Shown here in pieces: positions 1 through 64,000 of a stretch of 64,000 nucleotides of DNA. The DNA lies in the NCBI GenBank assembly GCA_951406725.2, contig OX597827.1, positions 6,510,001 through 6,574,000 of the forward strand. Direction: 5' to 3'. The notes under the pieces are model-generated. The model searched no databases. It was not told the origin of the DNA and saw only the letters and a list, made by a program, of their open reading frames with translations. The position numbers and the translations under genes are program-made. The first letter of the stretch is position 1; each line of letters opens with the position of its first letter. This DNA comes from Octopus vulgaris (taxonomy: Eukaryota).

Positions 1-348
1 AAAAGCACCAACCAATTGTGGCCGCTGCCAGCACCTCCTGGCACGTAAAAAGCACCAACCGATCGTGGCCACTGCCAGCACCCCCTGGCACATAAAAAGC
101 ACCAACCGATTGTGGCCACTGCCAGCTCCCCCCTTAGCACCTGTGCTGGTAGCACGTAAAAAGTACCCACTACACTCATGGAGTGGTTGGCGTTAGGAAG
201 GGCATCCAGCTGTAGAAACGTTGCCAGATCAGACTGGAGCCTGGAGCAGCCTCCTGGCTTCCCAGACCCCGGTCGAACCATCCAACCCATGCTAGCACGG
301 AAAACGGATGTTAAACGATAATAATGATGATGATGATGACGATGATGA
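1..348 (+). mobile_element. SINE with internal ~45 bp tandem units and (GAT)n tail (RTE-type 3' end), truncated by window edge
   Basis: Repeats of ggcacgtaaaaagcaccaaccgatcgtggcc, then ggaagggcatccagctgtagaaac...catgctagcacggaaaacggatgttaaacgat(gat)n. Homologs at 16290-16605(-), 56260-56335(+), 56910-57165(-), 57315-57550(-), 59915-60040(+), 61130-61465(+). Confidence 0.75.
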
Positions 349-634
349 ATTTAATGTGAAATTGCTGCTTTTCCATTTTTTATTCTCTCACTCGTTCCCT
401 GTATTTTTTTACTCTCTCCCTCTCTCTCTCTCTCCTCTCACTTTCTTTCTCTGTATGTGTGTGTATTCATGTCTTTGTGATTGTGTGTGTGTGTGTTTGT
501 GCGTGTGTGTGTGTGTGTGTGTATGTGTGTGTGCATAAAGAGAGAGACAGACAGAAACAAATGTTTGCACACCTATACAATAGTATCTGCACAAAATGTT
601 TACAGTATCTTATTAATTAAGTAATTCTAATTAA

Positions 635-854
635 CCCTTTTGTTACTGCATTTATTTTGAGATGCTCTGTGTTTCTTTCAGTTACTTTAAATATAACAAA
701 GAATTTCGTAAAATAACTTAGTTATCATTCAGCTAGTGTTAGGAACATAAATTGTGACTGAGGTTTGGTGGAAGATTTTAATTGAAAACTTATGAAAACA
801 AGACATTTGTACTCAGAGCCAAAGGCGGTTTCGGCAGGGTTGGTCACGAAAGGG
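635..854. mobile_element. piggyBac-like MITE
   Basis: TTAA|CCCTTT...GAAAGGG|TTAA with terminal inverted repeats. Homologs at 6202-6407 and 35163-35384. Confidence 0.8.
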
Positions 855-1349
855 TTAAATACATATATATAATATATTGCAATATATTTTATTGTTTTCA
901 TTTACATAATATTTACAAAATGATTTTTTTCTCAAGTTCTTTACATTAATGTCAACATTTGTGTTATTACAATATGTGGTACTCCACATTAGTGTATAGT
1001 CTGTACTCTTAGCTGTACTCCTAGATCAAGTACCAATATATTGGCTATTACTGTTTTGCAGTTGCTGTCTGCTTTTCTCACAATATTCTTATGATTCTTA
1101 TGTGCTTGATGCCTTTATTAAGGCTACATTTGAAGTTGATGCTGTTACCGCTGTTGTTATTATTACTGGTCAGTCCCAGGTTACTCTTGATTAAGCTATT
1201 TTCCCTTCATGACCATCCCAGGAGAATCTACCATTACATCATCCGATGTATCCTTTCTCCTTTTTTTTTAGTGCAGTGTGATTTGAAGTAGACTTGGCTA
1301 CTCTACTGGCAATTTGAGCAACCACTTAGATGATTTCTCAGTGGCTCAA

Positions 1350-1538
1350 TGTTCATGCTTGCCTACCAACCACATGGTTCCAGGTTCAGTCCCACTGCGT
1401 GGCACCTTGGGCAAGTGTCTTCTACTATAGCCTTGGGCTGACTATAGCCTTGGGCTGACTAAAGCCTTGTGAGTGGATTTGGTAGACAGAAATTGAAAGA
1501 AGCCCGTTGTATATATATATATATATATATACACACAC

Positions 1539-1632
<94 letters not shown>

Positions 1633-1845
1633 TTGTGTGTCTGTATTTGTCTCCCCAACATCGTTTCACAACCGATGCTGGTGTGTTTACATCCCCGTCA
1701 CCTAGCGGTTTGGCAAGAGAGACTGATAGAATAAGTACTGGGCTTACAAAGAATAAGTCCTGGGGTCGATTTGCTCGACTAAAGGCTGTGCTTCAGCATG
1801 GCCACAATCAAATGACTGAAACAAGTAAAAGAATAAAGAAAGAAT
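1350..1845 (+). mobile_element. tRNA-derived SINE family A (CORE-like domain, internal TA/TG microsatellite)
   Basis: ggttcagtcccactgcgtggcaccttgggcaagtgtctt...aatgactgaaacaagtaaaaga; about 20 full or partial copies in the window. Confidence 0.85.
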
Positions 1846-2721
1846 AAAGAACTGTTCTTTAAATATTCAAAGTTTGAAATTGAATATATTCCTGTTGTAA
1901 TTAATTACATATGATTTCATACATATATATATTGTAAATCAGCTATCAGGAAACTTTGTTGCCTTCAACCATTCTTGAAGTGGAATATTTCCCTGATGTG
2001 TGATAAACACTATGGATGTGAGGGTATCATTTTCTAATGTATATTTCACTATGTTATACAAACATTTTACTGTTTTGCTATTTTTCAAAAAATATTTTCA
2101 TTTCTAGATGATGCAGTTTCTGGTTAGCTCTAGACTCATTATTATTTATTATTATTGCCACAAAAAAAAAAAAAAAAAAAAATTAGGTCAAAGAAGACTA
2201 AATCTTTGGAATCAATTGTTTTACATTTTTACATGACAATAACTTCTGTGGGTTTTCTTCAAGAACCCCACAGTTTTGTTGTGTTTATTATTTTTTTTAT
2301 TTGTAAATTAGCATCATAGAGTTGAAACCTGGAGTCTCCATTGGAGTCTCCATTGTCATACCAGACACATGAAAATTGTTCAAGAGAGGTGCTAACAGTA
2401 AGTGCCTGAACCATAACACATGAAATTGATATTACATACCTGAAATCCTTCATTAAATAATAAAAATGGTTTCAAATTTTGCCACAAGGCCAGCAATTTC
2501 GGAGGAGGGGGTAAGTTGATTACATCGAACCAATATTCAACTGGTACTTATTTTATTGACCTCAAAAGCATGAAAGGCAAAGTCAACCTTGGCAGAACTT
2601 CAACACAAGAACTTAAGGATGAATGAAATGCCACCAAGTGTTTTGCCCAGATTGCTAACAATCCTGCCAGCATGCCACCTTCTTAATAATAATAATAATA
2701 ATAATAATAATGATAATAATG

Positions 2722-2773
<52 letters not shown>

Positions 2774-2893
2774 TAGACGCCACACCGCTGGCCTACCAAT
2801 GTATACTATGAGTTTCTTTGCCCTAGGAGTTGGGAAGACACTCGGCAAGAACTGGAAGCAAATTTGAAAGAAGAAGAAAAAATGATGATAATG

Positions 2894-2948
<55 letters not shown>

Positions 2949-2968
2949 TAATAATAATGATGATGATG

Positions 2969-3011
<43 letters not shown>

Positions 3012-3448
3012 TAATAATAATAATAATGATATTAATAATATGATAGTAATAATACTTATGATAAAAATAATATATTGAAGACTTATTTTCTAAAATATCA
3101 TTTCTTCAGAATATGAATAACAGAAAAAATTCTAAATTTCTTCTACATTTTTTTTTGTCATGAAGGGCACACTCATTAGTTCTAGAATCACTGAATAATG
3201 ATCCAAAGAATTCAAGGATTATGAATAAAAGAATTTATGCAGACGATCTTTATGAAATTATAGTTATTATCTAAAAACTTAAAAATACACACACATATTT
3301 CAATGATTGATTAAAAAAATTTTTTTGTTGTTTTTTTCCGAAGTTTTTTTATAAAAAATGTTATTTTTCAAAATGCAAGTTAAAAAAATAAGAACACACA
3401 TATATATATATATATCTATATATATATATATGTTTGCAAAATGTTGTA

Positions 3449-3699
3449 TTATGGCACATTTGGAATTGCCGGTAAAGGTTTGTTTGTGGAAGAAAAGCTA
3501 TTTTTCAATGGTAGCTGTTGAAATGTACTGTCTGGTGAAAACGATTTTAATTTCGTATTTTCATCAGTGTTAGTATCTACATTATTGTCTGGTAATTTAG
3601 GGCGTGGCACGGTCCCTGTATTATTATTCCTTGGAAGAGTACTGTCTGGTTTTGGTGTTTCTTCTTCTGGGTGAGTTTCTTGTCTCCTAAGGTAAGGAT
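3449..3699 (-). CDS. Protocadherin terminal coding exon
   Basis: Acceptor ttttctgtttcttattctgcag|AT (phase 1, completes GAT=Asp with the upstream G). Open to TAA at 3451-3449, ending STNKPLPAIPNVP. Non-repetitive coding-like sequence 399 nt from the previous exon. Confidence 0.78.
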
Positions 3700-4098
3700 C
3701 TGCAGAATAAGAAACAGAAAATAGAATTAAGAAAAACACTTGAAATGTGAAGCTTACAAGAAAATAATGATTTTAGATAGTTTTTTACGGACCTAAGCAA
3801 TTAGTCTAAAACTCTCTCTTCCACCCATTCTGTCCCCTCTTTTCTCATTCCTTTGTACAATTTTCTCAAAGAAAATTTACAACACAGGTGCAGGTGTGGC
3901 TGTGTGGTAACCAGCATCGGTTGTCAAGCAATATATATATATATAAAAACACACACACAATGCACATATATACATAAATATATCCATTGCTTTCAAAGTA
4001 GTATCCTACAGATTTTGTCATTCATGGCTGTCTTGAACCATGGAATTTATATAGAAAAACTGATATATTCTGCAAATGAATAATTTCTAACTACATAC

Positions 4099-4264
4099 CT
4101 GGTAATTCCTCATAATGTGTCGTGTATCCTTCACTGTATCCACGGCCACTGTCTGCATAGGATATCGTTGATAAATCACTATAGCAATAGGGTGACGTAA
4201 ACTTTGTTTCTTTGTCTCCAGCAGTATCAGGGCTTGTGGTGGTTCTTTGAATGGTTATTTTAGG
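4099..4264 (-). CDS. Protocadherin cytoplasmic exon (putative second coding exon)
   Basis: Acceptor ccattgtcttttcag|CCT (phase 0, matches donor at 38663). Encodes PKITIQRTTTSPDTAGDKETKFTSPYCYSDLSTISYADSGRGYSEGYTTHYEELP, with a DSGRGxS motif resembling delta-protocadherin CM1. Donor CAG|GTATGT, phase 1. Confidence 0.8.
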
Positions 4265-4348
4265 CTGAAAAGACAATGGAACAGCTATAAACAATAGTGG
4301 AAAATAAGATGATACTGAAATGTTGTATTATACTTTATTATAATATAA

Positions 4349-4746
4349 CTAGCAGTATCGCCCGGCGTTGCTCGGGTTTGTAAGGGAAATAACTATATAA
4401 GCATTTTTAGAGAGTTATAGCCAAAAAATAGCAAAAAAATGCATTAAAAATGGAAAAAAAATGATGGTAAATGTTTTTTAAATCGTTGACTCATCGTAGA
4501 CATTTTTAGAGAGTTCCTTCCCTTATATAATAGCGGAAAAAATGCATTAAAATGCGAAAAAATGATGGTAAATTTTTTTTTAAATTGTAGACTCATCGTA
4601 GACGCGCGCTAATACCCAGAAGGGCTCGATATGAATCACGACTATAAGATACCCGGTTTTGGTTAAACTGCACTGCAAAATGTGGGAGTAGTTAGGAATC
4701 TAAATCATAGGAGACAGACACACAACTTCACTTTTATATATAAAGA
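4349..4746 (-). mobile_element. Non-autonomous Helitron
   Basis: On minus strand: 5' TC, subterminal hairpin cccgagcaacgccggg, 3' CTAG, inserted between A and T. Confidence 0.8.
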
Positions 4747-4763
4747 TTATAATATAATATCTA

Positions 4764-4978
4764 AGGCGGCGAGCTGGCAGAAACGTTAGCATGCCAGGCA
4801 AAATGCTTAGCAGTATTTCGTCAGTCATTACGTTCTGAGTTCAAATTCAGCCGAGGTAAGCTTTGCCTTTTATCCTTTCAGGGTCGATAAATTAAGTACC
4901 AGTTGCGTACTGGGATCGATCTAACCAACTGGCCCCCTCCCCTAAAATTTAGGGCCTTGTGCTTAGAGTAGAAACGAT
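4764..4978 (+). mobile_element. tRNA-derived SINE with Meta-like central domain
   Basis: A box gagctggcagaa, B box gagttcaaatt, central gccttttatcctttcagggtcgataaattaagtaccag. Degraded copies at ~2465-2685, 31190-31385, 34790-34950, 54195-54410. Confidence 0.7.
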
Positions 4979-5082
4979 TATAATATAGTATCTATAATAC
5001 TATATTTTACATTCAGTTTCTCTTAGATTTTACATTCCACTTCTTTTCATTGCTTTCCATAGTTATTATATCATATTCTATA

Positions 5083-5419
5083 TCTTTATATATAAAAGAG
5101 AGGTTGTGTGCTGTCTATCTCCTACGATTTAGATTCCTAACTACTCCCACATTTTGCGGTGCAGTTTAACCAAAAGCGGGTATCTTATAGTCGTGATTCA
5201 TATTGAGCCCTTCTGCGTATTTTTAATGCATTTTTTTGCTATTGTATAAGGGAAGTAACTCTCTAAAAATGTATTATTAATCTCAGAACGTAAAAAGCAA
5301 CAGTAACACCCACCTTTGTGGTTAGCCATATTGAGATGGCTATTATACTTTACATCTCTAAAAATGCTTATATAGTTATTTCCCTTACAAACCCGAGCAA
5401 CGCCGGGCGATATTGCTAG
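5083..5419 (+). mobile_element. Non-autonomous Helitron (same family, inverted relative to 4349-4746)
   Basis: a|TCTTTATATATAAAAG...cccgagcaacgccgggcgatattgCTAG|t. Confidence 0.8.
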
Positions 5420-6201
5420 TCTATTATATAATATGTATTTCATATTATATTATGTCATATTATCAATTTCCGGTTCATTTGATTATTTATTCAGTTCTTG
5501 CATAAAATGTGTAATTTTTATTCAGTGTACATCAGATTTTGCCTTTCCAGTATTGGTTCCTCAGTTTCTCCTCTTTCCCCTCCTCATCATTCCCCTCACA
5601 ATTTTTCCTCCATTCCTCTACCTCCACTTCTAACTTCACCTTTTCCTCTACCTTCTTCTCATCCTCCTCTGCTTCTCTTCGTTCACTTCTTTCATTACCT
5701 CCTCAACAACAACAACAACAAGAAAAACAACAGCCTGTTTTTGAGCTAGTTAATTTTCTGCCATTAAAAGTTTAAGTGTTTTAGTTATGATCATTCCAAA
5801 CTGTGGGTGACAGGATACGAATTGTTGACCTTTACATAGGCTATCTGGTATCTCATCAACTCAGCCTTCCAAACTCTCTACAGTCTATCCATAATCTATA
5901 ATCTATAATATTATTCTGCTTGTCGCAACATGCGTTCTTGTGTTATGCTTTCAGCGAGCTTAAAACAATTTCAAAGACACAATCAAAATCTTTAATGTAA
6001 CAATTTAAGTTCAAATGTTAAACCTTCGACGACGTTAAATTAAGAATGAAGCTGAAGAATGACTCAAATTCTTTTTAACAATGAAACAAGTGTCATGCTT
6101 TAATCCTTTTGTTGCTAGATTTCAGATGAAATACACCGGCTTTATTACTATTAATTTTGAAAATATTGACGAATTTAGTAAAATAAATTTGTCATTATTA
6201 A

Positions 6202-6407
6202 CCCTTTCGTTACCAACCTGGCTGAAACCGGCTCTGGTTCTGAGTACAAATGTCTTGTTTTCAGAAATTTTGAATTAAAATTTTCCACCAAACCTTAGTC
6301 ACAATTTATGTTCGTAACACTAGCTTAATGATAACTAAATTCTTTGTTATATTTAAAGTAATTGAAAGGAACATAGAGCATCTCAAAATAAATGCAGTAA
6401 CGAAGGG
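6202..6407. mobile_element. piggyBac-like MITE nested in an older related MITE (~6100-6977)
   Basis: TTAA|CCCTTTCGTTACC...GTAACGAAGGG; reverse complement of 635-854. Confidence 0.75.
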
Positions 6408-6440
6408 TAAAGATAGTGTTTGGAACTTAAATTAACATGT

Positions 6441-6868
6441 AGGCGCTGGAGTGGCTGTGTGGTAAGTAGCTTGCTAACCAACCACGTGGTTCCGGGTTCA
6501 GTCCCACTGCGTGGCACCTTGGGCAAGTGTCTTCTACTATAGCCCCGGGCCGACCAATGCCTTGTGAGTGGATTTGGTAGACGGAAACTGAAAGAAGCCT
6601 GTCGTATATATGTATATATATATATATATGTATGTGTGTTTCTGTGTGTGTTTGTGTGTCTGTGTTTGTCCCCCTAGCATTGCTTGACAACCGATGCTGG
6701 TGTGTTTATGTCCCCGTCATCTCGTGGTTTGGCAAAAGAGACCGATAGAATAAGTACTGGGCTTACAAAAGAATAAGTCCCGGGGTCGATTTGCTCGACT
6801 AAAGGTGGTGCTCCAGCATGGCCGCAGTCAAATGACTGAAACAAGTAAAAGAGTAAGAGTAAAGAGTA
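6441..6868 (+). mobile_element. SINE family A, full length
   Basis: Head ggagtggctgtgtggtaag through tail (gtaaaaga)n. Confidence 0.88.
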
Positions 6869-6990
6869 TCTTATTTTGCTGGAAGGTTTTAATTTGTTTT
6901 ATATATATCACTTTCAACAGGAAATTTGTATTATAGAACCAGGAGAGGTTTTGTGAAGGTTGGTGTCTAAAGAGTTATATAATCTTGACT

Positions 6991-7412
6991 TTACTCTCTT
7001 TTACTCTTAATACTTGTTTCAGTCATTTGACTGCGGCCATGCTGGAGCACCGCCTTTAGTCGAGCAAATCGACCCTGGGACTTATTCTTCGTAAGCCCAT
7101 TACTTATTCTATCGGTCTCTTTTGCCGAACCGCTAAGTGACGGGGACGTAAACACACCAGCATCGGTTGTCAAGCAATGCTAGGGGGACAAACACAGGCA
7201 CACAAACACACACACATGCACATACATATATATATATATACATATATACGACAGGCTTCTTTCAGTTTCCGTCTACCAAATCCACTCACAAGGCATTGGT
7301 CGGCCCAGGGCTATAGCAGAAGACACTTGCCCAAGATGCCACGCAGTGGGACTGAACCCGGAACCATGTGGCTGGTTAGCAAGCTACTTACCACACAGCC
7401 ACTCCTGTGCCT
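6991..7412 (-). mobile_element. SINE family A, full length
   Basis: Reverse complement of 6441-6868. Confidence 0.88.
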
Positions 7413-8378
7413 ATGGAACAAAATTTTTTTAAAAATTGAAATCTTTAACATAATGAAACAATGTTAGAAAAGTTTCTAAATGCATGCATCAGAATAGAAA
7501 CAAGGAAACTGTTATATATAAATGAGTGCATCTTCAATTTGGTTTTTGTGTCTTTCCTCACCAATCTTTTATTTTTTATTCTTTAATTGTTTCAGTCATT
7601 AAACTGGGGTCATGTTGGGGTACTGCTGGGGAAGATTTTAGCTGAATGAACCGACCCCAGTACACCTTTTTCCTTTTTAAAGCTTGATACTTATTTTATC
7701 AGTCTCTTTTTGTCAAACCACTGTACAAGGATGTAATGACACCAGCACCAGTTGTCAAGCAGTGATTGGGGACAAACACACACACACACACACACACACA
7801 CATGATAGGCTCCTTTTGGTTTCCATCTACCAAATTCAAACATGAGGCTTTGGTCGGCCCAAAGCTATAGTAGAAGACACTTGCCCAAGGTGCCACACTG
7901 TGGGACTGAACCTGAAACCATGTGGTTGGGAAGCAAACTTCTTACCACACAGCCATGTCTGCACCTGGTCATAAATATTGAGTAATGACCAAAAGATTAT
8001 GACTGCAATTACAAACAGCTGAAATTGGGTTCCTCTGAAAGATCTCTAAAGTAACACTATTTGACAGGGTTCCCAGCATTGATAGGTCACATCTCTGGTA
8101 CTACAGACATGTTATTAGAATGTCACTAGAAAGGATTGCAAGGTGGACTCTTCAAGCAGAATCAACCAGCAGGAGACCTTGTGGTAGATGTAAAACGAAG
8201 TGGTTGGATAATAATCATAGGTAAAGGCATGGCCGTGTGGTAAGAAGCTTGTTTTCCAATCATATGGTTCTGGGTTTAATCCCACTGTGTGGCAACTTGG
8301 GTAAGTGTCTTCTACTACAGTTTCAGGCCTTGTGAGTGAATTTGGCAGATGGAAACTAAAAGAAGCCCATCGTATATA

Positions 8379-9249
8379 CATGGTGTGATGGGTAAATTGT
8401 TGCCATTTTATATTTTTTTAATTTTGTGCATGCACATTGATTGCTTTTGACTTTGTCAACTACACAGTATAGTAGAGTCAGTTGGGCACTGTCTGTAAGA
8501 AAACAGCACCATGACACAATTCACTTTGCTGGAAATTTAGAAATGTCATGCGGTACTGCTTGGCATTCACATTGGAAGCTCCAATACAAACATTTCAGAA
8601 TGTTTTGACGTCAATCTGAGGACATGTACCGAGAGTGATAAAAATCAAACATCTAGTCAACATCATGGTGTTTGGAGTGATCACGAATGATGGTGACATT
8701 ATGCCTCTATTCATCTTTCCACATGGCCTCACACTCAACACAGAGACCTACATTCAGTGCCTGGAGGAGGCAATGCTGTCCTGAATCAAGAGGATGGCTG
8801 TTGGAAGACCCTGTGTCTGGCAACAGGGCTCTGCACTATGCCACACAAGCAGAACCTAGTCATGGCTGTCAGACAATTTTTGTGACCACATCGTCCCTAA
8901 CATCTGGCCATCTAACTCCCCAGACTGCAACCCCTTTGATTATTATGTGTAGGGTGCAGTTGAGTGAGAGATCAATAAAACTCCTTGTAACACCATAGAT
9001 GAACTGAAGGCAAGAATTATGGCTGTATTCACCAACCTTAACAAGGGGACTGTCCAGAAGAGATGCAGGAGATTCTGAAGTCATCTGGGGGCCATAGTTG
9101 AAGCCAATGGCGATTTTATGGAATAAATTTACTCCGTAGTATTTCAAAATATTTTTATGCAATTTTGGTAAAAATGTTTGTTAAAATGAGATGTCAGTTT
9201 TATTTTCATTTCTGCATAATTTAGATGACAGTTTATTAACTGCACCCTG
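8379..9249 (+). mobile_element. Degenerate Tc1/mariner-superfamily transposon (maT/DD37D-like) inserted in the TA tract of a SINE A (8220-9520)
   Basis: TA-flanked imperfect TIRs (cat/agggtg...caccctg). Transposase remnants MVFGVITNDG and WPSNSPDCNPFDYY. Confidence 0.7.
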
Positions 9250-10049
9250 TATGTGTATGTGTGTGTGTGTGTGTGTGTCTGTGTCTGTGTGTGAGTGTGT
9301 GATTATGCGTGTCTTTGTGTCTGTATTTGTCCCCACACCATCACTTGACAACCGATGCTGGTGTGTTTACATCCCCGTAAATAAGCAGTTCGGCAAAAGA
9401 GACTGATAGACTAAGTACCAGGCTTACAAAGAATAAGTCCTGGGGTCAATTACTTCGGCTAAAAGGTGGTGCTCCAGCATGGCCACAGTCAAATGACTGA
9501 AACACTGTAAAAGAATAAAATAAATAGTCTCTATTGCTCATACTTTGGAATCTAGCTGAAGAATGTGAAGTCAGCTGTTTCCACCCTAGGGAGGAGGTGC
9601 CTGTGCACTGATCCATGGTGCCTCTACATATCAATAATAGCCTAAAAGGAAAATATATACTACCATTAGATTCAATTAAATATAATTTGTACGAATAAGT
9701 GTTATGCTTTTGTAAATGTTTTTAACTACCCATGTAGTTGTGAGCAGGCACAAACGCAACATTTGACTTAATAGGACATCCAGAATGTAACAGCTTTCAC
9801 ACATTAACCACATTCAATATATAAGTTTAGCTATTATGCAGTGTCACACTTAATAGGTAGGTTTCTCAAAATCTACCCATCATTTGCAGAATACTTTTGA
9901 TAACACCAGAGGTCATGGCTTCTCCTTCATTTTCTTACTCTGAGTACAATGATTTTGGAACATCCAATTCTATTTCTATGTCATCTAGTTAACGGAAGCA
10001 GTGAAGTTCTTCAATGGAACTATCTGGGCATTTGAAGGTATCTATTTCA

Positions 10050-11040
10050 TTGAGCGTTCATACTGTTAATTGCCCCTGTCTGTAAATACGACAAAGACTT
10101 TGTTGCCTTTCTTGGTTGGTCTGCCTGTGATCCCATTACAACACTTGTGCACCAAGTGTTTACAATAGAAACTGACTATGAAATTCCTACCGACTCCTTT
10201 TCAAAATGTAGAGGATGGTAACATCCTTAATTGTAAAAGAGTCTTGTTTTTTTTTTTGTTTTTTTGTTTTTTTACTATCTAAACGTTTTGTCTTAGCTTG
10301 GTTTACTTTAAGGCTTTTTGACTTGAGGTTTTGCTTCCCTATGTAGAACTTCTTTCTGGAGATTCAGCTACGAGAACTAGGTCATTGGCAAACAAAAGTA
10401 CTCACAGATTACTGGTCTTAAAGTCCTCCGGTATGGCCTATGTCAAGCTGATAAACATGAAGGAGACAAGAAACAAGGTCTAATGAACACCTATTTACAA
10501 GCCAAATTCCACACTCAACTCATTAACTTCCACACAGCTGACACTATCTCTGCATGTCTTGTATGGCTTTCAAGATATTCAGTTATGTGTAATTTTCCAA
10601 GTAAATTCTCTAAGACAATGAATGCAAGGTGCAGTAGATCTCTCTTAGTTCTCCTGTAGCTGTCTCAAGAGAAAGAAGGTACCAGTGGTTTCCCATTCCT
10701 GGCACAAAGCTGAAGTGCACCGCATCGGAGTTAATTTTCTTCCTAATTAGTTATGCTCCCATTTTGTTACTCTCTTAAATTGCTTTATTAGTATAATACT
10801 TGTTAGGTGCTTATTATTAGGATAACAGTTTCCTTTGCCCCTGCAGCAATTGATAACAATATTATTACACCTGTCATTAACAATGACACCTCCCTGTTCT
10901 GCCTGATTATGTATGTCATTAGTGCATGCTTTAATATTTCTAGTATCTCAGAGACTCTCTGTGATTGTCCAGCAGTTTGGGCCCTCTGTTGATATCTTGA
11001 ATTCTGTTCTTTTATTGACCTCTTGCAGCAGCCTTGAAAA
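10050..11040 (-). mobile_element. Highly degraded RTE-like LINE RT relic
   Basis: Minus strand near 10360-10400 reads LLFANDLVLVAESP (YADD-box relic); no intact ORF. Confidence 0.45.
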
Positions 11041-12258
11041 TCTTTTTCCCCAATTCATTATAAAGATGTTTGCACTTAGATAAATTTTTATGTTTCTATT
11101 TTGTTAACTTCATAGTATGAGAAAATAATCAAGAATGATTAAACCATATGATTATTGAAATCCTTTGATTGGTTGATCATGTATGCAGTGGACAGTTTTA
11201 GATTTCAAGGAAGGGGTTTGGTGTCAAAAGATTATCGGTGTATTTTAATAATGCAGTTAATTAGAGGAACTCAAACAGAATAATGGACAATTCCATGGTT
11301 AGTTAAGCCACTGTGATACTACTGGAAATGTTGCTTTTTAATGATACGCAAGAACAACTCCCTTTGATTGTGAGAAGACTTGGTTTTCAGTAAAAGATAT
11401 GCTCATAAATTTCACAAAATATTCTATTATTTACTTTTTATTTTAACTATTTATTGAATGGAGACTGGGGTCAGGGTTCATTGCCTCTTTTAGACACGCA
11501 TTGCAATTCCTGCAATGGAATATGAGTTGTCAGTCAGCTGGTTAGCAACTTTGAGTTTTTCGTTATTAAGTGCTCAATCAGAAGGTGAAGGACAACACCT
11601 TTTGTCACACGTTTGCTTGATCAGGGCTAACCTGAAGCAAAAGAAGTTTTCCAGCAATCTAAATATTTTAAACAATAAATGGATGATAAATATGTTTGAC
11701 AAGGCTCTGAAGCTCCCAGATAAGATATTCAATTAAGCTGAATCTAAACATTTCTAAACATTTCTCATACCAATTCTAAATCAATAATACACTCTGAGAT
11801 TCCTCACCACTAAAAATAAAATCAGTTCTAATTTAGAATAAATAAAATCTATTATTTTATAATGATGCTAACAAAAATCTAATTACTGACTTGCTTTTGC
11901 TATGTTTTTTGTTTCTTTTCTTTTTCTCTTTTACAGTGAAGAAATGCATTCTGCCTTTTTTGAAATTTCATAGAAAAAATGTTTGATGTATTTATTCTCT
12001 TGTTAAAATCAAGAGGATTCAATTTTAGCACTATCATTTGAATGTATGCACCTTCTTGATACAGCACAATTTAATCATATATAAGTATTCCACATGACCC
12101 AAAAAAGGGTATTTATTGCATTAGAGACACATTATTTAGGAATTTACACAAAAATTATTATCTGTATTTGGCATGTTGGTTTCTACAGAATATCATTTAT
12201 CATGAGAATATTCTTTTCCTAGTAACTTTTGCTAGATAAGAATGAATGTATATATGTC

Positions 12259-12299
<41 letters not shown>

Positions 12300-12308
12300 C
12301 TTTATTTG

Positions 12309-12359
<51 letters not shown>

Positions 12360-13397
12360 ATATATATATATATACTGAAATAGAAATATTTAAACAAACT
12401 GCCTTTCTATTAAATTTTTCTGACAATGTTTGCTTCTTGCCAATATCTTTTTACACAAGTCTAGACTTGGAAATGATTTAAAATAAACTAAAATACAACA
12501 CAACATTGAATGTAAAGAGATCACCAGTATAATGCTTTCAAACTGTAGAAGCAGAGCTGAGTTAGTAAGAAAACACAATGGTTTTGTGAATGTTTGGAAT
12601 TATTCTTCGAAATAAATCAAATTCTAAAGTCTCTATGTTATGCTATTAAGTACGTGTATTTGTGGATATGTCTGTATATGCAGGAGGTTACCAGTGTTTA
12701 TGTCTGTCTATGTTTGTGGATTTTTATATGGAACTATATATCTACATATTCCTGCATATATATGCATATGGAGGCATCACTATCTAAATGAATATGGATG
12801 TGAATATAAGTGAATATGAGTGCTTACATAATTAAGTATATAATTATATACTTAAAAATCAATTTTACTGATATAGTGTTTTTTTTATATGCTAGCCACA
12901 ATCACTTTCATAATTATATCCTTAATTTATAAGTATAAATAATTTTGAGTTCTCTAGTTATTATATTATGCTGTGATACTATATATACACCCATATGATT
13001 TCTGACATTAACCACATGGCTGAAATGGGTGATTCGTTGTAATGTAAATGTGGAAATTCATGTATATATTGGTATTTGTTTGCAGAAATTTATCAGTATA
13101 TATATGTATTTTTCACTCATACATTGTCGGTATATCTCTACTGAGGAGTGTAATGTAATCTTAATTACAAAGCATGAAATCTTAAGACACAGGATTATCA
13201 AAAATTTGCAAATCTTCTTGCTCAGTGCCTAGCATTCAGCCTTGGATTGTAAATAGAGAGCAAATTTAGAGTGGATTGCAGACATTTGACATCTACTTCT
13301 AGCATATAGGCAATGGCAGTCCAGCACTCACTTCACCATGATAGATCGCTAGGCGCTACACATTCTTTATTTTCTCTCCTTGTTTCTTTCTGTGTTC

Positions 13398-13434
13398 CTT
13401 TCTGTGGAAGAGCATAGGCTCGAAACGTTAAAGA
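13398..13434 (+). ncRNA. Minimal hammerhead-like motif (A6U variant), same family (~13340-13530)
   Basis: CUUU-CUGUGGA-AGAGC-AUAG-GCUC-GAAA-CGUU-AAAG; element ends in (TA)n. Confidence 0.55.
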
Positions 13435-13540
13435 CTTTTTCACTTCCCAAGCATTAAACTAATACATCTGTTTGTTGTCTACTCCACCTGTCTGCATCTT
13501 TTGGGGTTTTTTTTGTGAATTCTCCCCCTACATATATATA

Positions 13541-13594
<54 letters not shown>

Positions 13595-13845
13595 GAAGTA
13601 AAAAACAGGATTAAAAGATCCTGGCAGATATCAATAAAGCACAAAGAATTAAAAGAATTTGCTTATTTAACAACTAGACACCAGTAAATGTAAGTAGAAC
13701 ACAGATCCCAGGTACATCTTCATGCAAACAGGTAAATCCAAATATTCTTTGACAGAATTTCAAGAAGTTCAGAGTATTTGGCGACAAAAAAGATGACTAG
13801 AGAAAATTACCTCTTTATTGTAGATATCTGACAACGGTTTCTATT

Positions 13846-13892
<47 letters not shown>

Positions 13893-13893
<1 letters not shown>

Positions 13894-14440
13894 GAGCAAA
13901 ATGCCCCCACCCCGTCCAATGGATGGTGCTGAGTTGTCAAACATTTAAACCAAATTTTCTCAAAACAACTTGTCCGACCGTCCCATAGGCCTCCCCTTTG
14001 AGAAACACTGATTTAACCTAAATTTGAGACACCAGCAAAAGAAGAAATAACGATAGACTTTTTTCTATTCCAAAGAAAAACGATTTTATTCATGCAAATA
14101 TGCAACCTAAGAGTTTAAAGTACCAGTAATGAAAAGGCTGCTGACTTAGAAAACGCAAACATGGTTTAAACAGTAAGCTTGGCAGGAGAGAAACATGTCT
14201 TTAAGCAGTACAAACACAACAAAAAATGGAAAGTGCAGTTATGTACAGGTTGACGGAAGAAAAGCAGAACAAAAACAGCTTTATCAATTCGCATTCTCAC
14301 CTGGAATCGATTTTTGTAATTTTTTGAAAACTTATACACGCCCTGATACCACCAGCATCTACATATCAAATTTGAGCACAATCAGATGGAGGATGCCCGA
14401 GATCCTAGAAGACACATACACAGACAGACAGAATGGATTT
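13893..14440. mobile_element. Interspersed repeat, probable Helitron-type non-autonomous element
   Basis: Second copy at ~60080-60860 interrupted by SINE A (60241-60643); ends in cagacagacagaatggattttatata. Confidence 0.55.
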
Positions 14441-14516
<76 letters not shown>

Positions 14517-14555
14517 TGGAATAATTACTGAATAATTATGTCAAGCATTGTGTAG

Positions 14556-14928
14556 AATATATTGTATTAAAATATGGTGGGTAAGGGCAAAACAATGTGA
14601 AGTAAATGCTAGGTAAATCACAAGAAAACAAATATGTGAATTAATGTAGACTTACCTTGTATTCAATATTTTGGGGTTATGACCCCATTTTCAAGAAATT
14701 GATGAATGTTGCCAATCTGCATGTGTGTGAGAGCGTGGGTGGACTCCACGTGCTCACACACATGCAGATTGGCAACATTCATCAATTTCTTGAAAATGGG
14801 GTCATAACCCCAAAATATTGAATACAAGGTAAGTCTACATTAATTCACATATTTGTTTTCTTGTGATTTACCTAGCATTTACTTCACATTGTTTTGCCCT
14901 TACCCATGGTCTTTTAATACAATATATT
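14556..14928. repeat. Long fold-back inverted repeat
   Basis: 14578-14731 is the reverse complement of 14753-14906 (154 bp), with an outer extension 14556-14572/14912-14928. Confidence 0.95.
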
Positions 14929-15701
14929 GAAAGAGCAGAAGAAGTGAAAGGTGTATGTACGTGTATATAAAATGAATGTCTGTGTGTGTTTGCATGTGTG
15001 TGTATGTGTATGTGAGGGAGAGAGAGAGTGAATGTGTATGCTGTCGTGTATGTGTTTTTTGCATGCATGTGTAAATGGCAATCGCTCTCTCTTTCTCTCT
15101 CTCTCCCTCTCTCACTCACACACACATACATTATCTTTCATATACACATACATAAATACAAATGTATACATCTTCTGAATGGTGAGGAATCCTACATTGG
15201 GAGTGGTAACGACTAGGGTAGGGTAACTCACTGCTTATTGTGATCATTCGTCTTTTGGTTTCCTGTAGCTTTGCTCTCTTTTACAAACCCAGTGAACATA
15301 TATTTCCTATTTCAAAGAAATTCAAACAATAGATATAAGACCCAAATTAAAAAGATTCTCAGCAATTCAACTTCTCTGGTTGACATTAAGATGCCCACCC
15401 CCAACAGGGGCCTTGACTCTCACATTTTAGAGCTCCATGAGCTTCATTTTTCAGGAGTAAAATCTTTTTAACAGGTTCAATTAGACTGAAATTTTGGAAT
15501 ATGCGCATAAAAATCAGTAGTATGGGATACATGTGGCACGATTAAAATTTTTTTTAGGGTGTGTAAAGAGTGAAATAACCCTCATCAGCAATTTTGATAA
15601 AATTCGAAACATAGATATTCCAGTTCATTACAGAAAATATAACAGAAAAGTCTAATTCTTCAATTGCATGTAACATGGGCAACACCGGGTATCTCTGCTA
15701 G

Positions 15702-15794
<93 letters not shown>

Positions 15795-15801
15795 GTATAT
15801 A

Positions 15802-15856
<55 letters not shown>

Positions 15857-16287
15857 GCATGTATGTATATACATATTGTTAGCTTTTTTAACGTGTGTTC
15901 TATAATAAAGATGTAAATTTTTCAATACATATCTTTTGTTATAGGCTCTGGTAGGGTGTAAAGTTATGGAATTTCCAGAGAAACACCAAACCTAACAACT
16001 GGGCTGTTGACACTGTTTGGTTCTAAGCCAAATCTGGAATTCCTCAGGTATAAGCCAAAAGGCAACGTCTGGAAGGTGTACAATGTGACAGCAAGTCTGA
16101 TGAAGTGCCTCTTTAACTTCTAAAACTGCAAACATTACGTAAATTTTCATTTTGAATTTTTGTGTAAATTGGTATTGCAAATAAAGTTGGTACAGAAACA
16201 ATTCTTGCAAATCATTAATGATGTGTCAAAGAATTGTCTTTGTCTTCTCCTTATCATTTGGATTATTAACTCTTTCATTTTATATAT

Positions 16288-16323
<36 letters not shown>

Positions 16324-17683
16324 GTTTAGCGTCCGCTTTCCATGCTAGCATGGGTTGGACGGTTCAACTGGGGTCTGGGAAGCCAGAAGGCTGCACCAGG
16401 CCCAGTTTGATCTGGCAATGTTTCTACGGCTGGATGCCCTTCCTAACGCCAACCACTCCATGAGTGTAGTGGGTGCTTTTTACGTGCCACCGGCACAGGT
16501 GCCAGATGAGTCTTGCAAACGGCCACGATCGGATGGTGCTTTTTATGTGCCACCGGCACGCGGGCCAGGCGAGCCTGGCAATGGCCACAAACGGATGGTG
16601 CTTTTATATATATATATATATATATATATTCAATCATAAACTTGCTTCACCTAATTTAAGTAACTAAGCTAGTTTGTTGAAATGTTATAGCTGTTTTTTA
16701 ATATGGTGCATAATGTTGTGTGTATATTATACATTCATAAGTGGATACATGTTTAGCCCTTCTGGGATTTAGCATGAACACAATATTATAAATGCCTCAC
16801 TGAGCTATATACAATATACAACTATAAACAAATCTATTAAGCTCACTATAGAAATATAAAAATATGTATGATTCCTACTGAAAAGAGGGAGATCTATATA
16901 ATGCTAAAGAAATGAGTTATCCAAAAATATACTGGTCCAGTGGGCACACTATGGTTAAAAGCTACATTCCAAATATGCTGTGTGGTTTTATGTATCTTGA
17001 ATTACATGTATTGTGTAATAAGTTAGTAGAATATACATAAAGTGTATTCTGTTGATCTAATACTGAACGAATTGCAGTTTTACAGGCCATAAAAAGGTGT
17101 GATAATGGCTGCAATTAAAGCATCAGAGATATGTCTGTTTTCTCAAACAAGTATCCCTGAGGAAAAAGAGAATATTAGTTTCAATCTTATCAAGAATTTT
17201 CTGTAAGAACGGCAAAGAAGCTATTCCAAGAACTAGTCCATGTCATTCCCAACAGGATCAAGCTGTTGGTTTATACAGAATAGTTTTATTGGTGATCAGA
17301 TCGTTGCCACACTATCTGACTTTATAGACACAGCTTTAATTTCTTTGGATGTGTTTCTAACAATGGCAAAGCAAGGAATCATTCGCAAATGAAAACATGA
17401 GATAGTTGTGGTGGAAAGATTAAGGCAAAGAGAAGGTACTAAAAAAAAAAAGAAAGACAGGGATATTGCTGCTGTTTGTATTTCGGTGTATGGTTTTAAA
17501 TGGTTGAATAGAGTGGAAGTGGATAAGATATTATTTCGATGAAAATTTTTTTTTCTGTTTATAAATAATAATATTAAAAAGAATAAAGAAAGAATTTAGC
17601 TCTTTCAGTTTGCAAATGATATTCATTAGATCATCACCATCGCTATCACACCACCACCACCAACACCACCACCACCACCACCG

Positions 17684-17725
<42 letters not shown>

Positions 17726-17966
17726 CCATCGCTATCACACCACTACCACCACTACCACCATCACCGTCATCATCATCATCATCGTTGTTGGTGTGGTTGT
17801 CGGCTGTCATCATCACTGATGCAAGAGTGATTAGAAAAAAGACAAGTAAACCCTCGTGGGAATAAAATAATATTCTTCTTATTTACTACCTTAATATTTA
17901 CTTCTCCAGCCTGCATTATTAAGAATTTTTAATAAACTTTTCCTTAAGTTCTGCTAAAATGTGAAT

Positions 17967-18004
<38 letters not shown>

Positions 18005-18877
18005 ACATATATACATGTGTGTGTATGTATATATATATATATATTTATATTTATTTGTATGTATGTATATACATGCGTAAGTGCAGGCATGGCTGTGGGG
18101 TGAGACTTGTGCTTCCCATTCCCAACCACATAGTTCCAAGTTCAATCCCACAGCATGGAACCTTGGGCATGTGACTTCTACTATAGCCTTGTGAATGGAT
18201 TTGGCAAGCAGAGACTGAAGGATGCCTCTCAGGTGTGTGTCAGTATGTGTCTGTGTGCTTGTGTATGTGTGTGTGTGTGTGTGTTTGCCCCACACCACTA
18301 CTTCACAATTGTTGTTAGTGTGTTTACATCCCTATAACTTAACAGTCCAGCAAAAGAGACTGTTAAAATCAGTACCAGGCTTTTAAAACAAGTAAGTGAT
18401 GGGGCCAATTCGTTCGACAAATTATTCTTCAAGGTAGTGCCCCAACATGGCCGCAGTCTTTTGACTGGAACAAGTAAAAGATAAAAGACAACATTAGTAT
18501 TCTGTGTCATGATTTTTATATGTGTGTGTGTGTGTATGTGTGTGCAAAAGTAGTAATAGCATGGTAAAAATGATGGTGGTGATGATATATGAGGGTGTGT
18601 ACACAAATATATACACCCACACATACACATGCACACATTAACCTTTGCTCTTCGATGACCATATTTCTGGTGAAATGTACTACTTATACAATCCTAATCT
18701 CAAAAAATTACTGTGGAGGTTGTTTTATAACAGAGGATACTGCATTATTTACCTCGAGAGAAACTCACATAATGGCTCATGGTACATAACAAGCACTCAA
18801 AATTATATCGTTGAAGACAAGAATCATCTGCTGTGGCTGCTGGAACTACCAGTGCCTGAATACACACTGAAATTCTA

Positions 18878-19439
18878 CTGGGTTGTCCAGAAAGTTTGTG
18901 GCGATTTTTGAAGGAAAGAAAAAGGTCAATAAATACTTGCCATTACATTTTTAATCAACCAAATATGAACAATTTTGTTGTACAATGCGTCTCCATCTTT
19001 AGTTTAACTTGAAAATACCCTCTTCCCAGAATTGAGGGGGTTTTCCTGGCAAAGAATTCATCAAGGTATCTTTTTACATCATCCAAGGAATTGAAATTTT
19101 TACCCTTAAGACTATTCTGCAGAGACCCGAATAAGAAGAAATCTGAAGGAGCAATATCTGGGGAATATGGAGGGTGAGGTAACACATCCCAGCCAAGCTG
19201 CAGCAATTTTTGTTCCCAAAGTATCAAGTGCTGAAAATGAACTTTCTTTTCTTCCATTTTAAAGGGTTACAGAATTAACAGAGGTTATAGGAACATAAGC
19301 CTTCTTCCACGAAAAGATAGCTTAAACTGTGCTCTAAATGGAGGTGTAGTCAAATCCTATTTTATGGACTCAACCATGTTCTAAAATAAGTCGAAATGTA
19401 AGCTACTATAAATCGGCATGAACTTTCCAGACAACCCAA
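18878..19439 (-). mobile_element. Internally deleted mariner element
   Basis: TIRs tgggttgtccagaaagtt/aactttccagacaaccca flanked by TA; transposase motif WDVLPHPPYSPDIAPSDFFLF. Confidence 0.88.
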
Positions 19440-19747
19440 TACATATTGTTGATAGAATAATTCAGCTGTTATTGCACTGTTGGAAATCTGTCACTGAGGA
19501 ATCCATTGCAGGGTGAAATCTCATGATCTGGTGGTTAAGGCAGCCATAGCAGACAATTCCTATCTGTCAATGATATAATGATGAGTGCTTTTATGTACCA
19601 CAAGTACTTACGAGAACTTCTCGCTAGTTTTCTGTGTTCTAACACAACCTCCATATTAAATTTGATATCAAGATTACCTTTTCACATTAATACCACTTCT
19701 GTCACAATTATACACTACCTATATATTTCATTTAAATTTAATCATGT

Positions 19748-20262
19748 GCTGGTGCGTGGCTTAGTGGTTAGGGTGTCAGCACCATGATCGTAAGATTGTG
19801 GTTTCGATTCCTAGACCGGGCAACGAGTTGTGTTCTTGAGCAAAACACTTCATTTCACATTGCTCCAGTCCACTCAGCTGGCAAAAGTGAGTAAGGCTAC
19901 GATGGACTGGCGTCCCGTCCAGCTGGGGAACACATACGCCATAGAAACCAGGAAAATGGGCCCGTGAGCCTGGCTAGGCTTTAAAAGGGCGCATTTATTA
20001 TTAAGTGGAGGTGCGTGGCTTAGTGGTTAGGGTTTTAGCACCATGATTGTAAGATTGTGGTTTCGATTCCTGGACAGGGTGACGCGTTGTGTTCTTGAGC
20101 AAAGCACTTCATTTCATGTTCCTCCAGTCCACTCAGCTGGCAAAAATGAGTGACGCTGCGATGGACTGGCATCCTGTCCAGCTGGGGAACACATATGCTA
20201 TAGAAACCGGGAAGCCGGGCCCATGAGCCTGGCTAGGGCTTTAAAAGGGTGCGTTTATTTTT
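19748..20262 (+). mobile_element. Head-to-tail dimer of tRNA-derived SINE family C (V-domain-like segment)
   Basis: Two ~255 bp copies of gtggcttagtggttagg...ctgcgatggactggcgtcccgtccag...aaaagggcgcatttatt. Confidence 0.85.
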
Positions 20263-20884
20263 TTTTAATAAATTTAATCATAATGAAGAATTTGAAAGAA
20301 TTTATTTAAATAACTAAACTTTTCCTAATTAACCTGGTGTTTGAATTATAATTGAATTAAACATTAATACATAAAATTATGATGGAAGGTTTTAATTAGA
20401 ATTTAAATATGAACACTCTAAAAAAAAAAAGCATGCAGTTCTGTATCAAAGAACCAAATGTAGCCTCAGGCACATTGGAATCAAAATGGTTAAAGTTGGA
20501 ATAGGAGTGGGGCATTGTGTTTTTTCCTCACACAAAATTAGTTGAAAATGACATGGTTGTGAGTAAGAGGTTACCTAAAAGGGCGTGTGTATGGGGTTAA
20601 AATGTGGGACTATTAACTAAACAGTCAAGAGTTCAAATCCACCTACGATGATATGTTGTATCAACCCACGTTATCAAATTACATCAATTAACTTGATTCG
20701 AAAAATAATTCATGCATAGTTGACAGCAACCAATAGGGAATTCAGCCCCTAACAATCCCTTTAATGTACACGCATACAAACATATACACACACACCCATG
20801 AACACACATACACACATGAACATACACACACTCCTCTTTTATACGGTCAGGACATGCGTGTGTGTTTAAGATTGCGTTGAATCA

Positions 20885-20923
<39 letters not shown>

Positions 20924-21187
20924 CATACATACATGCATACACACACACATACACATATATTTGGCAAATCAAAAATTAAAAACAACAAAAGTCAGAAATA
21001 CAGACACATTGACTGTATTAAGTTGACATTCAGTATAAAATATAAAAAATGTTTCAGTATCAAATGTTTCAAGTATGACTTTTCATAAGAAAGGAGACAG
21101 AAGGAAAAAGTTCAAGAAAAGTATGTGTGTGGTTACAAACACACACACTCTCTCTCACACATGCACACACATGTACATATATGTATA

Positions 21188-21274
<87 letters not shown>

Positions 21275-21398
21275 GTAAAATTAATCAGCCGAAATTGCAA
21301 GGATGATCCGGTTCTTGACTGAAGATTAAAGGCTTCGAATGACCGTCCGTGTTTTTTGTATCATCTATTTGGATGTTTTGCGTTGTTGTCCTATTCTG

Positions 21399-21476
<78 letters not shown>

Positions 21477-21649
21477 TTATATATATACAATAAAATAATT
21501 TTCAAAATTTCAACTTTAATTTAAATATTTGAATTTTGAATTTTATATTTTATATATTTTTATTAATTAATTTTATTTCTATGTATTGGTTTATGATTTT
21601 CACTGTTTGATTTGCCTAATAGTGGTTTTATCTCTAGTTTAATATAATA

Positions 21650-21778
<129 letters not shown>

Positions 21779-21785
21779 ATACATA

Positions 21786-22024
21786 CAGAGTGGCCTAAAA
21801 GTAGGTTTACAGTTATCACGTAAGGTCTCTAAATTTCTTTTAAAACATTTTATTACATTTAAATTTCTCTCTTACAATTAACTAAATTAGCATAGACTTG
21901 TTTTATTTATATTCCTGAGCTCCATATTTTTTTCATATTTTTTTATGATTAAGATCTAAACTGTTGATACATGAAAAGTAAAGAGATAGTTGAATAACTG
22001 TAAACCTACTTTTGGGCCACCCTG
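21786..22024. mobile_element. Tc1/mariner-type MITE
   Basis: TA|cagagtggcctaaaagtaggtttacagttat ... ataactgtaaacctacttttgggccaccctg|TA. Confidence 0.85.
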
Positions 22025-22149
22025 TATGTGTATGTGTTTGTGTGTGATAGATAAAACGATATACAGATAGACAGATCGATGTGTAGGTGTTTGTGTTGGT
22101 GTTCATCATGATACATATTGCGATCTTGACATATGATTTAATCTTAGAC

Positions 22150-22900
22150 ATGAACTATGAATCATAGATATGCATAGTCAGGAAAACTATAATCCTAGAT
22201 TATCTGGAAAAATTTAATCCTTGATGATGCAGGCTTTATAATCTGCATCATCAAGGATTACAATTTTCTGAGATAGAGATCATTTGAAAAATTATATTTC
22301 TACATCCATGTTGTCAGAAAAATTATTAAACTTAATTACAGTCTTAAATAAACTGAGTCTGGAAAATTATAATCCTAAATATACCTGTTCTGTAGAAAGT
22401 TATAATCCTTGTAATCCTAGTAACATATTGCAATCTTAGATACATATTATAATCCTAGAATATTATAATCTTTAATGATATAGGTTATAATTCTAGATAC
22501 AGAATCCTTAAGAAATTGTAACTCCAGATAAATGCTGAAATTCAGGATCACATTATGGTCCTAGTCTAGAAAAATATGATCCTAGATACACATTGAAAAA
22601 TTGTATTCCTAGATGTTGTTGTGCCTAATCATAGACTTTTATAATCTGAAAAATTGCCATGGCAGTGCCCCACTTTGTACACTTAACAATCCTTAAACAT
22701 GGATTGTCTGGAAAATTGTCATTATAGATAGAACATGTTATCTTAAATGATTTTCCATAATCCAAGGTGCACAGTCTGGAAAATTATAATCTAAGATACA
22801 TGTTATGTAGAAAATTGTAATCTTTGGTAATACATATTGTAATACTAGACATATATTGAAATCCCAAGTCTGATTATAATCCTAGTTACACATAATTATA
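22150..22900. repeat. Degenerate minisatellite (gaaaattataatcctagata motif), resuming at ~24800-25300
   Basis: Many diverged copies of aaaattataatcctagata / aaattgtaatc. Confidence 0.6.
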
Positions 22901-22995
22901 ATTCTCTCTCTCTTTCTCTCTCTCTATATATATATATACATATATATATGCTCCTGCATGCATTTTTTTTCTCTCCTTGTTTTTTTTTCTGTGTA

Positions 22996-23033
22996 TCTTT
23001 CTGTCGAAGAGCGTAGGCTCGAAACGTAAAAGA
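22996..23033 (+). ncRNA. Minimal hammerhead-like motif (A6U variant) in a ~180 bp (TA)n-flanked element (~22950-23125)
   Basis: UCUUU-CUGUCGA-AGAGC-GUAG-GCUC-GAAA-CGUA-AAAGA. Confidence 0.6.
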
Positions 23034-23122
23034 CTTGTTTTATTTCTATTCCTGAGCGCCATACTAATACAATTGTTTGTTTGTATTCCACCTGCCTTCA
23101 TCTTTTGTCTATTTTCGTAAAG

Positions 23123-23179
<57 letters not shown>

Positions 23180-25396
23180 TGAATTATAATTATAATCCTC
23201 TATACACATTGAATTATATTTATAATCCAATACTACAGGGTGCTAAAAGTGGATGTTTGTGGTTTTCATCACTGTTTACAATTTTGTTCCAATTGTTTTC
23301 AAATTTGATATATGGATTAAGCTTTGTATACTAATTATGATAATGAAATATATTTTCCCTATAAATCCATAACTAAAAAGTTATAGACCCAGGAGTGGGT
23401 GTGTGGTAAGTAGCTTGTTTACCAACCACATGGTTCCGGGTTCATTCCCACTGTGTGGCACCTTGGGCAAGTGCCTTCTACTATAGCCTCAGGCTGACCA
23501 AAGCCTTGTGAGTGGATTTGGTAGACGGAAACTGAAAGAAGCCCGTCGTATATATGTATGCGTGTGTATGTTTATGTGTCTGTGTTTGTCCCCCCCCCCA
23601 ACATCACTTGACAACCAATGGTGGTGTGTTTGCATCCCCGTAACTAGCAGTTCAACAAAATAGACCGATAGAATAAGTAATAGGCTTACAATGAATAAGA
23701 CTCGGGGTCGATTTGCTCAACTAAAGGGGGTACTCCAGCATGGCTGCAGTCAAATGACTGAAACAAGTAAAAGAGTAGCCTTTAAAATTTGCAAAATTTG
23801 AGTATTTTAACCAATCAGAAGTATTTTACACATCACTGTGGCGAAAAACTTTGTTTCCATAGTAATCAAAGATGCTGCGCATATGCACAAGGAGGAGTAA
23901 GATAATCTTCTTCTATAATAAAACTCTAGTGTTTTTTCTCCGTTATAACATATGAATGGGAAAGGAAGCAGTGATAGATGAATAAGGCAGGAAGGGGTGA
24001 AGGCAAACTGGTAGTGGGCGCATTTCAACTCTGTGTTAGTATATGTGTGTGTATGTAAAAAGAAGGTATGTGACTCTGTGTGTGTGTGTGTATGTGTGTG
24101 TGTGTGCGTGTGTGTGTCTTGCAAAGTTACGTTCTTGAATTTTTGTAACTAATAAGTGCCTGTTTTAAACAAAGATTTCACTGTTATTTCTAGCAACTCC
24201 TGTTGGTTTGTTTGTTCATAGCTTTTAAATATTTCATTTGCTCACGAATGTTTTAATGTAAACTTCATTCGTGTATATTTTAATGTTTTGACTGTTATTT
24301 CTAGCAATGTTTTGACATAGCGTTCCCCCCGCCCCTGGTGATGGAAGAGGCAGTAAATGCGTTGTTTTCAGATTGGTTGAAAATTCTGAAAATTAACAAA
24401 CTTTGAACACCTGTAACACTTTTGCAAAATTTTTTATGGAATAAATGAATAACAAATTCGGATTCAGCATCAAAAATTACAAAGATATGATACATTAGAA
24501 AAATTTTTTAAAGATAATTGTAAACTGTGATAAAAACTACAAAGATCCCTAAAGGTTCCTGGTTCTGGGTAAAAGAAAATACAAGAGGATGACTTTTATT
24601 CACCATATTCTCCTCTCAGATTCACACCCTTATTGAAGTGGTCCTTCAGTTTTCCTAAGCCCTGTAAAAGAACTTAGAAGGTTGGACTTCCAACCAAGCC
24701 TTTCACCATACCTTTAAAGCCATGACTTTTTCAGCACACCCTCATGTGCACATTGAACAACTGAAACCCATAATGAGTCAGAGTGTAATATTAGTTATTT
24801 ACTATCTGAAGGATTGTACTATTAGATATAGAGTCTGAAAAAATTGTAATCCTAGACATAAACAATTACTCTTTACTCTTTTACTCTTTTACTTGTTTCA
24901 GTCATTTGACTGTGGCCATGCTGGAGCACCGCCTTTAGTCGAGCAAATCGACCCCGGGACTTATTCTTTGTAAGCCCAGTACTTATTCTATCGGTCTCTT
25001 TTGCCGAACAGCTAAGTGACGGGGACGTAAACACACCAGCATCGGTTGTCAAGCAATGCTAGGGGGACAAACACAGACACACAAATAATCCTATACCTAG
25101 GATTATAATTGACTGCAAAAAATTATAATCCTAGGTATAGATTGCCTGGAATGTTGAAATCTTAATCTTAATGCTATATTGTATTCTTAGAGATTCTCTG
25201 CCAGAAGAATTGTAATCTGAGACATATATTGTCCACCCAGATAAACTTTGTCTGGAAAAAGATGTAAGAAATGTTATAACCAATACTGAAATACCTTTGA
25301 TTATAAGTCTGTTTAGCTACAGCAACAGCAAGAACTTCTCATAAATAAATATAATGATTGAATATAGATTATATAAATATAAGAGCCCAAATATTT

Positions 25397-25828
25397 GAGG
25401 CGCAGGAGTGGCTGTGTGGTAAGTAGCTTGTTTACCAACCACATGGTTCCGGGTTCAGTCCCACTGCGTGGCACCTTGGGCAAGTGTCTTCTACCATAGC
25501 CTCGGTCAACCAAAGCCTTGTGAGTGGATTTGGTAGACGGAAACTGAAAGAAGCCCGTCGTATATATGTATATATATATATATATATATATACATATGTG
25601 TGTGTGTGTGTGTGCGTGTATGTTTGTGTGTCTGTTTGTGCCCCTAGCATTGCTTGACAACCGATGCTGGTGTGTTTACGTCCCCATCACTTAGCGGTTC
25701 AACAAAAAGAGGACCGATAGAATAAGTACTGGGCTTACAAAAAGAATAAGTCCCGGGGTCGAGTTGCTCGACTAAAGGCGGTGCTCCAGCATGGCCACAG
25801 TCAAATGACTGAAACAAGTAAAAGAGTA
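25397..25828 (+). mobile_element. SINE family A, full length
   Basis: Head to tail match to 6441-6868. Other copies at 23390-23777, 27805-28200, 30597-31006 (+) and 24870-25085, 28292-28445 (-). Confidence 0.85.
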
Positions 25829-26207
25829 TAAGACTATATTTTTTTTAATGACGTGATAAGTTCTTTCGCTGTACAAAACAAATATAGATGTCTACAATTA
25901 TTATGAAATGATTGAAATAACAATAGATAAAACACGATATAAATCAATCGTAATCTATTGGGGATCGACCAGAATCTATTAATAACAGCAACACAAACGA
26001 CCTCTGGATGTTTTTAGTTGACCTGCTGTTCTATAAATTAATCTAATGTTAATATAAAATACAAATTAACTCATTCTTAATATAGATTATGAATTTTTCT
26101 CCCCTTTGAATTGCATTTGTTTATGTACTATTTCAGTTAGTAATAATATAAGCATACACAACTGTATAGCTACATATATATATATACGTGTGTGTGCATA
26201 TAATATA

Positions 26208-26605
26208 TCTTTATATATAAAAGTGAGGTTGTGTGCTGTCTGTCTCCTACGATTTAGATTCCTAACTACTCTCACATTTTGCGGTGCAGTGTAACCAAAA
26301 CTGGGTATCTTATAGTCGTGATTCATATCGAGCCCTTCTGGGTATTAGTGCGTGTCTACGATGAGTCTACGATTTTAAAAACAATTTACCCTCATTTTTT
26401 TCCCATTTTTAATGCATTTTTCTTGCTATTATATAAGGGAAGTAACTCTCTAAAAATGTATTATTAAATCTCAGAACGTAAAAAGCAATAGTAACACCCC
26501 CTTTGTGGTTAGCCATATTGAGATGGCTATTATACTTTACATCACTAAAACTGCTTATATAGTTATTTCCCTTACAAACCCGAGCAACGCTGGTCGATAC
26601 TGCTA

Positions 26606-26606
<1 letters not shown>
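26208..26606 (+). mobile_element. Non-autonomous Helitron (same family as 5083-5419)
   Basis: 5' TC, hairpin, CTAG|T. Related 3' ends at ~15450-15701 and ~49540-50367. Confidence 0.8.
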
Positions 26607-26684
<78 letters not shown>

Positions 26685-26881
26685 CATAATATATATATAC
26701 ATATATATATATATATATTATGTAAATAGAAAGATGAATAATAGCAGATTAATCAAAAGTTTAACACCTTGGTATATGGAGGTATATGGTGTTGCAACCG
26801 TGCGTTGGTGCGGATATGAAATTAAAATATTATTGGTGAATTGAAGAAATGGAGCTGAACGAAGATTGAACAGAAATGTTT

Positions 26882-26973
26882 TATTTCATTCTACACGTGT
26901 TTCGAAAGGCACAATTTACCAAAATCCGATTGAATAATGAGACCATATTGTGTCTTTCTTTCAGGAAGAAATA
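26882..26973 (-). ncRNA. Type I hammerhead motif with 1-nt core deletion
   Basis: Minus strand UAUUUCUUC-CUGAAA(G8 missing)-GAAAGACACAAU...AUUGUGCCUUUC-GAAA-CACGUG-UA-GAAUGAAAUA. Stems I and II pair, and the stem III loop is palindromic. Confidence 0.6.
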
Positions 26974-27122
26974 GAAACGTTGAAAAACAAAAACAGAACA
27001 GAGGCGGAGCAAAACAAATCGAAACACGTGTAGAATGAAATAAAACGATTTCTGTTCAATCTTCGTTCAGCTCCATTTCTTCAATTCACCAATAATATAT
27101 ATATATATATGTATATATATGT

Positions 27123-27214
<92 letters not shown>

Positions 27215-27679
27215 TAGATATATATCTATAGGTGTAAAAAGATTGAATGTAGATTTATCCTTTAATTTAGAGGTTTCCAGAAAAGATTTCTAATGCTGAT
27301 TCTTCATATTTTGCTCGTAGTTTACACCGTAAATTTGCGAAAATATGAAAGTAATACTTGTATATGGTGTGTGGTGAATTTATGGAAAGAAGTTCCACAA
27401 GACTCATCAATTTAGTTAAAAATGGAGAAGAAAAGCTGTTAAAATATATAAGAGAATTCTCTTTAACAACTTGTCTTCTCCATTTTTAACTAAATTGATG
27501 GTTTTTATGGAGTCTCTTTCCATAAATTCAACAGACATCATATACAAGTGTGTGTGTATATATATATATATGTGTGTATAGTTAATCCAAACATGAAAAC
27601 ACAAAGAGAAAACACAACGTGAGGACGTGAAACAAGTATAGTATTATTGGATGCTAAGGAAAGGAAGGAAAGAAGGGGG

Positions 27680-27714
27680 GTTTAACATTTCGAGCAGAGC
27701 TCTTCGTCAGAAAC
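27680..27714 (-). ncRNA. Minimal hammerhead motif within a short (TA)n-flanked element (~27580-27770)
   Basis: Minus strand GUUU-CUGACGA-AGAGC-UCU-GCUC-GAAA-UGUU-AAAC. Confidence 0.6.
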
Positions 27715-27768
27715 ATAGGAAAAGGAAAGATCCAAAGAAGGGAAGACGGAGGAAAAAAATCGCCAACG

Positions 27769-27799
<31 letters not shown>

Positions 27800-28248
27800 T
27801 AATTTAGGAGTGGCTGTGTAGTAAGTAGCTTGCTTACCAACCACATGGTTGTGGGTTCAGTCCCATTGCGTGGTACCTTGGGCAAGTGTCTTCTACTATG
27901 GCCTCGAGCCGACCAAAGCCTTGTGAGTGGATTTGGTAGACAGAAACTGAAAGAAGCCCGTCGTATATATGTATATATGTGTGTGTGTGTTTGTGTGTCT
28001 GTGTTTGTCCTCTCAACATTGCTTGACAACCAATCTTGGTGTTTTTATATCCCTGTAACTTAGAGGTTCAGCAAAAGAGACCGATAGAATAAGTACTAGG
28101 CTTACAAAAGAATAAGTCCTGGGGTCGATTTGCTCGACTAAAGGCGGTGCTCCAGGATGGCCACAGTCAAATGACTGAAACAAGTAAAAGAGTAAAAGAA
28201 TAAAAAAGTATATATATATATATATATATATCTTTTATAGTTTCCGTC

Positions 28249-28292
<44 letters not shown>

Positions 28293-29467
28293 TCTTTTAC
28301 TCTTTTACTTGTTTCAGTCATTTGACTGCGACCATGCTGGAGCACTGCCTTTAGTCGAGCAAATCGACCCCAGAACTTATTCTTTGTAAACCTAGTACTT
28401 ATTCTATCGGTCTCTTTTGCCGAACTGCTAAGTTACGGGGGACATACATATATATATATGTATATTTATATATGTATGTATATATGTTGGATTTCTGAAC
28501 AATTATTTCTATTTGCCAATACACAACAGCGAGATCTAACAGCCATGGAGCTGTGAAGTGAAATTCTGCACCTCACAGAGAAGCTTTAGGAAAGAAGCCT
28601 TGTTATATAGGAGAAAAAAAAAAACACACTCAATATCAACACTGGAGGCAGGGAGAGTAATGAGTAATACTTCAGTTGTTGGTTTATGTTTAAAGGTAGA
28701 GGAGTTTATGAGATTTGTAATGATTCATAAAATCTCATTGATCATAGGAAGAAATATATTTGTTTGCAAGTAGAGTAAATAGCTCTGTATTTCTTTTTTT
28801 GCTTTCATTTTTACAATCATTTTCTAGCCTCACACAAAAATGAAATCTCTAGAAACGAAAAGAATTTATGTGAAGTTAGACATCAGTTGTTTTACAGTTA
28901 GAATGTTAGAATTTATGCATTTCTTTTATCGCTAGACATGTAAGAAATATCATGGGATTTGCTTGCAGACACACAAACTCTGCTTATAGAAAGGAGACTT
29001 TAAATACATCCATGAACCGTAGTTCTGTATAGTTCTCTCTTGATGCAGGGCATTAATTCAACTGTGGCTATTAGGTACCTTTGATAGACATACTATCTAG
29101 CTATCCATTTATTTATTTGTTTCTTTGTTTATTTTTGCTTTTATTTGTTTGTTTATTTTTCTTTTATTTGTTTATTTATTTATGCCAATATGGTAATGAC
29201 TCTAAACTTAGAAAGTACACGTTTCTGTTGTTGGTATTCACAAATAGATAATTAATAATGATGATGATGATGGTGATGATGATAATAATATTAATAATTA
29301 TAATAATAATAACAATTATGATAAAAATAACAACATCAACAACAAGAACAACAACAAGAACAACAACAACAATAACAATAACAATAACAATAACAATAAT
29401 AATAATAATAATAATAATAGTAATGGTGATGCCGATGAGAATGATGATGATGATGAAGATTACAACT

Positions 29468-29505
<38 letters not shown>

Positions 29506-29519
29506 AATAAGGACCAATT

Positions 29520-30195
29520 CTATGACGTGACAAATGCAGAATGTGTGGTGAGAAGGGTAAAATGGTATGGTACAGTGTTAATGAATGCTCAAAATTGGCA
29601 CAATGTGAATATAAATGATGCCATGACAATGTGGCAAGAATGATCCAATGGGAGCTCTGTGGAAATCCCAGCCTACAAATAGCAAAGACGTGGTATGAGA
29701 AAACCCCAGAAGGAGTCACCAAAAAGGAGGATTGCAAAATACTGTGGGGTGTAATGATCCAGCGCGATCACCTGATCAGACATAGGAAACTAGACATTGT
29801 TGTAGTGAAGAAAAAAGGAAGAATGTGTATGATAATTGGCATAGCTTGCCCTGGTGACAACAGGATCAATGTGAAAGAAGAAATAATAAACAACTATGAC
29901 GATTTAAAGTGGGAAATAAGAAGGTTGTGGTCAATGAAGAGAGTAGACGTGATACCAATTGTAATTGGTGCATTTGGATGTATCAGCGCTCAACTACCAG
30001 CATGGTTGAGAAAGATTAGTGCAAGTGTGAAGGTAGAACCCCTACAAAAATCAGCATTGCTTGGAACTGCAAGAATTTTTTGCAGGGTTCTTGAAGCATG
30101 ACCAGTAAAACAAGGGTCACCTTAGTCTGCTGGCTGTGGACAGCAGACACTTTCTATTATACCCAGCAAAGTAAGCTGTAGAGATTTCATATTAT
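29520..30195 (+). mobile_element. 5'-truncated R4/Dong-like non-LTR retrotransposon (restriction-like endonuclease C-terminus)
   Basis: ORF 29631-30101 KILWGVMIQRDHLIRHRKLDIVVV...IACPGD...YDDLKWEIRRLW...VIPIVIGAFG, embedded in AAT/GAT microsatellites. A further 3' fragment at 30345-30595. Confidence 0.8.
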
Positions 30196-30239
30196 AATGA
30201 TGATGATGATGATGAGGAGGAGGAGGAGGAGGAGGAGGA

Positions 30240-30270
<31 letters not shown>

Positions 30271-31485
30271 AAGAAGAAGAAGAAGAAGAAGAAGAAGAAG
30301 AAGAAGAAGAAGAAGAAGAAGAAGAAGAAGAAGAAGAAGAAGAAGAAACCCTACACACCATCCAAGAAATAGCCCTGCTAGGAACTGCTTACATCCTAAG
30401 CAAGACACTATCAATTCAATAATACAACACAAACAAAACAATTCAGAAACACAAGACATGTTCTATATATCAAATATCCAATAAAATAAACAACCACTGC
30501 AGGCTGGAAAAACCCGATGCATTACACACACAACTCACAATACAAGGCATTGATAGAACAAAAGACTGCACCGGACCCCATAACAAAAGAAACTGATGCA
30601 GGAGTGGCTGTGTGGTAAGTAGCTTGCTAACCAACCACATGGTTCCGGGTTCAGTCCCACTGCGTGGCATCTTGGGCAAGTGTCTTCTGCTATAGCCCCG
30701 GGCCGACCAATGCCTTGTGAGTGGATTTGGTAGACGGAAACTGAAAGAAGCCTGTCGTATATATGTATACATATATGAGTGTGTGTGTGTATATTTGTGT
30801 GTCTGTGTTTGTCCCCCTAGCATTGCTTCACAACCGACGTTGGTGTGTTTACGTCCCCGTCACTTAGCGGTTCAGCAAAAGAGACCAATAGAATAAGTAC
30901 TGGGCTTACAAAGACTAAGTCCCGGGATCGATTTGCTCGACTAAAGGTGGTGCTCCAGCATGGCCACAGTCAAATGACTGAAACAAGTAAAAGAGTAAAA
31001 GAGAGTAATACAATATCGGAAAAAGATTGCACTACCTCATCAACAAAAAGGAGTGCACAGTGCTGGACACACACCAGTAACAAGAAGGTGTTGCAGGTGA
31101 TGCAGTAGAAATTTGCTTAAAACTACCAAACATTGAACAATAATAATAACAATGAGGATAATAATGATAATGATAATGATAACAATAATAATGGTTTCAA
31201 ATTTTGTCACAAGGGCAGCAGTTTTTTTTGGGGGTGGGTGGGGGGTGTGAGTCGATGTAATTGACACTGACAGGAAGAAAGACAAAGTCAACATTGGCAG
31301 GATTTGAACTCAGAACATAGCAACGAGCAGAATACTGTTAAGCACTTTGCCCAGCACGATAACGATTCAGCCAGCTCACCACCTTGATGATGATGATGAT
31401 GATGATAACGATGACGATGATGATGACAATGATGACGATAACGATGATGATGGCGATGATAATAATGATAATAATAATGAGGATG

Positions 31486-31539
<54 letters not shown>

Positions 31540-31542
31540 GTA

Positions 31543-31594
<52 letters not shown>

Positions 31595-31619
31595 TAATTA
31601 TAATAATAATAATAATAAT

Positions 31620-32165
31620 GAATGCCCTGATGCAGTATCAGGCAGTGGCTCTCATGGCTTTTTCATCTTAACTGATTGTACATCGTTTTGTCTTGGTATA
31701 AAAGATGGGCTACAGCAAATATTCTGCTCAATATAACAGATTTGCTTGTCAGTTGTTTGACCTTAACCGGTTATGCATGTCCCTTAGACGCTGACAATAT
31801 GTGCATCTCTGATCATGAGCAGAAATAGTGGAGGAGCATCACAGCCATGTGTTGAAAGGAATTCTTTAAGGTTTGGATAATTCACCTCTGGAAACATGGG
31901 TGTTTCATTCAACATCCTTAAATAACCCTTATTCAGGGACCTTTTGAGTAGGATGGGCTACTCGACCAGAAGAAAATTCTAACTGGACCCCACCTGCAAG
32001 ATCATGTGCTGTTTATCTTGATATGAGATCACCATGTCATGCACATATGGTTGTGATGCATGTGCCTAGAGTACCCTTATCAGACGGATGGTCATGATGG
32101 GCATACTGGGCTTCATATATTTTACCCCAGTGTCACTTTGATGGCATGCACTGCTCTCTCACTCA
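31620..32165. mobile_element. Unclassified element flanked on both sides by (AAT)n
   Basis: Complex ~545 bp sequence sandwiched in TAA repeats; probably a UTR portion of a TAA-targeting LINE. Confidence 0.4.
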
Positions 32166-32439
32166 ATAATAATAATAATAACAATAATAATAATAACAAT
32201 AATAATAATAATGATAATAATAATAATGATAATAACAATAATGATAATAATAAGAACAACGACAACAACAACAATAATAGAGATAGTAATTTTGCCGATA
32301 TTGATGCTACTATATGTTGTAGTCGTAATGATAATGATGGTGGTGTTGATGGTGGTGGTAATTGCTATAATAACAGTGAAAATATGTCAGGTCACTTTCA
32401 GTGATACTGATAACATGTAATTCTATACAACTTGTCACA

Positions 32440-34770
32440 CAGTCTGGTAACCCTACCAAGCACTTGCCTGGTAAGAAGAGTAATTAGGGAATGAAAAATC
32501 AGTTGTTAATTGATAATCTAATTATCAGAAACTGCAAGAGAAGACACACAAACCTGAGTATGGCATGGATTGACTATCATAAAGAATATGATATGATATG
32601 ATATCACACTCCTGGATAACAAGAACCATGGAAATGTAGGGAATAGCATAAAACATGAGAAGCCTTATATGGAACAGTATGAAATGTTGGAGAACTGAAA
32701 TGTCAGCAGGGAATTGGGTATCAGGAGAGGTGAAAATCAAGAGAGGAATCTTCCAGGGAGACAGTGTGTCCCCACTGATCTTTGTGATCTTTGCTTGCAG
32801 ACACACAAACTCTGCTTATAGAAAGGAGACTTTAAATACATTCATGAACCGTAGTTCTGTATAGTTCTCTCTTGATGCAGGGCATTAATTCAACTGTGGC
32901 TATTAGGTACCTTTGATAGACATACTATCTAGCTATTTTTCCATTTGTTTATTTGTTTACTTTTTTCTTTTATTTGTTTATTTATTTGTTTGTTTATTTT
33001 TCTTTTATTTGTTTTATTTATTTATGCCAATATGGTAATGACTTTAAACTTAGAAAGTACACGTTTTTGTTGTTGGTATTCACAAATAGATAATTAATAA
33101 TAATGATGATGGTGATGATGATAATAATAATAATAATTATAATTCATTAAGGTTCGGATAATTCACCTCTGGAAATGATCCTCTTGAGTGAAATAGTATT
33201 GAAGACAAAGTTGGGGTATGATCTGAAGAAGTAAGGGAAAACTGAACCACTTGCTATTTATGGATGACTTGAAGTTGTTGACAAAAAGTGAGGCAGAACT
33301 GGACAACCTGTCCAGTCTGTGTGGATTTTCTCAAATGATATCAAAATGGAGTTTGGACTCTCGAAAAGTGCAACAATGGTGATGAGACAAGAAAAGCTTG
33401 TCAGGACAGAAGGCATATATATGCCAAGTGGTGATGAAGGCAATTGAACCTGAATTCGGTTATAAATACCTGGGAATACTCGAGGCAGATGGAATTAAAC
33501 ACAACGATATGGAAGGAAAGACAAAGAAAGAGTACCTGCGGTGAGTGAGAAAAATATTGACTTAAAAGCTGAATGCCAGATATGTAATTTCAGCAATAAA
33601 CTCTCACACAGTCACAGAAGTTTGGTATGGCACTGGAATCCTGAAGTGGACAGAAAAGAAAAAGGAGATGGACAAGAAAACAAGCAAGATCCTAACGATG
33701 CAGGAAGCTCATCATCCACATTCGCACATGGATTGTCTGTCCATGAAGAGAGCAAAGGGACACCTGTAAGTGTGGAAGACTGTGTACGTATTGAGCTCAG
33801 GTGCATAATGAGATACCTATCTCAAAGTAAGGAAACTTGCTAGTGTCAGTTAGCAATGGGAGAGTATTGAAAGTAGAGAAAAAAGGGAAATCAAAGGAAG
33901 AAGTACATGAAGAAATATTACACAACAAGGAACTACACAATTAATTTCCTGTAGCCACACCTGAAGTTGCTGGAAAACAGGAGAAACTGGCTGAAGAAAA
34001 GAACACTAAAAAAGAAACTGGCAATACTGTACTGGAAGTGCAAGACCAAGCTTTGACCAAGAATTGGAAGGTCAACCTTAGAAATGAGCAAGTGTCTCTG
34101 CTGTGCCTCGTTTGTAATAGAATAAACAAAGCCATTGCCCATATCATGAATGAATGCCCTAGACTTTCCCAAAACTATGACAAGTTGTGGTTACATGATG
34201 AGGTAGTGAAAGTGCTACAATAGAAACTGTGTGAAAAGTGGGGGATAGAAAGAGGCAAAATGTGGTGTGAGCACAAACCGCAGGGAGTGGCAGAGTCAGA
34301 GACTTGCAAAATCCTCTGGGATTCCCCATTCCAAACAGATCAGATGCCAGAGCATAACTGACCTGACCTAGAGGTGGTCGACAAGATGAACTGCATGTGC
34401 ACTGTACTTGATGCTGTATGTTCCTTTGACCCACAAATGGACAAGATGCAAGATAAAAAATAGATAAATACAACCTTCGTAAGTACAAAATAGCCTGACT
34501 ATAGAAAGTGAAGAAGGTGAAAATAGTGCCAATTATTGTTGGTTCCTTGGGGACAGCATCAGAGGACATCAAGCGGAATATAAAGGAATTTGGATTAGAG
34601 AGTCTAGCAGAACTGTTACAAAAGGCTTGCCTCCTTGGTACGGCCAGAATAATGAGTAGAATATTAGATAGGTGAAAAGAACAAGTAGCATGGTACCATA
34701 GGCTGCAGGCAGAAAGCCCACTGAGCATGCAAAACTCCAAGAGTTCCGAAAAACCTGAGATAAAAAGAAA
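32440..34770 (+). mobile_element. Degenerate R4/Dong-like LINE (RT, CCHC, endonuclease) with frameshifts and an internal insertion
   Basis: KRGIFQGDSVSPLIFVI, LNHLLFMDDL, YKYLGI, CLVC..HIMNECP, KILWD, LQKACLLGTARI; ends in (TAA)n. Confidence 0.85.
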
Positions 34771-34969
34771 TAATAATAATAATAATGGTTTCATATTTTA
34801 GCACACGGCCAGCAAGTTCATGGTGGGGGCTATTTGACTGGTAATTACTTCATCAACCCCAAAAGGATAAAAGGCAAAGCTGACCTCAGTGAAATTTGAA
34901 CCCAGTACATAAGGACAGACAAAATGCTGCTGCCAGCTTGCCACCTTAGTAGTAGTAATATTAAGGATA

Positions 34970-35033
<64 letters not shown>

Positions 35034-35162
35034 TAATGATAATGATAATAGTCATTGTTGTTGTTATTTAATACATTTTATTTTGTCTTGTTCACAATGT
35101 CTCATTTCACTTTGAGTCTTTATTAGTTCCTTCTAAACATCAGATTATGACAGAGCATTTAA

Positions 35163-35384
35163 CCCTTTCGTTACCGTATTCATTTTGAGATGCTCTGTGT
35201 TTCTTTCAATTAATTGTAAATATAACAAAGAATTTAGTAAAATAAATTAGTTATCATTAAGCTAGTGTTAGGATCATAAATTGTGACTAAGGTTTGGTGG
35301 TATATTTTAATGAAAAACTTATGAAAACAAGACATTTATACTACAGAGCCAGAGCCGGTTTCAGCCGGGTTAGTATCAAAAGGG
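35163..35384. mobile_element. piggyBac-like MITE
   Basis: TTAA|CCCTTTCGTTACC...AAAGGG; homolog of 635-854. Confidence 0.75.
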
Positions 35385-35959
35385 TTTCGCAAACTCATCA
35401 GCCAAAACATTGAACAGTTTAGTATGGCAACGGAGCCAACACAGATTGTACCGGGGGCAGCATGAATTAGAAATTGAGACATTTAGAAAACTATTGTATC
35501 ACAGACTTATCCAAATGACACCAGAAATAATAAATTTGGAACTGAACATGGTAATGTTAGGGGAGTGTCAGGCGCAATGGCATCGACAACAACAACAACA
35601 ACAACTTACAAGTTTCTGGTCCACAATTTTAATATTTCATTCATCAAATCTTATTTAAATATAAATTTTTATGTACAGAAGCATGCAGCTTTGTTTCAAC
35701 ATGTGCCAAAATTCTTATCAGGCAGCGTCAGAAGGAATACCTAGTTAGGAATTAGACTTTATGGTTTGCAATCTAGTCACACATTTGTAATACTAACAAT
35801 ATGTCTCAAGGAAAATACACTGAAAGTATATTCTGCATACTAAGTATGACTACAACAGAGCTTCACATATTAAAGATATTTAACTGTCTCTTTTAACATC
35901 AGACAAGTTTGAGGATGAACAAATCATACAGCATTTAATTAAGTGTAATATCATTAATT

Positions 35960-37250
35960 GTGGAGGCCCGTGGCTTAGTGGTTAGGGTGTCAGAATCATG
36001 TTCGTAAGACTGTGGTTTCAATTCCTAGACCGGGCAATGCGTTGTGTTCTTGAGCAAAACACTTCATTTCACGTTGCTCCAGTCCACTCAGCTGGCAAAA
36101 ATGAGTAACGCTGCGATGGGCTGGCGTCCTGTCCAGCTGGGGGAACACATACGCCATGGAAACCGGGAAACTGGGCCCACGAGCCTGGATAGGCATTAAA
36201 AAGGGCGAATTTATTTATTTGTGGAGGCACATGGCTTAGTGGTTAGGGTGTCAGCATCATGTTCGTAAGACTGTGGTTTCAATTCCTAGACCGGGCAATG
36301 CGTTGTGTTCTTGAGCAAAACACTTCATTTCACGTTGCTCCAGTCCACTCAGCTGGCAAAAATGAGTAACGCTACGATGGGCTGGCGTCCTGTCCAGCTG
36401 GGGGAATACATACGCCATGGAAACCGGGAAACTGGGCCCACGAGCCTGGATAGGCATTAAAAAGGGCGAATTTATTTATTTGTGGAGGCACATGGCTTAG
36501 TGGTTAGGGAGTCAGAATCATGTTCGTAAGACTGTGGTTTCGATTCCTGGACCGGGCAATGCGTTGTGTTCTTGAGCAAAACACTTCATTTCATGTTGCT
36601 CCAGTCCACTCAGCTGGCAAAAATGAGTAACGCTGCGATGGACTGGCGTCCTGTCCAGCTGGGGAATACATACGCCATGGAAACTGGGAAACTAGGCCCA
36701 CGAGCCTGGATAGGCATTAAAAAGGGCGAATTTATTTATTTGTGGAGGCCCATGGCTTAGTGGTTAGTGTGTCAGCATCATGTTCGTAAGATTGTGGTTT
36801 TGATTCCTAGACCGGGCGATGCGTTGTGTTCTTGAGCAAAACACTTCATTTCACGTTGCTCCAGTCCACTCAGCTGGCAAAAATGAGTAACACTGCGATG
36901 GACTGGCGTCCTGTCCAGCTGGGGGAACACATACGCCATGGAAACTGGGAAACTGGGCCCACGAGCCTGGATAGGCATTAAAAAGGGCGAATTTATTTAT
37001 TTGTGGAGGCACATGGCTTAGTGGTTAGGGTGTCAGCATCATGTTCGTAAGATTGTGGTTTCGATTCCTAGACCGGGCAAGGCGTTGTGTTCTTGAGCAA
37101 AACACTTCATTTCATGTTGCCTCAGCCCACTCAGTTGGCAAAAATGAGTAACGCTATGATGGGCTGGCGTCCCATCCAGCTGGGGAACAAATACGCCATT
37201 GAAACAGGGAAACTGGGCCCATGAGCCCGGCTAGGCTTTAAAAAAGGGTG
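35960..37250 (+). repeat. Five-copy head-to-tail tandem array of SINE family C (period 260-261 bp)
   Basis: gtggagg heads at 35960, 36221, 36482, 36742, 37003. Confidence 0.92.
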
Positions 37251-38662
37251 AGGAAGGAATATTACTAATTAATCTAATAAAGAATTTGACCAGGTTATCT
37301 TTCAACAGTCACATTTTGAGCCATTATATTTCAAAGTTATAGAAAATAACTTCTCATCAAAAGCCATAAAAAAACCAACTTGGAGGTCTCTACTCTTTCA
37401 TTCATAAGCTTCGATTTGCAATTTTACTGTATTAATGTATATTTTTTTATCCAAGTAAGCAATTTGGTCCTAAAACCGACAAACTAATATTTCTGTTGAA
37501 ATTTTTTATGAAATTTGTTGCTAATGGGAGTAGAAGTGGCTGTGTGGTAAGTAGCTTGCTTATGAACCACATGATTCCTGATTCAGTCCCACTGTGTGGC
37601 ACCTTGGGTAAGTGTCTTCTACTATAGCCTCGGGCCGACCAAAGCCTTGTGAGTGGATTTGGTAGATGGAAACTGAAAGAAGCCTGTCATATATATGTAT
37701 GTATATATGAAAAATGAAAAAACTGTGCAATCTGCTGATTGGATACCCAGTAAGAAATAATTTGGTCTGTGATGACAGTCCAACTGGCATTGGCATGGAA
37801 AGTAAATGTAAAATGACGGTTTGGGATTTTGACTCAAGATCAGTAATTTTAGGGGAAGGCTGTTAAGTGATTTCATCAACACTGCTCAACTGGTATTTAT
37901 TTTATCAAACCCCGGAAGGACGAACAGCAAAGTTGACAATGATGGCATTTAATGTGAGAATATAAAGAGCCAGAATAAATGCCATTCAATATTTTTGTCT
38001 GATATACTAACGAATCTGCAGGCTTGACACCTTTCAGGTGATGATGTTTGTCAATCCATGAAATGAACAGAGAAAGCAGAAAGCACAGTGCAATTTAAAG
38101 TTAAAATCAAAAGCATACATGTGAACAGGTGAGGTACTTTGATGTTGAAAAGTTATTTCAAACAACACCTGAACATTAAATTCTCACACCAATCGGGAAG
38201 CAACATCAGAAATTCTAGAAGTTGCAGAAATTCTAGAAGATATAACATGTAATAAACAATATAAAGAGTGGGAAAATATTTTCACCAATGTATGGCAATG
38301 AGTGTTCTAGGCGTGGCTGCTTGATTAAGAAGCTCACTTTGGAACCATCTGGTTTTTAGTTCAGTCCTGCTGCATGACGTCTTGGACAGGTGTCTTCTAC
38401 CACAGTCCTGAGCCAACCAATGCCTTGAATGTGAATTTGGTAGATGGCAACCCAGTGGAAGCTCAGTGTGTGTGTGTGTGTGTGTGTGTGTTTGTCACCT
38501 GACTACCACCACTAGACAATCCCACTTCAAAGTGGTGTTGGTCGTTTATGCCCCCATAACTTTGTAGTTTGGCAAAAGCGACTGATAAGATTTAAGGACC
38601 AGAGTTAAAAATGACTGAAACAAATAAAAGATAAAAGATAGAAAAGTTAATTAATGACTTAC

Positions 38663-40993
38663 TCTGCCTTCTTTTAGAGTATGGTAATGTATTCCTGGAT
38701 CACTCCAGTTGTGATCTGACTGAAATCCCGGTAGAGACTGCCTTCTGCACATAACAGGCATTGTAACTGGTGAATCCGAGTGAGGTAGTTGTTTATGGAA
38801 ATATTCTATATGTTTGTTTGTATGGGGGTATTTCCTTGGTGAGTTCACCACTGTACTATAATGAATGTTCCTTTGGTCATTCCTTTTCACTATGCACAAT
38901 GTTATTGAGATGACAAGAACAAGAGATACTATCACAGCTGCCACAATAATTATAATAAATAGATTTATATTAATGCTGTTGTCTGGTGTTTTTGATGATG
39001 CTGTAAATGTTGTTAAAGTTTTATTGCTAACAGTTAGTTTCAAAGACAGTGTAGTTGTTGCTGATAAAACTGGTTTGCCTTTGTCTTTGACTGCTAATTC
39101 CAGATTATACGATCCAGCATCATTTTGGTTAACTGTACGAGAGAATGACAAAACTCCTGTGTAAGGGTTGACTTTAAATAACTTTTTAATATTGCCTCCG
39201 AGTATTTCATACTTGAGGAAAGCATTTACATGGCTGTCTCTGTCGGAGGCTCTTAGAACAGTGATTTCCTTGCTACTGCCTGGAAAATAGTTGAACTCTA
39301 CATTGAACAGGTTTCCACTGGGGAAGGTAAAATAGGGAGCATTGTCATTTACATCAACAATTTCAACAGTAATATTTGCTGTGCTTGTCAGTGAAGGGGT
39401 TCCATTGTCTTTTGCTAAAACTTTGAATCGATAAATGTCACACTGTTCTCTGTCTAGTGACTGGGTGGTTGATATAAATCCAAAATTAGAAATATGGAAA
39501 GGAAAGTTTCTATTTGTCTCACTTTTAAGATAATAATTAACTTCTCCGCCGGGCCCTAAATCAGGATCACTAACATTAACGAAGCCAATTGGAAAGCCTT
39601 TCTCTCCATTTTCGTATGTTATAAATGTAAATGAACTTTTGGTAAACTGTGGTGGTACATCATTAACATCTTCGATATAAACAGAAAATTGCTTTTCTGC
39701 CGTTAAAGGAGGAGACCCTTTATCTTGACATTTAATCTTAAAACTCATACTTGTTGTTGTCTCCCTGTCAACTTCCTTTTTCAGTCTTAATGAGTATCGG
39801 TTTTCTCCTGCATCTTCCAAATGAAAATAATCATGTTTTATGCCACACTCAACATCACCATTTTTCCCCTTGTCATTATCTCTAATTTTTACATATGCAA
39901 GGAAAGTATCCACCGGTTGTTTTTCTGAAATCGTTAATGTATTGTTTGATTGAGTAATAAAGGTAACTTCAATATAAGGTGCATTGTTCTCTTGATTAGT
40001 CACATACACCCAAACTATTGCATCTGAGCTCAAAGCAGGGCTACCTCCATCAGTGGCCTCAATATAAAGCTGGTAGCTTTTTTGTTTCATTTTAGAAATT
40101 TGTGTATTGAGGAAGATTTCTCCAGACTCTTCATTTAATTTAAAATGTGCCACAGCAGTTTCTAATGTTTTTGAGCTGAACCGATATGAAATTTTACTGT
40201 TCATACCAGAATCGGCATCTGTTGCAGAAACAGCTGCTATTGGCATGTTACTTCGCACTGTGTTTCCTATGGAAAAATTGTACTTTTTCTGCATAAAGAC
40301 AGGAGCATTATCGTTGAAATCTAAAACAACTATTTTGATTTTTAAAATACTTTCTTCTTCTGAAGATCTACTACCTTTGGCAATAACTTGGATCATATGT
40401 GTATTTTTAGTTTCCCGATCAAGTTGTTCATCCAACACTATTTTTAGTTGAGATGTTCCATCCACTTTCTTAGAAATATCTAAGGAAAATGGTGCATCAT
40501 CACCTTTATTTATTTCATATTTGATTTCAGAGTTTTGTATACTTATATCTTTATCCACAGCATTAAAGATAGGTTTTTTCATACCTTTACCAGCAGATTC
40601 AGAAAAAAGAAGGTTCACCTCCGACTTTGGAAATATGGGTTTATTGTCATCAATATCGTTTACAATTATCTTAATTTCTCTGACATTTTTTACAATGCCA
40701 CCACTTTTTATTGTAACATCAAGCATTCTGTAACATTCTGCATTGTAAGAACAGAGAGCTTCTGCATCTAGCTTTCGAAGTGTATACACTTTTCCACTCT
40801 GGGTGACACGGAATAAATTTTTGCTTTCTCCCTGAAGCATTTCAAAAACTATATTAGATTTGTCCTGCTGAGGAAGACTGTCTGCAATATCTCCTACAAA
40901 CGTTCCTGGAGGTTCTTCTTCATTTACATGGTAGCTTTCCATACAATTTGATTGTCTTAGGAGAAACAAGAATATACAAACTTGTACCCACAT
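38663..40993 (-). CDS. Protocadherin, large coding exon (signal peptide, EC1-EC6, TM, proximal cytoplasmic tail; 777 codons)
   Basis: ORF 38651-41158 has cadherin motifs (LDAE, LDRE, VDRE, DIDDNKP, DFNDNAP, DVNDVPP, DVNDNAP, AxDxD, DxGxP), an EC1 C-x5-C motif (LCSYNAEC) typical of protocadherins, and a TM segment (LFIIIIVAAVIVSLVLVISITLCIV). First ATG after a strong acceptor is 40993 (MWVQVCIFLFLL, signal-like). Donor AGA|GTAAGT at 38663/38662, phase 0. Confidence 0.95.
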
Positions 40994-41093
40994 GTCCTCA
41001 TTTATAAATTTTAAACAGAACAAATTAGTGAAGTTTGGTTCTGTTGTTGTAATACAGCTTTTTGATATTACACCCAAGCTGGAGGAAAACAAT

Positions 41094-41130
41094 CTGAAAA
41101 ACACAAGCAGAAAAAAAAGAGACATTAAAA
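41094..41130 (-). promoter_or_regulatory. Polypyrimidine tract and 3' splice acceptor of the large protocadherin exon (implies an upstream non-coding exon)
   Basis: Minus strand ttttaatgtctcttttttttctgcttgtgtttttcag|attg, 100 nt upstream of ATG 40993. Confidence 0.7.
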
Positions 41131-41330
41131 ATGGATAGAACAAAAGGGTTTGGTTCAAGATTAGAAGCTACTATTGTCAAGATACAAGCAAGTCTAATGC
41201 TCAGCATAATGTAATATATACATACATATGCACATACATATGAACAAGCACACATATAAATAAATATAGATACAAAGAGAGGTGCATGGCCCAGTGGATA
41301 GAATGTCAGGCTCACAATCTTGAGGAATAG

Positions 41331-42114
41331 TTTGTCAACAAACAGCTATGGGACTCAAATCCACATCTCTTGAAGACTCCAGCCAAGTGCTTTACCATTA
41401 AGCTAAACTGCCCACTGACAAATTAATCCACAAATTTTTACACTATAAAGCTGAAAGTATAACTACGTGTATATAAGTATAAACAAACTAACCTTTGTTT
41501 TTTATAAGCATTGAACTGTGTACTGTAAGATACAATTCAAATGATGATTTATTTTCAAACAAAGAAATGCCATTAGAACACAGAAATATTGGGTAAGTTA
41601 CCCACATCTCTTTGTGGATTAATTTGTCAGCGTGGAGGCGCAATGGCCCAGTGGTTAGGGCTGCGGACTCGCGGTCATAGGATCACGGTTTCGATTCCCA
41701 GACTGGGCGTTGTGAGTGTTTATTGAGCGTAAACACCTAAAAAGCTCAACGAGGCTCCGGCAGGGGATGGTGGTGATCCCTGCTGTACTCTTTCACCACA
41801 ACTTTCTCTCACTCTTACTTCCTGTTTCTGTTGTACCTGTATTTCAAAGGGCCGGCCTTGTCACTCTCTGTGTCACGTTGAATATCCCCGAGAACTACGT
41901 TAAGGGTACATGTGTCTGTGGAGTGCTCATCCACTTACACGTTAATTTCATGAGCAGGCTGTTCCGTTGATTCGGATCAACCGGAACCCTCGTCGTCGTA
42001 ACTGACAGAGTGCTTCCATCAATTTGTCAGTGGGCAGTTTAGGTTAACAGCAAAGCACTTGGCTGGAGTCTTCAAGAGATGTGCTTTTGAGTCTCATAGC
42101 TGTTTGTTGACAAA
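41331..42114. mobile_element. Fold-back element with tRNA-like inverted arms, right arm split by a SINE
   Basis: 41331-41434 is reverse-complementary to 41611-41630 joined to 42031-42114. Confidence 0.7.
41631..42020 (+). mobile_element. tRNA-derived SINE (family F) with 10 bp TSD
   Basis: A box tggcccagtgg, B box ggtttcgattcc; TSD aatttgtcag at 41621-41630 and 42021-42030. Partial minus copy at ~48370-48510. Confidence 0.85.
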
Positions 42115-42660
42115 TTTTTCCGATGGCATTTCTGCATCTGAAAATGACTTATCATCTTATTTGTATCTTACAGTACATATTTCAATGCTTTTTATATTTA
42201 TATACATGTGCGTATTTGTGTTTGTATATGTGTGTCTGTGTGTTTTTTTTTTTTTTACTTTTTAGTCGGTGGAGAAAGGCAGTGTCCAAGAGCCTTTAGA
42301 GAGCCTCTGAGACTGAGAGGGGGAAGAGATAGAGGGATGGAAAGAGGACGGTATGAGCAAATCAATAAGCATACCTACTGAAGGTATCCAAGGTGAAAGA
42401 TGATGATGTTAAACCAGGCATGAATTAACCCATTAATTACCATATTTCAGCTGAAATACACTGCCTTTATTGCAATTAATTTTGAAAATAATAATTAAGA
42501 ATTTAGCGAAAAAATACTTTGTTATTGCTAAGCTGGTGCTTCGAACATAAATTAGTATGAAATTTTGATGGAAAGTTTTAATTTAGAACACTTTAAAACA
42601 AAAAACTTGTTGTAGGACAAGAGGCAGTCTTATTGTCATCATCATTATTATTATTATTAT

Positions 42661-42726
<66 letters not shown>

Positions 42727-42977
42727 GACAAGAGGCAGTCTTATTACAAAGCCGTTAATGTCTCCCGTCCAAGTAGACCATTCAGGGATTTCAAACTCAA
42801 AATGCAGAAATCTAGGACAAACACCCCAAGTCATCTGGTCCATGGACCTCAACAGGATTTGAACCCAAAGAGCAGAATGTCAGAACAAATACTGAAGCAT
42901 TTTTTATTCAATGCTCTAAAAACTCTACCAATTAACATGTGTGTGTGTGCATGTGCGTGTGCATGTGTATAAGTGCT

Positions 42978-43198
42978 CTCTTTTACTCTTTTACTTGTTT
43001 CAGTCATTTGACTGCGGCCATGCTGGAGCACCGCCTTTAGTCGAGCAAATCGACCCCGGGACTTATTCTTTGTAAGCCTAGTACTTATTCTATCGGTCTC
43101 TTTTGCCGTACCGCTAAGTGACGGGGACGTAAACACACCAGCATCAGTTGTCAAGCAATGCTAGGGGGACAAACACAGACACACAAACACACACACAT

Positions 43199-43242
<44 letters not shown>

Positions 43243-43405
43243 GACTGGCTTCTTTCAGTTTCCATCTACCAAATCCACTCACAAGGCATTGGTCGGCCCG
43301 GGGCTATAGCAGAAGACACTTGCTCAAGATGCCACGCAGTGGGACCGAACCCGAAACCATGTGGTTGGTTAGCAAGCTACTTACCACACAGCCACTCCTA
43401 CGCCT
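42978..43405 (-). mobile_element. SINE family A, full length
   Basis: Reverse complement of family consensus. Further minus copies at 46417-46833, 55335-55757, 59165-59588. Confidence 0.88.
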
Positions 43406-43802
43406 GCGTGTGTGTGTTAATATTTTATTTAATTTATTTGATATCATTTGATACCATTATTGTCAGGACGATTTTGAATCATTATTTGAAAGAATTCTGT
43501 CTTTTGTAACTTCCTGTGTCATTGAAACAGAATAGTTGATCTAAAATCATTTCTAACCACTTACTTACTTGATGATACTTTAGATGTCAGAACGGTTTGG
43601 TTTGAATTTCTCATGTGGTTTGGAAGGAACTTTTGAAAGGCAAAATGGTTACTTTGATGACAGAGAATTGAATTAAATAAATTGTCTCCATAGACTTCAT
43701 CTTGTTGGCAGATCAATCATTTTGTGACTGAAGTATGAGCTTTGTATTGTCTTTAGAGTTACAGTGAAAATGTTTCACTTCATTTTGAAGTACAATTTGG
43801 CA

Positions 43803-44319
<517 letters not shown>

Positions 44320-44500
44320 GCTGGCAGAATCATAGCACACTAGGCAAAATGTTTAGTAGCATTTCATCTGACTTATGTTTTGAGTTCAAATTCCAGTGAG
44401 GTCAATTATCATTATCATTATCATTATGCCATTATAGTTATACTCAGATTTTATGTTACCAGAATAAACAAACTTGTAACTTGTTGGCAAAAATGTGTTG

Positions 44501-44570
<70 letters not shown>

Positions 44571-44572
<2 letters not shown>

Positions 44573-44840
44573 AAATAAGAAAATGGAGAAATACACCTTA
44601 ATCAATAATCAACTACCAGATAATACCCAATCACATAATTTATTAACCCACCACAAATGAACATGAAGGTCAAACATAGTGTACTTATTGTATCATATTA
44701 CTCATTGATGTGCATTGTTTGTTCTGTACTATTATGTTTGACCTTGATGTTTATATGTAGTGGTTTAATAAATTATGTGATTGGGTATTATCTGGTAGTT
44801 GATCATTGATTAAGATGTGTTTCTCCATTTTCTTATTTTG
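44571..44840. repeat. Imperfect fold-back inverted repeat starting at a (TA)n tract
   Basis: caaaataagaaaatggagaaa...ggtcaaacata versus tatgtttgacc...tttctccattttcttattttg. Confidence 0.88.
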
Positions 44841-45015
44841 CATTATTAATTTGTGGAAAAAACATTTTACCTTTGCCCATATAATACAGTAAATGAATTA
44901 ATTGCATCGCAATTCTTAACATTTATGTATTAACTTTGTTGGGTACTTTACTGGCAGTATATTGGATATATGTTATCCCATAGTGGGTTGCACTCACAAC
45001 CCCTATCTCAATATG

Positions 45016-45124
<109 letters not shown>

Positions 45125-45550
45125 CAATTATATAAAATCTTTAAAAAGAAATTATCAGTAGTCAGCGTGAAAAACCTCGTAAGAGAAAAAATCAATATAA
45201 TAATACCCTCAATATAATATATATATATATGTATGCAATATATATATATTTATATATGTGCAACGGCTATATATATATATATATATAGGTGTAGGAGTGG
45301 CTGTGTGGTAAGTAGCTTGCTTACAAACCACATGGTTCCGAGTTCAGTTCCACTGCGTGGCACCTTGGGCAAGTGTCTTCTACTATAACCTTGGGCCGAC
45401 CAAAGGCTTGTGAGTGGATTTGGTAGACTGAAAGAAGCTCGTTGTATATATGTACACACAAGTAGAGACAACCAAAATATTATTAGTTTTGAAATAATGC
45501 CATACAAATGTTATAACCCTCCCTGGCAAATGTAATTTACGGTCAATAGA

Positions 45551-45556
45551 TGGATG

Positions 45557-45588
<32 letters not shown>

Positions 45589-45706
45589 GACGATGATGAT
45601 GATGATGATGATGATGATGTTGATGATGATGATGATGATGTGTTGGTGGTGGTGGTGGTGGTGGTGGTGGTGGTGGTGGTGGTGGTGGTGATGATGATGA
45701 TGGTGG

Positions 45707-45770
<64 letters not shown>

Positions 45771-45808
45771 AGTGTTGGTGGTGGTGGTGGTGATGATGAT
45801 GATGGTGG

Positions 45809-45839
<31 letters not shown>

Positions 45840-45959
45840 AGTGTTGGTGGTGGTGGTGGTGGTGATGATGATGATGGTGGTGATGGTGGTGGTGGTGATG
45901 ATGGTGATGATGATGATGATGATGATGATGATGACGACAACCATGATGACGATGATGAC

Positions 45960-46012
<53 letters not shown>
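45551..46012. repeat. Compound (GAT)n/(GGT)n microsatellite
   Basis: Direct reading. Confidence 0.95.
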
Positions 46013-46013
<1 letters not shown>

Positions 46014-46628
46014 ACTGGTGGAGGTGGGGTGTGCAGGTGACAGGCAATGGTGACAGTGATAATGATAATGAATAATACTTCAATCACTCGGGATTGAAAT
46101 ACATCCTCAGAATCCCAGATAAACACTAGATTATAGCCTTATTTATATATTCTCATTAATCAAAATCATCTCAGGTTGTCAGTATATACACCAGGAGCAT
46201 TCTTATTTCTTTCTAGCAGAGTTATATTTAGCCGTTAACAAGAGTCTGACGCAAGCCCAGAATGGTAAACTATCAGACTATCCCTGTGAATAATTGATTA
46301 ATTACTGCTTTATTCATATATATATACATATATTGATAGAAATGGTAAGACAACAAAAGAATGAAAGAGACCTCGATATTATGTAAATAGAGGAATTTAT
46401 CTGTAAATATAATATACTCTCTTTTACTCTTTTACTTGTTTCAGTCATTTGACTGTGGCCATGCTGGAGCACCACCTTTAGTCGAGCAAATCGACCCCGG
46501 GACTTATTCTTTGTAAGCCCAGTACTTATTCTATCGGTCTCTTTTTGCCGAACCGCTAAGTGACGGGGACGTAAACACACCAGCATCAGTTGTCAAGCAA
46601 TGCTAGGGGGACAAACACGGACACACAA

Positions 46629-46661
<33 letters not shown>

Positions 46662-47142
46662 CATATATACGACAGGCTTCTTTCAGTTTCTGTCTACCAA
46701 ATCCACTCACAAGGCATTGGTCGGCCCGGGGCTATAGCAGAAGACACTTGCCCAAGATGCCACGCAGTGGGACTGAACCCGAAACCATGTGGTTGGTTAG
46801 CAAGCTACTTACCACACAGCCACTCCTGCACCTATATGTGACAATTTTTTGGTAACCATGATGAAACTTCAAGTTTCGGATGTCGGGGCGGAAACCGATG
46901 CCAGTATCTCTTCAGTTATCGGGCCATCAAAAAAATGCTATGAAAATTTTATCCTATATTAGATACAAATTTAATACTATTCACTTCCGAACTCTCTCAC
47001 TTTATGAGAATTTTCAGTCCGATCAAACATGTCTCGAGGAATGCTGTAGAATTTCTATTTTGGGGTACTTAAGTGTACACATGACTTAGTGTTTACTTCT
47101 TCCATGGGTATAAGTAAGTATTTCATTTATTTCTTACCGCAT

Positions 47143-47203
47143 TTATTGCTGACGAAGAGAAAATTCTTATGAATTAACTCTGAAATCGGGGCCGATCCAA
47201 TAA
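47143..47203 (+). ncRNA. Type I hammerhead ribozyme motif, intact core
   Basis: Stem I UUAUUG/CAAUAA; core CUGACGA (47149-47155); stem II AGAG..AAUUC-UUAU-GAAUU..CUCU; GAAA; stem III UCG/CGA; cleavage triplet AUC (after 47197). Confidence 0.8.
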
Positions 47204-47473
47204 TAACAGAATTTTTTTAGAAATTTCTGTCGGCTTACTTCAAGACGCATGGTTATTGACGATTTAAGTCCATTTTCGGCATATTTGGCCTTAGAATTTT
47301 TTTCTTTTGTTTTTGTTTATAAGATGTTTATGAATTTAACCTTTAAAGATATTTTTTAATATGCTGGCCATTGATAGAATTTTTTCAAAAGATTTTATCC
47401 TATATTAGATGTATATGTTGGATCATTAGCCCCTACACACATTTTTTTTCTCTCCTTGTTTCTTTTCTGTGTA

Positions 47474-47511
47474 TCTTTCTGTTGAAGAGCGTAGGCTCGA
47501 AACGTAAAAGA
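47474..47511 (+). ncRNA. Minimal hammerhead-like motif (A6U variant), same family (~47425-47610)
   Basis: UCUUU-CUGUUGA-AGAGC-GUAG-GCUC-GAAA-CGUA-AAAGA. Confidence 0.55.
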
Positions 47512-47624
47512 CTTGTTTTATTTCTATTCCTGAGCACCATACTAATACAATTGTTTGTTTGTACACCACCTGCCTTCGTCTTTAGTTTATTTTCGTAAAC
47601 CTTCCCATTTTATATATATATATA

Positions 47625-48078
47625 TATGGTTGGTAGAAGGAAACTGAGAGAAGCCCGTTTGTGTATGCATGTATGTGTGTGTGTGTGTGTGTGTATTTGT
47701 GTGTCTGTGTTTGTCCCCCTGCCATCATTGATAGCCAGTGTTGGTGTGTTTGCGTCCTTCTAACTTCGCAGTTCAGCAAAGGAGACCAATGGAATAGGTG
47801 CTGAGCTAACAGAGAGTGTAAATCCCGGGGTTGATTTGTTCGACTAAAGGTGGTGATATATAAATTTCTTTTATTTCTTTTACTTGTTTCAGTCATTTGA
47901 CTGTGGCCATGCTGGAGCACCACCTTCAGTCGAACAACTCGACCCTGGGACTTACACTCTCTGCAAGCCCAGCACCTATTCCATTGGTCTACTTTGCTGA
48001 ACTGCCAAGTTAGAAGGACACAAACACACCAACACTGGCTATCAGTGATGGCTGGGGGACAAACACAGGCACACAAAT

Positions 48079-48110
<32 letters not shown>

Positions 48111-48190
48111 ACACACACACACACACACAAATACACACACACACACACACACACACAAAGACACACACACACACACACACACACACATGC
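47625..48190. mobile_element. Tail-to-tail pair of diverged SINE A 3' halves sharing private substitutions
   Basis: 47625-47855 (+) and 47870-48190 (-) share atagccagtgttgg, gtccttctaac, aatggaataggtgctg and cagagagtgtaa, which other copies here lack. Confidence 0.8.
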
Positions 48191-48726
48191 AAAGGATGAT
48201 AGCAAAGGAGAATGGGGGCACCAGCCAGCCAAAGTTTGGGGTGGGCTTCACCTGCCTACTTCGGTTGCTATGGCATTGAAGTAGATCCAGCCACCCCCAT
48301 TAACGGGGACAAAACCCGGATTTTAAACACTGGATAATGATGATGATATATACATATATACTGACATTCTGCCAGTGATGACGCTGAGGGTTCCAGTTGA
48401 TCTGATCACTGGAATAGCCAGCTTGTGAAATGACCATGCAAGTGGCTGAGCACTCCACAGACATGTGTACCCTTAATGTAGTTTTCTGGTAGAATCAGCG
48501 TAGTTCTCTCAAATAATAAGTAGTGGGCTTACAAAGAATAAATCCTGTGGTCGAATTTTCCAACTAAAGGCAGTGCTCCAGCATGGCCACAGTCACATGA
48601 CTGAAACAAGTAAAGCAATAAAAAAAAAACTATGCCATTTTAATCCTGAACAAGGCTGGGTTTCTCTGTAAGTAAGTATGCATGTACGTACGTATGTACG
48701 TGCATATGTACGTGCATATGTACGTA

Positions 48727-48766
<40 letters not shown>

Positions 48767-49504
48767 TGTATACATATATAAATTAATGAGACAATTATCA
48801 GAAGAAATGTTCTACAATCTCACCCCAATAAAAAATCAATAAGGGAAAGATCAGATGTCTGTTGATCTTTATAAAAATATTTGCCGGCATGAACCAAAAA
48901 AACAATGACTATGCTAGGCTGATTGCTTTGGTAACCTATAAATAATCCTAATAATCAGCAGCTTTGGAGACTAAAAGATTTCTGAATGGTAAAATTCCAC
49001 CTACAAATAGAAGTGAAAGTTAAACACAAGTACGTCAGCACATTGAAAGATGGTTTACACCAGTGGTTCTCAACCAGGGCCCATATGGAACCTGAGGGCC
49101 CATATAAGATTTTGGGGTGTCCACACGACAAAATAGTAATTTAGCACCTGTGCATGTAAATAGTACCTGTGCATCGTAGTCATGGTCGTCGCTGGTGTCA
49201 TGTAAATAGCACCCATGTCAGTGACATATAAAAACACCCACTACACTCCTGGAGTGTAGCCATATACCAGATAGCACATGGCTGTGTGGTTAGGGAGCTT
49301 GCTTCTCAACTACATGGTTTCGGGTTCAGTCCCACTGCATGGCACTTTGGGTAGGTGTCTTCCACTATAGCCCCGAGCCAACCGAAGCTTTGTGATTGAA
49401 TTCGATAGGCGGGATTACTGCCGTGTGTGTATGTGTGCGTATAGCTGCTCAGTGCCTCTCCGAAAGAGAGAGAGGTATAACATACGTTATACTTACATGT
49501 ATAT

Positions 49505-49543
<39 letters not shown>

Positions 49544-50367
49544 AAACTCAACTTGTGTGTCTGTGTGTGTATCTGTGTGTGTGTCTGTGTGTTTAACTTC
49601 CTGCCACATCTCCTCCTAGCCAACAAATCGTCGAACCACCCAAAATGGGTCACTTAAAGTTTAGGCGAATGAAAATTGAACTGTGCTATTTCTGTTCCGA
49701 AATTCATCTTGCAAGTGCAAAAGTCTATAATGTGTTTGTTTACGCCTTATCCCATGCATTGAATAGTGAACTTTACTCAGTCAGCTGTTTGACATGAACT
49801 GTGTTCACCATGCATGCAAGCATGCGTAAATTGCATGAAAAATAAAAAATCAAGATATCAAAACGAATTGCCGTAAACATTGAAGAAATTCGGCAAAGAA
49901 ATGAATTTTCGGGATGTAACCTGGAGGGTTTTTTCGTATTAATCATTTGGACATTGTGAACACATACCAATTGTTTTCATAACATTCTTAACGCTTTGAA
50001 TTAAATGTGACCATTTTGCGTTGAGTCTGTAGTTTGAATCACTTTAACCAAATTTTAGCAGGCCGGATTTTTGATCATCATGATACATCGCCAGCAACTC
50101 CCTGAAACTCTCCCCTGAAATCCCCGTTGAGAAATACTGATCTAAAAGAATAATTCAGCAATGCAATTATTTGATCAACAAAAATTTATGAAACACATAT
50201 ACGTACTTCCTATTGAGGAAATGGAACACATAAGTGCAAAAATAGAGGGCATTAAATGCTTGATTTTAAAACCAAAATAATTGAATTTTGATTGAACTTC
50301 ATCCAAGTTTAACTTAATTCGCGCGTGCATAGAACGCACGAGCACACGAACCGGGCAATACTGCTAG

Positions 50368-50402
<35 letters not shown>

Positions 50403-50701
50403 ATTTATGTGCTATCTGGTATATTCCATTAAAGAAGGCAGAGCATCTCTTATGCAAAGTCAGAAATCCAGGATCTGGAATTATCCAGTAAAATTTTTTT
50501 GCTAGTTTATTTTATCTCTCTGTCTACTCTCCTAGTGCTATATGAACATTTAATGTGACTTTAGGGTCAGGTTTTGACTGCTATTTCAGTGTGGTGGTAT
50601 CTCTCAGATACCCTAATTTATAGAGTTCGCCATGTTGATTCGCTAGCTTCTGCACGCATTTTTTTCTCTCCTTGTTTCTCTCCATGTTTCTTTTCTGTGT
50701 A

Positions 50702-50739
50702 TCTTTCTGTTGAAGAGCGTAGGCTCGAAACGTAAAAGA
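50702..50739 (+). ncRNA. Minimal hammerhead-like motif (A6U variant), same family (~50625-50840)
   Basis: Identical motif to 47474-47511; element ends in (TA)n. Confidence 0.55.
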
Positions 50740-51199
50740 CTTGTTTTATTTCTATTCCTGAGCACCTTACTAATACATTTGTTTGTTTGTACTCCACCGG
50801 CCTTCGTCTTTTGTTTATTTTCATAAAGCTTCCCGTTATATATATATATATATATAGCAACAGAGACGGCATGAATACCGAAAGGTAATATTTATATATT
50901 CATATCAACTTTTATGTGGGGACAAATATTATGTCCCATAAGAGATCGATCAATAAAATAATGACCAGATTTTAGAATAAGTCCTGGGGTCAATATGACA
51001 TATCAACCTATTGAAGGTGGTGCCCCAGCTTGGCCCCATAGACTGAAATCAGTTAAAAGAACATAGGAGTAACATTACGAGCATTGGTGTAAAGGTTACA
51101 GTTTTCCCAGAGTAGAAATTATTGTTGTATTAGAATATATGGACAGTTAAATTGTTTAATCTTCTAGCAAACAATTCAGCTCATGCACTGGCTTCTAAA

Positions 51200-51375
51200 T
51201 ACACAACACACACACACATAGACCTTACATGAAATATATGCCCACCCTACACACAATGGAGACACACACACACACACACTAAACATACACTACACACACA
51301 CATAGACCTTATACGAAATATATGCCCACCCTGCACACAATGGAGACACACACACACACACACACTAAACATACA

Positions 51376-51436
<61 letters not shown>

Positions 51437-51473
51437 ATACACTACACACACACACACACACACTAAACATACA

Positions 51474-51510
<37 letters not shown>

Positions 51511-52050
51511 ATACACTACACACACACATAGACCTTATACGAAATATATGCACACCTTACACACAATGGAGACACGCACACACACACACTAAACATACAC
51601 TACACACACACATAGACCTAATACGAAATATATGCACACCTTACACACAATGGACACACACACACGTACTAAACATACACACACACACACACATGCACAT
51701 AAACCTTTACGAAATATATGCACACACCACACACACTGGACACACCCAGACACACTAAACATACACTACACACACACACACACATACACACACGTACACA
51801 CACAGAGGCCTTACATGAAATATATGCACACCCTACACGCATTGGACACTCACAGACAAACCAAATATACACCACACACACACACACACACATGCAAACA
51901 CTCACAGAAACTCACACAAACATACTACGCAGATATAAACACATACACACTATACACATACACACATACTCACACACAAACACATACACTACACACATAA
52001 CAAACACAATGCACACACACATATACACACTCACACACACACACTCCAGT
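51200..52050. repeat. CA-rich minisatellite (agaccttatacgaaatatatgcacacc...actaaacatacactacac units)
   Basis: At least six diverging units separated by (CA)n. Confidence 0.85.
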
Positions 52051-52409
52051 TAAATATAGATAGATTAATGCTACCTGTCCTTAGGACATCCAACCAATGA
52101 ATATTAAGTACTTAGAACAAAGCAATAATGAATGAAAAATTCATTCAATTTATGGCAGTAATATTTATTTATAGTATTAAATGTTAAGGCAATTTGGAAA
52201 TACAAGTCAATCAGAATATCTGAAAATAATTTCTTTGATAAATAACTTCTGTGCTGAAAGGCAGCTTTTCTAAGACAATGGTTTTGAGATGATTTTTAAA
52301 AGATTTCCTATCATATTCAAGAGTTTTATGTTTCGCACACCTACACGCACTCACATAAGCATGCATACACTCACCCCATGCACCCACACATACATGCCCA
52401 CACACATGC

Positions 52410-52680
52410 GTCATATGTAGCCACTAACATACCAAGAATATTCCTAAAACTAATAGATAACCACTTCCCACACTCCCACAAATACCATAAGATCTTCAAT
52501 AGAAATAATCTTAAAGTCAGCTATAGTTACCTCCCTAAATATAGGGCCAGTATTACTCACCCTCAATAAAGATAATACCAGGGGGAATATCCCTGGAAGA
52601 CAATATATCTCTGAACTGTTGTTCTCTGAATAACAGGTGTCTACAAAAATTACTCGTATACAAGGCCAATATCATCATTA
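52410..52680 (+). pseudogene. Penelope-like retroelement ORF fragment (RT thumb/linker into start of GIY-YIG region; Naiad-like)
   Basis: VATNIPRIFLKLIDNHFPHSHKYHKIFNRNNLKVSYSYLP, then after a stop CSLNNRCLQKLLVYKANI. Matches the recalled PLE pattern VxTNIG..FL.LIDKHFP..H..HKIFNRN..KVSYSC.PN...CPL...CL....VYKA. Confidence 0.7.
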
Positions 52681-53065
52681 TTCAACATCCACTTTTCCAT
52701 GTTCACATGGGTAAGACGAAAGGTTTTGGTGCACATACCCTATGCTTGAGATACCCTTTCTGATGTTAACCCTTACCTGTTTCCAAGCAAGATAATATTT
52801 CCCCGTGACCAAACATTTTTCTCATGGAAGACTAATAATGAACAGCATTGCAGTTATGCTCCTTTACAATCATGGCAGAATATCAAGGAAAGGGTACAAA
52901 CAAAAACACACATATGTGTGTATATATATATATATATGTGTATGTATGTATATATACATATATATATATAGTCAATAAAAAAGAGTAAAATGAATTAATT
53001 GTTAATTAATTCGACCTAGCAGTGTTCGGTGTGTAAAACGACCATTTACGGTATATTTGAAATAT

Positions 53066-53437
53066 TACTTTATAAAAATAGGGTAGAGTAAAATAACTTA
53101 CTTTACCACACACCGAGCTTTTTAGAAATAGCAACCAAAAATTTGGCTATTTCTTCTACTGCAAGAAAAGTCTCCCAGACAATGCATACTCAGAAATAAC
53201 TCACATAGGTATAAAGGAAAAACAACGAAAGATCACATCCAGAGAACAACTCGGGTATCTCATCTGGATGCGATCTTTCGTTGTTTTTCCTTTATACCTA
53301 TGTGAGTTATTTCTGAGTATGCATTGTCTGGGAGACTTTTCTTGCAGTAGAAGAAATAGCCAAATTTTTGGCTGCTATTTCTAAAAAGCTCGGTGTGTGG
53401 TAAAGTAAATTATTTTACTTTACCCTATTTTTATAAA

Positions 53438-53440
<3 letters not shown>
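53066..53440. repeat. Near-perfect fold-back, ~178 bp arms, 19 nt loop
   Basis: 53066-53243 versus 53263-53440; ends directly in (TA)n. Confidence 0.95.
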
Positions 53441-53470
<30 letters not shown>

Positions 53471-53478
<8 letters not shown>

Positions 53479-53684
53479 TATATTAGAGACAAAACCACTA
53501 TTATGCAAATCAAACAAAGAAAGACTTAAGCCAATACATAAAAAATTTATATAAATTAAAATTTAACAATTATAAATTATAATTGTTAAATTTTAATTTA
53601 TATAAATTTTTTTATGTATTGGCTTACATCTTTCTTTGTTTGATTTGCATAATAGTGGTTTTGTCTCTAATATAATATAATATA
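53471..53684. repeat. Near-perfect AT-rich palindrome, ~103 bp arms, ~4 nt loop
   Basis: tattagagacaaaaccactattatgcaaatc...aacaattat/ataattgtt...gatttgcataatagtggttttgtctctaata. Single-arm homolog at ~21570-21650. Confidence 0.93.
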
Positions 53685-53761
53685 ATATTTTACTATAAAA
53701 TTGGATTCAATCCTAAATCTGATTTTTCCCTGTGAATTTGGATTTATTCCCTAATATTTAT

Positions 53762-53799
<38 letters not shown>

Positions 53800-53896
53800 C
53801 ATGAATAAGGCTAAGATCGTTGATTTAATTATCGATCTTATCAAGTGGCCAGCATGGGAATAAAAACCTTCAAAGGTAATAATTATTATTAAAATC

Positions 53897-54109
53897 ATAA
53901 TTTAGGGTATCTAAGAGATACCTCCATGCTGGAAATAGCAGCCAAAACTTGACTCTAAAACTACATTAAATCTTCATACAGCACCAGGTTAGTTCATCTT
54001 GTCCTTTTGTCTTCTCTCTTGGTGCTGTATGAACATTTAATGTGGTTTTAGAGTTAAGTTTTGGCTGTTATTTCCAGCATGGAGGTATCTCTTAGATACC
54101 CTAAATTAT
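53897..54109. repeat. Fold-back, ~90 bp arms
   Basis: ataatttagggtatctaagagatacctccatgctggaaata...cagcacca versus tggtgctg...tatttccagcatggaggtatctcttagataccctaaattat. Single-arm homolog at ~50530-50620. Confidence 0.9.
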
Positions 54110-54579
54110 ATTCTGTTGTGTCTGTTGCAAACCAAATCCAAAAACGAAATAACTTTATATATATATACATGCAACTCTTTTACTTATGTATATTTTGATT
54201 TCAAATTGTGACACACAGCAAGCAACTTCAGAGGAGAAGGTAAGTTAATTACATCAACACCAGTGTTCAACAGGGATTTATTTTATCAACCCCAAAAGAA
54301 TGAAAAACAAAGTCAACATCAGGGGAATTTGAACTCAGAACATGATGACAGACAAAATGTTGCAAAGCATCTTGCCTGGCATGCTACAGATTTTACCAGT
54401 TCTCCACCTTTGTTTATGTATATATATTGATGTGAACGATATTGCATCAATGAGTGCATCACTGTATTAGATGCTGGAGCACCACTGCTATAAAGGTCTG
54501 TTTCACATCGTGTGGTAGCTATTGATAAGGAGGAAATTTGAAATCAGAACCTCAAGAACTGGAAGTGGAGTACATATTA

Positions 54580-54900
54580 CAAAATTTCTCGTGGAAGCAC
54601 CATCCAACCAAAATGCAAGTATATGGGAAACTACCACCTGTGTCATCTCCTGTGAAAGGTAAGAGAGTCCAGTTTGCTGGACATTGTTGTAGAACTGAAA
54701 AAGAAGTAATTTCTACTCTCCTCCTCTGGAAGCCATCTACTCGCAATACCAGAGGGCGCACACTCTCCTTCCCTGATGTAATCTCCAGGGATACAGGCAT
54801 CCAGCAACGGGACCTCCGTAATGCCATGATGGACCGTGAAGTCTGGTGTAGCATGGTAAATTCCATTGTCTCGACCACGGTCGAACAATGATGATGATGA
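54580..54900 (+). mobile_element. 3' fragment of RTE-like LINE with (TGA)n tail
   Basis: Near-identical to 57935-58260; RVQFAGHC...LLLWKP...MMDREVW. Confidence 0.8.
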
Positions 54901-55088
54901 CATATTACAAAATATCTCTTCAAGTGCTTTAACAGGCACTGAGTAGTTTGCTTCGTAACTGCATAGTTACAAGTGTTGTTCAATTGCATGGCACCTTGAG
55001 CAAGTATCTTCTATCATAGTTCCAAACCAAGTAATGCCTTGTAAGTGAATTTGGTAGATGGCAACTGTGTGAAAGACCATCAAATATA

Positions 55089-55274
55089 TGAAGGGATGCT
55101 GAAAAGTTCCTTGATTTGGGTAAAAGAAAATAAAGGAGGATCAGTTATGATTTACACATCTTTTGCAGTGGTCTTTCAGTTTTTCTGAGCCCAGTAAAAG
55201 AACGTGGAAGGTTGGGCCTTCAACTAGGCCTTTCATGATACCCTTAAAACCAGGAACTTTTCAACACCCCTTCG
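55089..55274. mobile_element. mariner-type MITE
   Basis: TA|tgaagggatgctgaaaagttcc ... ggaacttttcaacaccccttcg|TA; related copy at ~24550-24745. Confidence 0.7.
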
Positions 55275-56299
55275 TATGTATGTATGTATGTATGTATGTA
55301 TGTATGTATGTATGTATGCATGTATGTATGTATACTCTTTTATTCTTTTACTCTTTTACTTGTTTCAGTCATTTTGAGTGTGGCCATGCTGGAGCACCGC
55401 CTTTAGTTGAGTAGATTGACCCCAGGACTTATTCTCTGTAAGCCTAGTACTTATTCTATCAGTCTCTTTTGCTGAACCACTAAGTTACGGGGACGCAAAC
55501 ACACCAGCATCGGTTGTCAAGTGATGTTGGGGAGACAAACACAGACACACAAACATACACACGCATACATATATATATATATATATACACACATATATAC
55601 GACGGGCTTCTTTCAGTTTCCATCTACCAAATCCACTCACAAGGCTTTGGTCAGCCTGAAGCTATAGTAGAAGACACTTGCCCAAGGTGCCACGCAATGT
55701 GACTGAACCCGAAACCATGTGGTTCGCAAGCAAGCTACTTACCACACAGCCACTCCTTTGCTTATGTATGTGTGTATGTATGTATGTATGTATGTATGTA
55801 TGTATGTATGTATGTATGTATTTGACTTAGTCTTTGTGTTTGTGTCCCACTGCTACTTGACAACCACTGTTGGTTTGTTTACATCTCTTCTGTAACTCAG
55901 TAGTTTTGCAAAAGAGACCGACAGAATAAGTACCAGACTCGAAATAAAGTACTGGGGGTGGATTTGCTCAATTAAACCCTTCAAAGGGGTGTCCCAGTAT
56001 GACCGTAGTGCGATGATGAAGCAAAGCTAAATCCACCACTTAGGACGGGTTCTATATTCATCAACCCCAAAAGAGTTAAAGACAAAGCTGAGCTTGGCAG
56101 GATTTGAACTCAGAATGCAGAAAACTGGAACAAAATATACTACCAGGCATTATAAGATGCTGCTTTTATAATTCTGCCAATTCACTGTCTTTTCTTAAGC
56201 ACTCTTTTTATATCCTACAAGTTGCATGAATGCAAAAATATTTTTCCGTCTATTAACGAACCATCCAACCCATGCTAGCATGGAAAGCGGACGTTAAAC

Positions 56300-56335
<36 letters not shown>

Positions 56336-56739
56336 AACAGAGACAATAGTTTCCTGAACTTCTTTCCCACAACTCTTATCATTGTCACTATTATTTTCTA
56401 AACATTTACTACCACCCACACTAATTACAACCAACTAAGCTAGTCATTGTCTCATTACTTTCTTAGTGGCCACTTAACTATGTACATTATGGAAACCTGT
56501 CAAAGATCTTATCTACAACAACAAATAATTCAAAATAGAAATTCTTTTTTTCTTGGTTAAAAACTTCTTTTGACGGTATCCTCCCAGTTTCTGTGCAACA
56601 CAGGCAGAACACTCACACCCAACACAATGTTTTTTAGAAAGAACCAGTTTTTATTTATTTATTTTCTTTTCGTTTTCTGGCTGTGGCAATAAGACACATA
56701 CCTCCACACACTCTACACTCACACACACTCTACACTCTC

Positions 56740-56770
<31 letters not shown>

Positions 56771-57672
56771 ATGGGTTTCAACACAGTTTCCATATACCAA
56801 CATTCTGCTTACAAGGCATTGGTCATACCAAGGCTATGATAGAAGACACTTTCCTAGGCTACTTTCCTAGGTATAATCCATTTGATTATGATGATTCTGG
56901 GGTACTTACATCATCATCATCATCATCATCATCATCCTTTAACGTCCACTTTCCATGCTGGCATGGGTTGGATGATTTGACGAGGACTGGCGAATCAGAT
57001 GGCTGCACCAGGCTCCAATCTTGATATGGCAGAGTTTCTACAGCTGGATGCCCTTCCTAATGCCAACCACTCTGAGAGTGTAGTGGGTGCTTTTTACGTG
57101 CCACCAGCACAAGGGCCAGTCAGGTGGTACAGGCAACGGCCACGCTCAAATAGTGTTTTTTACATGTGGAAGCCACACTTTTTTTTTAAATCTTATTTCA
57201 CAAAAGGGACTATAATCAATTTTTAAGAAAATTTCTATCAAGTATTACAAGTTTATAGTTAATTTTATATATAGTCTATCATCAGAACTGTACAAAAATT
57301 GTATAAAATCAATGTTCCAGTCTGATTTGGCATGGTTTCTACAGCTGGATGCCCTTCCTAATGCCAATAACTCTAGGAGTGTAATGAGCGCTTTCATATG
57401 CCACCAGCATTGGTTACAAGACACCAGCAACGACCATGACAGTGATCACAGGTGTCATTTACATGGCACTGGAAATGACCACAATAAATTCATGGGTGCC
57501 CTTTAGTTGGTACTGGCAACAATCACGTCTATGATTCACGGGTGCCATTTACACACACGTACAAACACATATATTTAAATGTGTGTGTATGTATGTGAAC
57601 ACCTACACATAGATATATACATGTATAAATATATATATATATACATACATACATACATACATACATACATGC

Positions 57673-57725
<53 letters not shown>

Positions 57726-57769
57726 CGTGCATATGTCTTATACATATATATATGTGTGTGTGTATATGA

Positions 57770-58260
57770 CATGCATAAGATCTGGTCATCAAATCTAAGT
57801 AAAGACTTCAAACTTGAAATATTCAAAGCCACAGTCGAACCAATTCTACTATATGGCTCAGAAACCTGGACGTTATCAAAGAAGCTTGAGAGGCGGTTGG
57901 ATGGAACCTACACGCGCCTCCTTATGAGAGCTCAAAATCTCTTGTGGAAGTGCCATCCAACCAAAATGCAAATATATGGGAAACTACCACCTGTGTCACC
58001 TCTTGTGAATGGTAGGAGAGTCCAGTTTGCTGGACATTGTTGTAGAGCTGAAAAAGAAGTAATTTCTACTCTTCTCCTCTGGAAGCCATCTACTCGCAAT
58101 ACCAGAGGGCGCACACTCTCCTACCCTGATGTAATCTCCAGGGATACAGGCATCCAGCAACAGGACCTCCGTAATGCCATGATGGACCGTGAAGTCTGGC
58201 GTAACATAGTAAATTCCATTGTCTCGACCACGGTCGAACAATGATGATGATGATGATGAT
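57770..58260 (+). mobile_element. 5'-truncated RTE-like LINE 3' end
   Basis: [33 protein letters not shown]...RVQFAGHC, followed by a (GAT)n tail. Confidence 0.85.
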
Positions 58261-59362
58261 GTATATATATATATATATATATATAAACAAAAGGATGTAC
58301 GCAGTGAATGTATTAGGTTGATGCTCAGTTTAAGATGGAAAAAGGAGGTATGTACATGTATGTATATATATTCATATATTGTATTATGTACGTATGCATA
58401 CATGACTTTAGAACTCGATGCTACCAGATGAGGTTTTATCCTGTCCAGTAGGAGGAATCAATTTAACTTTCTAACCTCCAACTGTCAATTACTTTTGATA
58501 AGTTGACATTCATTGATTTCAGTTCCTGAGTTGTTTTTTTTTTTTCATGTATCATATTTATTGTTTATTTATTAGATATTTATTTTTATTTTGCCTTGCA
58601 GTACCTGTTGTAGGTATTGCGGAAGGGAATACTAAAACTAGTGATATTCTAATTAGCTTGAATTGAAGCAGTGACCTTCTTGTGTCATATTGAGCTTTTC
58701 TGTTGCTGTTTGACTAATTTTATTATTTTGTTACACAGGAATAACACCCAGTCCCAGATGCAAGTCTCAACAGAACATTAACTTGTATATAAAATGGGAA
58801 ATCTAAAAGCCTTTTAAATCTGTACACTTCCTTCCAACTAGTAAACAGACTTAGAATGTAATTTCTCCACAGAATAAACATTTATTTGTATTGAAATGAG
58901 TAGGAAATATGATCCTATTTCTATAGAATGCTTTACAGATTATCAGACAAGGAATGGTCAACTTGCTGACATGTTAAGGGAATGGCATCACCAGGACCAT
59001 ATATTGCAAATTAATGAAATCAGTACTACCAAATGTTTTCTAAGTGGGCTTGGCTCCTGGAAATTTAATGTGTCATCTAGTCAAGGAAAAGGTTTAGGTG
59101 TCTGTTGACTACTCTGATTAAAAGATAATTGGTTAAGAGCATTCTAAATTAGCAATGATGGATACTCTTTTACTCTTTTACTTGTTTCAGTCATTTGACC
59201 GTGGCCATACTGGAGCACTGCCTTTAGTCGAGCAAATCGACCCCAGGACTTATTCTATCGGTCTCTTTTGCCGAACCGCTAAGTTACGGGGACGTAAACA
59301 CACTAGCATCGGTTGTCAAGTGATGTTGGTGTACATATATAGATACACAAACATATACCCAC

Positions 59363-59431
<69 letters not shown>

Positions 59432-60240
59432 TACGACAGGCTTCTTTCAGTTTCCATCTACCAAATCCACTCACAAGGCTTCGGTCAGCCTGAGATTATA
59501 GTAAAAGACACTTGTCAAGGTGCCACACAGTGGGACTGAACCATTTGGTTGATAAGCAAACTACTTACCACACAGCCACTCCTGCGCCTATATATGTATA
59601 CATTCTCATTTAGTTGTCCATAAATCAGATGAAAGCACATTCTAAAAGAGGAATTTAGCAGTTACACTTTATATTGTCAAACAGTATATTCCTGACTTTG
59701 GCATATAATTAATCAGAAAGTTACTGATGGTTTCACACCTAGTATTGCACTTGACAATATTGACAACTTTTGAAACGTGCTCACCAAAAACACATAGTTT
59801 TTATTATGCTGAGGGCAAATATACAGTTCTGGTTCACTTGGTGGTAATAAAAAGTAGAATGAAATGAACAAAAGCACTAAATACATTTTTTTAAAATAGT
59901 ATTATGAAGGGCAAACAGCTGTAGAAACCATTCCAAAGCAGAGAGTGGAACTTGGCACAGCCCTTTGGTTTGTTGGTTCCTGTCAAACAATCCAACCCAT
60001 GTCAGCATGGAATACGGCACATTAAATGATGATGATGTTGATAATAATGAATGTGTGCATGCGTGTGTGCATATATATGTATGAGCAAAATGTGACCCGT
60101 CGAATGGACGGTGCTGAGTTTTCAAACATTTAAACCAAATTTTCTCAAAACAACTTGTCCAACCATCCCATAGGCCTCCCTTTTGAGAAACACTGATTTA
60201 ACCTAAATGTGAGACACCAGCAAAAGAAGAAATAACGATA

Positions 60241-60643
60241 GAGGCACAGGAGTGGCTGTGTGGTAAGTAGCTTGTTTACCAACCACATGGCTCCGGGTTC
60301 AGTCCCACTGCGTGGCACATTGGGCAAGTGTCTTCTACTATAGCCTCGGGCCGACCAAAGCCTTGTGAGTGGATTTGGTAGACGGAAACTGAAAGAAGCC
60401 TGTCGTACATATGTATATGTATATGTGTGTGTGTTTGTGTGTCTGTATTTGTCCCCCCAACATCACTTGACAACCGATGCTGGTGTGTTTATTTCCCCGT
60501 TACTTAGTGGTTCGGCAAAAGAGACGATAGAATAAGTACTGGGCTTACAAAAGAATAAGTCCCGGGGTCGAGTTGCTCGATTAAAGGTGGTGCTCCAGCA
60601 TGGCCGCAGTCAAATGACTGAAACAAGTAAAAGAGTAAAAGAG
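60241..60643 (+). mobile_element. SINE family A inserted in another repeat
   Basis: Interrupts the copy of the 13893-14440 element at aataacgatag|actttt. Confidence 0.85.
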
Positions 60644-61477
60644 AATAGACCTTTTTTCTATTCCAAAGAAAAACGATTTCCCATGGCTTTATCGATCGCA
60701 TTCTCACCTGGAATCAATTTTTGTAATTTTTTCAAGACGTATACACGCCCTGATACCGTCAGTATCTACATATCAAATTTGAGCACAATCGGATGGAGGA
60801 TGCCCGAGATTCTAGAAGCACACACACACAGACATACAGAACGGATTTTATATAAGAGATAGTTCAAATTCACAAAGAACAAAAGACAAAGACAGGTGAA
60901 GGAACAACAAGCAAGTGTATTGGTTTGATGCTCAGAAAGAATGGAAAAGTCTTTGATGTTGACAGCCTACGCTCTGTGACAGAAAGAATTGAGAGGGAAA
61001 AAAAAACAGAGTGAGAACAAAAAAACAGAGAGAGAAATCAACGGTTCAACATGATGTGTATGTATATATACATATGCATGTGTATGTATATATATATATA
61101 TTTCCATGCTACTTTTTAATGTTTACTAATCAATGGAAATTGCAGCTGTGATACCAGTGCCAGTGGCAGGTAAAAAGCACCATCCATTCGTGGCCGTTGC
61201 CAGCCTCGCCTGGCCCCTGTGCCGGTGGCACGTAAAAAGCACCATCCGATCGTGGCTGTTTACCAGCCTCGTCTGGCACGTAAAAAGCACCCACTACACT
61301 CACGGAGTGGTTGGCGTTAGGAAGGGCATCCAGCTGTAGAAACATTGCCAGATCAGACTGGACCTGGTGCAGCCTCCTGGCTTCCCAGACCCTGGTCGAA
61401 CCGTCCAACCCATGCTAGCATGGAAAGCGGACGCTAAACGATGATGATGATGATGATGATGATGATATATGTATATG

Positions 61478-61595
61478 TAAATGCAGTGCACATTTGAACA
61501 CATAAGAAGTATCCGTCATAGGATTCCTTGCAAGCTGTTCCTTCTAGCATCCTATGACGGATACCTCTTATGTGTTTAAACGTACACTGTATTTT
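61478..61595. repeat. Fold-back, ~47 bp arms
   Basis: aacacataagaagtatccgtcataggat versus atcctatgacggatacctcttatgtgtt. Confidence 0.85.
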
Positions 61596-61686
61596 ATATG
61601 AATAATATATAGTCTATTGACTAATTTTTCTACATGTTAGGCCACAGGTAGTAAAAATTTCTAAAATCTTTATTACCTTGATATTA

Positions 61687-61735
<49 letters not shown>

Positions 61736-62788
61736 TAGATAGACAGACAGACAGGCAGATAGATAGATAGATAGATAAGTTTCTTTATTGGCCACACAGG
61801 GCTGCACACAGATGGGACAAGTTACAAGGTAGAGCTTTTCTTTTGGGGGATGAAAAAAAAAAAAAGGTGGTGTAGGTTTTCGATCAAAAGGGATCGTAAA
61901 AGGGAAAAAAAAAGGAAAAGAAAAAAAGAAAAAGGGAAAGTGTGTGTGTGTGTGTGTAAACTTGACTGAGCAGAAGAAATATTTGAAAGTATGTTTTAGA
62001 ATAAACTATGTATATTTTTTCCTACTGTGTTCAGAATGTGTTTCTGCAAGTGTATTGCACATGTTTAGTTGAAGTCTGAAGTTTTGTCAACCAGAGAAAT
62101 GAGAGGGAATTTGAATTTATCTTTCTGATAAATATAAACACATTCATAACACTGAAATCGTATGGTGTGAACAGACTGTGAAACGAGGAAAAATTAAAAT
62201 TTCTCAAAAATTTTACATAAACTTCTCACTTCAGAGACTACTCAATATATATATATATATTTTCCCTGTAAGTTTGGAATAATATTCCCTTATATATATA
62301 TATATATATATATGTATATTTGTATATGTATATTTGTATATGTGTGTGTATATGTATATCCATATATATATTTACTTATGTGTATACGTGAGTGTATTAA
62401 CACATGTGTGTATCAAACTTTGCACACACGTCTGTATCTTGCTTTACGTACGATATATGCACATATTTATCTTTGCTCAAGAACACAACGCATCGCCCGG
62501 TCCAGGAATCAAAACCACAATCTTACGATCATGATGCTGACACCCTAACCACTAAGCCACGCACCTCTCTCTCTCTATATATATATGTATGTATAATCAT
62601 TGATGATGATGATATATATATACATAAACACACAAAGTATGGGGGTTTAGTTCACAGGTGATCTAAACGATTAGGTACACTAGGTAAGTGCTAATAATGG
62701 ATTACTGGGGCCCCAAGGTTATACCCGAGATCGTAGTTATGGAGCCATTACAGATTTCTGATGCAGCAGAGTAAAAGAATAAGGACAT

Positions 62789-63143
62789 GGAAAGAGAGAA
62801 GAAAAAAGCATAAAAGTTCACAGTTCAACTTTCCGAAGTTACAGAAACCAGAGTATGAGTTCTTCGGTTCAATCCTGTATATATCCATGTGGGTTAAAGT
62901 CCTGACATAGGAGACATCTCAAGAAAAAAACGTGACCATATCAATGTTCATATGTTTGCGTCTTTTTCTTGGGATGTCTACTACATCAGGACTTTAACCC
63001 ATATGGATATATGCAGCATTGCACCTAAGGACTTATGCCCATGGATCTACGCTGGATTGCACCTAAGGATTCATGCTCTGGTTTCTATAACTTCAGAAAG
63101 TTGAACTGTGAACTTTTATGCTTCTTATTTCTTCTCTCTTTCC
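62789..63143. repeat. Imperfect fold-back, ~150 bp arms, upstream of a hammerhead
   Basis: gcataaaagttcacagttcaactttc...gacatctcaagaaaaa versus tttttcttgggatgtc...gaaagttgaactgtgaacttttatgc; the right arm has an internal duplication of attgcacctaagga. Confidence 0.88.
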
Positions 63144-63231
63144 ACCTCCTAATTCTTTTACTCCCTTCCTCTATGTTGTCATCTTATTAATATGTACCAT
63201 TTTTATTTTCCATATTTTTTTATCCCTATTT

Positions 63232-63287
63232 GTCTCTGATGATGAAATATCCCATACTCTGGGATATCCCAGAAACAGCTGTAAGAT
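63232..63287 (+). ncRNA. Type I hammerhead ribozyme motif, intact core, palindromic stem III loop (Penelope-like element type)
   Basis: Stem I GUCU/AGAU; CUGAUGA (63236-63242); stem II UG..AUAUCCCA-UACUC-UGGGAUAU..CA; GAAA (63272-63275); C-AGCU-G palindrome; GUA site (after 63283). Confidence 0.75.
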
Positions 63288-63372
63288 TTTGAATTTCTTC
63301 CTATAATAATATTGTATATGACTTGGGATGCTTGCCTTACCTTAATGTTTGACGTCCTGTTTAAATATTTGC

Positions 63373-63442
<70 letters not shown>

Positions 63443-63715
63443 TTATCTTATCTCCGCATTATTAATAAAATTATTTCTTAAAATACATCAATAATGGATC
63501 TTCAAGCAAGATAGCTACTAGAATACACAATGAAGATAGATCAGCACAATAAAACTTAAAATCATATAGATTTAACAGCTTAAAATAAAGAATATGGAGC
63601 ATATATTAAAATAAAATTTATTTTTTATGCTGGAAAACACCTTTCAGCAAAAGCTCGAGTATACGTGTATATGTGTGAAAATATATATATATATATATAT
63701 ACGTATATATGTATG

Positions 63716-63759
<44 letters not shown>

Positions 63760-63826
63760 CATACACATACATACATACATATATATATATACACACACAT
63801 ACATACATACATATATATATATATAT

Positions 63827-63879
<53 letters not shown>

Positions 63880-64000
63880 AACATATATATATGTACACAC
63901 ACACATATATGTACATATATGTATATAAATACATACATATGTATATATATATCTATATATACACACACACACACACACACACATATATGTACATATATGT

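Follow-up and report, generated by a model that had tools for sequence, protein, structure and literature searches.

An inverted SINE pair in the octopus genome with an ADAR-type A-to-G footprint, and related edited copies elsewhere in the assembly

Structure of the inverted SINE pair

The window, by which we mean the whole 64-kb stretch of octopus DNA that was analysed, contains many copies of a SINE of ~420 nt, and between positions 47630 and 48190 two of them lie tail to tail. As the preliminary description had recognised, they form a genomic inverted pair; its arms at 47657-47855 and 47918-48116 make up a 199-nt stem with 90% complementarity and a 62-nt loop (Table 1). The pair is predicted to fold as a long duplex (-298 kcal/mol, z -30). 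Arm 2 is likely an inserted copy and arm 1 likely a local inverted duplicate, while no clear target-site duplication was seen for the pair. Both flanks consist of other repeats. In Rfam, the best candidate was a generic hairpin match to MIR2646, which reached 108 of 245 bits, far under the threshold, and was rejected. The window also includes an A+T-rich dispersed repeat at 46943-47420, which is 80-86% similar to many loci and elsewhere often occurs as several partial copies side by side, and, at 45535-46078, a (GAT/GGT)n array of ~500 nt that contains longer repeats internally.

Table 1 Features of the inverted SINE pair and its surroundings (positions within the window).
Feature	Position	Strand	Description
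Unedited full-length copy of the same SINE	46420..46840	-	first reference sequence
Left neighbour repeat, other family	47444..47627	.	94% to 50672-50855; ends in (TA)n abutting arm 1; context
Arm 1	47630..47855	+	SINE positions 141-371 of ~421; without head and 3' end; between two (TA)n runs
Arm 1 A>G tract	47734..47818	+	9/34 scored A changed to G, every one after A or T
Loop	47856..47917	-	62 nt: short (AT)n, SINE tail and unedited 3' end of arm 2
Arm 2	47867..48190	-	SINE 3' half, 3' end and tail intact; 5' side ends in ~125-nt (CA)n
Arm 2 A>G tract	47927..48039	-	12/35 scored A changed to G, all after A/T; appears as T>C on the + strand
Right neighbour	48196..48350	+	high-copy repeat of another family with (GAT)n-like end; context

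A>G changes in the two arms

The arms belong to an older subfamily of the SINE, and we scored only those columns that hold A (or T) both in the family consensus and in this subfamily. On this basis arm 1 shows A>G at 9/34 sites (47734, 47752, 47781, 47791, 47797, 47800, 47803, 47812, and 47818) and T>C at 1/30, and arm 2 shows A>G at 12/35 and T>C at 1/29, which bears out the strand-specific excess expected from the preliminary description. The 17 subfamily copies, when pooled, give A>G 15/553 and T>C 20/478, with 0-2 A>G per copy. Taking the higher of the subfamily A>G and T>C rates as the expectation, the binomial p value is 8e-6 for arm 1 and 1e-8 for arm 2, two values that are non-independent because the arms descend from one sequence. 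Two corrections apply to the about 9-10 sense-strand changes originally counted: ccaGtg owes its G to the subfamily, where 11 of the 17 copies have it, and so does not count as an edit, and the last G of acaGagaGtG sits at a 2-nt insertion and is unscorable. The extra G attributed to the inverted partner (ttGgc, ttGca, and ctGaa) are real and lie at 48006, 47964, and 47927, respectively.

The changes lie on the SINE sense strand in both arms, and the claim that changed A are preceded by T or A holds for every one of the 9 + 12 scored sites. Specifically, 9/24 A (arm 1) and 12/24 A (arm 2) are changed after A or T, compared with 0/10 and 0/11 (0/21 for both arms) after C or G; for A after G alone, 0/8 are changed in each arm. 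G>A changes number only 5 and 4, mostly at CpG, against 9 and 12 A>G, and an APOBEC-type DNA-edited retroelement was accordingly rejected, since the G>A dominance on the sense strand is absent.

For a genomic background we sampled 1.26 Mb, comprising the window and 120 10-kb stretches, 118 of them at round positions over 29 contigs and 2 beside the window. The sample yielded 210 SINE copies that each cover at least 90 nt of the 3' half; after 25 variable columns were dropped, they total A>G 221/9422 and T>C 223/7444. By A>G excess, the top two places among these copies fall to the arms (9/34 and 12/50, with T>C 0), and no clearly hypermutated copy was found among the 208 other sampled copies. 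The window locus therefore carries an ADAR-type footprint, being dense, dominated by A>G, one-stranded, and depleted of 5' G.

A hyperedited retrocopy on C22 and its unedited parent on C2

Stronger evidence for the mechanism than the window pair itself is provided by a locus on contig C22, a 2.2-kb retrocopy of a host transcript (L182/L185, C22:50596142-50598333) in which both SINE arms are hyperedited on one strand. Another SINE lies inverted 550 nt upstream of the edited one; read on its own sense strand, it has 19 T>C changes and no A>G, so that both arms carry A>G on the same genomic strand. Elsewhere in the genome the spacer occurs once more, with 97% similarity, which led to the parent on contig C2 (L186/L288-L289, C2:~203477812-203481208); both SINEs carry A there. 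Changes from parent to child in the first 1.5 kb number 68 A>G, 15 C>T, 14 G>A, and 11 T>C, and the match between them resumes past a 1.2-kb insertion in the parent.

The A>G changes of the child concentrate in the paired arms, where they lie on the same strand (21/65 and 43/89). Outside the pairing, the counts fall to 0/12 where the second arm begins unpaired, 1/177 across the spacer, and 3/102 along the 3' flank, which gives 64/154 paired versus 4/291 outside (p 2e-29). A preceding G is again disfavoured, with 5/27 A changed after G versus 59/127 after the other bases (p 0.009). The child is truncated on its 5' side within the first arm and terminates with a second SINE family's 3' end and (GAT)n tail; a clear target-site duplication was not seen. 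This LINE-type 3' end is paralleled in the window, where arm 2 retains its 3' end and tail. Judged from the assembly sequence, the C22 copy fits a hairpin transcript that would have been edited on both arms and retroposed via the embedded SINE tail, and the window pair probably shares a history of this kind.

Recurrence in other SINE copies

To look for further edited copies, we searched the assembly with a motif that requires G at three sites and allows A or G at the others. The 12 matches comprise the two arms and ten other loci, which total A>G 120/811 and T>C 9/786 without the three required sites and four polymorphic columns, and which differ in background and in which A are changed; one of the ten, L173, shows no excess (3/59 vs 2/68). 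A two-site motif gave 46 matches, of which 30 were fetched and most were plain double mutants; six of these 30, picked on their A>G count, were used for the neighbour and region counts only. In the resulting 16 copies (the ten loci and the six picked ones), changed A amount to 65/193 after A, 46/137 after T, 6/52 after C, and 3/125 after G, whereas 312 background alignments show A>G at 2-3% after every base. Control motifs for the antisense strand returned 0 matches, 2 old copies without further T>C, or only the built-in positive control.

A motif in the 5' half gave 16 matches, 15 of them new, with A>G 96/1093 versus T>C 23/1089. Counted over whole copies, the neighbour bias of the 15 is weak (G 15/245, A 50/396, T 16/228, C 15/219). 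Several of these copies have the same set of G in common, perhaps through descent from a single edited source. In L272, L273, and L278 and in L275, L282, and L285, the same four or five G occur in the 5' half at about positions 146-164, which reflects either an editing hot spot or a small subfamily from an edited source.

Most edited copies in the motif sets are full-length SINEs that start at the head, and several full-length ones are flanked on both sides by the same microsatellite. The 3' end is mostly spared in the other edited copies (16/288, in copies that were selected on the middle region). A parent search for L183 and L175 found none. Additionally, we observed an unedited inverted SINE within ~1 kb of some edited copies, namely L183 (56-472 and 1401-1806), L264 (1423-1885 and 2496-2934), L181, and L184.

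Origin of the pair and of its second arm

The two arms share most of their G together with several changes that are not subfamily states, which indicates that they descend from one sequence. Since both are changed on the SINE sense strand, the hairpin now present in the window is not the one that was edited; a hairpin transcript edited through both arms would leave T>C on the sense strand of one arm, and this is absent. A single edited copy that was duplicated in place likely gave both arms.

We consider it very probable that the A>G cluster of the arms arose from a SINE RNA edited by ADAR, copied into the germline by LINE reverse transcription, and supplied with its second arm by local fold-back or conversion. 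Specifically, the SINE RNA would have paired with an antisense SINE at the source or in trans and been hyper-edited, presumably by ADAR; a LINE reverse transcriptase would then have primed at the SINE's own 3' tail and copied the edited RNA into germline DNA. Inosine, read as G, would have placed C in the cDNA and hence G on the sense strand. The second, inverted arm would finally have come about through fold-back or conversion at the locus. The proposal that an edited RNA was reverse-transcribed and then locally inverted or converted is thus supported; the RNA route is much better seen at the C22 copy, and the second arm is the least certain step of this history.

Three courses may be considered for that step. 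That arm 2, once inserted, was the template for a copy made in DNA where the (TA)n run had broken appears slightly more likely than not; arm 1 reaches further 5' than arm 2, so such a DNA-level copy requires a later loss from arm 2. Formation from the same RNA or cDNA during insertion is a reasonable possibility, if a less likely one, and homogenisation by cDNA conversion is quite unlikely. Twin priming was rejected: it yields a 5' inversion (PMC12016303), which a tail-to-tail pair does not match. When 155 copies were surveyed for fold-backs behind their SINE tails, 6 matches were obtained, namely the window pair, two microsatellite matches, one neighbouring SINE, and two matches of 74-75%, and the survey does not support such fold-backs as common. 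Separately, the edited SINE of L175 has its 5' flank repeated in inverted orientation immediately after the tail, over 50 nt without a mismatch (1360-1409 and 1844-1893).

A source locus for the window pair was not found by DNA search, by motif searches (30 of 271 matches fetched for one of the subfamily motifs), or through either flank. This is among the points in favour of a rewriting in place, according to which a pair already present had its own transcript edited along the stem, and a loop-primed cDNA of arm 2 then converted first arm 2 and afterwards arm 1. The locus would indeed form a long duplex of the stability given above, and the A>G tract extends no further than the stem of the window hairpin, leaving the loop untouched, with 0/22 A changed in arm 2 beyond SINE position 371, a pattern that fits editing in place equally. 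However, the 3' end is spared as well in edited copies that lack a close partner, two conversion steps are required, and editing of the stem would have reached the antisense A of arm 1 and left T>C on the sense strand, of which the arms show next to none (1/30 and 1/29). We therefore regard rewriting in place as distinctly improbable, and prefer the insertion of a copy from an RNA edited elsewhere.

The probable editing enzyme

The changes point to ADAR as the editing enzyme on the basis of their sequence context, as a deficit of G upstream marks ADAR editing throughout animals (PMC5625713). On the 3' side there is a tendency towards G, with 37/113 changed A before G versus 38/202 before A, and 22/32 versus 20/47 in the parent-child pair. 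A polymerase error, in which a reverse transcriptase or repair polymerase puts G opposite T during second-strand synthesis, or deamination of single-stranded DNA, would likewise be one-stranded and tract-like, and for the window locus taken alone no paired RNA has been identified. It is nevertheless very improbable: the changes at C22 follow RNA pairing, which disfavours a path through polymerase synthesis, the 5'-G depletion matches ADAR, and deamination of the cDNA strand would be expected to appear on the sense strand as T>C, contrary to the observed A>G.

Subfamily and assembly controls

Contigs from other sequencing runs cover large parts of both arms. Those of run X1 (organism A) contain 47717-47848 with 4 differing letters, the three listed ones lying at none of the scored G, and 47913-48035 with 1 differing letter; those of run X4 (organism A) contain 47717-47855 with 5; and those of run X2 (organism B) contain 47951-48049 with 3, so that of the 11 G sites in this interval no fewer than 8 are retained. 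These three runs, which we guess to be DNA, represent 2-3 Gb of contigs from three studies and two species. Among the pieces listed for run X7 (organism C), none lies over the edited core. At 47804-47808, arm 1 reads differently in X1 and X4 than in the window at three neighbouring letters, two of which match the family state; either the locus is polymorphic or the window has a recent cluster of changes.

A third copy of the arms' haplotype was not found in a DNA search of the 2.8-Gb assembly, in which 40 of 2973 candidates were scored and the best other match reached 84%. Exact motifs also reveal no dispersed haplotype, their matches elsewhere lying on other backgrounds. With these controls, three objections foreseen in the preliminary description can be answered: the G states are not ancestral save for the one exception noted above, A>G far exceeds T>C, and the G states are kept in contigs presumed to derive from DNA, against an RNA-polishing artefact. 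Nor is the haplotype that of a dispersed subfamily, within the candidates scored.

Ordinary causes, namely G inherited from an old subfamily, coincidence, or an assembly polished with RNA data, are therefore largely refuted and now scarcely credible: although the arms do belong to an older subfamily in which one claimed G is ancestral, a second site is G in more than a third of family copies (yet A in 15/17 subfamily copies), and the haplotype search scored a minority of its candidates, the subfamily copies have just 0-2 such G, no dispersed haplotype emerges from exact motifs, the G are present in independent contigs, and polishing from one hairpin transcript would alter the arms on the same genomic strand, whereas they are altered on opposite ones.

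Discussion

The octopus copies constitute a natural, inherited record of RNA editing in SINEs, for which avian proviruses and cultured human cells are the precedents. The record is rare per copy and includes one clean parent-child proof, which lies elsewhere in the genome. The germline as the site of copying and a LINE reverse transcriptase as the copier are probable on the evidence above. An expressed RTE LINE has been reported in octopus (PMC9115989).

The closest parallel is provided by L1-induced pseudogene insertions in human cells, of which 3/235 bear clustered T>C limited to inverted Alus (PMC11702581). The authors read these edits as the work of ADAR before reverse transcription, the same mechanism that we propose for the C22 copy, and they also describe fold-back junctions and inversions at insertion sites. 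Those insertions are somatic, induced, and obtained in culture, whereas the octopus copies are natural, fixed in an assembly, and mostly of the SINE itself; the window locus, moreover, is a copy shared by two species. In two avian retroviruses, ADAR-type A>G in retroelement RNA was recorded via reverse transcription, with about half of the A in an inverted-repeat region affected (reviewed in PMC12925331). These are exogenous agents and single variants, whereas the octopus cases are germline fossils of host SINEs and transcripts.

Strand- and motif-biased hypermutated copies fixed in genomes are known as APOBEC 'DNA editing' fossils of LTR retrotransposons, which were found by comparison with a consensus and between parent and child (PMC4866542, PMC2873906). 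They differ in being G>A changes that arise through cytidine deamination of the cDNA, and PMC4866542 selected G-to-A only, the word ADAR being absent from its text. Conversely, A-to-I hyper-editing of repeat RNA in animals, which is very high in octopus, produces dense A>G clusters in putative dsRNA with G depleted upstream (PMC5625713). There the edits are seen in RNA against DNA, the text of the article is without 'retrotranspos' or 'reverse transcri', and a 3' A preference is reported for invertebrates, while the octopus copies lean to 3' G. In plant mitochondria, edited RNA is likewise reverse-transcribed into the genome by retroprocessing, but this concerns C-to-U editing of organelle genes and conversion at the home locus (PMC4987113). 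The sections seen of PMC3197674 and PMC5199112 hold nothing on edited copies in genomes, and a search of main texts, few of them from subscription papers, brought to light no published case of an animal whose germline genome has fixed ADAR-edited copies.

RNA edits are usually regarded as non-heritable, and the edited copies represent a route into inherited DNA, at least as new insertions. As fossils, they document ADAR activity in the germline, the neighbouring bases that it preferred, and which transcripts were double-stranded. We also entertain the broader idea that octopus ADAR editing is a recurring germline mutagen, through which edited SINE RNAs and host transcripts are retroposed, small subfamilies are founded, and fold-back home loci are overwritten, although we hold this to be rather unlikely. 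If it were true, an edited A would gain a direct route to a genomic G, with a bearing on the A-to-G excess at cephalopod editing sites, which has been explained by selection in an article whose text is without 'retro' or 'reverse transcri' (PMC7703385). The rate is low, as none of the 208 other sampled copies is clearly hypermutated, so the genome-wide effect would be small unless home loci are rewritten. Additionally, such a strand-biased class of mutations may mislead the calling and dating of SINE subfamilies.

The C2 parent gained two insertions after the copying, a 1.2-kb element (C2:~203478495-203479675) and a ~230-nt element with terminal inverted repeats that sits at a TTAA site just inside the 3' end of the second SINE. 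As both postdate the copy, the C22 retrocopy is older than either.
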